From positions 180,172,001-180,236,000 of the forward strand of contig OX597814.1 of NCBI GenBank assembly GCA_951406725.2: a stretch of 64,000 nucleotides of DNA, written 5' to 3'. The DNA comes from Octopus vulgaris (taxonomy: Eukaryota). The notes under the pieces were generated by a model that searched no databases, was not told the DNA's origin, and worked only from the letters and a program-made list of their open reading frames with translations. Positions within the stretch are counted from its first letter, which is position 1, and every line of letters starts with the position of its first letter. Positions 1 to 64,000 of this stretch are shown piece after piece. The translations under genes were made by a program, and so were the position numbers.

Positions 1-178
1 AAGATTGTAGTAGTGTGGGTATGTGATGTGTATACAGGATAATAGTTCGGTGAAGAAATGCCAAAGAAATTAAGAGAAGGGATCCTGAAGAAGAGGAAAA
101 CCGAAAAATACGTGGGAGGATGTGTTAAAGGCTGATTTCAGAATACCCTCAGAGAGCATCTCAGGATGCCTTCTGACT

Positions 179-219
<41 letters not shown>

Positions 220-490
220 TACTTTCTAACCATCTTTAGCCATTCTTTCCTCTTTTCTGTCTTCTTCAATCTCAGCGACATACCAACAATCCGTAATAAT
301 GATATCGGAATCAGAAACACCTCCATCATCTCTCACAGTGCAGTTTTACTCCCACTCAGAGACATTAAAAATCCACCCACGTTTCTTCTATACAGTTGCT
401 ATGGCGACAAGATTTGGCTTAGCAGTAGACCTAATATTTTAAACCTTCATACAACTGAATGATTTTAAAAACAATATCGTAAGTTAACTA

Positions 491-723
491 TAAGGCGGCG
501 AGCTGGCAGAAACGTTAGCGCGCCGGGCGAAATGCTTAGCGGTATTTCATCTGCTGTTACGTTCTGAGTTCAAATTCCGCCGAGGACGACTTTGCCTTTC
601 ATCCTCTCGGGGTCGATAAATAAAGTACCAGTTTCGCACTGGGTCGATGTAATCGACTTAATCCGTTTGTCCGTCCTTGTTTGTCCCCTCTATGTTTAGC
701 TCCTTGTGGGTAGTAAAGAAATA
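491..723 (+). mobile_element. tRNA-derived SINE family 1 (GGCGGCGAGCTGGCAGAA head), full copy with 18-bp TSD
   Basis: A/B-box-like head (GAGTTCAAATTCC); TSD AATATCGTAAGTTAACTA at 473-490 and 724-741. Further copies or clusters at ~8160-8980, 14720-15400, 18108-18310, 19730-20165, 21020-21157, 24440-24835, 28850-29550, 34460-34810, 45468-45870, 58060-58340, 62686-63066. Confidence 0.9.
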
Positions 724-1641
724 AATATCGTAAGTTAACTAATAAGTCGCCGAGCTCATTAGCGTGTTTGGTAAGTAATCAGTTATTCGCGGTTCGATTT
801 CCGGCTGTAGTCGTAAAAAATTCACTGCTTTTCGTTTTCTAATTTCGAAAACGTGTGAACATCACATATTCCATAGGTTCAATGCAGCTGATCACATGCT
901 CATACATACCTGCATTCATTTGTATGCATGCATGCATGTATACTCTTTTACTTGATTCAGTCATTTGACTGTGGCTATGCTGGAGCACCGCTTTTAATCG
1001 AGCAACTCGACCCCGGGACTTATTCTTTTGTAAGCCCAGTACTTATTCTATCGGCTCTTTTGCCGAACCGCTAAGTAACGGGGACATAAACACACCAGCA
1101 TCGGTTGTCAAGCAATGCTAGGGGGACAAACACACTCACACAAACACACACGTATATATATATATATATATATACATATATACGACGGGCTTTTTTCAGT
1201 TTCCGTCTACCAAATCCACTCACAAGGCTTTGGTCGGTCCTAGGCTATAGTAGAAGACACTTGCCCAAGGTGCCACGCAGTGGGACTGAACCCGGTATGT
1301 ATGTATGTATGTATGGATGGATGGATGGATGGATGGATGGATGTCTTTCATCTCTCACTTATTGCAGTCAAAGGTCTATGGCCATGCTGGGGCACTACCT
1401 CGAAGTATTTAGTCTGCACAAATCGTCCAGTATTTAATTCTTTTTAAGTTAGGCACATATTCTGTCTTACTCCCGTGCCGAACCGCTAAGTTACAGGGAC
1501 ATATACAAACCAAGCGGTAGTGAAAGGTAACCACAAAGACATACGTCTTTGTAGACATGCGCCTACGTGAAAAAATACTTTTTAAAATAAAAGTGCTGTA
1601 CACACACAGACGCGCGTACAAACAGATACATATACACATAC

Positions 1642-2172
<531 letters not shown>

Positions 2173-2399
2173 GTATATATATATATATATATATAAGTAT
2201 ATGTATATTTGTATATATGTTCGTATGTGTGTGTGTGTGGATGTATGTGCACACATGGTCATATATGTATATGAGGTTTATGTGTGTATATGTATAAAGA
2301 GTGGAAGGTGTGGCAGTGGAAGAGGGAAAGAAGAAAACAGACGAGCCGAAATACATGTCAGGAAGGAAAAGGGAACACGAAGGGAAGAACAGTGAATAT

Positions 2400-2719
2400 G
2401 AAAGGCTCAGAGAAGAGGGGGGGAATAGAGTCGGAAGAAGGGAGGCGGAGGGTTAGGAGAGGGGAAGAGGAAACTTGAAGAGAGAGTGATAGAAAGAATA
2501 ACGGATACGAAAGAGAATGACAGATATATGTATATAGAGAGAGAGAAACATAAAGAGGAAAATGAGGAAGTAGAAAGAGAGAGTAGAGTGAATGAAGATG
2601 TGAAAGAATGAATGAAATAGAGAGGGCGGAGTAAGTGAAAGCAGAGAGAGAGAGAAAGAAAAGCCTGTGTGAAATAAAGAGATAGTTTTGAGGAATAAAG
2701 GATGATTGAATGAAGGTAG

Positions 2720-2775
<56 letters not shown>

Positions 2776-2778
2776 TAC

Positions 2779-2843
<65 letters not shown>

Positions 2844-2896
2844 GAGAGAGAAATTACATAGATAGATAGATAGAGAGAGAGAGAGAAATTACATAG

Positions 2897-2928
<32 letters not shown>

Positions 2929-3012
2929 GGAGAGAGAAATTACTTATATCGATAGATATATCGAGAGAGAGAGAGAGAGAGAGAAATTACATAGATAGAT
3001 AGATAGATAGAT

Positions 3013-3051
<39 letters not shown>

Positions 3052-3122
3052 TTTCTTTATTGGCCACACAGGGCTAGACATAGAGGGGACAATTACAATG
3101 TAGAGTTTTTTTTTCGAGGGGG

Positions 3123-3176
<54 letters not shown>

Positions 3177-3220
3177 CAAAGAGAGAGATTTCAATGACCA
3201 ATTTAGAAAAGGAAGTAGTC

Positions 3221-3250
<30 letters not shown>
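2400..3250. repeat. Purine-rich region with (GA)n/(GATA)n and repeated gagaaattacatagatag units
   Basis: Direct inspection. Confidence 0.9.
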
Positions 3251-3253
<3 letters not shown>

Positions 3254-3590
3254 CGGAATATGAATGGAAAATGAGACGTAACTCGAGTACGGGAGTTAGA
3301 AACGAGTAGGTCAAAGAGGAGAGAGAAAGGAACGAGTGGGAGGGGAAGGGTAATAACTCACATAATCAGTTTCCACACTGAATAATTGAACAAGGTGGGG
3401 TCTCTAGCAATTTCATAGCATTATGCATTAAAGGTCTCAACAAACATGAACCGGAGATGCTATTTAGGGAGCTGACACTACATTAGCTTAGGTTAAAATG
3501 CATTTAACTTTGTTTCTCTATAAATGTATGTGTACAACATAGATATACACTTATATATACACATATAGGCGTACGCACACATGCACTATA

Positions 3591-3630
<40 letters not shown>

Positions 3631-3759
3631 TATAATGTGTACCAAGATGAAACCTGTAGATTTTAACAAGCACTGCTTGTGTAAAATTAAACTTCAGTTG
3701 TAAAGTAATACTATGTAGCGACAAAAGTGAAAGGCGCCAACGCATCTGTAGTATAGTAG

Positions 3760-3762
<3 letters not shown>

Positions 3763-3797
<35 letters not shown>

Positions 3798-4300
3798 TGT
3801 TCGTGTGTAACGTGTGTTCGTTTGTGACGCGTGTGTGTGTGTGTGCACGTGTATGAGCATGTGTGTGTGTGCACGTGTGTGTGTGCACGTGTGTGTGTGC
3901 ACGTGTGTGTGTGTGTGTGTGCACGTGCGTATATATGTGTGTGTTCGTGTGTGCGCGCGTAGTGTTTACGTCTGAGTGTGTATGTGTGTATGTATATGCT
4001 TGTACATGCGTGTGTGTGTGCCTCTGAGTGTGTATATGTGTGTACACGTGTGTGTCTGAGTGTGTGTGTTTACATATATGAAAGTGTGTGCACGAGTGTG
4101 CGTATGTGTGTGCATGCACGTGTGTGTGTGTGTGTGCGTGCACGCGTGTGTGTGCACGTGTGTGTGTGGACACGTGTGTGTGCACGTGTGTGTGTGGGCA
4201 CATGTGTGTGTGGGCACGTGTGTGTATATGTGTGTACATGTGTATGTCTCTGAGTGTGTGTGTGTGCGCGGACGCATGTGTGAATGTACTGTGTGTATGA
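3763..4300. repeat. Degenerate (TG)n/(TGCACG) alternating purine-pyrimidine tract
   Basis: Direct inspection. Confidence 0.9.
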
Positions 4301-4834
4301 AGGCGCATGGCCTAGTGGTTAGGGTGTTGCACTCAAGATTGTAAAATCGTGGTTTCGATTCCCAGACCGGTACACTTCATTTCATGTCGGTTCAGTCCAC
4401 TGTTCCTTCTTGAGCCATGCCAGGCTCATAAGGACCGGTTTCCCGGTTTCAGCGGCGTAGAAATTCCCCACCTGGACGGGACGCCAGTCCGTCGCAGGAT
4501 TACTCATTTTTCCCAGCTAAGTGGACTGGAGCAAGGTGAAATGAAGTGTTTTGCTCAAGAACACAACGCATCGCTCGATCCAGGAATCGAAACCACAATC
4601 TTACGATCATGAGTTCAACACCTTAACCACAAAGCCATGCGCCTCCACTGAGCTGTGAGTGAGTAAACCCTACGATGGATTGGCGCTCTGTTCAGGAAAA
4701 TGTTTGCCATCCCGCCTTGCCAAACGGGATGGCATCATTTGAAAGCTATAACAATGTAAAGAATCGCATTGTGACCATACCTTATTCTGGTCGATACAGT
4801 GAGATATGTATATATATACATATGCGTGTGTGTG

Positions 4835-4872
<38 letters not shown>

Positions 4873-4911
4873 CGCATGTGTGTGCCTGTGTATGACGCAT
4901 GTATATATGTA

Positions 4912-4942
<31 letters not shown>

Positions 4943-5199
4943 TGTATGTATGTATGTATGTATTTATGTATGTATATCTGCAGGCATCCATGTATGTGGG
5001 TATGTATGTGTGTGCGCGCATGTATTTTATTGTCGGGTCGCTTGAAAACATTACTGGCAACCCCACCAAGTAAGTTTGGGGCAGGAGAATTTCGAACAAA
5101 AAGCAGATAAACCAAGAGGAATTAATGGCTATTCAATAATGGATGCTACTTTGGCGTGTGATCTACAACTTAAAGGGCGATTATTCGCGTCTGCCAAAG

Positions 5200-5575
5200 T
5201 TACCGGTTTGAAATCGTGAAACACTCTAATCCATAATTCAAAGAGAAGTTTCAGAAAATTCGGTTATTCATTCCGACGAATGGCCAGCATACTCCAGTCT
5301 AAATCATCTAAATTTCTGCCATTCTACTGTCAACCACCAAAGATATTATGTTAATCCAAACACAGGAACCAATACTCAAAGCAATTGAAAGAACCTGGTT
5401 GGATTCGAAAATTCGTATTTTGAAAATGAGGAGTGAACCAAAGAACCTTCAAATCTCACCATAATTATTTCTGTTGGCTACAGATGAGGAAGAATGCTGA
5501 AGACCTTTTTCTTGTGTTTCTTGATGTTCGCTCAATTCATCGACAAAATTATTCAAAATTGTATTTCATCTTTAT
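5200..5575 (+). pseudogene. Merlin (IS1016/IS1595-like DDE) transposase relic
   Basis: Frame from 5221 reads ...IIQREVSENSVIHSDEWPAYSSLNHLNFCHSTVNHQRYYVNPNTGTNTQ, then a frameshift to AIERTWLDSK. The I.SD.W.AY..L...H.TVNH...V.P.TG..TQ.IE..W signature is present, with an in-frame stop at 5227. Confidence 0.8.
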
Positions 5576-6282
5576 TATGAAATTGCTCTTTTACTCTTTT
5601 ACTTGTTTCAGTCATTTGACTGCGGCCATGCTGGAGCACCGCATTTAGTCGTACAAATCGACCCCAGGACTAATTCTTTGTAAGCCTAGTACTTATTCTA
5701 TAGGTCTCTTTTGCCGAACCGCTAAGTTACGGGAACGTAAACACACCAGCATCGGTTGTCAAGCGATGTTGGGAAGACAAACACAGACTCAGAAACACAC
5801 ACACTCATATATATATATACATATACATATATATACAACGGGCTTCTTTCAGTTTCCGTCTACCAAATCCATTCACAAGGCTTTGGTTGGCCCGAGGCTA
5901 TAGTAGAAGACACTTGCCCAAGGTGCCACGCAGTGGGACGGAACCCGGAACCATGTGGTTCGTAAGCAAGTTACTTACCACACAGCCACTAAATTCATTT
6001 GTACACATTTAGCATTGTAAATATATTTTTCTCAAAATTCTTACTATTTTAATAAAACCATGTTTCACTTATCTTAGTAAATAATGATAAGAAACCAAAA
6101 ATAAACAACATAATAATTAAAATAAGCGCGTAGATCACACAAGTTTGGCAGCCGCGAGTTTTGCAACGTAAAGTTAGGGAAAAATTCACCTTTTTTCCCC
6201 TTCTCTTCGAGCTTCCTTCGTTTCTGCACCACAACGATGACATGATGCAACTTTTTCTTCATCATCTAAAAAGGCCATTTAA

Positions 6283-6347
<65 letters not shown>

Positions 6348-6356
6348 CAGATAGAC

Positions 6357-6427
<71 letters not shown>

Positions 6428-6675
6428 CAGATAGATAGATAGACAGATATAGATTGATAGATAAGTTTCTTTATTGGCCACACAGGGCTGCACACAGATG
6501 GGACAAGTTACAAGGTAGAGCTTTTCTTTTGGGGGATGAAAAAAACAAAAAACAAAAGAAACAAAAAAAAAAGGGGTGGCGTAGGTTTTCGATCAAGAGG
6601 GATCGTAAAAAGGGAGAAAAGAACAAAAAATAAATAAATAAATAAAGAAAGAAAAAATTTTAAAAAAATAAATAA

Positions 6676-6768
<93 letters not shown>

Positions 6769-7116
6769 GTTTATATTATTCGACACACCATCACACACAC
6801 ACACGCCTATATAGACGTCAACAGATACCTTCTACTGTGTGTCATTATAAAGCCTTCTTATTTCGTTATTTACTGACAATTTAAATAGAATTTATGACAA
6901 AATCTAAGTAAATCTTGTAACATATATTTGTCTAAATCCCTTGTGATCAAGAACTGACTTTTTAACAGCCTTGTGAGTGAAATGACATTAATATATTTTG
7001 AAAAATTGTTGTTTGACAAATATAATTTGACAGAGATATATGTAGCATGCAGAAATTCAATTTTATGAGTCATTAAATTCAACGACGCTATCATAAATAT
7101 AAAAATATATAAATTT

Positions 7117-7300
7117 TGGAGATGTATTTGCCTGGCAGGTGATTTGACCCGAGACCGTGTGTTGAAATCAAAACAGTTACAGCGTTGAAGAAGTCTATAA
7201 ACCGTTCGAATAGACACGAAGACTGTTAACTTCACTTTAACATTTATTATTTAATAGCAAAGTTTTCGTCGCACCAACAGCAACTTGGTCACTGAGACGG
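7117..7300 (-). mobile_element. Diverged copy of the element D family
   Basis: ggagatgtatttgcctggcaggtgatttgacccgagaccgtgtg aligns to 27392 onward. The minus strand reads GTGACCA-A-GTTGC...GCGAC-GAAAAC. Confidence 0.55.
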
Positions 7301-7424
7301 GTCCACTGCAATTGGTTTTAGGCGAGGCTGAGGGTTATAAATGTATGTTGTATTTTTTTTCATCTATATAGGTCTGTCGTTCTGGTTGTCATCACCTGGT
7401 GCTCACAGTTAGTCAGCTTAAGTA

Positions 7425-7943
7425 CCGTAAATCCTCGAGTATAGTCCGCCCTTGAGTATAATACGCAGGGAATTTTTAGGAGCTGTACTTCTGTAAAACC
7501 CAAACCTTGTGCATAATACGCAACCCTTCTCTAACTTTAGTCGTGCGTAATTAAGCCAGCAGCACCTAGTCGAACAAACACTTCCGCGCATGCGTAATAC
7601 AATAATGGTGATGTTCTTAACTGTTATATGGGAATGTAAATGTTTGCAAATAGTTTTTGTTACATGTTATTCTGTGTTATGAATACTTTTATTTTAATAA
7701 ATGTTGCTTACTGCAAGTTATGGATGATTCTTTTATAACTTCATTGCTTTCAGGCATAGCTTAAGGTATTTTCGTGTCCGACATCACAAAATGCGTCTGA
7801 ATTAACATTGACGGGCTGCAAATAGAGACCCGGACATTGCTTAGAAAATATTTTTCATTTTTAACCTCGTATATAGTACGCACTAGGGATTTTGACCTTT
7901 AAATTTTGGGGAAAAAATGCGGATTATACTCGAGGATTTTCGG
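7425..7943 (+). mobile_element. Tc1/mariner-superfamily MITE (CCGTA TIR family), copy 1
   Basis: TA-CCGTAAATCCTCGAGTATA...TATACTCGAGGATTTTCGG-TA. Confidence 0.85.
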
Positions 7944-9977
7944 TATTTAGTTGTAATCCGTATACGTTCTCTTCCGTTCTCTAAGTTAATAGGGGTTCTT
8001 TTGGCGTTGTCTAGTACAAGTCAGGAATTATTGACTTCAAAGAAAGGAAACCGTCTTTAATTAAAGGAGAGAAACAATAAGGAGAAAAGTTGACACAAAA
8101 TATATTTTAAATATGAAACAAGTTATTAAAAAAAACCAATAGCAATATTTCAAATAGTTAAAGCGGTGAGCTGACAGAATCGTTAGCACGCCGGGCGAAA
8201 TGCTTTGTAGTATTTCGTCCGCCGCTGCGTTCTGAGTTCAAATTCCACCGAGGTCGACTTTACCTTTCATCCTTTGGGGTCGATAAATTAAGTACTAGTG
8301 ACGCACTGGGATCGATATAATTGACTTAATCCGTTTGTCTGTCCTTGTTTGTCGTCTGTGTTTAGCCCCTTGTGGGTAGTAAAGAAATAGGTATTTCGTT
8401 TGTCTTTACGTTCTGAGTTCAAATTCCACCGAAATCGACTTTTCCTTTTCATCTTTTTAGGACCAATAAAATAAGTACCAAGTGGAGCACTCAGGTCAAT
8501 GTAATCGAGACTTACGCCCGCCCCGGAAGTAGCTGGCCATGTGCCAAAATTTGAAACCAATACTTTTAATAATCGTTTGTAACACAGGTACCAGACCAGG
8601 AATTGATAAGGAGGTGTTAACCGATTAAACTGATCTCAGTACTTGACTGATTAATTAATTTTATTGACCTTCAGAGGATAAAAGGCAAAGTTCACCTGGG
8701 TAGTATTCGAAAGCAAAAAGACCCGAAATGAATTCCACAAATCATTTTGTCTGACTTTGATAACTCACTGACCTTAATAATAACTAATTTAAGCAGTAGG
8801 CCAACAATTTAGGAAGTGATGTATCACATCGACTCATGGACTTGATTGGTGCTTAATTTTATTGACTTTCGAAGTATGAAAGGCAAAGTTTCTCGCGGTG
8901 GAATTTCTATTCAGAATGTCACTATAACACGGCATTCTATCTGATGTTCAAATGCTTCTGTCAACTCAACGCTTACAGCAATATTTCTCAAAATAAAATA
9001 AGAAGAAAGGAAAAATTAAGACCGTGGGCGGTCGAATCCATTTTCGAATTTTCCCCCCATGTCGTACAAAATGGAACTATCAATCAAAGTAGTCAGATTT
9101 AATGAAAAGCACTGAGTTATACGATATATATTTACCCTGGTGGTAAAATACAAGACATCGAGCACGAATGTATGACTTTATTAAATGTCATTTATATAGT
9201 CATGAATTTGCGTATATTTGATATCATCAACTGATACAAAATATATTTTATCTAACGCTGTTTCCGCAATAACTTAAATTTTGTGTAGGTTTTTATCCAA
9301 GAGATGTTACAGGCAATAATTGCATTTTAGAAAAGTGTTCAATTTTAATTAACCTGAGAAAAGTCAGTGCAATTTTATATTAAAAGATCATTTTATACCT
9401 CGGTCTGAATTTTAACCTTTAGATTTGTTAGTTCAGAAAGTTTTCACGAAATTTCTTTCGGCGCACACAAGATATTCTATATGTGTAATGGAAAGTTACA
9501 TAGAATAAAAATTATATATTACACCAGTTAATAGAAAAATACCCATATATCTTTTCTATTTACATCCACTGTTGAAGTAAAACATTTTTTTCTTACAATT
9601 CTAGATTAATCAATATACATAACACCTGAAGGAATTTTTTGTCTTTTCTGAAGATGCTTATCTATCTACGACCTTCGACTACTTTAAACAGTAATGTATG
9701 CGTTAAGTCGTTCGGGAGGGAAGATTAAAATGTGGTTACAACAATCGTTGAGGGAGAGAGTACATGAGGAAAAAAATACAGACATCGCTGGAGAAAAAAG
9801 AAATGAGAAAGGCAGCTGCGGATGTAAAATAGTGTGAGAGTGAATATGTCAGTTGAAAAATAAAAAGACTTGCAGTAAATTTATATTTCTGAATTATACA
9901 TGCGCATACTTCTATATATACACATACATGCAAACATACATACATACATACTTACATACATACATACATACGTACGT

Positions 9978-10021
<44 letters not shown>

Positions 10022-10027
10022 CTAGAT

Positions 10028-10149
10028 CAGTGCTTTTCAACCTTTTTGCTGGAGTGGAACCCCAAGAAAACATTTCACTGGCTCGAGGAACCCCTGGACT
10101 GTACTGGCGGAACCCTAAGGTTCCGCGGAACCCTGGTTGAAAACCACTG
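10028..10149. mobile_element. hAT (Charlie-like) MITE
   Basis: TIRs CAGTGCTTTTCAACC / GGTTGAAAACCACTG; 8-bp TSD ATCTAGAT / ATCTAGGT. Confidence 0.85.
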
Positions 10150-10165
10150 ATCTAGGTAGACAAAT

Positions 10166-10327
<162 letters not shown>

Positions 10328-10631
10328 TTCTTTATTAGCCACACAGGGCTGAACACAGAGGAACAAATTACAAAGTAGAACTTTTCTTTTTGGGGGAGAA
10401 AAAAAAGTGGGGTAGGTTTTCGATCAAAAAAACGATCAATAAGGATTGTATATCACAGAAATGTCATGAAGTAAAGTGTAAAGGGGGAAGCAGATAAGGT
10501 TTATCCATGGAAAGAAAAGCCTACGGCAAAGACCACGGTAACTTCGGTCAATAATGTCACATGTTGACACATTTATTTGGAAGTAAGTAAATAGATAGAT
10601 AGATAGCTATAGATCTATATATACATATATA

Positions 10632-10770
10632 CAGAGGTGGGCACCGTTAATCAAAAAGTTAACTTCGTTAATCATTAATCCGTTAACCAAAAAGTTAACT
10701 TCGTTAATCCGTTAATTCTTTGAAAATGCAAGGGAAGTTAACGTTAATCCGTTAATGTTAACTTTTATTG
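10632..10770 (+). mobile_element. hAT-like element end with subterminal repeats
   Basis: CAGAGGTGGGCACCGTTAA followed by multiple (C)GTTAA(T/C) repeats; no partner end found. Confidence 0.4.
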
Positions 10771-11241
10771 AAAAAGGCAAAACTATATTTTAACACTCAA
10801 TCGATTATGTTGCCTCATAAATTCCAGAAAAACGGATACTTTTTAACGAAAATTTCACCAAATAATCGCTTAAATTTTGTAGATCGAGAGTCTGTAAAGA
10901 TTTGTTGGAAAAAATTTCTGAGGGTTGGGGAGAAGAGTTTCGGAAAATTCACAGGACCCGTCATTTTCCCACTCATAACTTTCTGGAAAATAGGTAGTTT
11001 TTTTATGAAATTTTATACAAATACCTTTCAAACGGTGTACTCTTTACTCTTTTACTCTTTTACTTGTTTCAGCCATTTGACTGCGGCCATGCTGGAGCAC
11101 CGCCTTTAGTCGAGCAAATCGACCCCGGGACTTATTCTTTGTAAGCCCAGTACTTATTCTATCGGTCTCTTTTGCCGAACCGCTAAGTAACGGGGACATA
11201 AGCACACCAGCATCGGTTGTCAAGCAATGCTAGGGGGACAA

Positions 11242-11278
<37 letters not shown>

Positions 11279-11858
11279 CATATATACGACAGGCTTCTTT
11301 CAGTTTCCGTCTACCAAATCCACTCACAAGGCATTGGTCGGCCCGGGGCTATAGCAGAAGACACTTGCTCAAGATGCCACGCAGTGGGACTGAACCCGTA
11401 ACCATGTGGTTGGTTAGCAAGCTACTTACCACACAGCCACTCCTGTAGATTACTATTACAAAGAAATTTGTAGGCAAAATATTTGAACTTACTCTGCGGT
11501 GAATTGATAATCATCTACAGTCATCTGAAAGCCTACGCTGGGGGCGAAAAAAAGACGAAACGCAAAACGTCGAAGAAAAACTGACAACTTCTTGGATCGA
11601 AGAAACCCATGACCACGATACGATTACCAGAATAATGATTTTTTCCTGACTGTTACCTTCACTATTACGCATAAAAACATTCTTTTTTTAAAAAAATATT
11701 TACGTAGGCGTAGGAGTGGCTGTGTGGTAAGTAACTTGCTTACAAACCACATGGTTCCGGGTTTAGTCCCACTGCGTGGCACCTTGGGCAAGTGTCTCGG
11801 GCCAACCAAAGCCTTGTGAGTAGATTTGGTAGACGGAAACTGAAAGAAGCCCGTCGTA

Positions 11859-11896
<38 letters not shown>

Positions 11897-11912
11897 TACA
11901 TGTATGTCTCTC

Positions 11913-11951
<39 letters not shown>

Positions 11952-12353
11952 TAGTGTTTCTGTGTTTGTCCCCCCAACATCGCTTGACAACCGATGCTGG
12001 TGCGTTTACGTTCCCGTAACCTAGCGGTTCGGCAAAAGAGACCGATAGAATAAGTACTAGGCTTACAAAGAATTAGTCCTGGGGATCGATTTGCTCAACT
12101 AAAGGCGGTGCTCCAGTATGGCCACAGTCAAATAACTGAAACAAGTAAAAACGTGGAAAAAAAGTATACACTTACGTTTCGATCAGTTTGATTCTCGTCT
12201 ACTATTGATATTTCTGTGCTCTTTAGCACAATACATCTATATGAGAAGCCTTTCAACGCGAATACTGCCATAATACAGCTTCTAACAATACATCTACGTT
12301 AAGGATGATATCAAGATTGCTATTCGGTATTAATACTGTTTCCTTCACAAATA

Positions 12354-12742
12354 TCTATATACATAAAACTGAAGTTGTGTGGTGTCTGTCTCCTACGATT
12401 TAGATTCCTAACTACTCCCACATTTTGCGGTGCAGTTTAACCAAAAGCGGGTATCTTATAGTCGTGATTCATATCGAGCCCTTCTGGGTATTAGCACGCG
12501 TCTACGATGAGTCTACGATTTAAAAAAAAATTTACCATCATTTTTTCCATTTTTAATGCATTTTTTGCTATTGTATATGGGAGGTAACTCTCTAAAAATG
12601 TCTACGATTTTAAAAAAAAATTACCATAATTTTTTTCCATTTTTAATGCATTTTTGCCATTATATAAGGGAAGTAACTCTCTAAAAATGCTTATATAGTT
12701 ATTTCCCTTACAAACCTGAGCAACGCCGGGCGATACTGCTAG
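12354..12742 (+). mobile_element. Non-autonomous Helitron
   Basis: A|TCTATATACATAAAA...CCTGAGCAACGCCGGG (hairpin) CGATACTG-CTAG|T. No TSD; internal ~85-bp tandem duplication. Confidence 0.8.
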
Positions 12743-12918
12743 TTTAATCCTAAATTAATGGTAATAAACGCTCTTATACATTTTGCCCCTGACGAATCTA
12801 TATTGAAAATATTAATCATCGTTTAAATATTAGAAATCATGCATTATATGGGTTTGGTTTCCGTTCTACTTATCTGATTTCATCTTGTATATAATATATA
12901 TTATTTCTTGATTTTTAG

Positions 12919-12997
12919 AGCAAGGGAACCTGGATTCAAGCGGTCATTTGTCCGTATCATCGTATCACATGATGGGGTGGTATTGTGGATACCTGTG
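12919..12997 (+). CDS. Cys-loop ligand-gated ion channel (nAChR-like) subunit, first exon found in window (extracellular beta5-beta6 region)
   Basis: Acceptor ttgatttttAG at 12917-18 and donor GTG|gtaagt at 12998. Encodes (x)AREPGFKRSFVRIIVSHDGVVLWIPV, matching the nAChR 'V..dG.V.W.P' motif. Phase-0 end joins the 19267 exon. Confidence 0.85.
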
Positions 12998-15873
12998 GTA
13001 AGTTTTTTTTTATACGAAACCAGTTGTTCTTTAGATTCTTTTACACCTTGTTCCTCCCACTTTCATCAAGTATGTATGTATACACACACACATACATAGA
13101 TACATACATACATATATATACATGTATGTATGTAATTAATGAGAGAGACGGAAGACGGAAGATATGAGAATTTTTAATGATCACTACACTACCAGGTGTA
13201 TACCATATGATTTATTAATTCATTGGACAGTAACTACATATATACACACACTTATATGTACTTATATACATAGAATCATGTATAAAGACGCCCACACCTA
13301 TTTATATATTTGTGTAGTGTTTTGCTTGCTAGTGCAACATATATTTAAAACTGGTAAGTGGTCTTCTTAAAATGTAAGGCTGATTCAGTTATAACATAAA
13401 ATATTAGTAATCGTGAAATATCTAACTACTATGCATGAGGGTGGAGAGTGTATCAGACAATCAATCGATTGGTGGTTCGCATTTTCTCACCAACAGTACA
13501 TAGTGTGTCCGTCGACGAAACACATAAGTCTCAAATTATTCAGTCAACATAATTATAAACATCTCAAGGTAGAAGGCTACTGACACTGTAACATTTTAAT
13601 TCGTAAAGCTGAGTGCCGCCCCCTCCATCCACCCCAAAGTAAATGGCTTGAGATATACACGAAGAAACGAATCCAAAGTAATCTTCCGTTCTTGTTGAGT
13701 CAAGAAGAAGGAGAAGGAGAAAGAGAAGAAGAAGAAGAAGAAGAAGAAGAAGAAGAAGAAGAAGAAGAAGAAGAAGAAGAAGAAGAAGAAGAAGAGAGTA
13801 GTAGTCACATTTTGTTTGTTTAACTTATTCCTTTATTAATTTAGTGGCGTTTATGTTCGCGTATGTATATGCACTTTTTTGTTTAGCCAGAGAGGCAAGG
13901 ACAGGGCCCGTGGATCTTCATTTTTGCAGGCCCTCTAATACTGATGAGAGAAAGAGAGTAAGTTATTCCCAAACCGATGAACTGGCCTGAATGCTTGCAT
14001 TTAGTCAACAGTGTGAACTCGGCTAAAAGTCCTTTATAACAAAGAGAGCTTTTAAACAGGGCGATGAATTCGGTCTACCACCAAAAGACTCAGAACACAA
14101 AACCTCAGATACATGTAGCATATCTCATCAACGTTACTTCGCAGCTTTGGACTGGCACTTCATTTTATCAACTACTAAAGTATAATAAGAAAAGTTGACC
14201 TCGGTGGAATTTGAACTCAGACGTTAAAAGGCCGCGTATTGGGATCGAACCTGGAGCTGTGTGGTAGTGAAAAGAACTTTTTAACTATATGGTCTTGCCG
14301 ATATCTGTATGAATCTCTTAAGCACAACAATTTCCGCGCTTCTTTGTTGACGTGAAACAAGTACCGCATCATCTGTAAGCGCCTAGCAATGCCCGAACCA
14401 TCTGTTAGCATAACACGAGTGTTGCATCACTTGTGAGCATAGATTGTAAGCTGATTGAGTCGTTAGCGTGAAATCTGAACTGCTTTAGATGTCAGGAATG
14501 AAATAATATGAGCACATCGAAATATACATAATGGTGTTGTTTGCCTTAAGGTATTTTGTATGAAATTATGTATTATAAAAGCCTGTTGAATACACATGTG
14601 ACTGTACATATGCGTATACATGCATTACCAAATATTACTCTCATCTTCTTAACCGAAAACTATTATGTCAATGCAAAAGAGCAATAAACCTTGGCTGTTA
14701 TTATTAGTAATTGCTTCAAGGTATTAAACTGGAAGAAATCTTTAGAATGTCGGGCAAAATCCATTGCGGTATTTCTTCTGGATCAAATCTTGCAATTTAT
14801 CTTTCTGGGCCCAATAAAATAAAGTACTATTCAAGTACTGAAGTCAACTCACCTCTTCCTACAAAACTTTTGGTCTTGTTCCTAAATCCGTTTGTCTGTT
14901 CTTATTTGTCCTCTCTATGTTTAGCCCTTGTGGGTAGTAAAGAAATAGGTCTTGTTCCTAAATTACAAATCATTTTAAGTGTAATGGATTGGCAGAATAT
15001 TTGCACGTTGGACAAAATGCTGTTAGGTATTCGATCTGACTGTTTACGTTCTGAATTCAAATTCCGCCAAGATCAATTTTGCCTTTCATCCTTTCGGGTT
15101 CAAAAAAAAAAAATACTAGTCACGTACTGAAATCGATAAAATCGACCAGCTCTTCCTCTCAAAATTGTTGAACTTTTTCCAAAAGGTGAAGCAATTAAAG
15201 TGACGAGCTGGCAGGATCGTTAACGCGTCGGGCAAAAATGCTTTCCGGTATTTCTTCCGGCTCTTTCATTCTGAGATCAAATCCTGCCTATGTCAGCTTT
15301 ACCTTTTATCTTTTCGGGATCTATAGAATAAAACACCAGTCAAGTATTGGGAGCGATGTAATCGATTACTTCTAAAGTTGTGGACCTCGTGCCACAAGTT
15401 GATAATATTATTATGATTACTACGTTGGTAGTTTAGAATTTGGTTAGTTTGCAACGCACAAGGTGTATCAACCGACATTCAAACAATTCCATAAAACCAC
15501 TGCTCTTGCATTACTACTTCATCTATTGATCTTTAAGGGTGAAAATCAATGTTGACCTCAGCGAGAAGTGAACTCAGAACCTAAGAAGTTTGAATAAATA
15601 ATACAAATCATTTCATTCAACACTCTAACACTGTTGGCATCTTACAACCTGTTGGTCTTATTGTTGCTGTGGTGATGGTCATCGTCGTCATTGCTGTTGT
15701 GGTTATTGTTGTCACTAAACCCCTGGTTAGCCCTGAGACATTTGTTATGATCATCCCGTGTGATTTCTTTCCTAAATACGAAGAACCAAGAAACAAAGTT
15801 TTCAATGCACCCCACCCTTTTTTTAGTGGTGATGTTACTGCAGTTGTACACGATGTATATATATATATATACA

Positions 15874-16252
15874 CGAGCAAAACGCCCCCCGTCCAATGGA
15901 CGGTGCTGAGTTGTCAAACATTTAAACCAAATTTTCTCAAAACAACTTGTCCGACCGTCCCATAGGCTTCCCCTTAGAGAAACACTGATTTAACCTAAAT
16001 TTGAAACACCGTGCATTTTTCTCGCGTGCGCGTATTATCGATCGCAACAGCTGATGTACTTGCGCGTACAAATGCACGTTTCCACGGCTTTATCGATCGC
16101 ATTCTCACCTGGAATCGATTTTTGTAATTTTTTTCAAGACTTATACACGCCCTGATACCGTCGGTATCTACATATCAAATTTGAGCGTAATCGGATGGAA
16201 GATGCCCGAGATCCTAGAAGACACACACAGAGACAGAACGGATTTTATATAA
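15874..16252 (-). mobile_element. Helitron-like non-autonomous element (different family)
   Basis: Minus strand starts TATATAAAATCCGTTCTGTCT and ends with hairpin CCGTCCATTGGACGG followed by CTCG|T. Confidence 0.55.
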
Positions 16253-16270
16253 TATATATATATATATATA

Positions 16271-16981
16271 TAACAATAATAAATCTCTAAGCGAGGTATA
16301 AACAGTAACTGCTCTGTAATATAAGCGGGACCAGCCATCTGAATGTGGCTAGGGACAGGGCGGGGTGGTGGGGGTGTTACTGATGCATTTAGCCCCAGGC
16401 GACTATAGACGTCACCAGGAGAGCCGACACCATCACGGTGTCCTTGCTAGCCTGTAAAGGGAGATCAGCCTCCCCGAAGAAACGGATGTTACACACGGAC
16501 CGGTTTCGAGGTATTGCCTCTCGTCAGCGCATGGCAAACACCGTTCTTCGTTGAGGGACTTCCTCCACAGGCTAGAAATATATAGATTTTCACTGTAAAC
16601 ACAGTCACTGGCGTCGAAAATCTGTTCGATAACAATAATAAATCTCTAAGCGAGGTATAAACAGTAACTGCTCTGTAATATAGGCTGGTCCCGCTTATAT
16701 TACAGAGCAGTTACTGTTTATATTTCTAGCCTGTGGAGGAAGTCCCTCAACGAAGAACGGTGTTTGCCATGCGCTGACGAGAGGCAATACCTCGAAACCG
16801 GTCCGTGTGTAACATCCGTTTCTTCGGGGAGGCTGATCTCCCTTTACAGGCTAGCAAGGACACCGTGATGGTGTCGGCTCTCCTGGTGACGTCTATAGTC
16901 GCCTGGGGCTAAATGCATCAGTAACACCCCCACCACCCCGCCCTGTCCCTAGCCACATTCAGATGGCTGGTCCCGCTTATA
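16271..16981. mobile_element. Retrozyme/Penelope-pLTR-like fold-back element A (359-nt unit, partial tandem repeat, inverted arms) in (TA)n
   Basis: 53-nt direct repeat at 16271-16323 and 16630-16682. Segments 16683-16722 and ~16719-16981 are reverse complements of parts of the unit. Carries a hammerhead motif and is flanked by (TA)n. Confidence 0.8.
16768..16809 (+). ncRNA. Minimal type-I hammerhead ribozyme motif (mirror copy on - strand at ~16492-16533)
   Basis: CATGCG-CTGACGA-GAGG caata CCTC-GAA-ACCGGT-C^CGTGTG. Canonical core, 4-bp stem II, palindromic stem III, GUC triplet, stem I with two G-U pairs. Confidence 0.85.
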
Positions 16982-17049
16982 ATATATATATATATATATA
17001 AAGTATAATACACAGACGGCTATTTTAATCTAATATTGCTTCTCTTGCA

Positions 17050-17780
17050 TATATAGGATATATATTTAGCCAGGTACCTAATTGCAACACCGGTGGATTT
17101 TCAATCACTATTTCCCTACATTAGTAGCGCAATATATATCGATAACACAAAGGAGAGGAAAACAAATGAGTGTCTGTCAGAGACACGAAACCAGCCAGAT
17201 CCGAGGATCCACTTCTGAGGTTGTGGCAGAGATGTCAGAGAGGAGAGAAAACAGCACATGTGAGCAAGAGGCTGGAATGTGTTTTTAAGAGTGACTTCTT
17301 GCTAATCAAACGAATAGCTTTTCCTTAGTACTGGGCTGAGACAGCTGCATGTGTAGCAACAGCACTGAGCTGATGCTCTCCATTGTGAATTTCACCTGAG
17401 CCGTGCAGAAGGCAAAAGCGGAAACCTTAGATTTCCAATCTCTCACGGCAATCGAACTATCGACATTCTGAGAAAAAAATATGAACAATAGTGTCTACAT
17501 TGGCAAGAATCCAAAAGTGTCTTCGTAAGATATCAGTAATTTCGAACTCCGTGAGAAGTGAGAAATTTGAGAATCAAGGATCTCACTACCTAACGGAGAG
17601 TAGGGAAAGGTGAAGATGCTGTTAACCTGGCAGTCTTCATTTGAGTAAATAAACTGTGGATGCTACTGTAAAATGCTTGAAGTATCAGAGCATTGTAGTG
17701 ATTCAGTGTCTATTTCAGCCAAGATTGGAAGCTTGTCAATATAGCCTCTTTAAGTATAAAAAGTGACTCACGTTCTATCT
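17050..17780 (-). mobile_element. Highly degenerate CR1/Jockey-group LINE ORF2 C-terminal relic
   Basis: Minus-strand fragments AVATHAA..KAIRLI..QPLAH, with many stops and frameshifts. Confidence 0.4.
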
Positions 17781-18049
17781 CTCTCGTTGGAAATGACATG
17801 ATTATTATTACGAATACCAATTCAATCTTTGCTGTCACCAATTATAAATACCACATCGTCACTTTTGTGATGTAATCACTATCACTATCACCACTACCAT
17901 CACCATCATTGTTATCGCTGTAGTCGTAAGTAACCTTTGTAACAGTGACTACCACCACTACTGTCACGATCGTACCACCTCTAGTTACCACCAGCATCGC
18001 AACAATTTTAATCACCACCATCAACTATGCACTTGCTATCACTACCACA

Positions 18050-18081
<32 letters not shown>

Positions 18082-18643
18082 CACAACCACCCTCTCTACC
18101 ACTACCTATTTCTTTACTACTCACAAGGGGCTAAACATAAAGTGGACAAACAAGGACAGACAAACGGATTAAGTCGATTATATCGACCCCAGTGCGTAAC
18201 TGGTACTTTATTTGTCGACCTCGGCGGAATTTGAACTCAGAACGTAACGGCAGACGAAATACGGCTACGCATTTCGCCCGGCGTGCTAACGTTTCTGCCA
18301 GCTAGCCGCGTCTCTACCATCACTGTCGAAGGAATCTCTATGGGATCGCTCGACCTATTGAAAATAGCAGCCAAACTTCTCTGAAATCACATTCCACCGT
18401 TTTTAAAATACAAGACAGGTTCATTGGAAAACCTAATCCAGGACATGAATAAAACGAGATGGGCGTGAGTAGAACGCCTTTGACCATAATTCTACTTTAT
18501 TAGGAGTTCCAATGGGGCTGCAAATAAATTCTACTGCCATCGTATCGCTAACCATCAACCATAATTTAACCACTACATCGCCAACCACCAAAAACCATAC
18601 TTATCATAGATTATAACTGTTTCTTCATTATCTCTTATTTATG

Positions 18644-19209
18644 TTGGGTTGTCCGGAAAGTTCGTGCCGATTTATAGTAGCTTACCTTTTGACTTATTTT
18701 AGAACATGGTTGAGTCCATGAAATAGGATTTGACTTCACCTCCATTTACAGCACAGTTTAAGCTATCTTTTCGTGGAAGAAAGTTTATGTTCCTATAAAA
18801 TGTGTTAATTTTGTAACCCTTTAAAAAGGAAGATAAGAAAGTTCATTTTCGGCACTTGATGTTTTGGGAACCAGACAAAAATTGCTGCAGCTCGGCTGGG
18901 ATGTGTTACCCCACCCTCCATATTCACCAGATATTGCTCCTTCGGATTTCCACTTATTCAGGTCTCTGCAGAATAGTCTTAATAGTAGAAATTTCAATTC
19001 TTTGGATGACGTAAAAAGATACCTTGATGAATTCTTTGTCATGAAACTACCCCAGTTCTGGGAAGAGGGTATTTTCAAGTTAAAGGAAAGATGGAGACGC
19101 ATTGGGCAACAAAATGGTTCATATTTGGTTGGTTAAAAATGTAATGGCAAGTATTTATTGGCCTTTTTCTTTCCTTTAAAAATCGGCACGAACTTTCCGG
19201 ACAACCCAA
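18644..19209 (+). mobile_element. Internally deleted mariner element with transposase C-terminal fragment
   Basis: TIRs TTGGGTTGTCCGGAAAGTTCGTGCCGATTT and reverse complement. ORF 18864..19136 has LGWDVLPHPPYSPDIAPSDFHLF (mariner YSPDLAP.D motif). Confidence 0.92.
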
Positions 19210-19266
19210 TATTTATTATTATATTTTCGTATTTATTTTTACTATATTTCTATTCTCTTTTCGCAG

Positions 19267-19636
19267 ACCAAATACGAAGTGCAATGCTTTCCGAACACCA
19301 CTTTCTTCCCGTTCGACATCCAGATCTGCTCCTTGATACTAGGATCAGAGATTTACAACATTCGCCACATGGACATGAATTTTGTCAACCGACCCATCCC
19401 TTCATGGAACATTGACAAACATCCGCTGTGGAAGGTGGAACGCATAACTACCGAGAAGATCCTCAATAAGTGTTCAGGGTGTGACGTACCCTATGTTAAC
19501 CTGAAGATAAACTTTCACTTCTCACGTCATGCGACTGTTCCTTTCTACACGTTCGTGCTGCCGTGTTTTCTGCTGTCTTCTCTCAGCCTTGTCCTTTTCT
19601 TGTTACCATCAGATTTTGCCGACAAAGTCACTTTAG
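19267..19636 (+). CDS. nAChR-like subunit exon: Cys-loop, loops B/F/C, M1 and start of M2
   Basis: Acceptor ctcttttcgcAG, donor G|gtcagt. Encodes TKYEVQ-C-FPNTTFFPFDIQI-C (C-x13-C with FPFD), then M1 FYTFVLPCFLLSSLSLVLFLLP, then SDFADKVTL. Overlaps ORF 19279..19644. Confidence 0.95.
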
Positions 19637-21221
19637 GTCAGTAAATCATGGCACATTTCCTGATGCCATCTTTTATATTGCTTCTGTTTGATACGTGCAT
19701 GTTAATTTTGGTACCAGTAAGTCATTAAAGGCGGCGAGCTAGCAGAACCGCAAGCATGCTGAACAAAATACTTAGGGGCATTTCATCTAGTTTTGAGTTC
19801 AAATTTCGCCGAAATCAACTTTGCCTTTCATCCTTTCGAGGTCGATAACATAAGTGCCACTTCAAAACTGGGGCCGATGTAATCAACTTATCCACTCCTC
19901 ACGAAAACGCTGGCCTTGCGCCAAAATTTGAACCCAGTAGGTCATTATTATAGGCAACGAGCTAGCAGAATCGTTAGCGTGTCGGTCAAAATGTTTAACG
20001 GATTTTGTTTTCTGCCTTTTACATTCCAAGTTCAAATTCCACCGTAGTTTCCTTTGCCTTTCATACTCTCGGGGTCGATAAAATAAGTACCAGATAAGCA
20101 CTTGGGTCAATGTAACCAATTAGACCCATCACTCAATATTTCAGGTCTTGTGCCTGTAGTAGAAAGAAACATGTCATTATCAACATCTTGTAACATTGTT
20201 TTTTGCACGTTATGCTCAGATAACTGTTACCTCTATCTGATTTGTTATTGCTAAAAACAATGTACTTGACTGTATGCCTGTCTGGTATCTTCATGTGTAT
20301 ATCATTGCCTTTCATTAACGCGCTATTAACCAACTCCCTGATACGTGGCTGCTGATGGGCTATCAATACGTTAACACCAGTTAGCTACTGTCCGTCAGTT
20401 ATCAATACATTCTAACCAACCGGCCTTTGGCAATAATGTATTGATAACAGACATTGTGAGGAAAATGTGTTGATTATTGCAACAAAGAGAAGGAAATCTA
20501 TCTATTGGTGAACTGAACCCGGAATAAATTGGTGCACGCAAGATATCACAAACAGTTTACACAATGGTCTGTCTACAATGACAGGTTTGGAGACTGGATT
20601 CTGTTCCAGGACGGAGCATTTCCAAAATGATCACCAACAGCTTGGTAAACTTGTTAATGTATAATAAAATGTTCTGTCAAGAAATTCTATGAAACACCAG
20701 CAAGGGATTTGAAGCCATGATCCACGAGAATGTAAGTGCAATGTAATTCTCGATTAAGCAGAAGCATTGTATAATTGAGAAAGTTTGTGGGTGGAGCTTC
20801 GTCGTTTGATTAATTACCTGTGCGTTGTAAGATTACTCGATCGAGGCTCATCTGGGGCTACACGAGAACAACGACAACGTAGACACTTGATCATCTCACC
20901 ATTACAAGAAAACAACAATCCTATAGCTTTATCAGGAAAAAAAAAACAAATTGGTTTATTAATGAGTATCATTTGTGTAACGAATTTGAAAAGTCATTAA
21001 GAAACCAGATAAAACGCTTTGGATTACATCGACCCCAGTGCGTAACTGGTACTTATCTAATCGACCCCGGCAGAATTTGAACTCAGAACGTAACAGCAGA
21101 CGAAATACCGCTAGGCATTTCGCCCGGCGCGCTAACGCTTCTGCCAGCTCGCCGCCTTATTTCACGTTGTTCCAGCCTACTTAGCTAAAAATAAATACCA
21201 GCCAATTACTGCTGAAGCACC

Positions 21222-21317
<96 letters not shown>

Positions 21318-21564
21318 GCTGTCATGCCCTTAATCTTCCATTGGTTAAAGGTAGGAAGGCCGAAAGGATGCCTAAATATTTTCGGTAATGTATAGGCACC
21401 TAAAGCAATTAGCAAAAGCTTGATACACGCTGCCAAGTCGTACACGCTTGAGAATGAGGGTTATGGTTTTGCTAAAAAGTACTTTTGATTTTGACATCAG
21501 ACCACAAATTTTGTAATAAGGATGTAATTAATTCTATTGTACTTCAATATTTGACTGGTACTTA

Positions 21565-21891
21565 GGATCTTTTCACTTTGACCGGCAGATTTGAAAAATA
21601 ATTTTTTGTAACTAAACAATTTAAACTTCGTATACTGGTAGAATGTGTCACATAAAACATCTTTTTCCCTTGGCAGTAATTGTATTTACCTCAATAGACG
21701 TCATCGCTTGGTTGAAATTGCCGAAATACGAAAAATTTAACAAGAAATAGCTTACAAACTACAGAGTTTTCTCAAGGACGCCAAGAGAATAAGATGTTTT
21801 ATGTGACACATTCTACCAGTATACGAAGTTTAAAAGTGTTTAATTACAAAAAATTATTTTTTAAAATCTGCCGGTCAAAGTGAAAAGATCC
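21565..21891. mobile_element. Palindromic MITE with GG-starting TIRs and 8-bp TSD (Merlin-like)
   Basis: ~110-bp TIRs GGATCTTTTCACTTTGACCGGCAG.../...CTGCCGGTCAAAGTGAAAAGATCC. TSD GGTACTTA at 21557-64 and 21892-99. Inserted in a SINE relic. Confidence 0.85.
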
Positions 21892-22103
21892 GGTACTTAT
21901 TTTATCGACCAATGGGAAAGTAATAATATCACCAAGTATGATTTGAACTCAGAATGTAAATATGTGTCAATAAAGACCATTAGATGGCAACGATGACAAC
22001 GAAGACGACGAGGAGGAGGAGGAGGAACATGATGATGATGATGATGATGACATTGGTAATGGCGATGATGAAGTATTATTATATTCATTTGTCTTTTATC
22101 TAG

Positions 22104-22187
22104 GCTTCGGATTATTCATGGCGTTCTTCGTCCTTTTATTGTATCTCGTATCAGTTCTGCCACCTTCACAAGAGCTTCCTTATTTTG
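22104..22187 (+). CDS. nAChR-like subunit exon: M2 pore helix and M2-M3 loop
   Basis: Acceptor gtcttttatctAG, donor G|gtaagt, 84 nt, phase 1-1. Encodes (G)FGLFMAFFVLLLYLVSVLPPSQELPYF(G). Not in the ORF track. Confidence 0.92.
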
Positions 22188-23058
22188 GTAAGTTACTCCT
22201 TTGAAGAATGTCTTTTGAAAACGTTTTCAGATTGGCGTCCTTCCCAACCAATTCAGTGTAACTGCTCTATTAGCGTAACCTCTATGTGTGTGTGTGTATC
22301 AGTGCGTTTGTATGTGTGCGTATGTACGTATGTACCTACATATGTATGGACGTATGTATGTATGTATGTACTATAAATGCATCCATGTGCATAAATACAA
22401 ATACATGTGTGTGTGCATGTATGGGTATATATAAATGCATGCATGCCTTTGTATGCATGCATGTATGTATGTATGATTAAATACATATACGTGTGTGTGT
22501 GCATGTATGGGTATATATAAATGCAAGTATGCCTTTGTATGTATGCATGCATGTATGTATGCATGCATGTATGTATGCATGCATATATGTATGTATGTAT
22601 GTATGTATTCATGTATGTATGTGTGTGTGTGTGTCCATGCATGCATACGTATGTATGTAAGTGAATCAAGAAGAAGGTAAGGATTGAAGTGTTGACCTGC
22701 ATTGGCCATTAATTCAGAACATCATTAAATATAATCATTCCAATGTAAAGAGACTTATGGTGATTTATGTTGGCAGGAATAAGTGTAGTAAAAAGGGAAA
22801 AAAAGTCAGGTATATCCATGTGCTGTAGTGTCAGTATGGACGATGGCTTTTGGTTAATTTAATTAAATATCAAGCCAAGAGGTTGACAGTTCGTATTGTG
22901 ACTCCGAGGAACCTGTACGTGGTCAAGCAGTCTTCTAGAAATTGTAGTCAAATCTCACTCAATTCATACTTATGAGTCTTAAATGAAAATGTGATTACTG
23001 AATACGTTTATATATTTGTTTTGCAAGATTTTTCATGTGAAACCGTTTGTTGAAACAG

Positions 23059-23458
23059 ATATTGTTGTATTTAGGAATGGTCATTTTGCCAGTTTAGCCA
23101 ATAGAAACACACGCACTATATATTTGGTGTTACTTTGCTTCAGCGTTATTTATTTTTTACATTAAGCTTAATCTTATTTCGGCCAGAGTTCTTTCGTCAC
23201 ACTCCTGTGACCGCATCAGTGGTCCTTTGCTTTCTTCTTTCTTATTTGTGTGTCTCTCCTTACCAACGGTCAGCCATTTTGTATTTTGTATTTCTATTGT
23301 ATGTGTCTTCATTTGCGCATGCGTATATCTCTATGTGCGTCTATGTTTAGTAGTCTGTGGGGGGGATGTCTGTAATATTTGTATCTCCTGTTTATATACA
23401 TTCGTGTAATTTGTTTTTGTTTATTTATTTTTTATTTTGTTCATGTGCTTACACACAC

Positions 23459-23501
<43 letters not shown>

Positions 23502-23520
23502 GTATTATTATGTATGTATG

Positions 23521-23567
<47 letters not shown>

Positions 23568-23759
23568 TAATAATAATAAAATGTTTATAGTTATTTACTG
23601 ATGCGGTCACAGGAGTGTGACGAAAGAACTCTGGCCGAAATAAGATTAAGATTAATGTGAAAAATAAATAACGCTGAAGCAAAGTAACACCAAATATATA
23701 GTGCGTGTATTTTTTATTGGCTAAACTGGCAAAATGACCATTCCTAAATACAACAATAT
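23059..23759. mobile_element. Penelope-terminus-like fold-back element C with hammerhead-like motif
   Basis: ~160-bp inverted arms at 23059-23220 and 23597-23759 around a spacer with (TTA)n/(TAA)n. Arm contains CTGATGCG-GTCACA ggag TGTGAC-GAAA-GAACTC-TGG. Confidence 0.6.
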
Positions 23760-23826
23760 GATTATTGAATAGTTCTACATACTTACAAAGTGATCGATCA
23801 CAGATGGGCTGCCTTTTATCATTGTA

Positions 23827-24214
23827 CTAGAGGTATCGCCCGGCGTTGCTCGGGTTTGTTTCGATCCTTTAGAATTGGAATTTTTGAAAAGTAAAACTTT
23901 TGCATTATGTAGCTTGTTATTCTCTTTAAGTGAACATTTTTCTGGTTGAAATACACCGAAAAATGGCGACACAGCAGTCAAAAAATCGGAAAAAATCGGG
24001 ATTTTCATAGAAAAAAGCACATTTTGGTGTAAATAATTTTTGGTGTTAACATGGTCCGATTTGAATTTTATCTTCTACGGAATGAAGAGCAAGCCTTCTT
24101 CTATCATACTCTCAATTTTGGTTAACTTGCGCTGCAGGGTCTCGGAGGAGATAGTGTTAGTTGAAGGCTACCAAACCTGCCATACACAGACAAATTCAGC
24201 TTTATATATATAGA
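23827..24214 (-). mobile_element. Non-autonomous Helitron
   Basis: Minus strand A|TCTATATATATAAAGCTG...CCCGAGCAACGCCGGGCGATACCT-CTAG|T. Confidence 0.82.
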
Positions 24215-25169
24215 TTGTAACTCTTAGGATTCTCTACGTAGTCAAGAAATCTTCTAAAAATTGCAGTCAAGTCTCCCTCAATTCATACCGATGAGCCTTA
24301 AAAGAAAATTGGTATATTGAATAATTTAGTTCTACATAGCAACAAAGTGACTGAACACAGATAGGGTGTCTTTTATTATAGATAAATTCGGTTAGGGTTC
24401 GTCTGAGTTTCATTAATAAAACGCAATACTGTAATAATGGTTTCAAACTTTGGCACAAGGCCATCAATTTCAGGGAAAGGGGCAAGTCGATTATATTGAC
24501 TCCAGTGCTCAACTAGTACTCATTTTATTAACCATGAAAGAATGAAAAGCAAAGTCGATCTCGGCAGAATTTGAGCTCAGAACACGAAGACGGACGAAAT
24601 GCCTATTTCTTTACTACCCACAAGGGGCTAAACACAGAGAGGACAAACAAGGACAGACAAACGGATTAAGTCGATTATATCGACCCCAGTGCGTAACTGG
24701 TACTTATTTAATTGACTCCGAAAGGTTGAAAGGCAAAGTCGACCTCAGCGGAATTTGAACTCAGAACACAAAGACAAACGAAATACCACTAAGCGTTTTG
24801 CTCGGCGCGGTAACGATTTTGCCGGCTTGCTGCCTTACAACATTGTAATAATGAAAAAGTTTATACATGTTCACTGGCTGGATTTCGCAAGCAAAACTTT
24901 CTCATATCACACCCTACGGCCACATGTTTAAAAAGATACGTTAGTGGAAATAGGATAATACAGTCCTTGCTAAACTATGCCTAAAAAATTAACATAGGCG
25001 AATGAGTGGCTGTGTGGTAAGTAGCTTGCTTACCAACCACATGGTTCGGGGTTCAGTCCCACTGCGTGGCACCTTGGGCAAGTGTCTTCTATTATAGCCT
25101 CGGGCCGACCAAAACCTTGTGAGTGGATTTGGTAGACGGAAACTGAAAGAAGCCCGTCGTATATATGTG

Positions 25170-25220
<51 letters not shown>

Positions 25221-25469
25221 TTGTGTGTCTGTGTTTATCCCCTCAACATCGTGGATGGAGTAATAGAGAAACTATCGATGGGTTATTAAAAAGTTCAAAT
25301 TCACCAAAAGTGTTTCGGTGTCTTTGCTGAACTCACCTCCAGCCTATATTGTTTTAGTTCTCTTAGATGTAGGGAATAGGTTGACAGTTGAAAATATTAA
25401 CTGCCAGAGTCCGTTATCTTAACTAGGGAAAGACATTGTTCCTCTGCTTAACGCCATAAAGCGAGGATG

Positions 25470-25552
<83 letters not shown>

Positions 25553-26043
25553 CGTGTGCGTGTGTGTGTGTTGTGTTGTGTCTAGGAAATAAAAAATCTT
25601 GCAAATCAGATACATGTATGTACAGTATGTATGTATGTCATTATTCAGTTTATTTCAAGATTTCTTACCAATAGAGAAATAACCGGTTTCTAGCTTGATC
25701 CAAGTCTCCTTCATTGGAATTTCAACATCGACAACAGGGTATTTTTATTTGTATGTATGTATTATGTATGTATGTATGTATGTATGTATGTATGTATGTA
25801 TGTATGTATGTATGTATGTATGTATGTATATATTTATGTATGTACGTATGTATGTATAATACATATACATAAATTCATCCGGCAGTGGGACCTTGGGTCA
25901 GGAATTTCAAAGTTTCGAGGAATGTGGAATGATCTCACTGTTATTCCCAGGTTTACTGGGAATAAGTTTTCAAACAAGTGCAAATAAAATTTTAATCATA
26001 CACACATACACATGTGTGTGTGTGTGTGTATGTGTTTACATAT

Positions 26044-26089
<46 letters not shown>

Positions 26090-26092
<3 letters not shown>

Positions 26093-26721
26093 CAAAAGGG
26101 ACATTAGCCATTTGAATGTGGCTAGGGACAGGGCAGGGCGGTGGGGGTGTTACTGATGCATTTAGCCCCAGGCGATCATCAACGTCACCAGATAGGCTTG
26201 ACACCATCACGGTGTCCTCTATCCTGCAAAGAGAGATCATTCCCCGAAGAAGCGGATGCCACATACGGACCCAGGTTTCAAGGTGTTTGTCTCTCGTCAA
26301 CGTATGGTAGGCACCGCCCCTCGACGAACGACTCTCTGTGCAGGATATTTATATATAGATTTTCACGTAAATACATTTACTGATTTCGAAAATCTGTTCG
26401 ACAGCAATAATAATTCTCTAAACGAGATATAGACAGTAACTGCTCCATAACAAAAGGGACATACGTTGACGAGAGGCAAACACCTTGAAACCTGGGTCCG
26501 TATGTGGCATCCGCTTCTTCGGGGAATGATCTCCCTTTGCAGGATAGAGGACACCGTGATGGTGTCAAGCCTATCTGGTGACGTTGATGATCGCCTGGGG
26601 CTAAATGCATCAGTAACACCCCCACCGCCCTGCCCTGTCCCTAGCCACATTCAAATGGCTAATGTCCCTTTTGTTATGGAGCAGTTACTGTCTATATCTC
26701 GTTTAGAGAATTATTATTGCT
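26090..26721. mobile_element. Retrozyme/Penelope-pLTR-like fold-back element B (358-nt unit plus inverted arm) in (TA)n; paralogue of element A
   Basis: TAACAAAAGGGACAT repeats at 26090 and 26448. Segment 26460-26721 is the reverse complement and reads across the unit junction. Shares long blocks with element A (gaatgtggctagggacagggc, gttactgatgcatttagccccaggcga, gacaccatcacggtgtcc). Confidence 0.8.
26460..26504 (+). ncRNA. Minimal type-I hammerhead motif, U3 variant (mirror copy on - strand at ~26261-26306)
   Basis: CATACG-TTGACGA-GAGG caaaca CCTT-GAA-ACCTGGGT-C^CGTATG. Perfect 6-bp stem I; stem III self-complementary with G-U pairs. Confidence 0.78.
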
Positions 26722-27389
26722 ATATATATATTATATCTACATATAAGAATACACACATATATGCATATACATATATGGTAGCGGGGGGGATGTTGAAAAA
26801 CATACTTTAAACACGTAAAAAAATCTGATGATAATGAAACCTGTTAGAAAATTGTGATTTTTTTTCTTCCGGCAAAATTTCTTAATTAAAACATGCTCTA
26901 AAATCTACTGCGTAAAAATATTTTATAGGAAAAATTCTTTGATACGAAAACTTTTCGCTAAAATTTCATTCTCCGCACTTTTTTTATATATATATATGAA
27001 AACATACTTTTCATCTATGTTTACCTTCTTCTACGTCAAAAATAAAACTTGTTCTATTCATTAATGTATTACCAACCCCTTCTTATATTTTGCAATAAGG
27101 AATCCCCTAATTTGGGAGGCTTAAAATTTGGTAAAAAGGTTTTGTAAGGGATTATAATATTATTCATGTATAAGAAACTCCCATATTTTTTAAACCTAAT
27201 TTTTGACAATAAAGGGTTCCTTATACACGTTAAAATACGGTATGTATGCATGCATGTATGTATGTATGTATGTATGTATGTATGTATGTACGTACGCGTA
27301 TTGTATTTTTATCATATTTTATTGTAGTATTTACTTGTTTATTTATTTACAAATTAAAATCGTTTAACTAAGACAATGTATATTTATTT

Positions 27390-27740
27390 TACGGAGATGT
27401 ACTTGCATAGCAAGTGACCTGACCTGAGATCGTGTGCTGGAACGAAAACAATAGCAGCGTGGAAGGTGTTTATAAGCCATTTAAAAAACACACAAAAACC
27501 GTTAGATTCACTTCAACATCTAAATTTAATTTGTCAAAATATTTTCGTCGCTTTGAGACCGCGACCTGTTCACTGACAAAACTTCGTGCTGTTTTGTCAG
27601 TGAACAAGTCGAAGTTTTGTCAGTGAACAGGTCGCGGTCTCAAAGCGACGAAAATATTTTGACAAATTAAATTTAGATGTTGAAGTGAATCTAATGGTTT
27701 TTGTGTGTTTCTTAAATGGCTTAGAAACACCTTCCACGCA
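27390..27740. mobile_element. Penelope-terminus-like fold-back element D with G3:C8 hammerhead variant
   Basis: ~130-bp inverted arms at 27457-27586 and 27610-27739. A diverged single-arm relative lies at ~7117-7300. Confidence 0.7.
27616..27666 (+). ncRNA. Variant minimal hammerhead motif (G3:C8 swap, extra nt after A9)
   Basis: TTTGTCA-GTGAACA-G-GTCGC ggtctcaaa GCGAC-GAA-AATATT-T^TGACAAA. 7-bp stem I, 5-bp stem II, palindromic stem III. Confidence 0.65.
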
Positions 27741-27845
27741 GCAAATGTATATTTCGACCATTATTCTTCGTTTGTTTATTTAAAATCGCTCCGTATTTTC
27801 CATTAAATTTTCCTTTTTTTTTTTCACTTCTTTTACTGTTTACAG

Positions 27846-27961
27846 GTATTTACTTGTGTTTCAATTTGGCTATTCTAACTCTGTCAACATTTCTAAATGT
27901 CTTGGTCGTTAACTTAGCAAACTCACATGCGAGAAGTAAAATTGCAAAGCCACTCCGCGCT
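27846..27961 (+). CDS. nAChR-like subunit exon: M3 and start of intracellular loop
   Basis: Acceptor ttttactgtttacAG, donor GCT|gtaagt, 116 nt, phase 1-0. Encodes (G)IYLCFNLAILTLSTFLNVLVVNLANSHARSKIAKPLRA. Not in the ORF track. Confidence 0.92.
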
Positions 27962-28164
27962 GTAAGTTGTCGCCATTTTCCATTCAAGATAACCTTTATT
28001 TTTATTTTTTGATTTTGTATTATTATTATTGTTTTATTTTCGTTCTTTTTTGTTTTGTTTTGTTTTTATGCGTGGCTGTAGATCGTTTTCAAAGGTTGTA
28101 GTACTCATTCACAGTGAAATACGACATTTTAGTGGGCTTATTCGTTTATTAGTGCCCTTTATTT

Positions 28165-28203
<39 letters not shown>

Positions 28204-28209
28204 GCCTCT

Positions 28210-28522
28210 AATTTAAAACAGAGAGTTACTTACTTGCAAATAAATGTGTTAACATGTGACATTATTAACCGAGGTTACCGTGGTCTTTTCCGTAAGCTTC
28301 TTTTTCCACGGATAAACCTTATCTGTTTTCCCCTTTACACTTTATATCATGACATTTCTGTAATACCCGATCCATAATGATCGTTTTTTTTTGTTCGTTT
28401 TTTTTTTTACGATCCCTTTTGATCGAACTCCCCCTCCCCATTTTTTTCTCCCCAAAAAGAAAAGTTCTACATTGTAATTTGTCCCGTCTGTGTTCAGCCC
28501 TGTATGGCTAATAAAGAAACAT
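28210..28522 (+). mobile_element. 5'-truncated non-LTR 3' end embedded in (CTAT)n; copies at 3048-3122, 6465-6680, 10326-10590 (all -)
   Basis: Shared terminus TGTAATTTGTCC..CTGTGTTCAGCCCTGT(G/A)TGGCTAATAAAGAAA followed by (TATC)n; variable 5' truncation. Confidence 0.7.
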
Positions 28523-28607
28523 ATCTATCTGTCTGTCTGTCTGTCTATCTCTATATCTATCTATCAGTCTGTCTGTATTTCTATTTATCAATCTATCTAT
28601 CTACCTC

Positions 28608-28674
<67 letters not shown>

Positions 28675-28695
28675 GTCTGTCTATCCGTCTATTTG

Positions 28696-28747
<52 letters not shown>

Positions 28748-29757
28748 CCTTCAATGAACCTTTGTTGTAACATATTCCATCTAAACATTGACTCAGTTTG
28801 CATTCGTATTCTTATTTTAAATTTGTTTTTGTACCTGTCCTCCGCCTGAAAGTACCAATCAAGTTCTGTGGTCAATGTTACCGATTAACAAAGGTCGTGA
28901 GCTGACAGACTCGTTAGCACAGCGGGCAAAATGCTTAGCGGCATTTCGTCCGTTTTTACGTACTGAGTTCAAATTCCAACGAGGTTGATTTTGCCTTTCA
29001 TCCTTTCAGGCTCGATAAAATAAATACCAGTGAAACACTGGGGTCGACGTAAGCGACTTACCCTACACCCATCCCGATTTCGCTGGCCTTGTGCTAAAAT
29101 TTGAAACTAATATTATCGTCTAACAAGGCGGTGAGCTGGCCGAACCGTTAGCGCGCCGGGAAAAATTCTCAGTGGTATTTCGTCTGTCTTTACGTTCTGA
29201 GTTCAAATGCCACCGGGGATCGACTTTGACTTTCGTCCTTTCGGGGTCGATAAAATACTACCAGATGAACATTGGAGTCGATGTAATTGACTCATTCCCT
29301 CCTCCACGAACTTGCTGACCTTGTGCCGAACTCATCTTTGCTTTCATCCTTTCGAGGTAGATAAAAAAAAGTACTGGGGTCGATATAATCAAATTAGAAT
29401 CTCCTCCGAAATTGCTGGCCTGGTGCCAAAAATTGAAAGCAGTATCATCGACTAACCTCTTACCCCTTAATTTGTCGGCCTTGTGCCGTAATTCGAAACA
29501 CTTACAAAGCAGCGAGCTGGAAAAATCGCTAGCACATCGCAGAAAATGCTTAGTACTCTTTTACTTGTTTCAGTCATTTGACTGTGGCCATGCTGGAGTA
29601 CCGCCTTTAGTCGAGCAAATCGACTCCAGGATTTATTCTATTGGTCCCTTTTGCCGAACCGCTAATTTATGGGGACGTAAACACACCACCATCGGTTATC
29701 AAGTGATGTTGGGGGGGATAAACACACACACACAAACATACACACACACACACACAT

Positions 29758-29802
<45 letters not shown>

Positions 29803-30091
29803 CACGACGGGCTTCTTTCAGTTTCCGTCTACCAAATCCACTCACAAGGCTTTGGTCGGCCCTAGGCTATAGTAGAAGACACTTGCCCAAGCTGCTACGC
29901 AGTGGGACTGAACCCAGAACCATGTGGTTGGTAAACAAGCTACATACCACACAGCCACTCCTACGCTGAGCCGCATTTTTTTTTTTTTTGTATGTTCTGA
30001 GTTCGAATCCCGCCGAGATCGATTTTATTCTTTCGGAGTCGATCAAAAGGAAAGTATCAATATGAGAGAGTGGATTGGTTACTTTATCCTA

Positions 30092-30467
30092 AAGGAAGCA
30101 CTCCGTCGGTTACGACGACGAGGGTTCCGGTTGATCCGATCAACGGAACAGACTGCTCGTGAAATTAACGTGTAAGTGGCTGAGCACTCCACAGACACGT
30201 GTACCCTTACCGTAGTTCTCGGGGATATTCAGCGTGACACAGAGAGTGACAAGGCCGGCCCTTTGAAATACAGGTACAACAGAAACAGGAAGTAAGAGTG
30301 AGAGAAAGTTGTGGTGAAAGAGTACAGCAGGGATCACCACCATCCCCTGCCGGAGCCTCGTGGATCTTTAGGTGTTTTCGCTCAATAAACACGCCCGGTC
30401 TGGGAATCGAAACCGCGATCCTACGACTGCGAGTCCGCTGCCCTAACCACTGGGCCATTGCGCCTCC
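30092..30467 (-). mobile_element. tRNA-derived SINE family 3 (GGCGCAATGGCCCAGTGGTTAGGGCAGCGGAC head)
   Basis: A-box TGGCCCAGTGG and B-box-like GGTTTCGATTCC. Relatives at 4302-4650, 36905-37203, 37640-37850, 46345-46580, 47070-47520, 48847-49162, 56326-56510, 56980-57310. Confidence 0.8.
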
Positions 30468-30859
30468 TTACTTTATCCAACCCAGTGCTTACCACCAATC
30501 TAGGACCGCATAATTAGTGTTGGTGTGTTTAACCAGGCCAGCTTCGTAATCTCCATCTTCAGCAGTAACCTTTCGCTCAACCATCATCTGCAAGTTGATG
30601 AAGGCAGAAATCGACCCAACGAGAACATAACAAAGGGGTCCTCAGCTGTTGTAGCGTAGGCGGGTGGAATCCACCACGAACGACGCTTTGATAGAGGTGC
30701 AACTTTAGGGTTTGCTGTAATAAGCCTGTGTAGCATGGACTGGCTTGTGTCGGGTGGGGGTGGGGAGAGTCGGCAAACTCGAGGGTGGCCCTGGGTGACG
30801 CACGTTCAAGATACTCCACTGTTCGGCTTGCAAGAAATTGATATGTATGGATGATGTTA

Positions 30860-31345
30860 AGATGGTGGTGGTGGTCGTCGTCGTCGCCGTCGTTATGGTC
30901 ATGATGATGGTGATGGTGGCGGTGGTGGTAGTCGTTGTCGTCATCGACGTCGTGGTCATGATAGTGGTGATGGTAGTAGCGGTGGTGGCCGTCGTCGTCG
31001 CTGTCGTTATGGTCATGATAGTAGTGGTGGTGATAGTGGTGATGGTAGTGGTCACCGTCGTTATGGTCATGATGGTTGTGGTGGTGGTGGTAGTCGTTGT
31101 CGTCGTCATCATCGACGTCGTTGTGGTCATGATAGTAGTGATGGTGCTGGTGATGGTGGTGATAGTGGTGATGGTAGTGGTCATCGACGTTATGGTCATG
31201 ATGGTGGTAGTGGTGGTGGTGGTGGTGGTAGTAGTCATGATGGTGGTGGTGATGGTGGTGGTGGCGATGGTGGTGGTTGTGGTGGTGGTGGTGGCGATGG
31301 TGGTGGTGGTGGTGGTGGTGGTGGTCGTCGTCGTCGTCGTCGTGG
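30860..31345. repeat. Cryptic trinucleotide repeat (GTG/GTC/ATG/GTA) with a recurring higher-order motif
   Basis: gtcgttatggtcatgat-like motif recurs; triplet phase is kept throughout. Confidence 0.9.
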
Positions 31346-31599
31346 CAAAGGCAGTGGTAGCAGCAACGGTGATAATGGTTTCCATCATGCAAAATTTGGA
31401 AAGATAAAGGAAAGAAACAAAGTTAATTAAGCTATCAACAAGGCCATACTGAGAAATGATTTTCTGGAATTGAAACTTCAAATAAACCCTTAAGAGGAAA
31501 AGTTGGTAGATGACTGACACAAGCTTGATCTCAATCAGCAATGGGAATATTGCCTTGTTAAAGAAGCAAGGAATGCAAGACGTGAAAAGATGCTTAGCA

Positions 31600-31649
<50 letters not shown>

Positions 31650-31732
31650 GTGTACATATGTATTTGTGGGTGAACATCTGTGTATGTATTTATGTATGTA
31701 TATATGTATGTGTTATATATGTATATGTATAT

Positions 31733-32334
31733 TATTTCTTTACTGTCCACAAGGGGCTAAGCACAGAGAGGACAAAAAAGAACAGACAAACGGATTAAGT
31801 CGATTACATCGACCCCAGTGCGTAACTGGTACTTAATTTGTCGACCCTGAAAGGATGAAAGGCAAAGTCGACCTCGGCGGAACTTGAACTCAGAACGTAA
31901 AGACAGACGAAATACCTATTTCTTTATAGCCCACAAGGGGCTAAACACAGAGAGGACAAACAAGGTCAGACAAAGAGATTAGGTCAATTATATCGACCCC
32001 TGTGCGTAACTGGTACTTAATTTATCGACCACTGAAAGGATGAAAGGCAAAGTCAACCTCGGCGGAATTTCAACTCAGAACGTAGCGGCAGACGAAATAC
32101 TTATTTCTTTACTACCCACAAGGGGCTAAATACAGGGAGGGACAAACAAGGACAGACAAATGGATTAAGTCGATTACAGCGACCCCAGTGCGTAACTGGT
32201 ACTTATTTAATCGACCCCGAAAGGATGAAAGGCAAAGTCGACCTTGGCGGAATTTGAACCCAGAACGTAGCGGCAGACGAAATACCGCTAAGCATTTCGC
32301 CCGGCGTGCTAACGATTCTGCCAGCTCGCCGCCT
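31733..32334 (-). mobile_element. Head-to-tail trimer of SINE family 1
   Basis: Three ~185-bp units (tatttcttta..cacaaggggctaa...cagacgaaatac); only one has the tRNA-like head. Confidence 0.85.
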
Positions 32335-33144
32335 TATGTATGTATATGTATATATTAATGTGTATATGTTATATATGTATGCATGTGTTATATATGCATG
32401 CATGTATGCATGTATATGCTTCAAAAATATGCAAGTAACAGTGTCATTGGGAAGGGCATCCAGCCATGAAAACTATGCCAAAGCAGACAGTGAAGCTTGG
32501 TGTAGTCTTCTGGATTACCAGCTCCTCTCAAACATTAAATTATAATGTTGAGAGAGAGAGAGAAAAATAGAGAGAGAAGCCATAGTAAAAGACACTTGTT
32601 CAAGGTGCCATGCAGTGGAACTGAACCCAAAAACCATGTGGGTGAGCAGCCTGCTTCATACCACAAAGCCTTGCTTACCACTATATATCTATATTTAATT
32701 ATATTTATAAATATAAGTCATATTCAAGAAAAACCTCTTCTCAACTTAACACCACAAAGGTGCTTTATATGGTTGCTCAAACTGTTAGAAACAGCAACCA
32801 AATCTCCTTGAAACTATATCTGACCATCTTAAAAAATACCCCAAACATTATAGTTTGGGCTGTAGAAAAAGACAAGATGTCCATATGTCTGCTTGATTTT
32901 GGCTGATCCAGAACTGAAGAAAACCGCCATTTTGAACTGAAACTTGGAAGTCTATGAGCTAAGATATTTCAATGTTTTCTCTCAACTTTCTTGGTTGTTA
33001 AGCTGGTAATTACCAGAATATGTTGCTGGAGGACATCTAGGTGTGACAATTATATGCTATAATTTACAAAAATAATTGCTACACACAGACACACACACAT
33101 ATATATGTACATACATATGTATGTATGTATGTATGTACGTACAA

Positions 33145-33195
<51 letters not shown>

Positions 33196-33371
33196 CACAC
33201 ACACACACACATATCTATGAATATATGTTTGTCTGTATGAATGTATGTGTGTACGGATGTATATATATTATATATATATATATATAAGTAATACATATAT
33301 ATGTATATATGTGTGTGTGTATTATACATTTATGTATATGTAATATATTTGAGTGTGTGTGTGTGTGTGTA

Positions 33372-33406
<35 letters not shown>

Positions 33407-34289
33407 TAGAGAGAGAGAGAGTTTCCATTATCATCAGTAAATTGTCTGAACGGTTTACTTCTGCTGAAATGTCAAAACAATTCTTATATTGTATTTGATT
33501 GACTAAAATAACACATTTCATAATTTTCTTCTTGTAAGCTGCATGCAAAGTAGGTTTCAATTAGTCTGTAAATCAATATTTATTTAGTTATATATTTATT
33601 TATTTATTTATTTATTTTATTTATTTATTCAGTTATCTCATATCAGACTCATTAGTTAACTTTTTTGACTTTAAAATTATGCATGAATGTCAACACACAC
33701 ACACACACACATACACACACACACAAACGCGTGCACACACACACACATACACATATTTATGTATTGGCACAGGTGTGGCTATGTGTCAAGAAGCTTGCTT
33801 CCCAACCACACATTCTCAGGTTCAGTCCCACCACATGGTAACTTCAGCAGGTGACTTCTATTACAACACTAGGCTGTAAGGGGATTTAGCAGGTAGGAAC
33901 TGGAAAACAACTGTCATAGATGTGTGTGTGTGTGCGTGTGTGTGTTCACGCATGCATGTATGTGTGTGTACTTTTAAATGTACATAATGGCAAATACCTT
34001 TTACTGCCATCTTAAGACCATTCTATCATCTTTACTTTTGAAACAAACTTTTCAATTCCTTATTTTTTGACAGACATTCTCTGAAACAATAGTTTGTAAA
34101 AATCCAAAATCCAGTAATCAACCACCTTAATCATTATACTGACTTGAAGTTCTAACTTGTTCTCCCTTGATATTTTTAGATGAGACTTGGTATCAACTTG
34201 TATAAACACTAAGCAAAATTCAAACATAATAATAATAATAAAATGTAAAAGACTTTTCATTTTCCTGAGAGTCAAACTAAACCAGAAAA

Positions 34290-34460
34290 CCATGCCTCCT
34301 CATTGATATGACTGTCCCAATTGACATAAATGTATTTGTTAAGACCTACCAAGAACTGAGCAAGTATAAAGGTCTTGAAATAGAAATTGGCAAAATATGG
34401 AATCTCAAGGCTAAAACAATACCTGTTGTCATAGGTGCCCTAAGAATGATAGAAAAAGGG
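34290..34460 (+). mobile_element. RLE endonuclease fragment of an R4/Dong-like LINE
   Basis: IDMTVPIDINVFVKTYQELSKYKGLEIEIGKIWNLKAKTIPVVIGAL. Confidence 0.75.
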
Positions 34461-35167
34461 TACTTATTTTATCGACCCCAAAAGAACGAAAGGTAAAGTC
34501 GACCTCAGAGGGCTTCAACTCAGAATGTAGCGATGAGCGAAACACCTTTAAGTAATTTGTCCGGGCGTGCTAACTATTCTGCCAGCTTGCCACCTTAATA
34601 ATAGTAATAATAATAATAATAAATAATAATAATAACAATAATAATAATAATAATAATCGTTTCTACTAAAGCCACATGGCCTGGATTTTGTGAGGATGGG
34701 CACAGTCGATCACATCGACCCCAGTACTCAACTGGTATTTAATTTATTCAACCTGAAAGGATGAAAGGCAAAGTTGATTTTGGCAGAATTTGAACTCAGA
34801 ACATAGCAACAGCTGAATAAATGACTCTACATCACTTTAACTTCACAATCACTATGAAATGAAAAGTAGATTATTTATATTTTCTATAAGAAATAGCAAC
34901 CAAGTTTTCCTTGCTTCAAACAAACAAGTAGAAACAAAGAATGATAAATTAGCAAATGAATTTTTCTTATATGCTCTCAATAAGACATGCTTTTGATCAT
35001 AAGTTTTGATCATAGGCGTAGGAGTGGCTGTGTGGTAAGTAGCTTGCTTACCAACCACATGGTCCTGGGTTCAGTCCCACTGCATGGCACCTTGGGCAAG
35101 TGTCTTCTACTATAGCCTTGTGAGTGGATTTGGTAGGCGGAAACTGAAAGAAGCCCGTCGTACATAC

Positions 35168-35199
<32 letters not shown>

Positions 35200-35200
35200 G

Positions 35201-35237
<37 letters not shown>

Positions 35238-37447
35238 ATGTTTATGTGTCTGTGTCAGTCCCCCTAACATCGCTTGACAACCGATGTTGACGTGTTTACG
35301 TCCCCGTAACTTAGCGGTTCGGCAAAAGAGACAGATAGAATAAGTACTAGGCTCACAAAGAATAAGTCCTGGGGATCGATTTGCTCAACTAAAGGCGTTG
35401 TTCCTGTATGGCCACAGTCAAATGACTGAAACAAGTAAAAGAGTAATATAAGGATTGGAGTTGACCTGGGACATAGTAATAACTTTTTCCTTGTCCTTTT
35501 TCCCTTGTAGTTTCACTCCTTGTAATGTGGCCATCTTAGGATATTATCTTCAAAGGGTTAATTATATCTACACAACCCTCTCTCCACACAATACAACACT
35601 TACGGTGCGATTCAGTTTATCGATCTTTATTTTTCAAATAGCTGAGTTGCATCCCATGTTAGGGAGTTACCTCCCTTTAAGGATACACTACTAATAGGAA
35701 TTTACGTTGATTTATAACTGGGAGATTCACAGATGCATAACAGCTCACACACACACACACATACATATATTTCTTCAGAGTTTCTTGTATACAGTATTCA
35801 AGTGCACATCAACTCATCAGAAAAGCAATGCATTTAGGACAGCAAAGGAAAAGAGGCCCTACAGAGGTTTTCCCCCATCAACCGGTAGTGAAATCACCAT
35901 GCTGGAAATAGCAAGTTATAACGGTCTGTCTTTAAGAAATATGGAAAGACTCTTTACTCTCTTTACTCTTTCACTTGTTTCAGTCATTTGACTGTGGCCA
36001 TGCTGGAGTACCACCTTTAGTCGAGCAACTCGACCCCGGGACTTATTCTTTGTAAGCCTAGTACTTATTCTATCAGTCTCTTTTGCCGAACCGCTAAGTA
36101 ACAGGGACATAAACACACCAGCATCAGTTGTCAAGCGATGTTGGGGGGACAAACACAGACACACAAACATATACACACACACATACATATATATATACAT
36201 ATATATACGACGGGCTTCTTTCAGTTTCCGTCTACAAAATCCACTCACAAGGCTTTGGTCGGCCCGAGGCTATAGTAGAAGACACTTGCCCAAGGTGCCA
36301 CGCAGTGGGACTGAACCCGGAACCATGTGGTTCGTAAGCAAGCTACTTACCACACAGTCACACCTACGTCTACGTTTTGAATTTTTTTTCTTTTGTGGTG
36401 TGGGGTGGGGGTGGTGCTCTGGTTATAGATAAATATTTTTTTCTTATAACTATGGTAACACTGATTGAAACTAAATAGCTAACTTATAATCAATTTCGAC
36501 TATATCACCCTCATCCACATCATTATCATTTTCATCATCATTTAACATTTACTTTTCCATGCTCATATGGATCACGTGTAATTTGTTGAGGTGGAGTTTC
36601 TATGGCCAGATGCCCTTCTTGTCATAACTTTCTCCTGTTTCCAAGCAAGGTAAGATTTCTCCATGGGCCAGACATATTTTTCATGGAAGGCTGGAAACAA
36701 ACTACCTTACTTGTATGACAATGATGTTCATTTAAAGCCACTATGTGATGTCTAGACAAGCGTATGCACAAACACACACACATACATAAATGTGTGTCTG
36801 TGTGCACGCGCACGCATGTGTGTGATGGGTCTTTCAGTTCCAGTTTACCAATCCTACACATAAGGATTTGGTCAGCTCTAGGTTATAGTTGTTGTTTTGT
36901 TGTTTGTTCCTTCTCGAGCCATTCCTGGCTCATAAGGGCAAGCTTCCCGGTTTCCTTGGTGTATAGGTTCCCCACCTGGATGGGATGCCGGTTCGTCGCA
37001 GGTGAGCTGCAAGATGCAGGAGGAAAGAGTGACAGAAAGTTGTGGCAAAAGAGTCAGCAGAAGTTCGCCATTACCTTCTGCCGGAGCCGCGTGGAGCTTA
37101 GGTGTTTCACTCATAAACACACACATCGCCCAGTCTGAGATTCGAACCCACGATCCCTCGACCGCGAGTCCGCTGCTCTAACCACTAGGCCATGTGCCTC
37201 CACTCAAGGTTATAGTAGATGACACTTGCTCAAGGTGCCATGCAGTGGGACTGAACCCAAGATCATATGGCTGAGAAGCAAGCTTCTTGACCACACAACC
37301 ACTCCAGCACTTAAGTATAAGCGGCAGATTGAAGATTAACGATATGAAGATAGAGAAAGCTTCTGGTCTATCAGAGGCAGTTTCTGAGATGCACAAAATA
37401 TCTGGTGAGGTAGGATACATGATAATTATTTTGAGAGTTAATAAATT

Positions 37448-37620
37448 ACTGTATTTTAACGTGTATAAGAAACCCCCTAATTTGGTGGGGGGGGGGGTCT
37501 TAAAATTTGGAAAAAAGGTTTTGTAAGGGATTATAATACTATCCATGTATAAGACTCTCCCATATTTTTTTAACCTGATTTTTGACAAAAAAGGGTTCCT
37601 TATGCACATTAAAATATGGT
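37448..37620. mobile_element. Short TA-flanked MITE (second copy, one end lost, at ~27100-27241)
   Basis: TIR C(T/C)GTATTTTAACGTGTATAAG / CTTATGCACATTAAAATATGG; body matches 27100-27241. Confidence 0.7.
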
Positions 37621-37892
37621 AATACAGGAAATTGAAGCATGTGGCAATGTGGTTAGGGTGTTGCACTCATGAATATAAGGTTGTTGTTTCGATTCCTGGA
37701 CAAGGTGATACATTGTGTTCATGAGCAAAACATTTCATGTTGCTCCAGTTCAGTCAGCTGGCAAAAATGAGTAATCCTGCAACAGACTGCATCCTATTCA
37801 GAAAGGAATATGTATATCCCACAGAATCCAGGAAACTGGGGCCTTTGGATTGGGAAGGGCACAAGGTCATACCTAATGACTAGCATTGCAGT

Positions 37893-38470
37893 CATCATCA
37901 TCATCATCATCATCATCGTTTTATATCCGTTTTCCATGCTAGCATGGGTTGGACGGTTCAACCGGGGTCTGGGAAGCCAGGAGGCTGCACCAGGCTCCAG
38001 TCTGATCTGGCAGTGTTTCTACAGCTGGATGCCCTTCCTAATGCCAACCACTCTGTGAGTGTAGTGGGTGCTTTTTACATGCCACTGGCACGGGTATCAC
38101 AACTACAATTTCCATTTGATTTTTATTTTGATGTTGATGTACTTGACTCAATAGGTCTACTCAAGCACGGCAGGTCACCCTTCAATCCAAGGTTAGCACA
38201 GCAGGCCATCCTGCGAGCCATGAACTCACTTCGTTTGTTGGGTCTTGGCAGTCACAGTATATCTCAGAGGTCTAGGTCTTTCGTTATTGCCTCTGTGAGA
38301 CCCAATGTGCCACTGGAACAGGTATCACAACTACAATATCCATTTGATTTTTATTTTGATGTTGATGTACTTGACTCAATAGGTCTCCTCAAGCACAGCA
38401 GGTCACCCTACAATCCATGGTTAGCACAGCAGGCCATCCTGCAAGCCATGAACTCACTTCATTTGTCAGA
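37893..38470 (-). mobile_element. RTE 3'-tail element with (GAT)n tail
   Basis: (cat)n-cgttt..ccatgctagcatggg...ctggatgcccttcctaatgccaaccactc, the same as the 3' end of the 51075 LINE. Copies at 43138-43480, 45870-46270, 49778-50110, 53670-53835. Confidence 0.8.
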
Positions 38471-39219
38471 TCTCATTTAAATTACTTCAAAGAAATGAAG
38501 ATACCTAAAAGAGAGGAGATTATTGAAGCATCAAATTGTTGTACCAGGCTCTGGAACCTCATTGAGATAGTCAAAGCACAATTGATCCAGGACAGAGTTG
38601 AATAAATCTAAAGCAGTTCAACTACATGCCCAGAAGTACAACAGATGCATCTTCCAAGTAAGACAACTGGAGGAGAAATACTCAGCTAAGAGTAAATCAT
38701 TATATCTGGCATTTGTTGACTTGAAGAAGGCCTTTACTTAGGTTCCATGCTCTGTATTCTGGTGGTTACTAAAGAAACTAGATGTAGTTAAAGACTTGTG
38801 AGAGCTGTACAATTTATGTACAAAGGTGCAGAAAGTAAAATGAAACTCAACGATGATTTCAAAAATGAATTTAACATGAAGACAGAGTTCCATCAAGTCC
38901 TCAGTCCCCTTCAATTCATTATAGTTTTACAAGACATCACAGAGAATTTTATGACTTATGATTCATGGGAACTCTTATATGGTGATGAGCAAGTTCATAT
39001 AGTTGAATCTGTGGTGAAATCTGAGAAGACATTCACAATAGAAGCAAAACGAACACTTGAGGCTTCAAAGTAAATGTTTACCTTTAGCAAAGACCAAGGT
39101 GTTTGTAAGAAAAATAGAACTCTGGTTCCATCAGGGAACTGGTCTTACTCAATATGCAGTAAAGTTGTTGAAGATGTAAAATATGAAAGCATATTTAAGG
39201 TTCATAATATATCTATATA

Positions 39220-39731
39220 CCGTAAATCCTCGAGTATAGTCCACCCTTGAGTATAATATGCGGGGGATTTTTAGGGGGCTGTACCTCTGAAAAACCTAAA
39301 CCTTGTGTATAATATGCACCCCTTCTCTAACTTGAGTCAAGGAGGTCTATATAACGTCCTTGGTTTGTAAAAATGTATATGGTAACGTCCTTTATTATTA
39401 TTGTATATATAACATAATGCAAACGTGTGGCTTTTTTTGTGCATTTTGTTTGCAGAAAATATAGAAATAACAGTAATAACGTTTAATAAATGTTGCTTAT
39501 TGCAAGTTATGGATGATTCTTTTATGACTTTATTGCTTTCAGGCTTAGCTTAAGGTATTTTCGCACCCGACATTACAAAATGCGTCTAAATAAACATTGC
39601 TGGACAGCAAATCGAGACTTGGACATTGCTTAGAAAATATTTTTCATTTTTAATCTCATGTATAGTACGCACTAGGGATTTTGACCTTTAAATTTGGGAA
39701 AAAAATGTAGATTATACTTGAGGATTTACGG
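39220..39731 (+). mobile_element. CCGTA-TIR MITE, copy 2
   Basis: Same TIRs and TA TSD; body homologous to copy 1. Confidence 0.85.
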
Positions 39732-40489
39732 TATGATTCAAATATATTGAAAAATATATGGTTCAAATATATTGAACCAGCCTGTTTTCTCATATGGTTT
39801 TGCATATGGTTCTGATAAGATGAAATGATATTAATGTTAGTACCAGGTCAGTTATGATAAACCAGATCTATAATCAAAAGTGCTCTAGCTATATCATTAC
39901 TGTTTTGTTTTGTTCTTTGTTTCATTTATTTATTTGTATATTTTTGTTAAGCAAACTACACTGTCCAATATGTTCTTTCTTTTCAAAGCATTAGGATATT
40001 ATTTTATAATGATTTGCTTATTTCAAATACTCACAGCGGCTTACTTGAATCATAAGTGGATCAGTTATTCACTCTCATCAGTCTACCCTTCTTTGCAGAA
40101 TCCATAAATACATTTTCTTTCTTTTATCGTTTATTGTATTGTACTTACTATATCTAGAATATTTTCGAAACAAAAAAATTTGTCCTTCTCAATTTATTAC
40201 ATTAGCCAACAAATTACAACACTGCAGTGTGTCTGTCATGTCAACAGTTTGTTTTAAATGTTTTATTTTTACTACTTACCTTTACCAATAGATTTATTTA
40301 TTTAATTACTTTTGTCTTTTGTATTTATCAGTTGTATATATACAATGCCAACATTTATTTTATGTATTGGGAATCCATTATTGTAACCTATAATTCCTTA
40401 ATGCAATATATTTGTAACAATCAAATACAAAGCCTCACTAATCTAATTTCTTTCTAAAGTATTTCTATACTTCTGTTTCTATTTCACAG

Positions 40490-40900
40490 ATTATGTTTGA
40501 TTTCTTTGCACCAATACTTTGTTTGAAGGACATGGTGAAAAAGAGCAGATCGCAATATTTGATTGCAGAAGAGAACAGCTTCCAGCTCAGCATCAATAAT
40601 TATTGTTCACTACCAAAAATACAGAACCAAGGAGAAGTTGACAAAGAACACCTCTGTGAAGATGACTTACCAGAAAGTCATCCGAGATCAGATTACCAAC
40701 AAATAGAAGCTGATATTGCTAATATCAGAAGAATTGCCAGTGACTATACAAAGAAACTCAATGAAGCAGAATCAGAGAAAAAAGTATTAGATGAGTGGAA
40801 ACGGTTAGCAATGGTGCTCAATTGTTTGTTTTTTGTTTGTTATTTGTTCCTTTTTGGTGGTTCGCTCATTGCTTATTTTCTGTTGGCTTACATCAAATAA
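40490..40900 (+). CDS. nAChR-like subunit terminal exon: MX, intracellular loop, MA helix, M4, stop
   Basis: Acceptor ttctatttcacAG, phase 0. Encodes IMFDFFAPILCLKD...EWKRLAMVLNCLFFVCYLFLFGGSLIAYFLLAYIK*, with the EWK..A.V pre-M4 motif. ORF 40493..40900; AATAAA overlaps the stop at 40896-40901. Confidence 0.9.
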   Translation: MMFDFFAPILCLKDMVKKSRSQYLIAEENSFQLSINNYCSLPKIQNQGEVDKEHLCEDDLPESHPRSDYQQIEADIANIRRIASDYTKKLNEAESEKKVLDEWKRLAMVLNCLFFVCYLFLFGGSLIAYFLLAYIK

Positions 40901-41153
40901 ATACAGAAAAAAAAATATGTATACATTTGCCAAGAATTTTCATCTAAAATCACGTTTCATATAATGTCAAGTGTGGAGACAATTATTGATGGATATTAGT
41001 CATCCTACCTGCCATTTATTAAACCTTTGCACTATTGTTTATTTAAAACTTTATTTCTTTGCACAGTTAACAGTATCAATGTCTTTTATAATTTTTATTT
41101 ATATACATACATGCTTACTTACATACATAATTGTATATAAGTATATATATATA

Positions 41154-41664
41154 CCGTAAGTTCTCGAGTATAATCCGCATTATTTTCTCAAAATTTAAAG
41201 GTCAAAATCCCTAGTGCGTATTATACACGAGTTTAAAAATGAAAATTATTTTCTAAGTAATGTTCGAGTCTCTATTTGCTGTCTGGCAATGTTTATTCAG
41301 ATGCATTTTGTGATGTCAGGCACGAAAATACCTTAAGCTAAGCCTGAAAGCAATGAAGCCATAAAAGAATCATCCATAATTTGCAGTAAGCAACATTTAT
41401 TAAATGTTATTACTGTTATTTCTATATTTTCTGCAAACAAAACACACAAAAAAGCTACACGTTTGCACTATGTTATATATACAATAATAATAAAGTATGT
41501 TACCATATACATTTTTACAAACCAAGGACGTTATATAGACCTTCTTGACTCAAGTTAGAGAATGTGTGCGTATTATACACAAGGTTTAGATTTTTCAGAA
41601 GTACAGCCCACCTAAAAATCCCCTGCGTATTATACTCAATGGCGGACTATACTCAAGGATTTAC

Positions 41665-41666
<2 letters not shown>
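41154..41666 (-). mobile_element. CCGTA-TIR MITE, copy 3 (inverted relative to copy 2)
   Basis: Reverse complement of copy 2 over its full length; TA flanks. Confidence 0.85.
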
Positions 41667-41735
<69 letters not shown>

Positions 41736-41914
41736 ATCTATGAATTCATAAATCAGAAATCAATATGCACTCATATATTTGTCAATAGAGTGGATATATT
41801 AATCAAATTATCTCTGGAGAGCACATGGTGTTATCTAAATGTGCTCTTATCTAATATTCAGTTATCTAATACTCTGTGCAAAACTGTTGGGTAAGATCAG
41901 TTGAAATGTATCCA

Positions 41915-42840
41915 TTGGGTCATCCCATAAGTAATGTGTTTTTTTAAATATTTCTTTTATATTTCAAAATTAAGATGAACAAAATTCTTTTTTAATCTAA
42001 TATATACTCTCCTTCATTTTTACAATGCTCTTCCATCTATCCAGTAGAATTGCAAGGCCCCTCTTCCAAAATTCACTTGTCCATGACAAAAAATACTCCT
42101 CCAATACTGTTCTGACCTCATCTACAAAATTCATATTTTTTCCATCCAAATGATTTTGAAGACTGTGGAATAGGTGATAGTCAGATGGGGCAATGTCTGG
42201 CAAATATGTTGAGTGAGGCATTATTTCCCATTCAAACTGCTCCAGTCTTTGGAATGTCATCCTTGCTCTATGTGGACCAGCATTATCCTGATGGAAGAAC
42301 ATCATTCATTTTGAAACCAAAGATGGTTGTTTTTCTTCTAGCACTGATTTGAATGACTGGTTGAATGACCAAATCCAAACCTCTCTGTTAGTTCCTCAAT
42401 GGTTATGAATGGAATTTTGTTCCACCAGGGTTTGCAGGACCTCTTCGTTGAGCTCAACAAGATCTTTCAGGATGAGGTTTGTCTTCTAATCTGGAGTTTC
42501 TGGCTCAGGATTTCTGGAACCACTGTTGACACTGCTTTACACTTATTGTCTGATCTCCATATACTGCATTAATATTCCTTGCACTTTCCATTGTGTTGTT
42601 GACTTTACTGAACTCATAAAGCAAAATATGCTGAATATGCTCCTTTGTCACTTCCATTATAGCTTTGAAAAAATAAATGTTAAGCCAAACTGCACTCTTC
42701 AAAACTTGCACTAAGAATAATGACAAAGTAAAATTACTACCTGCTTTTATAGCAAGTTGATGCAGGTAGTTTATCCTGTCCCCCTCTGACTTTTATTTCA
42801 TGCAATTGAAAAAAAACGTATTATTTATGGAATGACCCAA
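41915..42840 (-). mobile_element. Degenerate mariner element (second family)
   Basis: TIRs TTGGGTCATCCCATAAGTAAT / ATTATTTATGGAATGACCCAA. Minus-strand ORFs MEVTKEHIQHILLYEF... (HTH) and FHQDNAGPH...HSTYLPDIAPSDYHLF. Confidence 0.9.
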
Positions 42841-43912
42841 TATAATATTGTACACTTTGCTTCATGTGTGTGTGTGAGTAAAACATTTAGTATATAAATG
42901 AGGTTAATTACTGGTGGCCTTCCTACATCTGCTATACTGGAAATTTATCCATTAATATTTTTCTTGTCCCCTTTTACTGTGTCTTACCCCCATCAAAACA
43001 CTCCACCAAATGTTTACTCTCAGACCTATTTAGTTCCAGTTTGAATTTGCTTTACAGGCTTCAACAAACAAAACTTCAATAACATAACCTCAACTAAACT
43101 GGGAGTGCCTATGAAAATCATACTCACTGGCTCTCCTTCATCATCATCATCATCGTTTAATGTCCGTTTTCCATGCTAACATGGGTTGGACGGTTCGACC
43201 AGGGTCTGGGAAGCCAGGAGGCTGCACCAGGCTCCAGTCTGATCTGGTAGTATTTCTACAGCTCTTCCTAACGCCAATCACTCCATGAGTGTAGTGGATG
43301 CTTTTTACGTGCCACTGGCACAGGTGCCAGGGGAGGCTGGCAACAGCCACGATTGGTCGATGCTTTTTACATGCCACCAGCACGGAAGCCAGTCAAGGTG
43401 GCACTGGCATCGGCCATGTTAGGATGGTGCTTTTTACATACAACTGGCACAGGTATCACAACTACAATTTCCATTTGATTTTTTGATTTCATGGGTTAAA
43501 ATGTCTTGCTTATCATATAAATTGGATACAGACAATATGAGTGACATTGAGATTAAACATTTGAGATATCAATGATTGATACAAAAGTATAAGGAGAAAA
43601 AATAAGAATTCAAGATATACATACATGCATACTCAAAATTGCTGGTGTTACATCAGAATTTTCCTTCCCCTAGAAAGATATCCAAACAAAGAGTAGGCAC
43701 TTCTCACTCCCAACAATTGGATGGGCATTAACTCTACTGAGTTCATCTGCTCTTTGACATTTTTTTGTTTCTCATCCTGCAGGGTGCCCAATGAAAGTCA
43801 ACACTCCTAACCAAGCAGGCTTGGTAGAATTGCTTGTTTAATTACCAATGGCCTGACTATGCCACAGGATAATAGCTTACATGTCACCAGTAGCATTAAG
43901 AGTGAACTAGCA

Positions 43913-43944
<32 letters not shown>

Positions 43945-43945
<1 letters not shown>

Positions 43946-44295
43946 TGGGATATGTAACACACAGCCTAAATACCAATCTTGAGAAATTAGGTTCCTCAAA
44001 ACCAGAAAGGAGAAAAGTAATTCAAAGACTACAGATCCAAGCCATCTCTGGAACTGTAAAAATCTGTGAAACTTTCCAGAAGTTTAGCATTTAAGTATAT
44101 GAGCATGTCTAGACATGCAGTTATATGCATGAGAAAAAAAAAAACATAAAACAAAATAAATACATAAAACAAAACATAAAAATCTAACATATACACACAC
44201 ACATATATATAAAAATACCCTGTTGATGTTGTTGAAATTCCAATCAAGAAGCCTTGGATCTAGGTTAGAAACCAGCTCTCTCTCTATTTGCATAT
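43945..44295 (+). mobile_element. 3' end of an RLE-type LINE (C-terminus plus UTR); UTR also at 25640-25750 on - strand
   Basis: LQIQAISGTVKICETFQKF followed by a UTR whose end (aaataccctgttg..gaaattccaat..cttggatc..tagaaacc) recurs inverted at ~25680-25745. Confidence 0.55.
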
Positions 44296-44297
44296 GG

Positions 44298-44775
<478 letters not shown>

Positions 44776-46613
44776 TATATATTTACTAGCAGTTAAATAT
44801 ATACCAAGTCATAGAGTGACCAATGCTTTCACTACTATAAAGTGCTAGGTCTTATAGACAGCTTGTCAGACTCAATGATGGATGCATATATATAAAACAT
44901 ACATAAAACTTAACCATATATAGTTATTTTTAAAACTTAATATATATATGTATGTATAAATATTTACATATATGTGTCTGTGTGTATGTCTGTGTGTGTG
45001 TTCAATTTTATATTATATCTTTTTTATTATATCTTTGATATTTTTGATAAAACATAAAATATTACCAAAAACTACATTTCATGTTTGGTACTTATTATAT
45101 CTTACACATTCTCGGTTTTCCGTAATTCAGTAATTCCAGCACCAGCACACTCGGCTGGTATCTAGTACCAAATTATAAAATTACTCACTCATGTCATCAC
45201 ACAATCAATCGACATTGATTACACTATACATACTCTAATTACTTCACATTTGCCTCTCATTAATATTTTACATATTCAATTCCCATAACATAGTGTCATA
45301 ACCATATGGTTAAGAAATTCACTGTGCAACCATATAGTTCCAAGGTCAATCTCACTGTGTAACACATTAGGGATAATTTCTACTATAGCCTCAGATTTTG
45401 GAGAAATGTTTTCATAAAATGCTTGATGCATTCTTGGTATCAGAGAATGACAGAAGGCAAGAAGCTGAGGCGGCGAGCTGGAAGAAACGTTAGCTCGCTG
45501 GGCGAAATGCTTAGCAGTATTTCATCTGCCGTTACATTCTGAGTTCAAATTCCGCTGAGGTCGACTTTGCCTTTCATCCTTTCGGGGTCGATAAAATAAG
45601 TACCAGTTACGCACTGGAGTCGATATAATCGACTTGATCCGTTTGTCTGTCCTTGTCTGTCCCCTCTGTGTTTAGCCCCTTGTGGGTAGTGAAGAAATAG
45701 GTATTTCATCTGCCGTTACGTTCTGAGTTCAAATTCCGCCGCGGTCGACTTTGCCTCTCATCCTTTCGGGGTCAATAAATTAAATACCAGTTATGCACTG
45801 GGGTCAATGTAATCGACCTAATCCCTTTGTCTGTCCTTGTTTGCTCTCTCTAATGTTTAACCCTTTGTGGGCTCCAATCTGATCTGGCAAAGTTTCCACA
45901 GCTGGATGCCCTTCACTAATGCCAACCACTCTGAGAGTGTAGTCGGTGCTTTTACATGCCACCAGTACGAGGGCCAGTCAGGTGGTTCTGGCAACGACCA
46001 CGCTCAAAAGGTGTTTTTTATATGCTTCCTGCATGGGAGCCAGTCCAGCAGCACTGGCAAGGACCACGCTTGAGTGTTGTTTTTTCACATGCCACCAGCA
46101 CATATGCCAGTAAGGCAATGTTGGCAACAATCACGCTCAAATGGTCCTTTTTATGTGCAACTGGCATGGGAGCCAACAAGCAGCTCTGGCAACAATCACG
46201 CTCAGATGGTGCTTTTAACATTCCACAGGCCCAAGTGCCAATCAGGCAGCACTGTCATCGACCAGGCACTAGTGTTCCATAGTTTCCTAGTAAATTATTC
46301 TCAATTATGCAAAACCCTTAATTTTGTGCTGTGTGTGTGTGTAGGTCAGTGACTTAGTATTAGGGTGTCAGACTATGGCCATGAAATTGTGGTTTTGATA
46401 CTTCAACTGAGTGACACATTGTGTTCTTGAGCAAAACACTTCATTTAACATTGCACCTGTCCACTTAGCTGGTAAAACTGTGTATTCTTGTGATGAACCA
46501 GTGTTCTATCCAGGAGGGAATATATACACCAGAGAAACCTGGAAACTGGCACTGGCTCTATGAGTCTATATGACTCAGGAAATAACTTCATCCTTCATAT
46601 ATATATATGTATA

Positions 46614-46830
46614 AAAATAAGCAACAAGGATATCCAGAGGTAATGCAGTACAATCGTTTCTGCATTACCTCTGCAGTAATGCAGTATGATTGTTACTGCA
46701 TTACCTCTGGATATCCTTGTTGCTTATTTTGTTTGTAATCACCCCATTTTGAATTATATGGATAATACCATACCAAATTCTGGTGCCTTTAACTTAAGTA
46801 CCATATTCAACTGAATCTAAATTTTACTGA
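46614..46830. repeat. Short fold-back element (37-bp perfect arms), probable truncated Penelope-like end
   Basis: aaaataagcaacaaggatatccagaggtaatgcagta (46614-46650) and its reverse complement (46694-46730), with an internal rearranged copy and an adjacent (TA)n. Confidence 0.5.
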
Positions 46831-47189
46831 TCTTATGTATGTATGTATGTATGTATGTATGTATGTATGTATGTATGTATGTATGTATGTATGTATGCAT
46901 GCATGCATGCATGCATGTATGTATGTATGTATGTATGTATATATGTATGTATGTAGGCACATATGTATATATGTGTGAGTAGTAATTTATGCTTAAAAAG
47001 TATTGTAATCATTTTTTGCAACGTTGCTTGCCCTTTTTGAATAGAAAATGTTGAAGGCTGCCTGAACCCACGTTCTATTTCATGTTGTTCCAGTTCACTC
47101 AGTTGGTAAAAATGAGTTGTACCTGTATTTCAAAAGGGCCAGCCCTGTCACATTCTGTGTTACACTGAATCTCCTTTAGAACTACTTAA

Positions 47190-47411
47190 ACCTTTTCTTT
47201 ACTGTATTTATTTTGAGATGCTCTGTGTTTCTTTCAATTATTTTTGAATATAACAAAAAATTTAATAAAATAACTTAGTTATCATTAAGCTAGTGTTAGG
47301 AACATAAATTGTGACTAACGTTTGGTGGAAGATTTTAATTCAAAACTTATGAGAACAAGACATTTGTACTGAGAACCCAAGCCAGTTTCAACTGGGTTGG
47401 TATCAAAAGGG
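47190..47411. mobile_element. piggyBac-like MITE nested in a SINE
   Basis: TTAA-ACCTTT...AAAAGGG-TTAA interrupts an otherwise colinear SINE. Confidence 0.55.
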
Positions 47412-50400
47412 TTAAGGGTACTCATGTCTGTGGAGTGCTCAGCCATTTGCACATTAATTTCACAAGCAGGCTATTCTATTGATGATATCAATTGGAATAC
47501 TCATCGTTGTAACCAACTGAGTAACAGTATGTTATGTATCACAGCCGATATATCTTGGGCTCTACATATATTGTACATGTATACAATATTTTAATATGTT
47601 TTATGCTTTAATATGTTTTATATAGGCATAGGAGTGGCTGTGTGGTAAGTAACTTGCTTATGAACCACATGGTTCCGGGTTCAGTCCCACTGCGTGGCAC
47701 CTTGGGCAAGTATCTTCTACTATAGCCTCGGCCTGACCAAAGCCTTGCGAGTGGATTTGGTAGATGGAAACTGAAAGAAGCCTATCTTATATATGTATAT
47801 ATATACATGAGTGTGTGTGTGTGTGTGTGTATGTTTGTGTGTCTGTGTTTGTCCCCCCAATATCGCTTGACAACCAATGCTGGTGTGTTTACGTCCCCGT
47901 AACTTAGCGGTTTGGCAAAAGAGACTGATAGAATAAGTACTAGGCTTAGAAAGAATAAGTCCTGGGGTCAAATTGCTCGACTAAAGGTGGTGCTCCAGCA
48001 TGGCCACAATCAAATGACTGAAACAAGTAAAAGAGTACCCAATATTCTACATAAACTGCATGTTACATGCATTCCATAAATTACATGTATTCTACACATT
48101 ATAATTACATTATACACTACATATAAAATATATGAACAAAACATTATTTACTTTATTTACATATGTAATCCATACATAATATGTACCCTCTGCAACACTT
48201 GCCGCCTGTACTCCCTTAAATACTGCACGCAACATGTATATTGTAAACTTATACGCCCTATATGCCATACTTGTAGACTATAATCTTAAAATAACCTAAT
48301 AATCCTAAACTAATATATACTCTAATTATAGCTTATACTATACTAATATTCTATAATTTAGTATGTCTACTATGCCCATGATGTTTGAGACAGAAATATA
48401 CTAAGTTTTACATACAGCCAATAGTTTATAGACACTCTGAATCATATATGTACCGTTTACATTTATCGCAGATGTTTTATTGTGTATACAAACTGTATGA
48501 TAAATGACTACGATAATGAATTAAAGTTATGTTATTCATAAACATTATAAAATATTTTTCTACTTCTTAAGTAGTAACGTAATACTGTTAACATGGTTTG
48601 ACTGTGTGTGTGTGTGTCAAAACAGGAAATTGGAAAAATTTTGGGTATTATTTATTTGCCATTACAAGCATTTCATTTGCTAATATGAGCTATAAAACTG
48701 TACAAGATGGAAAAATGTGTAAGATATCTCCTATTATAAATTATTCAGTCAGAGAAATACACACTTAAACCATTTACTTACAATTTTGGAGTACTGGAAT
48801 ATGCAGATGTACATCATGAGGACCCACCCTGGATTATAACCCTATAGGAGCACTCCATCGTTTACGACGATTAGGGTCCCAGCTGATATGATCAACGGAA
48901 CAGCCTGCTCGTGAAATTAACCTGCAAATGACTGAGCAATCCACAGACATGCGTACTCCTAATGTTGTTCTCAGGGAGTTTCAGCGTGACGCAGAGTGTG
49001 ACAAGGTCGGCCCTTTGAAATACTGGTACAACTCATTTTTGCCAGCTGAATGGACTAGAGCAACGTGAAATAAAGTGTCTTACTCAAGGACACACACGTC
49101 ACTGGGAATCGAACTCACAATCTTACGATCATGAGCCAAATGCTCTAACCACTAAGCCATGCTAACTACATACTATATACACAAATACACATACACACAC
49201 ACACACATACACACAAACACACACACACACACATACACAAGCATGCACTATAGTGACAAATAGGCAGAATGGGTGCTTAACACCACTTGATGGATAAATA
49301 TATACTTTCTTTGTGGATTAACAATGCTACCAATGGTTTCTGATGAAAAGAATTCACAATTTTCAAGTGTTTTGCTCAAGAATGTTGGTAATCCATTTCC
49401 ATCTTGGATAAGGCTTGAAAATTGTGAATTTCCCGGAATGAAACAATTGGTAACATTGTTATTCCACAAGTGAACATAGACCTTGTACCGAGCCAGTGTT
49501 TTCTACAGCTTGATGTTCTTCCTAACATCAGCTCCGACCTATTTCCAAGCAATCTATAATCTTTCAAGTCTCTCTCACTGTGAAAGCTTGTAAGTAGTTA
49601 ATGTCGTAGCCACTTGTTATTTGATAGGCTGTGTAATTATCATCTTGTTTGAAATTATTCAAAGAAAGTAGAGATAAACAATACTGTTTCTATCAGCTTT
49701 TTGTTTAGAATCACTGAACATGAAGATGAGCGACAATACAAACGCATTCATACAAACCCACAAACTTGCACACATAAACATCATCATCATCATCATCATC
49801 GTTTAACATCCACTTTCTATGCTAGCATGGGTCAGATGATTTTACTGAGGACTGGCAAACCAGATGGCTGCACCAGGCTCCAATCTAATCTGGCAGAGTT
49901 TCTACAGCTGGACGCCCTTCCTAACGCCAACCACTCCGAGAGTGTAGTGGGTGCTTTTACGTGCCACTGGCACGAGGGCCAGTTACGTGGTACTGGCAAT
50001 GGCCATGCTCAAATGGTGTTTTTTACATGCCACCTAGATAGGAGCCAGTCCAGCGGCACTGGCAACGACGATACTCGAATGTTTTTTCATGTGCTACCGG
50101 CACAAGTGCCTGTATGCATACATACTTACATACATGCACACAAACACTCTTTCCTCCCACACACACATAAATACATACACACACGCATGCATACATGCAT
50201 ACATACATGCATGCATACACGCATGCATACATGCATACATACACGCATGCATACATACACGCATACATACACGCATGCATACATGCATACATACACGCAT
50301 GCATACATACATACATACATACATACATACATACATACATACATACATACATACATACATACATACATAAAATTAAAAGAAGAGAATGCTTTGAGAATTT

Positions 50401-51003
50401 CATCAAGAAAAAAAGTAAGTCAGCATTTTCATTTTAAACTATGCAGCAACAAGTTTTGATTGCTTTAAGAAGATAATCCCATCATGCTGAAGCAAAATAG
50501 AAAATAAATTGAAATAAATCAAATGCTATCAATCTTACATAATATCAGTCCTGAAAGTTCATACGTTTTTCTTATAAAGATCCTATAGTGCTGTATTTCC
50601 TTTCCTTCTGGTTGTTGTCAGCTAAGAGATGACAGCAACCAGCTGTAGTGTTTGTTAGTCTTTTTCTGGTGGATGGTGGGTTATAATAATAGTAATAACA
50701 GTTTTTACTACTATCGTGATCCAGCAGCCAGCAAACAGAGCCCAATGACTGCTACTATATGAAATTTTATAAGGAAAAACATGTGAATTTCGAAAGCTGC
50801 TCTCACGGAAAATTTATATGATTATATTCATTTTCTTTTCTTTATCCTTATTGCATGAATAAATCATGTAAAATAATTGAAACTGGTAACATATTTTGAT
50901 AAGAATGTAAACATTTTCTTTCTATTGATGATTCTCAAAGTATTTTCTCCTTTTGATTTCAATATATATGTGTATATATATTGTTTTCAGTAAATATGCA
51001 TGT

Positions 51004-51066
<63 letters not shown>

Positions 51067-51074
51067 TATTATTA

Positions 51075-52490
51075 TCATCATCATCCTCATCATCGTTTAA
51101 TGTCCGTTTTCCATGCTGGCATGGGCTGAACAGTTTGACTGGAGTCTGGGAAGCCAGGAGGCTGCACCAGGCCCCAATCTGATTTGGCAGTGTTTCTACA
51201 GCTGGATGCTCTTCCTAATGCCAACCACTCTGAGAGTGTAGTGGGTGCTTTTATGTGCCACTGGCACAGGGGCCAGAGGAGCTGGCATCAACCATGATCG
51301 AATGGTGCTTTTTACGTGCCACTGGCATTGGGATCACAACTACAATTTCCATTTGATTTGATTTTGATATTGCTGTTGATGTTAATGTACTTGACTCAAT
51401 AAGTTTCCTCAAGCACAGTATGTCGCCCTACAATCCAAGGTACTTTTGAGTGGGCTGGTTATGCAACACTGGTGTAGGTTACAGCTGTGGACTCACTTTA
51501 TTTGCTGGGTCTTTTCAGTCACAGCATACTTCCAGAAGTCTTGGTCTTTTGTCATTGTCTCTGTGAGTCCCAACATTCGAAGGTCATGCTTCACCACCGC
51601 ATCCTATGTCTTCCTGGGTCTCCCTCTAGCCCAGATTCCTTCCACTGTTTGGGAGTGGCACCTCTTCACACAGCTCTCCTCGTCCCTCTGCAGTACATGA
51701 CTATACCAATGCAAACATCTCTCTTGCATGCCACATCCGATGCTTCTTATGTCTAACATTTCTCTCAGGGTGCTTACACTCCAGTGGATTATGCTAGCTT
51801 CATTTCTTTTGAGCTTATGCATATCTTCAACAGTCACGGCCCATGTTTCACTGCCATGAAGCATAGCAGTTTTCACACTTGCATCATACAATCTACCTTT
51901 CACTCTGAGCAAGATGCCCTTTGTCACTCATAGAGGTAGAAGTTTTCTGAACTTTTCCCAGGCTATTCTTATGCTAGTGGTAACACTCACTGAACATCCA
52001 CCCCCACTACAGACTTGGTCACCTAGGTAGCGGAAGCTATCAACTACTTCTAGTTTCTCCCCCTGGCATGTGATGGAGTTTGTTTTCTGAGCATCTATGG
52101 TGTTTTTTGCCCCTGTGCATCTGCTGCATGTGAAAGCTATCATCCAGGTTAATTTTCCTTTGATGTTGCTGCACCTTTTATGTGTCCATAGCTTACATGG
52201 AATGCATTGCATGGAGTTTCTACCTATGCCTTTTCTACAGATCGAGAAGGGCCACCTACGTGTTGTGTTCACCTTCCTACTTACTAGAACTTTAGTTTTT
52301 GCAACATTGACTCTAAGGCCTTTTGATTCTAAACCTTGCTTCCACACTTGAAGTTTCTTCTCTAATTCTGGCAGTTATTCTGCTATGAGGGCCAGGTCAT
52401 CAGCATAGAAGAGCTCACAGGAGCAGCATGTCTTGAATTCCTCTGTTATTGCCTGGAGGACTATAATGAATAAGAGGGGGCTGATACTCG
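51075..52490 (-). mobile_element. RTE-clade LINE 3' portion (RT C-terminus, 3'UTR, (GAT)n tail), degenerate
   Basis: Minus-strand peptides SPLLFIIVLQAITEEF..ELFYADDLALIAE, GLRVNVAKTKV, VVDSFRYLGDQV, MLHGSETWA, GRPRKT, broken by stops. Confidence 0.9.
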
Positions 52491-52955
52491 GAATGTGTGT
52501 GTGTGTGTGTCTCTCTCTCTCTCTCGATATATATACATATATATATATATATGTACACATATACATATGTATGTACATATGTATGTGTGTATGTATAAAC
52601 CTAAGTAGTAAACATATAAACATAGCAAATTTAACTATTTCTCCCTAGATTGAGAAAAGGATGAGTAGCCTTTATTGATTTTCAAATGTTACTGAGTTCT
52701 TACCAGAGGTGTCTACATCATTTGACCAATCTCAGAGAAATAAGTAGGGAAACTGTTTATAAACTCAATAAATCCAGAAAGCTAACTCAAGCACTAATGT
52801 TTTTAATACTTTATATAACACCAGTGACCTGCCAATGGGAATCTCAATCCACACAGCATCAAGGTATAATATATATAACCTATGCAGTAGATGGACAAAA
52901 ATGACCAGTTTATTTATTTCTCCATAGATTGAAAAGAATTGATGAACAATCTTAA

Positions 52956-53178
52956 CCCTTTAGCATTTAAACTGGCCATATCAGGCAAAAATTGTTTACC
53001 TATTCTATGTTGGAACTGGCCAGATCTGGCCTCTCACACCTACTCTTCAATGACATTCTAAAAGTAAACAATCCGATAATTGAAATCTCAAAGCTACAAG
53101 ATAATACATGATTAATTCAAATTCACAATGTGAATAAATAAGCATTACATTTAACAGATTAATGTGAATGTGAAAGGA
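52956..53178. mobile_element. piggyBac-like MITE
   Basis: TTAA-CCCTTTAGCATT...AATGTGAAAGGA-TTAA. Confidence 0.55.
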
Positions 53179-53367
53179 TTAATAAATCTTTGAACCTTAT
53201 TGGCTCTCATCAGAGGTGTCTGCATCATTCGATCAATCCCAGATAAATAACCAGCCACTAAATATATGCTATAAACTTTATATAATTCCGTGTTTATATA
53301 CACATATATATGTATATGTTTCATGTACCAGAAGTTTGTATCTTATTTTACATATTATTTTTACTTA

Positions 53368-54119
53368 CTGTAAATCTTCGAGTATAATCTGCATTTTTTT
53401 CCCCAAATTTAAAGGTCAAAATCCATAGTGCGTACTATACACGAGGTTAAAATGAAAAATATTTTCTAAGCAATGTCTGAGTCTCTATTTGCTGTCTGGC
53501 AATGTTTATTCAGACGCATTTTGTGATGTCGGGCATGAAAATACCTTAAGCTAAGCCTGAAAGCAATGAAGTCATAAAAGATTCATCCATAACTTGCAGT
53601 AAACAACATTTATTAAAATAAAAGTATTCAGAACACAGAATAACATGTAACAAAAACAATTTGCAAACTCACGGAGTGGTTGGCGTTAGGAAGGGCATCC
53701 AGCTGTAGAAACACTGCCAGATCAGACTGGAGCCTGGTGTAGCCTTCTGGCTTCCCAGATCCCCTGTTGAACCGTCCAACCCATGCTAGCATGGAGAACG
53801 GACGTTAAACGATGATGATGATGATGATGATGATAACCCCCTAAAAATCCCCTGCGTATTATATTCAAGGGCAGACTATGTAACAAAAACAATTTGCAAA
53901 CATATTTACATTCCCATATAACAGTTAAGAACATCATTATTGTATTACGCATGCACGGAAGTGTTTGTTCGACTAGGTGCAGCTGGCTTAATTACGCACA
54001 ACTCAAGTTAGAGAAAGGGAGCGTATTATACACAAGGTTTAGGTTTTTCAGAGGTACAACCCCCCTAAAAATCCCCTGCATATTATACTCAAGGGCAGAC
54101 TATACTCGAGGATTTATGG
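53368..54119 (-). mobile_element. CCGTA-TIR MITE, copy 4, interrupted by an RTE-tail insertion (~53670-53835)
   Basis: Decayed TIRs CTGTAAATCTTCGAGTATA / TATACTCGAGGATTTATGG. tgtaacaaaaacaatttgcaaac is duplicated either side of the insert. Confidence 0.8.
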
Positions 54120-54698
54120 TACTTTACTAACTCCAATGATGAGTTAATTTCATACCATTTATACTTAACTTCCTGTGTCTTACAAAAATATCAATAATTC
54201 AATTTCAATGATGAGATTATTTTCTAATTAGATTATAATAAAATTTTTATTTCCATAATATTCTTTTTGACTTCATTCATTTCCTCTGTTTTAATGTGTT
54301 TTTTTTTTTTCTTGTCAGTTTCTGAATGGTTGTATAAAATGTTTGAGATAAACATTTGTCTGGCTACACTTATCATTATTAGACTCATGCAAAGGTGAGA
54401 TTTAAGCCTATTCATTTCACTTTAGCTGAATATATTTGGGAGTTAATAGCTGTATTAACCAGCTTTAATTACAATTCTCCAACACAAAATAATTTATACT
54501 AGTATATTAGAAAATATATACTAGTATCTTATTTAAAAGCTAGCACATGACTGTGTAGTAAGAAGTTTGATTTCCAACTACATGACTCTGGGTTCAAACC
54601 CACTGCATGGTTCCTTGGGTAGGTGTCTTCTACTATAGCCTCAGGCCACCTAAAGCCTTATGAGTGGATTTAATAGATGGAAACTGAAAGAAGCCCTT

Positions 54699-54729
<31 letters not shown>

Positions 54730-55027
54730 TTAGTTCAAATTTACAGAAAACAAAAGATGAAAACAGGTGAAGGAACATCAAACTGGTGTATTAGTTTAAT
54801 GCTTGGGAAGAATGGAAAAGTTATTGATGGCACTTATTCTATTGGTCCCTCTTCTTTTTTTTTTCCAAACTGCAAAGTTACGAGGTCATAAACAAACCAG
54901 CACCAGCTGTCAAGGAGTGGTGGGGGAAAACAAAAACAGACATAAAGGCACACATATATCATTATATTTATCTCTCTCTCTCTCTTTCGCTATATATATA
55001 TATATATATATATATGGACAGACAGAC

Positions 55028-55094
<67 letters not shown>

Positions 55095-55327
55095 TAGATA
55101 GATAGATTTACGACAGGCTTCTTACAGTTTCCATCTACCAAATCCACTCAAAAGGTTCTGATCAGCCTGAGACTATAGTAGAAGACACTAGCCCAAGATA
55201 TCAGGCAGAAGGATTGAACTCAGAACCATACAGTCATGCCCGAAAAATACATAAAAAAGATATAAGAAATAAATAGAATGCATATATGTATTGTAAAATA
55301 TTGCACTATTTCTGACTGGTGAGACTA

Positions 55328-55885
55328 TGAGGGAAGGAGGTGGAGGAGGACAATGATGATGATAAGGAGGAGGAGGAGGACAATGTGGTGGAGGAAGACA
55401 AGAAGATGAGGAGGAAAACTAGGTACACAAGGAGGGGGAGGAAGAAGATGAGGAGGAAGACTAGGAAGATGAGGTGGAGGAGGAGGAAGAAGACTAGGAA
55501 GATGAGGAGGAGGTGGAAAACGAGAAGGAGGAGGATGAAGACGAGGAGGAGGAAAAAGTAAGGTGAGGAGGAGGAGGAGGAAAAAATAACGTGAGGAGGA
55601 GGAGGAAAAAAATAACGTGAGGAGGAGGAGGAAGATGAGGAGAAAGAGGAGGAGGAGGAAGACGAGGACGAGGAGGGAGAAGTAGATGAGGACGAGGAGG
55701 AGGAAGAAGATGAGGACGAGGAGGAGGAAGAGGACGAGGAGGAGGAAGAAGACGAGGAGGAGGAAGAAGACGTAGAGGAGGAAGAAGACGAAGAGGAGGA
55801 GGAGGAGGAGAAAGAAGACGAGGAGGAGGAAGACTAGCAAGGCGAAGGGGAGGAAGAAGAGTAGGAAGATGAAGAGTAGGAGGGG
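55328..55885. repeat. Purine-rich GAG/GAA/GAC cryptic triplet repeat
   Basis: Direct inspection. Confidence 0.9.
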
Positions 55886-56159
55886 GGAACATTATATAGT
55901 GCACAAATGTTGCTTAAGTCACTGAACCAGTGAATAAAGTGCAAATGGAATGAAAGAAAAAAATATGTTAGTAAAGTAAAATAATTATTTTTAAAAATTT
56001 ACCTCTTTTTGAAGTCTGAAGTAGTAGTAATTTAATTTCAGTTATTTCTACTTCTGGTTAATTAAGACTAGAATCCACTTAAGACTTATTTAGTAGCATC
56101 TAGCAGAAGGTTAAATATTCTAGAATGATCGGCTGGTTTACATCTTTTCATCCTCATTG

Positions 56160-56190
<31 letters not shown>

Positions 56191-57438
56191 AATTATTATC
56201 ACCACCACCACCACCACTACAACTACAACCATCATCATCCTTATTCCTCATCATCATCATTGTGGTTGTCATCATCCTCATCATTATCACCACCACCACC
56301 ACTAACAACAACAACAACAACAGTGTGGAGACGCAATAGCCCAGTGGTTAGGGCAGCGGACTCATGGTTGTAAGAATGCGGTTTCGATTCCTAGACCAGG
56401 CATTGTGAGTGTTTATTGAGCAAAAACATTTAAGCTCCACGAGGCTCTGGTGGAGAGTTGTGGTGAACCCTGCTGTACTCTTTCACCACAACTTTCTCTC
56501 ACTCTTTCTTCCTACTTCTGCCACAAAGCAGAAGAACCATGGTGTAATCCACTATGGCGTTGTAAACTTTCAGACCCTAGTCTAAATTGCAAATCCTCTG
56601 TACCCTAGGATGGTTCAGCTCTCCACCCATTAAAAGCCACCATTTACGGTCTATCGCATGTGGTGGGTGGATCTTCAAGTTGCCACACGCATTCTTAGTA
56701 GCTTAGAGTAGGCTCGAATTAGAGATTATTCTTTGTGGCTAATGGCATGAGTCCTGATTGGAAGAAGAAGAAGAAGAAGAAGACAACTACCACCACCACC
56801 ATCACCACCACCATCATCATCACCACCGCCATCATCATTAACTGCTCATTGCTGTTGTTTCTATTGTTGTTTAGCCCCAGAACTCATCGCTGCTTGAACA
56901 GACAGACCTGTAGTTAAAAGCTTTCCAGAGATGACCTCCCTGTTTTTTTAAACAGAATATGCTATGGACTAAGGGGTAAAACCCGCTTCAGTCATGACTG
57001 ACCATGGGTTTGCACCTAGAAAGTTACCCTCAGAGGTATGAGTCTGGGCAAGGTTGTTTATGGAAGACCAGCAGTCATCCATGCATACCAGCCTCCCCTC
57101 TCCATGCCACCAATGTTATCCAAGGGAAAGGCAAAGGCCAATACAGCTTGGTAGCAGTGACATCACAACTTATTTCTACAGTTGAGTGAACTGGAGCAAT
57201 GTGAAATAAAGTGTCTTACTCAAGAACACAACAAACAGCCTGGTCTGTGAATCGAACTCATTACCTCATGATTGTGAGCCTAATGTCCTAGCCATAGAGC
57301 CATACACCATGGACTATTAGGATTATATTATCCAGAAGGCCTTTCCATTCTTTCAAGACATTAGACAGTGATTTTTTATTGTTAACCCTTACACATAGAG
57401 GATCTCTCATTTAGAATGCTTTTTTCATATTTAAATAG

Positions 57439-57505
57439 AAGAAAGAAAATCTTCTCAACTGCAGTAAAGAAAAGCCTGGAGGCAGCTAACAGATATTACC
57501 GACAG
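57439..57505 (+). other. Orphan exon candidate (RKKIFSTAVKKSLEAANRYYRQ)
   Basis: ttttcatatttaaatAG acceptor and consensus CAG|GTGAGT donor around an open, non-repetitive 67 nt; no partner exons identified. Confidence 0.25.
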
Positions 57506-58626
57506 GTGAGTAGCACAAAGAAATTTAAAGACGCAACAATGCTAATAAGCAGTGGCTCTCATGACTTCTGGTCTTAATTGATAGGAAGTGTTATTATATA
57601 TATGTTTTGTCTTGGTATAAAAGATAGGCTACAGCAAATATTCTGCTCAATACCACAGATTTACTCATCAGTTGCTTGACCTTAACCAGTTGAGCATGTC
57701 CCTTAGTGGCTGACAATATATGCATTTATGATCACAAATAGGAGTAGTGGGGGAGCATCATAGCTATGTGTTGAGAGGAATTCTTTGAGGTCTGGATAAT
57801 TCACCTCTAGAAATATGGGTGTTTTGTTCATCATCCTTAAACAAACCTTTTTCAGTTACTTTTTGAGTAAGGTGGGCTACACAACCTGAAGAAAATTCTA
57901 ACAGTATTCCACCTGCAAGGTCATGTGCTGTTTATCTTGGTATGAGATGATCATGTCACACACATATGATTGTGAAGCATGTGCCTGGTGTACCCGTACT
58001 AGATAAGTAGTCATGATGGGTATGTTGGGCTTCGTATATTTGTAACCCAGTGCCACTTTATCGATCCCAAAAGGATGAAAGGCAAGTCAACTTTGATGGA
58101 ATTCGAATAGTAATAATAATAATAATAATCCTTCTATTATAGGTACAAGGTTTGAAGTTTGGCAGGAGGGGACTAGTCAATTACATTGACCCCAGAATCT
58201 CACTGGTACTTAATTTATCGACCCTGAAAGGATGAAAAGCAAAGTCGGCTTCAGCAGAATTTGAACTCAGAATATAGTGACAGGCGGAATGCCACTGAGC
58301 ACTTCATCCAGTGTGCTAATGATTCTGCCAGCTTGCTGCCATTCAATAATAATAGTAATAAAGTAGAAGGCTGTAATGAGAAATGAACTTTAGAGTAGTT
58401 CAAATATGTTTGTGACATATTTCAACTTCTAAAAGCAATTTCACTGCAGTTTATCCCGAATAAAAAAATTCTCGTTTATGGTGGAAGGGGCAACTACACC
58501 ATTATCAGTTCAAAGTACCCTCTGTAGACAGCTAAATGTGCATTTCTGGCTCTTTTGCCATCCTCAGTAGCAGATACCAAAGAAAGGTAACCTTCAGCTG
58601 ACAGAAGGTCTGAGCTTTATAATAAA

Positions 58627-58992
58627 CTAGCAGTATCACCCGGCGTTGCTCGGGTTTGTTTCGATCCGCTGGAATTGTAATTTTTGAAAAGTAAAAATTT
58701 TGTGAACATTTTTCTGGTTGAAATACACCGAAAAGTGGCGACACAGCAGTGAAAAAATGGTAAAAAATAGGGATTTTCATAGAAAAAAGCAGCTTTTTTA
58801 TGTAAATAATTTTTTCGTGTTAACATGGTCCGATTTGAATTTTATGTTCTACGGAAGGAAGAGCAACCTTTCTTCTATCATACTCTCAATTTTGGTCAGC
58901 TTGCGCCGCAGGGTCTCGGAGGAGATAGTGTTAGTTGAAGGTTACCAAACCTGGCGCACACAGACAATTTCAGCTTTATATATAGAGAGAGA
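58627..58992 (-). mobile_element. Non-autonomous Helitron, same family as 23827-24214
   Basis: Colinear with the 23827 copy; 3' hairpin plus CTAG|T. Confidence 0.8.
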
Positions 58993-61029
58993 TAACACAC
59001 ACACACATTAATACACATACATAGACACACACATGTATGTATGTATATATGTACATCTGTCCACTTCTTGCCATATTTTTATCCTTCACTTCCTACACAT
59101 ACACACACTCACACACACACACACACACACACTTATTAGCTTACAATTTCTTTCTGTCAACAATTGACAACTGAAGTACGCTCGCCAATTAACACTACCA
59201 AAATTTAGCGACAGAAAGTAAATTAAAAACTAATTTACCTTTTCTGTTGAGTTATGGCAATTCGACCGTCGGTGTGTTTTTGCAAATGTGTTCGAATGAG
59301 AAGTGAGTTGTGTTTGGCGCCTTTTTTACTAATAACAAACACACACGTGTGTGTATGTGTGTTTGAGTGTTTGTATGTAGTTGTTTGAAACGTTTGTGTT
59401 TGTCACTGTCATATATGTATATGTTTTCGTGTGTATGCGTGTGTGAGGAATGGCAAACCAGATAGATAGAGCGCGAAGTTCTTTTGAAGTTCGCGCTCCG
59501 TTTGTGTGTGTGTGCGTGCTTTAGGTGTACGTAGGTATGTGTTTTTGTGTGTGTGTCACTGAAGCCATACATACATATATACATACATAACCTCTCTCTC
59601 TTCTTTTCTCTCTCAGTCACTCACTACAAAAAGTGAATAAAAAAAAGTTCAGTTATCTCTGTCTTTCACACATACACACACAGCACAACATTACTCTCTC
59701 TCTCTGTCTCTTTACACACACTAACAAAAGCACTTCACTTACACACCACACTTTCTGTGTCGCACACCCCATCAAACACACACACACACTCACGCACGCA
59801 CACATGTACATCAATGCTTCCGATGCACACCAACTTCAAAAGAACTTCCCGAAAAAAAAAACGGAGGAAAGCATTTGAAATGAGAGAGGCTATCGTATAT
59901 GTATATGTTTGCGTGTCTATGAGTGTGTACACTTGCAAAGAGAAAGTAGCAGAAAGTGTGGTAATAGTTTGAGTGAAGCAGTTGAAATTAGAGAGGCAAA
60001 TCGTAAAATATTTATTTTTCTCGAATTTTTGCTTAATTGGGGGTCAAATAGAAGAAACTTTACATGCCATGACCCAATCGAATCTACTTGTAAAAATCAT
60101 AGGTAAATTCCAATTGAAGAAATTCTATATTGTACAATTGTATAAAAAAACGAACGGTTTGGGAGGAAGAGAAAATCTGCCTTTTATCATAAGAATAAGA
60201 GATAAGAGATTAGTAAATACTAGTTACTGATTTGCAACAGTAGACTACCCATGTGACCAAATGCATAATTAGTAGCATGAAGCAGTTATGCGAAATAAAC
60301 GCAGGAGTGACTGTGTGGTAAGCAGCTTGCTTACTAACCACATGGCTCCGGGTTCAGTTCCACTGCATGGCACCTTGGGCAAGTGTCTTCTACTATAGCC
60401 TCAGGCTGACCAAAGCCTTGTGAGTGGATTTGGTAGACGAAAACTGAAAGAAGCCTGTCGTATATATGTATGTATATGTAAGTGTGTGTGTATATATTTG
60501 TGTGTCTGTATTTGTCCCCCCAACATCGCTTGACAACCGATGCTGGTGTGTTTACGTCCCCGTAACTTAGCGGTTCGGCAAAAGAGACCGATAGAATAAG
60601 TACTAGGCTTACAAAGAATAAGTCCTGGGGGGTGATTTGCTCGACTAAAGGTGGTGCTCTCAAGAGATGAAGGGAAATAGGCCAACCAGGTTATTCTTAT
60701 CAACACTCAAATGTTATCTAAGAACTTTGCTGCTCTTCCCTGTCAGTGATGCTCACTGAATTGCTAACGTGAAACTTCCAGACTGCATTGTCTGACTTGT
60801 AGAGGGGTGTGAACATCTGACAACATTACGGATGCTAATTTTAGTCCTTGCTTGACACAGGACTGTAGCTCCGTCGAAGAGACGAGCTGCGGGAAGGAGA
60901 TCACATCTGCTCACCAAGATTCCGCAGCTTCTGCACATGTCTAGGTCTCAACATTAACGGTGCGCTGATATGCCGAGAGCTCTTCATGTAGAGAGTGTTA
61001 ATAATAAATGTAATAGACGATATACTGCG

Positions 61030-63420
61030 TAAACTGGCATGGAAAACCATTCGACTGGAAATCACCAGGTCCGAATGGACTGAAGAGGTTACTGGATTAA
61101 GAATTTAATGTCAATGTGTCAGAGGGTAACGTAAGTGTTTGACAAAAGTTTCGACTATAGACTCCAACAGCAATAATAGTAAAAGATGAAACATTGGTAA
61201 ATGAAGCAACCAACTACAGACCTATCACCAATCTTCCATTAATTTGGAAATTACTGACCAGCATAATCTCCGAAGTAATCTTTCAATATTTAAATAACAA
61301 CAAACTGTTGACAGAGCATAAAAGTTACCGAAAATACAAAAGAATAGTAGGTAAAGCAATTGTTCGAGATGGTAAAAGAACAAAAAGAAAAATTAGCTAT
61401 GACCTGGCTTGATTATATTGGGTTGTCCGGAAAGTTTGTGCCGATTTTTAAAGGAAAGAAAAAGGTCAATAAATACTTGCCATTACATTTTTAATCAACC
61501 AAATATGAACCATTTTGTTGGACAAAGCGTCTCCATCTCTCCTTTAACTTGAAAATACCCTCTTCCCAGAATTGAGGTGCCTGGGAGGGAAAGTCGAAAG
61601 GTAAAGCTACTATAAATCGGCACGAACTTTCCGGACAACCCAATAAAATAGCTTTCGTTTTTGGTCTCGCGTTCCTGGTTCAAATGCCAAGGCATATTCA
61701 AAATAATCATTTCTCAGATATCGTATGGTCCAATGGGAGACAGAACTCACATTGGGCAGTGAGAAACTAGAGAGAGTAATAATAAAAGAAGAAATAGTCC
61801 AAGAGGATAATCTATTACCATTACTATTTACAGTCTTATCATATGGTTCACATCTTATAAGAAGTGGACATGAAATAAGAGAAGTTGAACAAACCATTAA
61901 TCATCTTTTTTTTTTTTTTTTTGAGGATGATCAGAAATTATAAGGTAAGAATTTAAAAAGTAACTTGACACTTTGGTGAAAAGCGTCAGAATATTCACTG
62001 AGGACGTATAAATGGAATTCAACATTAATAAGCGTAACACCCTGGCCATAAAGACATGGAAAATGTTTGAAACAGGTGGAATTGAGTTCTGCACAGATGG
62101 ATGTATAAAGTAGGTTGACAATGAAATCGTGTACAAGTACTTAAGAGTTTTAGAAGTTGATAGGTTAAAAGGAAAAAAAAAAAAAGGAAAAAGTCACTGA
62201 AAAACGAATACATAAGAAAAGTCATGAAAATATTTCGGAGATTATTGACTATTTTTTCACTCTTAATTCTCCGAACGCCACCTTTAATTTGATTAAATTG
62301 ATGTCTACAAAATAGGTGATTATAAATATATACTATTATCGATTGAACTGACGGTAAAATAAAAAAAATTATTCCATACGCACACGGGACACAAATATAC
62401 ACACAGACCTGAACAATAGAAATATGACCATAGCTAACAACTCACGTGCTGTCTCAGACATTGCATATACAGCAGTCATCTCTAATTAGAATATCCAAGA
62501 ACTATAGGCTTTTAGTAGGAAAAGTAGGGGGCAGCTGGCGATGTTGAACATGCCTCACAAAAAGATGATAGGTTATACGACACGTAGTTGCTGCTTTGGA
62601 AGCCCAGTAGGTAAAAGTGTTTAGAAGTAGTAACATAACATACAAGTGGAAGTTTCAAATCTCTACTATGAACTATAATTATTTCAGGCGGCGAGCTGGC
62701 AGAATCGTTAGCACGCCAGGCGAAATGCGTAGCCATATTTCGTCTGCCGTTACGTTCTGAGTTCAAATTCCGCCGAGGTCGACTTTGCTTTTCATCCTTT
62801 CGATTGTGTTCAGGTGTGAAAGGGAGAATTGGGAGGTGAAAGACACAAGAATGAGCGACGAATTCGTGGAAAATATGGAGGAGTATTTCGGAGTAAGAAT
62901 GGATATGGAAGGTCTTCGTATTGGGAATGAACATTTAAGTGACAGTCGATTAAATTAGTACCAGTTACGCACTGGTGCGTAACTGGTACTTGTATAATCG
63001 ACTTAATCCGTTTGTCAGTCTTTGTTTGTCCTCTGTGTTTAGCCCCTTGTGGGTAGTAAAGAAATAGGTTATACGACACGCAGTGAGAGGTTTATCGGAG
63101 AAGATTGTGTTGTAATGGAGCAACACTGCAAAAGTGTGGCAGAAAATTTTCAAAATATATTTAATGATGTGAAAATATGAAAAATACCAGGAAAGAAAAA
63201 GTTGATATCAAGGAAAGCATGAAAGAAAACTGGAAGAGGAAAACATGCATGGAACTTTCTTCAAGAACATTGAATTCAGAAGCACTAAGATTTGAAGCTA
63301 AAGAAATGGAAATTGAAGAATATCACACAAGGTAATATAATGATAGTCTAAAACCAGGCTGTAAGGACACAGGAAATCTGAAGACACGGGGAAGGAAGAT
63401 ATATAGCCACTATGTCGCTT
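61030..63420 (+). mobile_element. R4/Dong-like (RLE-type) LINE relic, interrupted by mariner MITE and SINEs
   Basis: WKSPGPNG..YWIKNL (~61055), NYRPITNLPLIWKLLTSII, IVQEDNLLPLLF, INHLFF..DDQKL, W.RK.MHG (~63232). Confidence 0.75.
61418..61643 (-). mobile_element. MITE derivative of the same mariner family
   Basis: Same TIRs, TA on both sides; internal sequence matches the ends of 18644-19209 in reverse orientation. Confidence 0.9.
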
Positions 63421-63502
63421 ATGTAGCGAAAAGAAAGAAACTGTTGCTCACTTTGTATTGAAGGCTAAGAACCTGATGCTTATACGATACAAAGACTGAA
63501 GT

Positions 63503-63731
63503 AGGCGAGCTGGCAGAATCGTTAGCACATCGGGCGAAATGCTTAGCGGTATTTCGTCTGTCGTTACGTTCTGAGTTCAAATTCCGCCGAGGTCGACTTT
63601 GCCTTTCATTCTTTCGGAGTCGATAAATAAAGTACCAGTTTCGCACTGGGGTTGATGTAATCGACTTAATCCGTTTGTTTGTCCTTGTTTCTCCTCTTTG
63701 TGTTTAGCCCCTTGTGGGTAGTAAAGAAAAA
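63503..63731 (+). mobile_element. SINE family 1 copy with 22-bp TSD
   Basis: TATACGATACAAAGACTGAAGT at 63481-63502 and 63732-63753. Confidence 0.9.
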
Positions 63732-64000
63732 TATACGATACAAAGACTGAAGTTACAAAAGTACGTTAGTTATAAAGTGACAATTATGTAAGGTACATAA
63801 TTGGTATGAGTACAGATCGACGTATAGGGTATTGGTAGCTGATGAATCACTTGACAAATTATAAGTGTCAATTTCGGCAGAAAAAAACCCCCAAAAAACA
63901 AAACAAAAACGAACGAGCATATGCTCCAGTTGGGCTAGATACAAGGTGAAGGAAGTCTTGATGGACAGGCAGTAAATCATAATGGAAGTGATGTAGGCAT

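What the first reader, a model, noticed from the sequence alone, without database searches (positions are those of the whole stretch)
16271..26721. Two ~358-nt hammerhead-carrying, circularly permuted retrozyme-like elements inside an ion-channel gene
Seen: elements A (16271-16981) and B (26090-26721) are homologous but diverged, with unit periods of 359 and 358 nt. They start at different points of the unit, run slightly more than one unit, then fold back as an inverted copy; both sit in (TA)n. B's inverted arm reads through the unit junction. Each has a minimal type-I hammerhead whose helices vary while pairing is kept: stem I CATGCG/CGTGTG vs CATACG/CGTATG, stem II GAGG/CCTC vs GAGG/CCTT, stem III ACCGGT vs ACCTGGGT. 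Other hairpins are conserved too (GACACC..GGTGTC, AGCCA..TGGCT, AGATTTTC..GAAAATCT). Established: Penelope-like element pLTRs and animal non-LTR retrozymes carry such minimal dimer-acting hammerheads, and retrozymes make small circular RNAs. Inference: a cephalopod family of non-coding, self-cleaving elements copied from a circular or tandem RNA and mobilised by a Penelope-type RT; I cannot tell whether it is already described.
Basis: partly seen in the sequence, partly recalled or inferred. Interest (0 to 1): 0.85.

Follow-up and report, generated by a model that had tools for sequence, protein, structure and literature searches.

The report
Penelope-copied hammerhead retrozymes, two-armed insertions
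These are two young copies of a protein-free jumping repeat with a predicted self-cutting RNA motif, and the shape of its many genomic insertions, including one half made of a Penelope retrotransposon, suggests that a Penelope enzyme copies a likely circular RNA into both ends of a DNA break.

Summary
A (359-nt unit) and B (358-nt unit) are 81.5% alike, two-armed and head-to-head, in (TA)n. They belong to a dispersed non-coding family: 1,035 hammerhead-motif and 8,596 mid-unit-motif matches in the genome.

The different start points are not random permutation. Outer ends fall at two fixed sites about 45 nt apart, one per arm (71 of 85 two-armed insertions; never the same site twice). This is the known Penelope (PLE) 'tail'.

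Arms run up to 5.6 units and share variants. Rare variants carried by every pass of an insertion are skewed to A>G in RNA sense (17 vs 3 T>C), which points to one edited, probably circular, template.

One insertion joins subfamily-A units to a young PLE with a 1,312-aa ORF and the same end rule and target. No unit-bearing PLE ORF was found among six PLE families sampled. B's core is UUGACGA (U3·G8), so its cleavage may be weak. Cleavage, expression and circles were not shown.

Verdict: a new member of the animal non-LTR retrozymes. The insertion anatomy supports the proposed PLE-driven rolling-circle route.

The parts
16270..16694 (-). Element A, arm 1: 425 nt (1.2 units) in ribozyme sense on the - strand; RNA 3' end at the long start site (unit position 228 from the cut) at 16270
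   Evidence: L001 1500-1924
16270..16316 (-). A: 47-nt Penelope-type tail between the long and short start sites, present at the left end only
16492..16533 (-). A: type I hammerhead (stem I CATGCG/CGTGTG, core CTGACGA, stem II GAGG/CCTC, palindromic ACCGGT); predicted cut after 16498
16683..16722 (+). A: 40-nt turn-back segment at the arm junction (unit 162-201), followed by a jump to unit 275
16719..16984 (+). Element A, arm 2: 266 nt; RNA 3' end at the short start site (unit 181)
16768..16809 (+). A: second hammerhead; predicted cut 16803/16804
26090..26462 (-). Element B, arm 1: 373 nt; RNA 3' end at the short start site (unit 178-179) at 26090
   Evidence: L061 1501-1873
26262..26306 (-). 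B: hammerhead with variant core TTGACGA (U3·G8), stem II GAGA/CCTT; predicted cut 26268/26267
26460..26721 (+). Element B, arm 2: 262 nt; RNA 3' end at the long start site (unit 223)
26460..26504 (+). B: second hammerhead (TTGACGA, GAGG/CCTT, ACCTGGGT); predicted cut 26498/26499
26677..26721 (+). B: 45-nt Penelope-type tail, present at the right end only
23003..23759 (.). Two-armed 3' fragment of the candidate partner PLE (1,312-aa ORF family): long end left, short end right, about 12-bp target duplication. A separate insertion, not part of A or B
19180..19644 (+). Host gene coding stretch: Cys-loop ligand-gated channel, end of ligand-binding domain to M2
   Evidence: PF02931 E 2e-9; nicotinic receptor chains, E 8e-12
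40442..40900 (+). Likely last exon of the same gene (M4 region); B lies between the two stretches
   Evidence: PF02932 E 4e-4, below the curated cut-off

Best explanation
A and B are separate insertions of two subfamilies of a protein-free, about 355-nt hammerhead repeat (an animal non-LTR retrozyme) that is likely copied into (TA)n by the reverse transcriptase-endonuclease of a Penelope-like element from a probably circular unit RNA. Shown: dispersed copies; head-to-head arms; two fixed outer ends, one per arm; 12-13-bp target duplications; arms longer than one unit; one template variant per insertion. Inferred: tandem transcripts are cut by dimeric hammerheads and closed into circles; the PLE protein makes a staggered break, primes one strand at the short site and the other at the long site, runs round the template, and the two cDNAs join by microhomology. 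The young 1,312-aa PLE family is the best candidate driver.
For: Ends. 71 of 85 two-armed insertions have one short plus one long end; none has the same site twice; 14 have one end elsewhere. In the set picked only by the hammerhead motif, 29 of 29 B loci have an end at one of the two sites; so do 22 of 23 C loci. PMC11167929 shows that such a tail lies between two RT start sites of a PLE in vitro. Target. (TA)n flanks; 8 non-microsatellite target duplications are all 12-13 bp. One template per insertion. At diagnostic sites the two arms differ at 24 of 501 (A) and 36 of 1,267 (B) positions, against 27.6% and 25.9% for shuffled arm pairs. Segments exceed one unit in 47 of 68 (A), 59 of 125 (B) and 19 of 38 (C) cases, up to 5.6 units. 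Inner ends are not enriched at the cut site (7 of 215, 6 expected). Rare variants carried by every pass are 17 A>G vs 3 T>C (p 0.001; 11 vs 2 loci), while single-pass variants are 21 vs 21. Locus L277 has 10 A>G changes, three of them in all three passes and four in both passes. Partner. One insertion has A units from the short site as one arm and a 5'-truncated PLE ending at its long site as the other, joined by CTGC. That PLE family is young (96 scored copies, 98-100%), inserts in (TA)n, has two ends 53 nt apart used one per arm in 6 of 6 loci with both ends in view, and shows an about 12-bp duplication in this window. Ribozyme. 94% of cells pair; 23 of 73 pairs covary; helix III is self-complementary in subfamilies with different sequences.
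Against: No cleavage, circle or transcript was observed. B and three other subfamily types carry U3·G8 and several have a weak base of stem II, yet they spread (77 of 114 matches are the B type); PMC11167929 found hammerhead mutants did not impair PLE insertion in vitro. Some diagnostic variants are mixed within an insertion (A 33 of 161, B 54 of 326, non-CpG), and 13 of 67 two-armed loci differ between arms at two or more diagnostic sites. The arms are closer to each other than to the nearest other locus in only 19 of 74 loci. Editing is site-specific, so a heavily edited linear multimer could mimic a circle. The chimera is a single event copied to four places. The unit shows no sequence likeness to the terminal repeat of that PLE or five other PLE families, so the driver is not proven. 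The covariation structure was derived from the same 10 related units.
Confidence: 0.7

Rival explanations
1. Same Penelope-driven insertion, but the template is an uncut linear multimer transcribed from tandem loci; the hammerhead is weak or dispensable and no circle is needed.
For: U3·G8 cores are common and mobile. PMC11167929 found unprocessed RNA to be the dominant substrate for a PLE in vitro. About a fifth of shared variants are mixed within insertions. Tandem loci of 5-6 units exist as possible sources.
Against: The same A>G changes occur in every pass and both arms. Private variants are fixed in all 4-5 passes at L219 and L229. Hammerhead stems and the helix III palindrome are kept by compensatory change across subfamilies 62-94% alike.
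Confidence: 0.2
2. The units are ordinary terminal-repeat (pLTR) fragments of an autonomous PLE not sampled here.
For: The architecture is that of PLE 3' fragments, such as window 23003-23759. Only 150 of 6,136 GIY-YIG candidates were scored. bioRxiv 10.64898/2026.07.22.740005 found 24 of 57 Xenopus retrozyme families homologous to Repbase elements, nearly all PLEs.
Against: Arms pass from unit straight into unit. Among the 131 retrozyme loci checked, the inner flank matched a PLE only in the opposite-strand chimera (4 loci) plus one 36-nt match. Long-period hammerhead pairs had no PLE ORF between them. A profile of 10 units found no PLE terminal repeat at E<1.
Confidence: 0.06
3. A satellite-like repeat that lands once, then grows by local duplication and DNA fold-back, the amplification model of bioRxiv 10.64898/2026.07.22.740005 and the self-priming idea of PMC3846280.
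For: A's junction contains a short turn-back. Some larger local duplications contain the unit.
Against: A fold-back copy would end at the same site as its template, but no same-site pair was seen among 85 two-armed loci. Inner ends within 25 nt of each other occur in 12 of 70 loci, 10 expected by chance. The strand-biased A>G skew needs an RNA step.
Confidence: 0.04

Closest known systems
Metazoan non-LTR retrozymes (PMC7229834, passages and Discussion read; bioRxiv 10.64898/2026.07.22.740005, parts 1-3 of 5 read)
   Same: Non-coding 353-360-nt units (mussel 350-390 bp, axolotl 330-350 bp), one type I hammerhead per unit, monomers to short tandems, highly paired predicted circle (z about -4.5 against mononucleotide shuffles), coexisting PLEs.
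   Different: The parts read do not describe inverted arms, fixed two-site ends, target duplications, editing scars or a retrozyme-PLE chimera ('inverted' occurs 0 times in PMC7229834). They infer the PLE link from shared motifs, co-occurrence and pLTR homology. GC is 46-50% here against <45% stated there. Circles were shown there, not here. No pLTR homology was found here.
EN+ Penelope-like elements (PMC11167929 parts 1-2 of 4; bioRxiv 10.1101/2021.04.23.441226 and PMC3846280, passages)
   Same: Partial tandems, inverted 5'-truncated arm, one-sided tail, (TA)n preference, short target duplications, hammerhead upstream of the RT start sites.
   Different: No ORF. The tail is 44-47 nt against the 30-40 bp described. 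The unit closes on itself instead of leading into an ORF.
PLE minimal hammerheads (PMC4209133, parts 1-2 of 4)
   Same: Type I, palindromic short helix III predicted to act as a dimer; that paper already proposes circular RNA templates giving more-than-unit insertions.
   Different: Helix I is 6 bp and extends into a covarying rod; helix II is 4 bp. The core variant here is U3·G8, not the U3-A8 covariation described there.

Membership tests
Animal non-LTR retrozyme | Short (150-450 bp) non-coding unit in dispersed monomers and tandems | tested here: met
   353-360-nt units, up to 5.6 per arm, on many contigs
Animal non-LTR retrozyme | One type I hammerhead per unit with conserved core and covarying helices | tested here: met
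   Met for A; B has a U3·G8 core. Stem I 98% paired with 2 of 6 pairs covarying; stem II 95% paired with none covarying on both sides
Animal non-LTR retrozyme | No attached ORF | tested here: met
   No in-line PLE ORF at 131 loci (400-nt flanks against six PLE families) or in 20 longer regions; not genome-wide
Animal non-LTR retrozyme | Self-cleavage in vitro | not testable with these tools
   Bench assay needed; only 1 of 9 Xenopus dimers cleaved in the 2026 preprint
Animal non-LTR retrozyme | Expression as circular monomer RNA | tested here: inconclusive
   Only contigs of unrecorded type were available; they cannot show ends or circles. Indirect genomic support
Insertion by EN+ PLE machinery | Inverted 5'-truncated arm and one-sided tail between two RT start sites | tested here: met
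   71 of 85 two-armed loci have short plus long ends
Insertion by EN+ PLE machinery | AT-rich or (TA)n target with short duplication | tested here: met
   (TA)n flanks; 8 duplications of 12-13 bp
Autonomous PLE | RT plus GIY-YIG ORF between pLTRs | tested here: not met
   No such ORF in A or B or in line at other copies
pLTR derivative of a known resident PLE | Sequence homology to the pLTR of an autonomous family | tested here: inconclusive
   None to six sampled families; other families were not sampled

The most novel reading that the evidence does not exclude
Each two-armed insertion is written in one event by a Penelope RT dimer rolling round a single, sometimes A-to-I-edited, RNA circle from two fixed start sites. 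The resident 1,312-aa PLE is the driver and can load its own mRNA on one strand and a retrozyme circle on the other, although the two RNAs share no sequence. That would be genomic proof of the proposed retrozyme life cycle, with a named enzyme-substrate pair and a route by which RNA edits become DNA.
Probability: 0.4. Interest if true: 0.75.

Novelty: new member of a known kind. Interest (0 to 1): 0.52.

Why it matters
How animal retrozymes get back into DNA has been proposed but not shown in the papers read, and the PLE tandem/inverted structure is still unexplained. These young copies give countable footprints: one start site per strand, one template per insertion, RNA-type changes fixed in DNA. 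They also give a candidate enzyme with intact copies, which makes the mechanism testable in an existing in vitro PLE assay. The location in or near an ion-channel gene looks incidental: the family is abundant and targets (TA)n.

Tried and rejected
Rfam scan of the window: no hammerhead among the 150 matches listed; microsatellite miRNA look-alikes dominate.

Expression: no RNA holder listed. Contigs of four runs guessed to be RNA cover the unit and some span the cut site, but they cannot show strand, ends or circles. This is used neither for nor against.

An 18-nt match between the long end and PLE locus L094 was rejected as a microsatellite chance match. Unit-like stretches beside PLE fragments in L121, L127 and L131 are separate insertions of other subfamilies, not pLTRs. 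Hammerhead pairs with 0.9-3.6-kb spacing had no PLE ORF between them and look like local duplications. A pattern meant to reach one further subfamily found nothing.

The nearest-neighbour test of arm identity was weak (19 of 74), because later mutation swamps it. The arm-concordance test could not be run for subfamily C: too few diagnostic sites, and the script stopped. Pfam does not recognise the 1,312-aa ORF at E 0.01; its PLE label rests on BLASTP to a resident RT plus GIY-YIG protein (E 2e-11) and on motifs I recall.

The putative upstream exon at 12878-13099 got no hit, so whether A is intronic stays open. A shared helix near the start sites of the PLE and the retrozyme was considered; it has no covariation support on the PLE side and is not claimed.

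Literature searches gave no paper describing this family or these footprints. The supplement of PMC7229834 could not be read and the preprint supplements are closed; either could list this animal group.
Full report
Observation. Both elements are in the sequence as described. I number the unit from the predicted hammerhead cut. A is a 425-nt arm on the - strand whose RNA 3' end is unit position 228, a 40-nt turn-back, and a 266-nt + arm ending at 181. B is a 373-nt - arm ending at 178-179 and a 262-nt + arm ending at 223. The arms face head-to-head with RNA 3' ends outward into (TA)n. A's hammerhead has the full core; B's reads UUGACGA, and its - arm copy has GAGA in stem II. B lies between two coding stretches of a Cys-loop channel gene. 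A's intronic position is only inferred.

Family. The 2.8-Gb genome holds 134 and 154 matches to units A and B among only 40 scored candidates each, of 2,440 and 1,804. A broader hammerhead pattern matches 1,035 times and a mid-unit motif 8,596 times, with 0 for the reversed controls; these are motif counts, not loci. Full units fall into types 62-94% alike, 352-360 nt long apart from one mis-cut row, and an older abundant type with a CUGAUGA core also occurs. In 10 representative units 94% of cells pair and 23 of 73 pairs change on both sides, against 12.4 in shuffles (0 of 500). The structure came from the same related sequences, so this is support, not a probability. Stem I extends into a long covarying rod. 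Helix III is self-complementary in different sequences (ACCGGT, ACCTGGGT, ACTCGAGT, ACTGCAGT, ACCATGGT), as expected for dimeric hammerheads (PMC4209133).

Ends. I parsed 131 loci (41 A, 37 B picked by unit match, 29 B picked by the hammerhead motif, 24 C). I dropped L186, whose junction repeats L181, and trimmed neighbouring separate pieces from four loci. Of 85 two-armed insertions, 71 have one end at the short site and one at the long site, 14 have one end elsewhere, and none uses the same site twice. The A set and the first B set are biased towards one end by the query. The motif-picked sets are not, and there 29 of 29 and 22 of 23 loci end at one of the two sites. This matches the one-sided tail of PLE insertions (bioRxiv 10.1101/2021.04.23.441226, PMC3846280; passages read), which PMC11167929 (main text read) maps to two RT start sites. 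Eight target duplications outside microsatellites are 12-13 bp; one further 29-nt hit was microsatellite. Of 70 simple junctions, 43 overlap by 1 nt or more, 15 are blunt and 12 have inserted bases. Inner ends are scattered: 12 of 70 pairs lie within 25 nt of each other (10 expected) and 7 of 215 lie at the cut site (6 expected). This argues against simple fold-back and against run-off from a cut linear monomer.

Template. Segments longer than one unit are common, up to 5.6 units. The A and first B sets were selected for unit-length matches, but 19 of 38 segments in the motif-picked C set are also longer than one unit. After removing three duplicates of one locus (127 loci), the two arms disagree at 4.8% (A) and 2.8% (B) of diagnostic positions against 27.6% and 25.9% for shuffled pairs. 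Thirteen of 67 loci disagree at two or more sites, and about a fifth of shared variants are mixed within an insertion, so the rule has exceptions. Rare variants present in every pass of an insertion are 17 A>G versus 3 T>C in ribozyme sense (p 0.001), whereas single-pass variants are symmetric, 21 versus 21. L277 carries 10 A>G changes, three in all three passes and four in both. The simplest reading is one edited monomer copied repeatedly by both primers, that is, a circle. That A>G reflects A-to-I editing is established knowledge that I recall, not a call result. Site-specific editing of a linear multimer remains possible. I saw the A>G list; the formal test came after I had read earlier scan notes with the same idea.

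Driver. The genome has several EN+ PLE families, some with intact ORFs. None of six sampled shares sequence with the unit, and no copy sits in line with an ORF. Four loci share one junction in which A units from the short site are joined head-to-head, through CTGC, to a 5'-truncated PLE that ends at its own long site in (TA)n. Three of them are long duplications and the fourth shares flanks, so this is one event. The PLE has a 1,312-aa ORF, 96 scored copies at 98-100% identity, likeness to a resident RT plus GIY-YIG protein but no Pfam hit. Its two ends lie 127 and about 180 nt past a hammerhead-like motif and are used one per arm in 6 of 6 loci with both ends in view. A two-armed fragment of it lies in this window at 23003-23759 with an about 12-bp duplication. 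It is the best candidate, on one event.

Against. No cleavage or RNA was seen. U3·G8 subfamilies are young and mobile, and PMC11167929 found the hammerhead dispensable for insertion in vitro, so cleavage may be weak or not needed at every round.

Comparison and verdict. The element works like, and meets the testable genomic features of, animal non-LTR retrozymes (PMC7229834, passages and Discussion; bioRxiv 10.64898/2026.07.22.740005, parts 1-3 of 5). Both papers name PLEs as likely drivers, and PMC4209133 (parts 1-2 of 4) already proposes circular templates. Six searches found no description of this family or of the two-site, chimera or editing footprints, but supplements were not readable. 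Several earlier notes of this scan reach the same model; they are not independent evidence, and none of the eight shown mentions the chimera in the lines displayed. It is a new member of a known kind with useful mechanistic evidence; interest 0.52.

Noticed in passing
L301 528-3440 (G000:C28, about 8.357-8.360 Mb; duplicates L302, L303, L304): Chimeric insertion: retrozyme A units as one arm, a 5'-truncated young PLE as the other, obeying the short-plus-long end rule.
   Followed up: yes
window 23003-23759: Two-armed 3' fragment of the same PLE family with a hammerhead-like motif (CTGATGC core) and an about 12-bp target duplication, inserted in another repeat.
   Followed up: partly
L277 1189-1949: B-type insertion with 10 A>G changes in RNA sense, shared between arms and passes where covered.
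   Followed up: yes
L335 2263-6198: Intact 1,312-aa PLE ORF with a long Asn-rich segment before the RT, reminiscent of the N-rich inserts in rotifer PLEs (PMC3846280); no Pfam hit.
   Followed up: partly
L141-L168 (many): Older, very abundant subfamily with CUGAUGA core, TCGCGA-type helix III and two ends about 55 nt apart, often outside (TA)n.
   Followed up: partly
window 16657-16663 with 16369-16375 (alignment A1 columns 28-34 and 326-332): Nearly invariant 7-bp helix GTTACTG/CAGTAAC beside the short start site, with one compensatory change; a candidate RT recognition element.
   Followed up: partly
L296 1283-1642: Subfamily with a CCGACGA hammerhead core.
   Followed up: no
L138, L139: A second young PLE family with a 781-aa RT plus GIY-YIG ORF and a TTGATAA (U3-A8) hammerhead-like motif (seen in L109).
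   Followed up: partly
L304 5214-5901 (- strand): PLE endonuclease fragment with a CxCx5C linker, the Hydra-clade signature of bioRxiv 10.1101/2021.04.23.441226.
   Followed up: no
window 21565-21891: Another inverted-repeat element (arms 21565-21674 and 21780-21891), MITE-like.
   Followed up: no
window 18837-19136 and 41997-42305: ORFs that look like mariner-type transposase fragments (recalled motif; no Pfam hit for the first).
   Followed up: no

Follow-up and report, generated by a model that had tools for sequence, protein, structure and literature searches.

The window analysed here, a stretch of 64,000 nucleotides from Octopus vulgaris, carries five coding exons of an intact octopod gene for a subunit of the nicotinic (Cys-loop) receptor family (Table 1). 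One of these exons is the subject of this study. Frame 1 from 19201 translates as ...CFPNTTFFPFDIQICSLILGSEIY...LNKCSGCDVPY..., and the exon matches Pfam PF02931, the ligand-binding domain of neurotransmitter-gated channels; it extends to 19636, taking in TM1, beyond the 19267-19500 first described. The four further exons were located by tblastn with database orthologues. All five are in frame, have AG/GT ends, span 28 kb of the window and match the O. vulgaris protein P0005 exactly, and the gene as a whole has at least five coding introns. The signal peptide, loop D and loop A are encoded by 5′ exons that fall upstream of the window, and the residues of these two loops are thus read from P0002, P0003 and P0005. 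With PF02931 and PF02932, a C-x13-C Cys-loop and four TM helices, the protein has the hallmarks of a pentameric Cys-loop channel. In O. bimaculoides, O. sinensis, O. vulgaris and Argonauta hians the orthologues bear automatic database names such as 'nAChR alpha-5-like'; two records of the gene are XP_029645319 and XP_014777761. A literature search on the four orthologue accessions found no paper, and the literature searched, which left most subscription papers outside, including those on chemotactile-receptor structures, gave no account of this subunit or of the loop-C change described below.

Table 1. Features of the subunit gene within the window
Feature	Position	Strand	Evidence
Coding exon from the end of the loop A region as far as loop E	12919..12997	+	tblastn with orthologues; equals P0005 residues 84-109; AG/GT
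Coding exon under study: Cys-loop, loops B, F and C, TM1, M1-M2 linker	19267..19636	+	PF02931, E 3.3e-9; equals P0005 110-232; AG/GT; contigs of X1, X3, X11
Intact Cys-loop C-x13-C, with NTT sequon at 19294-19302	19285..19329	+	translation; sequon also in Argonauta
Glu (GAG) in place of loop-B Trp; Ala in Argonauta and P0009	19348..19350	+	codon check, alignments
Loop-C CxxC: Cys 19471-73, Ser, Gly, Cys 19480-82	19471..19482	+	gap-free alignment with P0009, P0010, P0022; column table
Second loop-C Tyr, sole canonical aromatic-box residue unchanged	19492..19494	+	column table
Asp at −1′ selectivity position (A-D-K, not P-A-K; motif 19618-26)	19621..19623	+	translation, alignment
Coding exon: TM2, the pore helix with Met at 9′, and M2-M3 loop	22104..22187	+	tblastn, P0005 match, AG/GT
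Coding exon, TM3 and start of intracellular loop	27846..27961	+	tblastn, P0005 match, AG/GT
Last coding exon: intracellular loop, TM4, stop codon	40490..40900	+	Pfam, tblastn, P0005 match; splice-end check

Several database models of the gene depart from this structure. Positions 10554-10583 and 11486-11533 match the short N-termini of the truncated models P0004 and P0007 and are probably false first exons of models that miss the upstream ones. Positions 63189-63329 match an alternative C-terminal tail of model P0006. This model departs from the last exon near 40804 and is without TM4, and its tail could be either an error of prediction or a minor isoform. The NTT sequon lies near the start of the Cys-loop and is absent from the relatives P0009 and P0010, whereas nAChRs are usually glycosylated on the Cys-loop's C-terminal side, according to the accessible text of PMC9319688.

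The Glu at loop B and the CxxC of loop C are not assembly errors. Contigs from all four sequencing runs, drawn from four studies, cover the exon with the Glu and Cys codons unchanged, and four differences within the exon, seen in X11 and X16, each fall on a synonymous third position. In X1, X3 and X11, which are presumed to be RNA, one contig spans exactly 19266-19637 and continues at both ends, with no depth in the adjoining unique intron bins, whereas in X16 a single contig continues through both intron flanks. This is the pattern expected of spliced transcripts on the one hand and genomic DNA on the other. A codon check confirmed, to the base, the positions at which the preliminary description had placed the Glu, the CxxC and the Cys-loop with its NTT sequon. 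Its argument that A-to-I editing is unable to restore the Trp is likewise sound, since reading the A of GAG as G turns the codon into GGG (Gly); contigs drop rare variants, and low-level editing could thus escape a contig comparison.

The surroundings of the exon are rich in repeats. A short remnant at 18641-19212, which we take to be of the mariner family, ends 54 bases before the exon and is bounded by 36-nt terminal inverted repeats that are 94% complementary. It contains a transposase-like fragment (18837-19136), its copies are abundant in the sequencing runs, and a similar end lies near 61420-61563. On the minus strand, 41997-42792 and 51604-52644 in the ORF list presumably hold mariner-like transposase fragments and reverse-transcriptase-like LINE fragments.

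Binding-site residues are named here by the usual alpha1 numbering. The alignment comprised 146 of 158 selected proteins, those that covered the core; apart from the target rows it holds 143 relatives. Gap-free alignments to human alpha6 and alpha4 place the Glu at the site of the loop-B Trp. Across the three octopod rows the aromatic box (loops D, A, B, C1 and C2) reads Leu, Phe, Glu/Ala, Cys and Tyr, D and A being taken from P0002, P0003 and P0005; in most of the relatives the same columns hold W/Y, F/Y, W, Y and Y/F. Trp is found at loop B in 130 of the 143 and at loop D in 92, Tyr stands at C1 in 92, and at most two of the five aromatics remain in 18. By this count such aromatic loss is uncommon, yet not unique. 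The loop-B residue varies between orthologues, Glu in Octopus and Ala in Argonauta, and the kept feature is thus the loss of Trp, not the Glu. The loop-D Trp is lost in the orthologues too, so that neither face of the acetylcholine site is complete. Set against an alpha subunit, the gene has C-S-G-C for YxCC, Glu or Ala for the loop-B Trp and Phe for the loop-A Tyr (loop A from orthologues). Conventional beta subunits, on the other hand, keep the loop-B Trp and supply the loop-D Trp (beta2 Trp151 and Trp57, in the accessible text of PMC9319688), and here the latter is Leu in P0002, P0003 and P0005. Judged by its residues, the site is degraded on both faces, further than in beta subunits. The principal face had already been described as broken, and the loop-B Trp and first loop-C Tyr are replaced; the loss is somewhat more complete than was noted, extending to loop D. 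The residues of the aromatic cage are listed in the available parts of PMC9319688 and PMC10338036. Broken binding sites are common among molluscan nAChRs: as far as the sources could be consulted, the oyster keeps the full principal site in only 13 of 33 alpha subunits (PMC6896357), and across 3,586 molluscan sequences a survey describes clades in which binding residues have been replaced (PMC13174522).

In loop C, Tyr-x-Cys-Cys has become Cys-x-Gly-Cys. The alignment to P0009, P0010 and P0022, the nearest relatives, all of which retain the vicinal CC, has no gaps: the new Cys stands at the loop-C Tyr, the first vicinal Cys has become Gly and the second is kept. Among the 143 relatives loop C carries CC in 87, is free of Cys in 54, and has one Cys in one and a CxxC in one. 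This last protein, P0133, has Arg at −1′, keeps the Tyr and contains an insertion; the latter two features indicate a separate origin of its CxxC. Orthologues lacking the motif, which the preliminary description had regarded as telling against it, did not appear, the CxxC being present in all four octopod species compared. The only Cys of the ectodomain are the pair of the Cys-loop and the pair of the CxxC, four in total. In a model of the Argonauta protein (pLDDT 89.3, from a 96-row alignment rich in CC proteins; an earlier 7-row version with pLDDT 52 was set aside), C212 and C215 lie in the loop between strands 198-210 and 219-230, the tip of the beta9-beta10 hairpin, at pLDDT of about 96. 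The simplest account of the pair is a likely structural replacement disulfide. The loops around them (B, F and C) are the least conserved part of the protein, 65% identical between Octopus and Argonauta, and retention of the CxxC in both is thus weak evidence of a special function; at this local identity both Cys would be expected to survive about 4 times in 10 by chance.

A scan of 1.84 billion representatives returned P0009 (35%), P0010 (32%) and P0022 (31%) as the closest proteins, with P0013, P0014 and P0019 ranking directly behind these clade mates and two multi-domain rows. P0010 and P0022 keep the loop-B Trp and YxCC, while P0009 keeps YxCC and the loop-D Trp and has Ala at loop B. Together with the octopod proteins the three form a clade in IQ-TREE runs on 48 rows (100/99) and 30 rows (100/100), the rows having been hand-picked from a 146-row FastTree tree and the smaller run omitting four long ones; P0009, which may be the orthologue in another lineage, has an AU p of 0.278 as sister to the octopod proteins. 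The clade adjoins the PAK-motif clade and a Cys-free group in an unresolved node (85/89; 91/95). The PAK clade, whose rows are assigned by motif and not by a tested AChRB sequence, has support of 96/92 and 97/96, and the octopod gene lies outside it in the best trees. A position beside the PAK-motif chloride-channel clade (AChRB) thus has moderate support in these alignments. The deeper placement is not firm: neither nesting with the PAK subgroup P0014/P0019/P0025 (p 0.167) nor a group with four rows of the classical cationic type (p 0.168) is rejected by the AU test. Mean identity is 34.5% to that PAK subgroup against 26-31% to five other three-row groups, and ten states are shared exclusively with the subgroup against seven with the cationic rows. 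P0012 and P0016, which are named as beta-type, fall in a separate clade of the 146-row tree, in agreement with the preliminary description, which had set its reading against placement among conventional beta subunits. The trees contained no labelled chemotactile-receptor row; P0161 was considered as one and rejected, with no match to the chemotactile-receptor structures among the 60 rows listed. The word-based homologue searches were insensitive (2 of 85, 6 of 7999 and 7 of 7999 candidates passed, and the third missed P0009 and P0010), and squid or cuttlefish orthologues may thus have been missed.

The −1′ residue is Asp in the octopod gene, Glu in its clade mates and Ala in the PAK clade. An acidic residue at this position is associated with cation channels and Pro-Ala with anion channels (accessible parts of PMC4055736 and bioRxiv 2025.04.02.646353), and the channel is predicted to prefer cations. 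Between Octopus and Argonauta, identity is 141/189 (75%) in the ectodomain, 82/90 (91%) in TM1-3 and 82/110 (75%) in the intracellular loop. Two PAK paralogues of the same species pair reach 188/191 (98%) and 178/191 (93%) in the ectodomain and 90/90 and 89/90 (99-100%) in TM1-3. The ectodomains of P0010 and P0022 are 59% identical. The gene is intact and fast-evolving in all parts, the latter least so in the membrane. Since the whole protein and the whole clade are fast, rate cannot separate an accessory subunit from a receptor for a new ligand.

The gene can be compared with several known systems. First of all, its nearest named relatives by search and tree are the acetylcholine-gated chloride channels of the AChRB/PAK-motif type (octopus AChRB1, Lymnaea AChRB, Schistosoma SmACC). 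It is similar to the PAK rows in TM2-TM3, and none of the PAK rows listed has Leu at 9′; unlike AChRB, it has A-D-K where they have P-A-K and lacks the loop-B Trp and YxCC. A preprint on cephalopod salivary glands (bioRxiv 10.1101/2025.06.15.659772) places, in its available part, uncharacterised cephalopod groups 4 and 5 (PSG unknown 4 and 5) as sisters to inhibitory AChR group B, the same position as found here. These groups may include this gene, a likeness that lies in their position. Second, vertebrate alpha5 and beta3, like the octopod subunit, lack the first loop-C Tyr; beta3 also has the loop-A Phe, and in the accessible text of PMC9319688 they are modelled at the non-binding position. 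The same text shows that beta3, unlike the octopod subunit, keeps the loop-B Trp. As far as tested, neither is orthologous to the octopod gene, and the 'alpha-5' of the databases is an automatic label. Third, the chemotactile receptors CRT1 and CRB1 are, like this gene, cephalopod derivatives of nAChRs with a fast-evolving ectodomain and no acetylcholine site. They lack introns and form a cluster on chromosome 15 of O. bimaculoides (PMC13174522, accessible part), whereas the octopod gene has five coding exons over 28 kb of the window; the earlier distinction between the two thus stands. A PDB sequence search gave no chemotactile-receptor chain among the best 60 matches, identity is about 25% to all solved nAChRs, and the ESM Atlas yielded generic Cys-loop clusters only. 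The best structural matches of the model are nAChRs, with Z 29.8, rmsd 1.7, 383 aligned residues and 25% identity for alpha7, against Z 23.6, 2.7, 308 and 18% for CRB1 and Z 21.6, 2.8, 287 and 20% for CRT1, a difference to be read with the model's lean towards nAChRs through its alignment. Finally, Alpo4 of Alvinella is, like the octopod gene, an isolated lophotrochozoan orphan channel with a loop-A Phe and no vicinal disulfide; unlike it, Alpo4 keeps the loop-B Trp, both loop-C Tyr and the loop-D Trp (PMC10338036, accessible text). The dopamine-gated DopC cation channels keep YxCC, in what is available of their description, whereas the octopod protein has neither YxCC nor the loop-B Trp.

The preliminary description had left the gene as either an orphan receptor or an accessory subunit. 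That it is an intron-containing subunit is borne out, and between the two the loss of the loop-D Trp in the orthologues leans slightly towards the latter. We tentatively favour an accessory, non-binding subunit with a likely structural replacement disulfide, a reading that we hold to be nearly, though not quite, an even proposition. Having lost most aromatics of both halves of the acetylcholine site, the subunit would occupy a place in the pentamer where no binding face is required, a role ascribed to vertebrate alpha5 and beta3, and other subunits of the mixed pentamer would bind the transmitter. The loop-C Cys pair would staple the hairpin tip by a disulfide in place of the vicinal bond, and the −1′ Asp would make the channel prefer cations and would, together with the Met at 9′, tune selectivity and gating. 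We favour this because neither acetylcholine half is supplied, the loop-B residue drifts (the difference between orthologues fits a site free to do so), the membrane part is best kept, and the loss of the C1 Tyr together with the loop-A Phe resembles alpha5 and beta3. Furthermore, in a preprint on the optic lobe, in which 41 channels were tested in oocytes with 18 ligands, two octopus AChRB paralogues were silent when expressed as homomers (bioRxiv 2025.04.02.646353, accessible part), which makes heteromers plausible near this gene. Against the accessory reading, the chemotactile receptors have likewise lost the site and yet are true receptors, and the purely accessory role of alpha5 and beta3 is itself disputed (PMC9319688, accessible text).

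The strongest alternative, which comes close behind and which we consider possible although somewhat doubtful, is a cation channel that, alone or with its clade mates, is opened by a ligand other than acetylcholine, and thus a second, intron-containing route from an nAChR to a chemoreceptor or paracrine receptor. Stepwise remodelling can be traced from P0010 and P0022, which keep Trp, Tyr and CC, through P0009, which has lost only the loop-B Trp, to the octopod gene, which has lost the loop-B Trp, loop-D Trp and loop-C Tyr. The low conservation of loops B, F and C also fits a new ligand, as do the precedents of the chemotactile receptors, the orphan Alpo4 and dopamine-gated DopC, and the groups sister to AChRB reported in salivary-gland transcriptomes. 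On the other hand, no conserved replacement residue is shown in the pocket, where the loop-B position varies between orthologues; the pocket of CRT1 is rich in aromatics (Y58, W122, F124 and F192, in the accessible part of its description), whereas the octopod protein has lost them, and the DopC precedent itself retains YxCC. A further proposal, which we regard as improbable, is that the clade arose from inside AChRB and regained an acidic −1′, an anion-to-cation reversal, after which the octopods would have shed the site and re-stapled loop C, giving a second non-cholinergic receptor class, one with introns, or a subunit that shifts inhibitory AChRB pentamers towards excitation. Nesting inside AChRB with such a reversal was set aside as the main reading, as it is not the best tree.

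The remaining explanations fare considerably worse. The CxxC had been proposed as a novel disulfide or as a redox or metal switch; the former is plausible, but a regulatory switch, be it a disulfide that responds to redox state or a contribution to a Zn site, we hold to be very unlikely. The motif is rare, recurring once among the 143 relatives and there in another register, it is kept in Octopus and Argonauta, and these share His residues that follow loop B and others within loop F. However, one Cys is the ancestral vicinal one and the other stands at the Tyr position, so that a simple shift suffices; the survival of both is not significant at the local identity given above, and the nearest outside relatives have ordinary CC. 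No geometry puts a His beside a CxxC Cys, and a literature search joining nAChR loop C with CxxC returned a venom review as its one match. Very unlikely, too, is that the gene is a decaying paralogue of little function on which selection has relaxed: the ectodomain is indeed less conserved than in the PAK paralogues, and two database gene models are truncated N-terminally and one lacks TM4, but the frame is open in four species, TM1-3 remains highly conserved in Argonauta, all four exonic differences in contigs from other organisms are synonymous, and exon-bounded contigs occur in three studies. Least probable of all is an ordinary beta-type subunit providing the complementary face of the acetylcholine site, since the absence of the vicinal Cys, the usual definition of a non-alpha subunit (PMC4055736, accessible text), and the AU result for the classical cationic rows are set against a loop-D Leu in all three octopod rows, the separate clade of the named beta-type proteins and nearest relatives that are alpha-type.

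The gene is thus real, intact and previously annotated, and a good candidate for deorphanisation or co-expression. That molluscan nAChRs can have broken sites is, as a general theme, already published. If the octopod subunit is accessory, it would be a ready candidate for pairing with those octopus AChRB-type subunits that give no current as homomers, and the Asp at −1′ would allow a direct test of whether subunit mixing flips the sign of a cholinergic response. Should it instead prove to be a receptor for a new ligand, the progression from P0010 and P0022 through P0009 to the octopod gene would represent a stepwise dismantling of the binding site, independent of the chemotactile receptors. 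The Tyr-to-Cys shift, furthermore, offers a natural experiment on the purpose of the loop-C disulfide.
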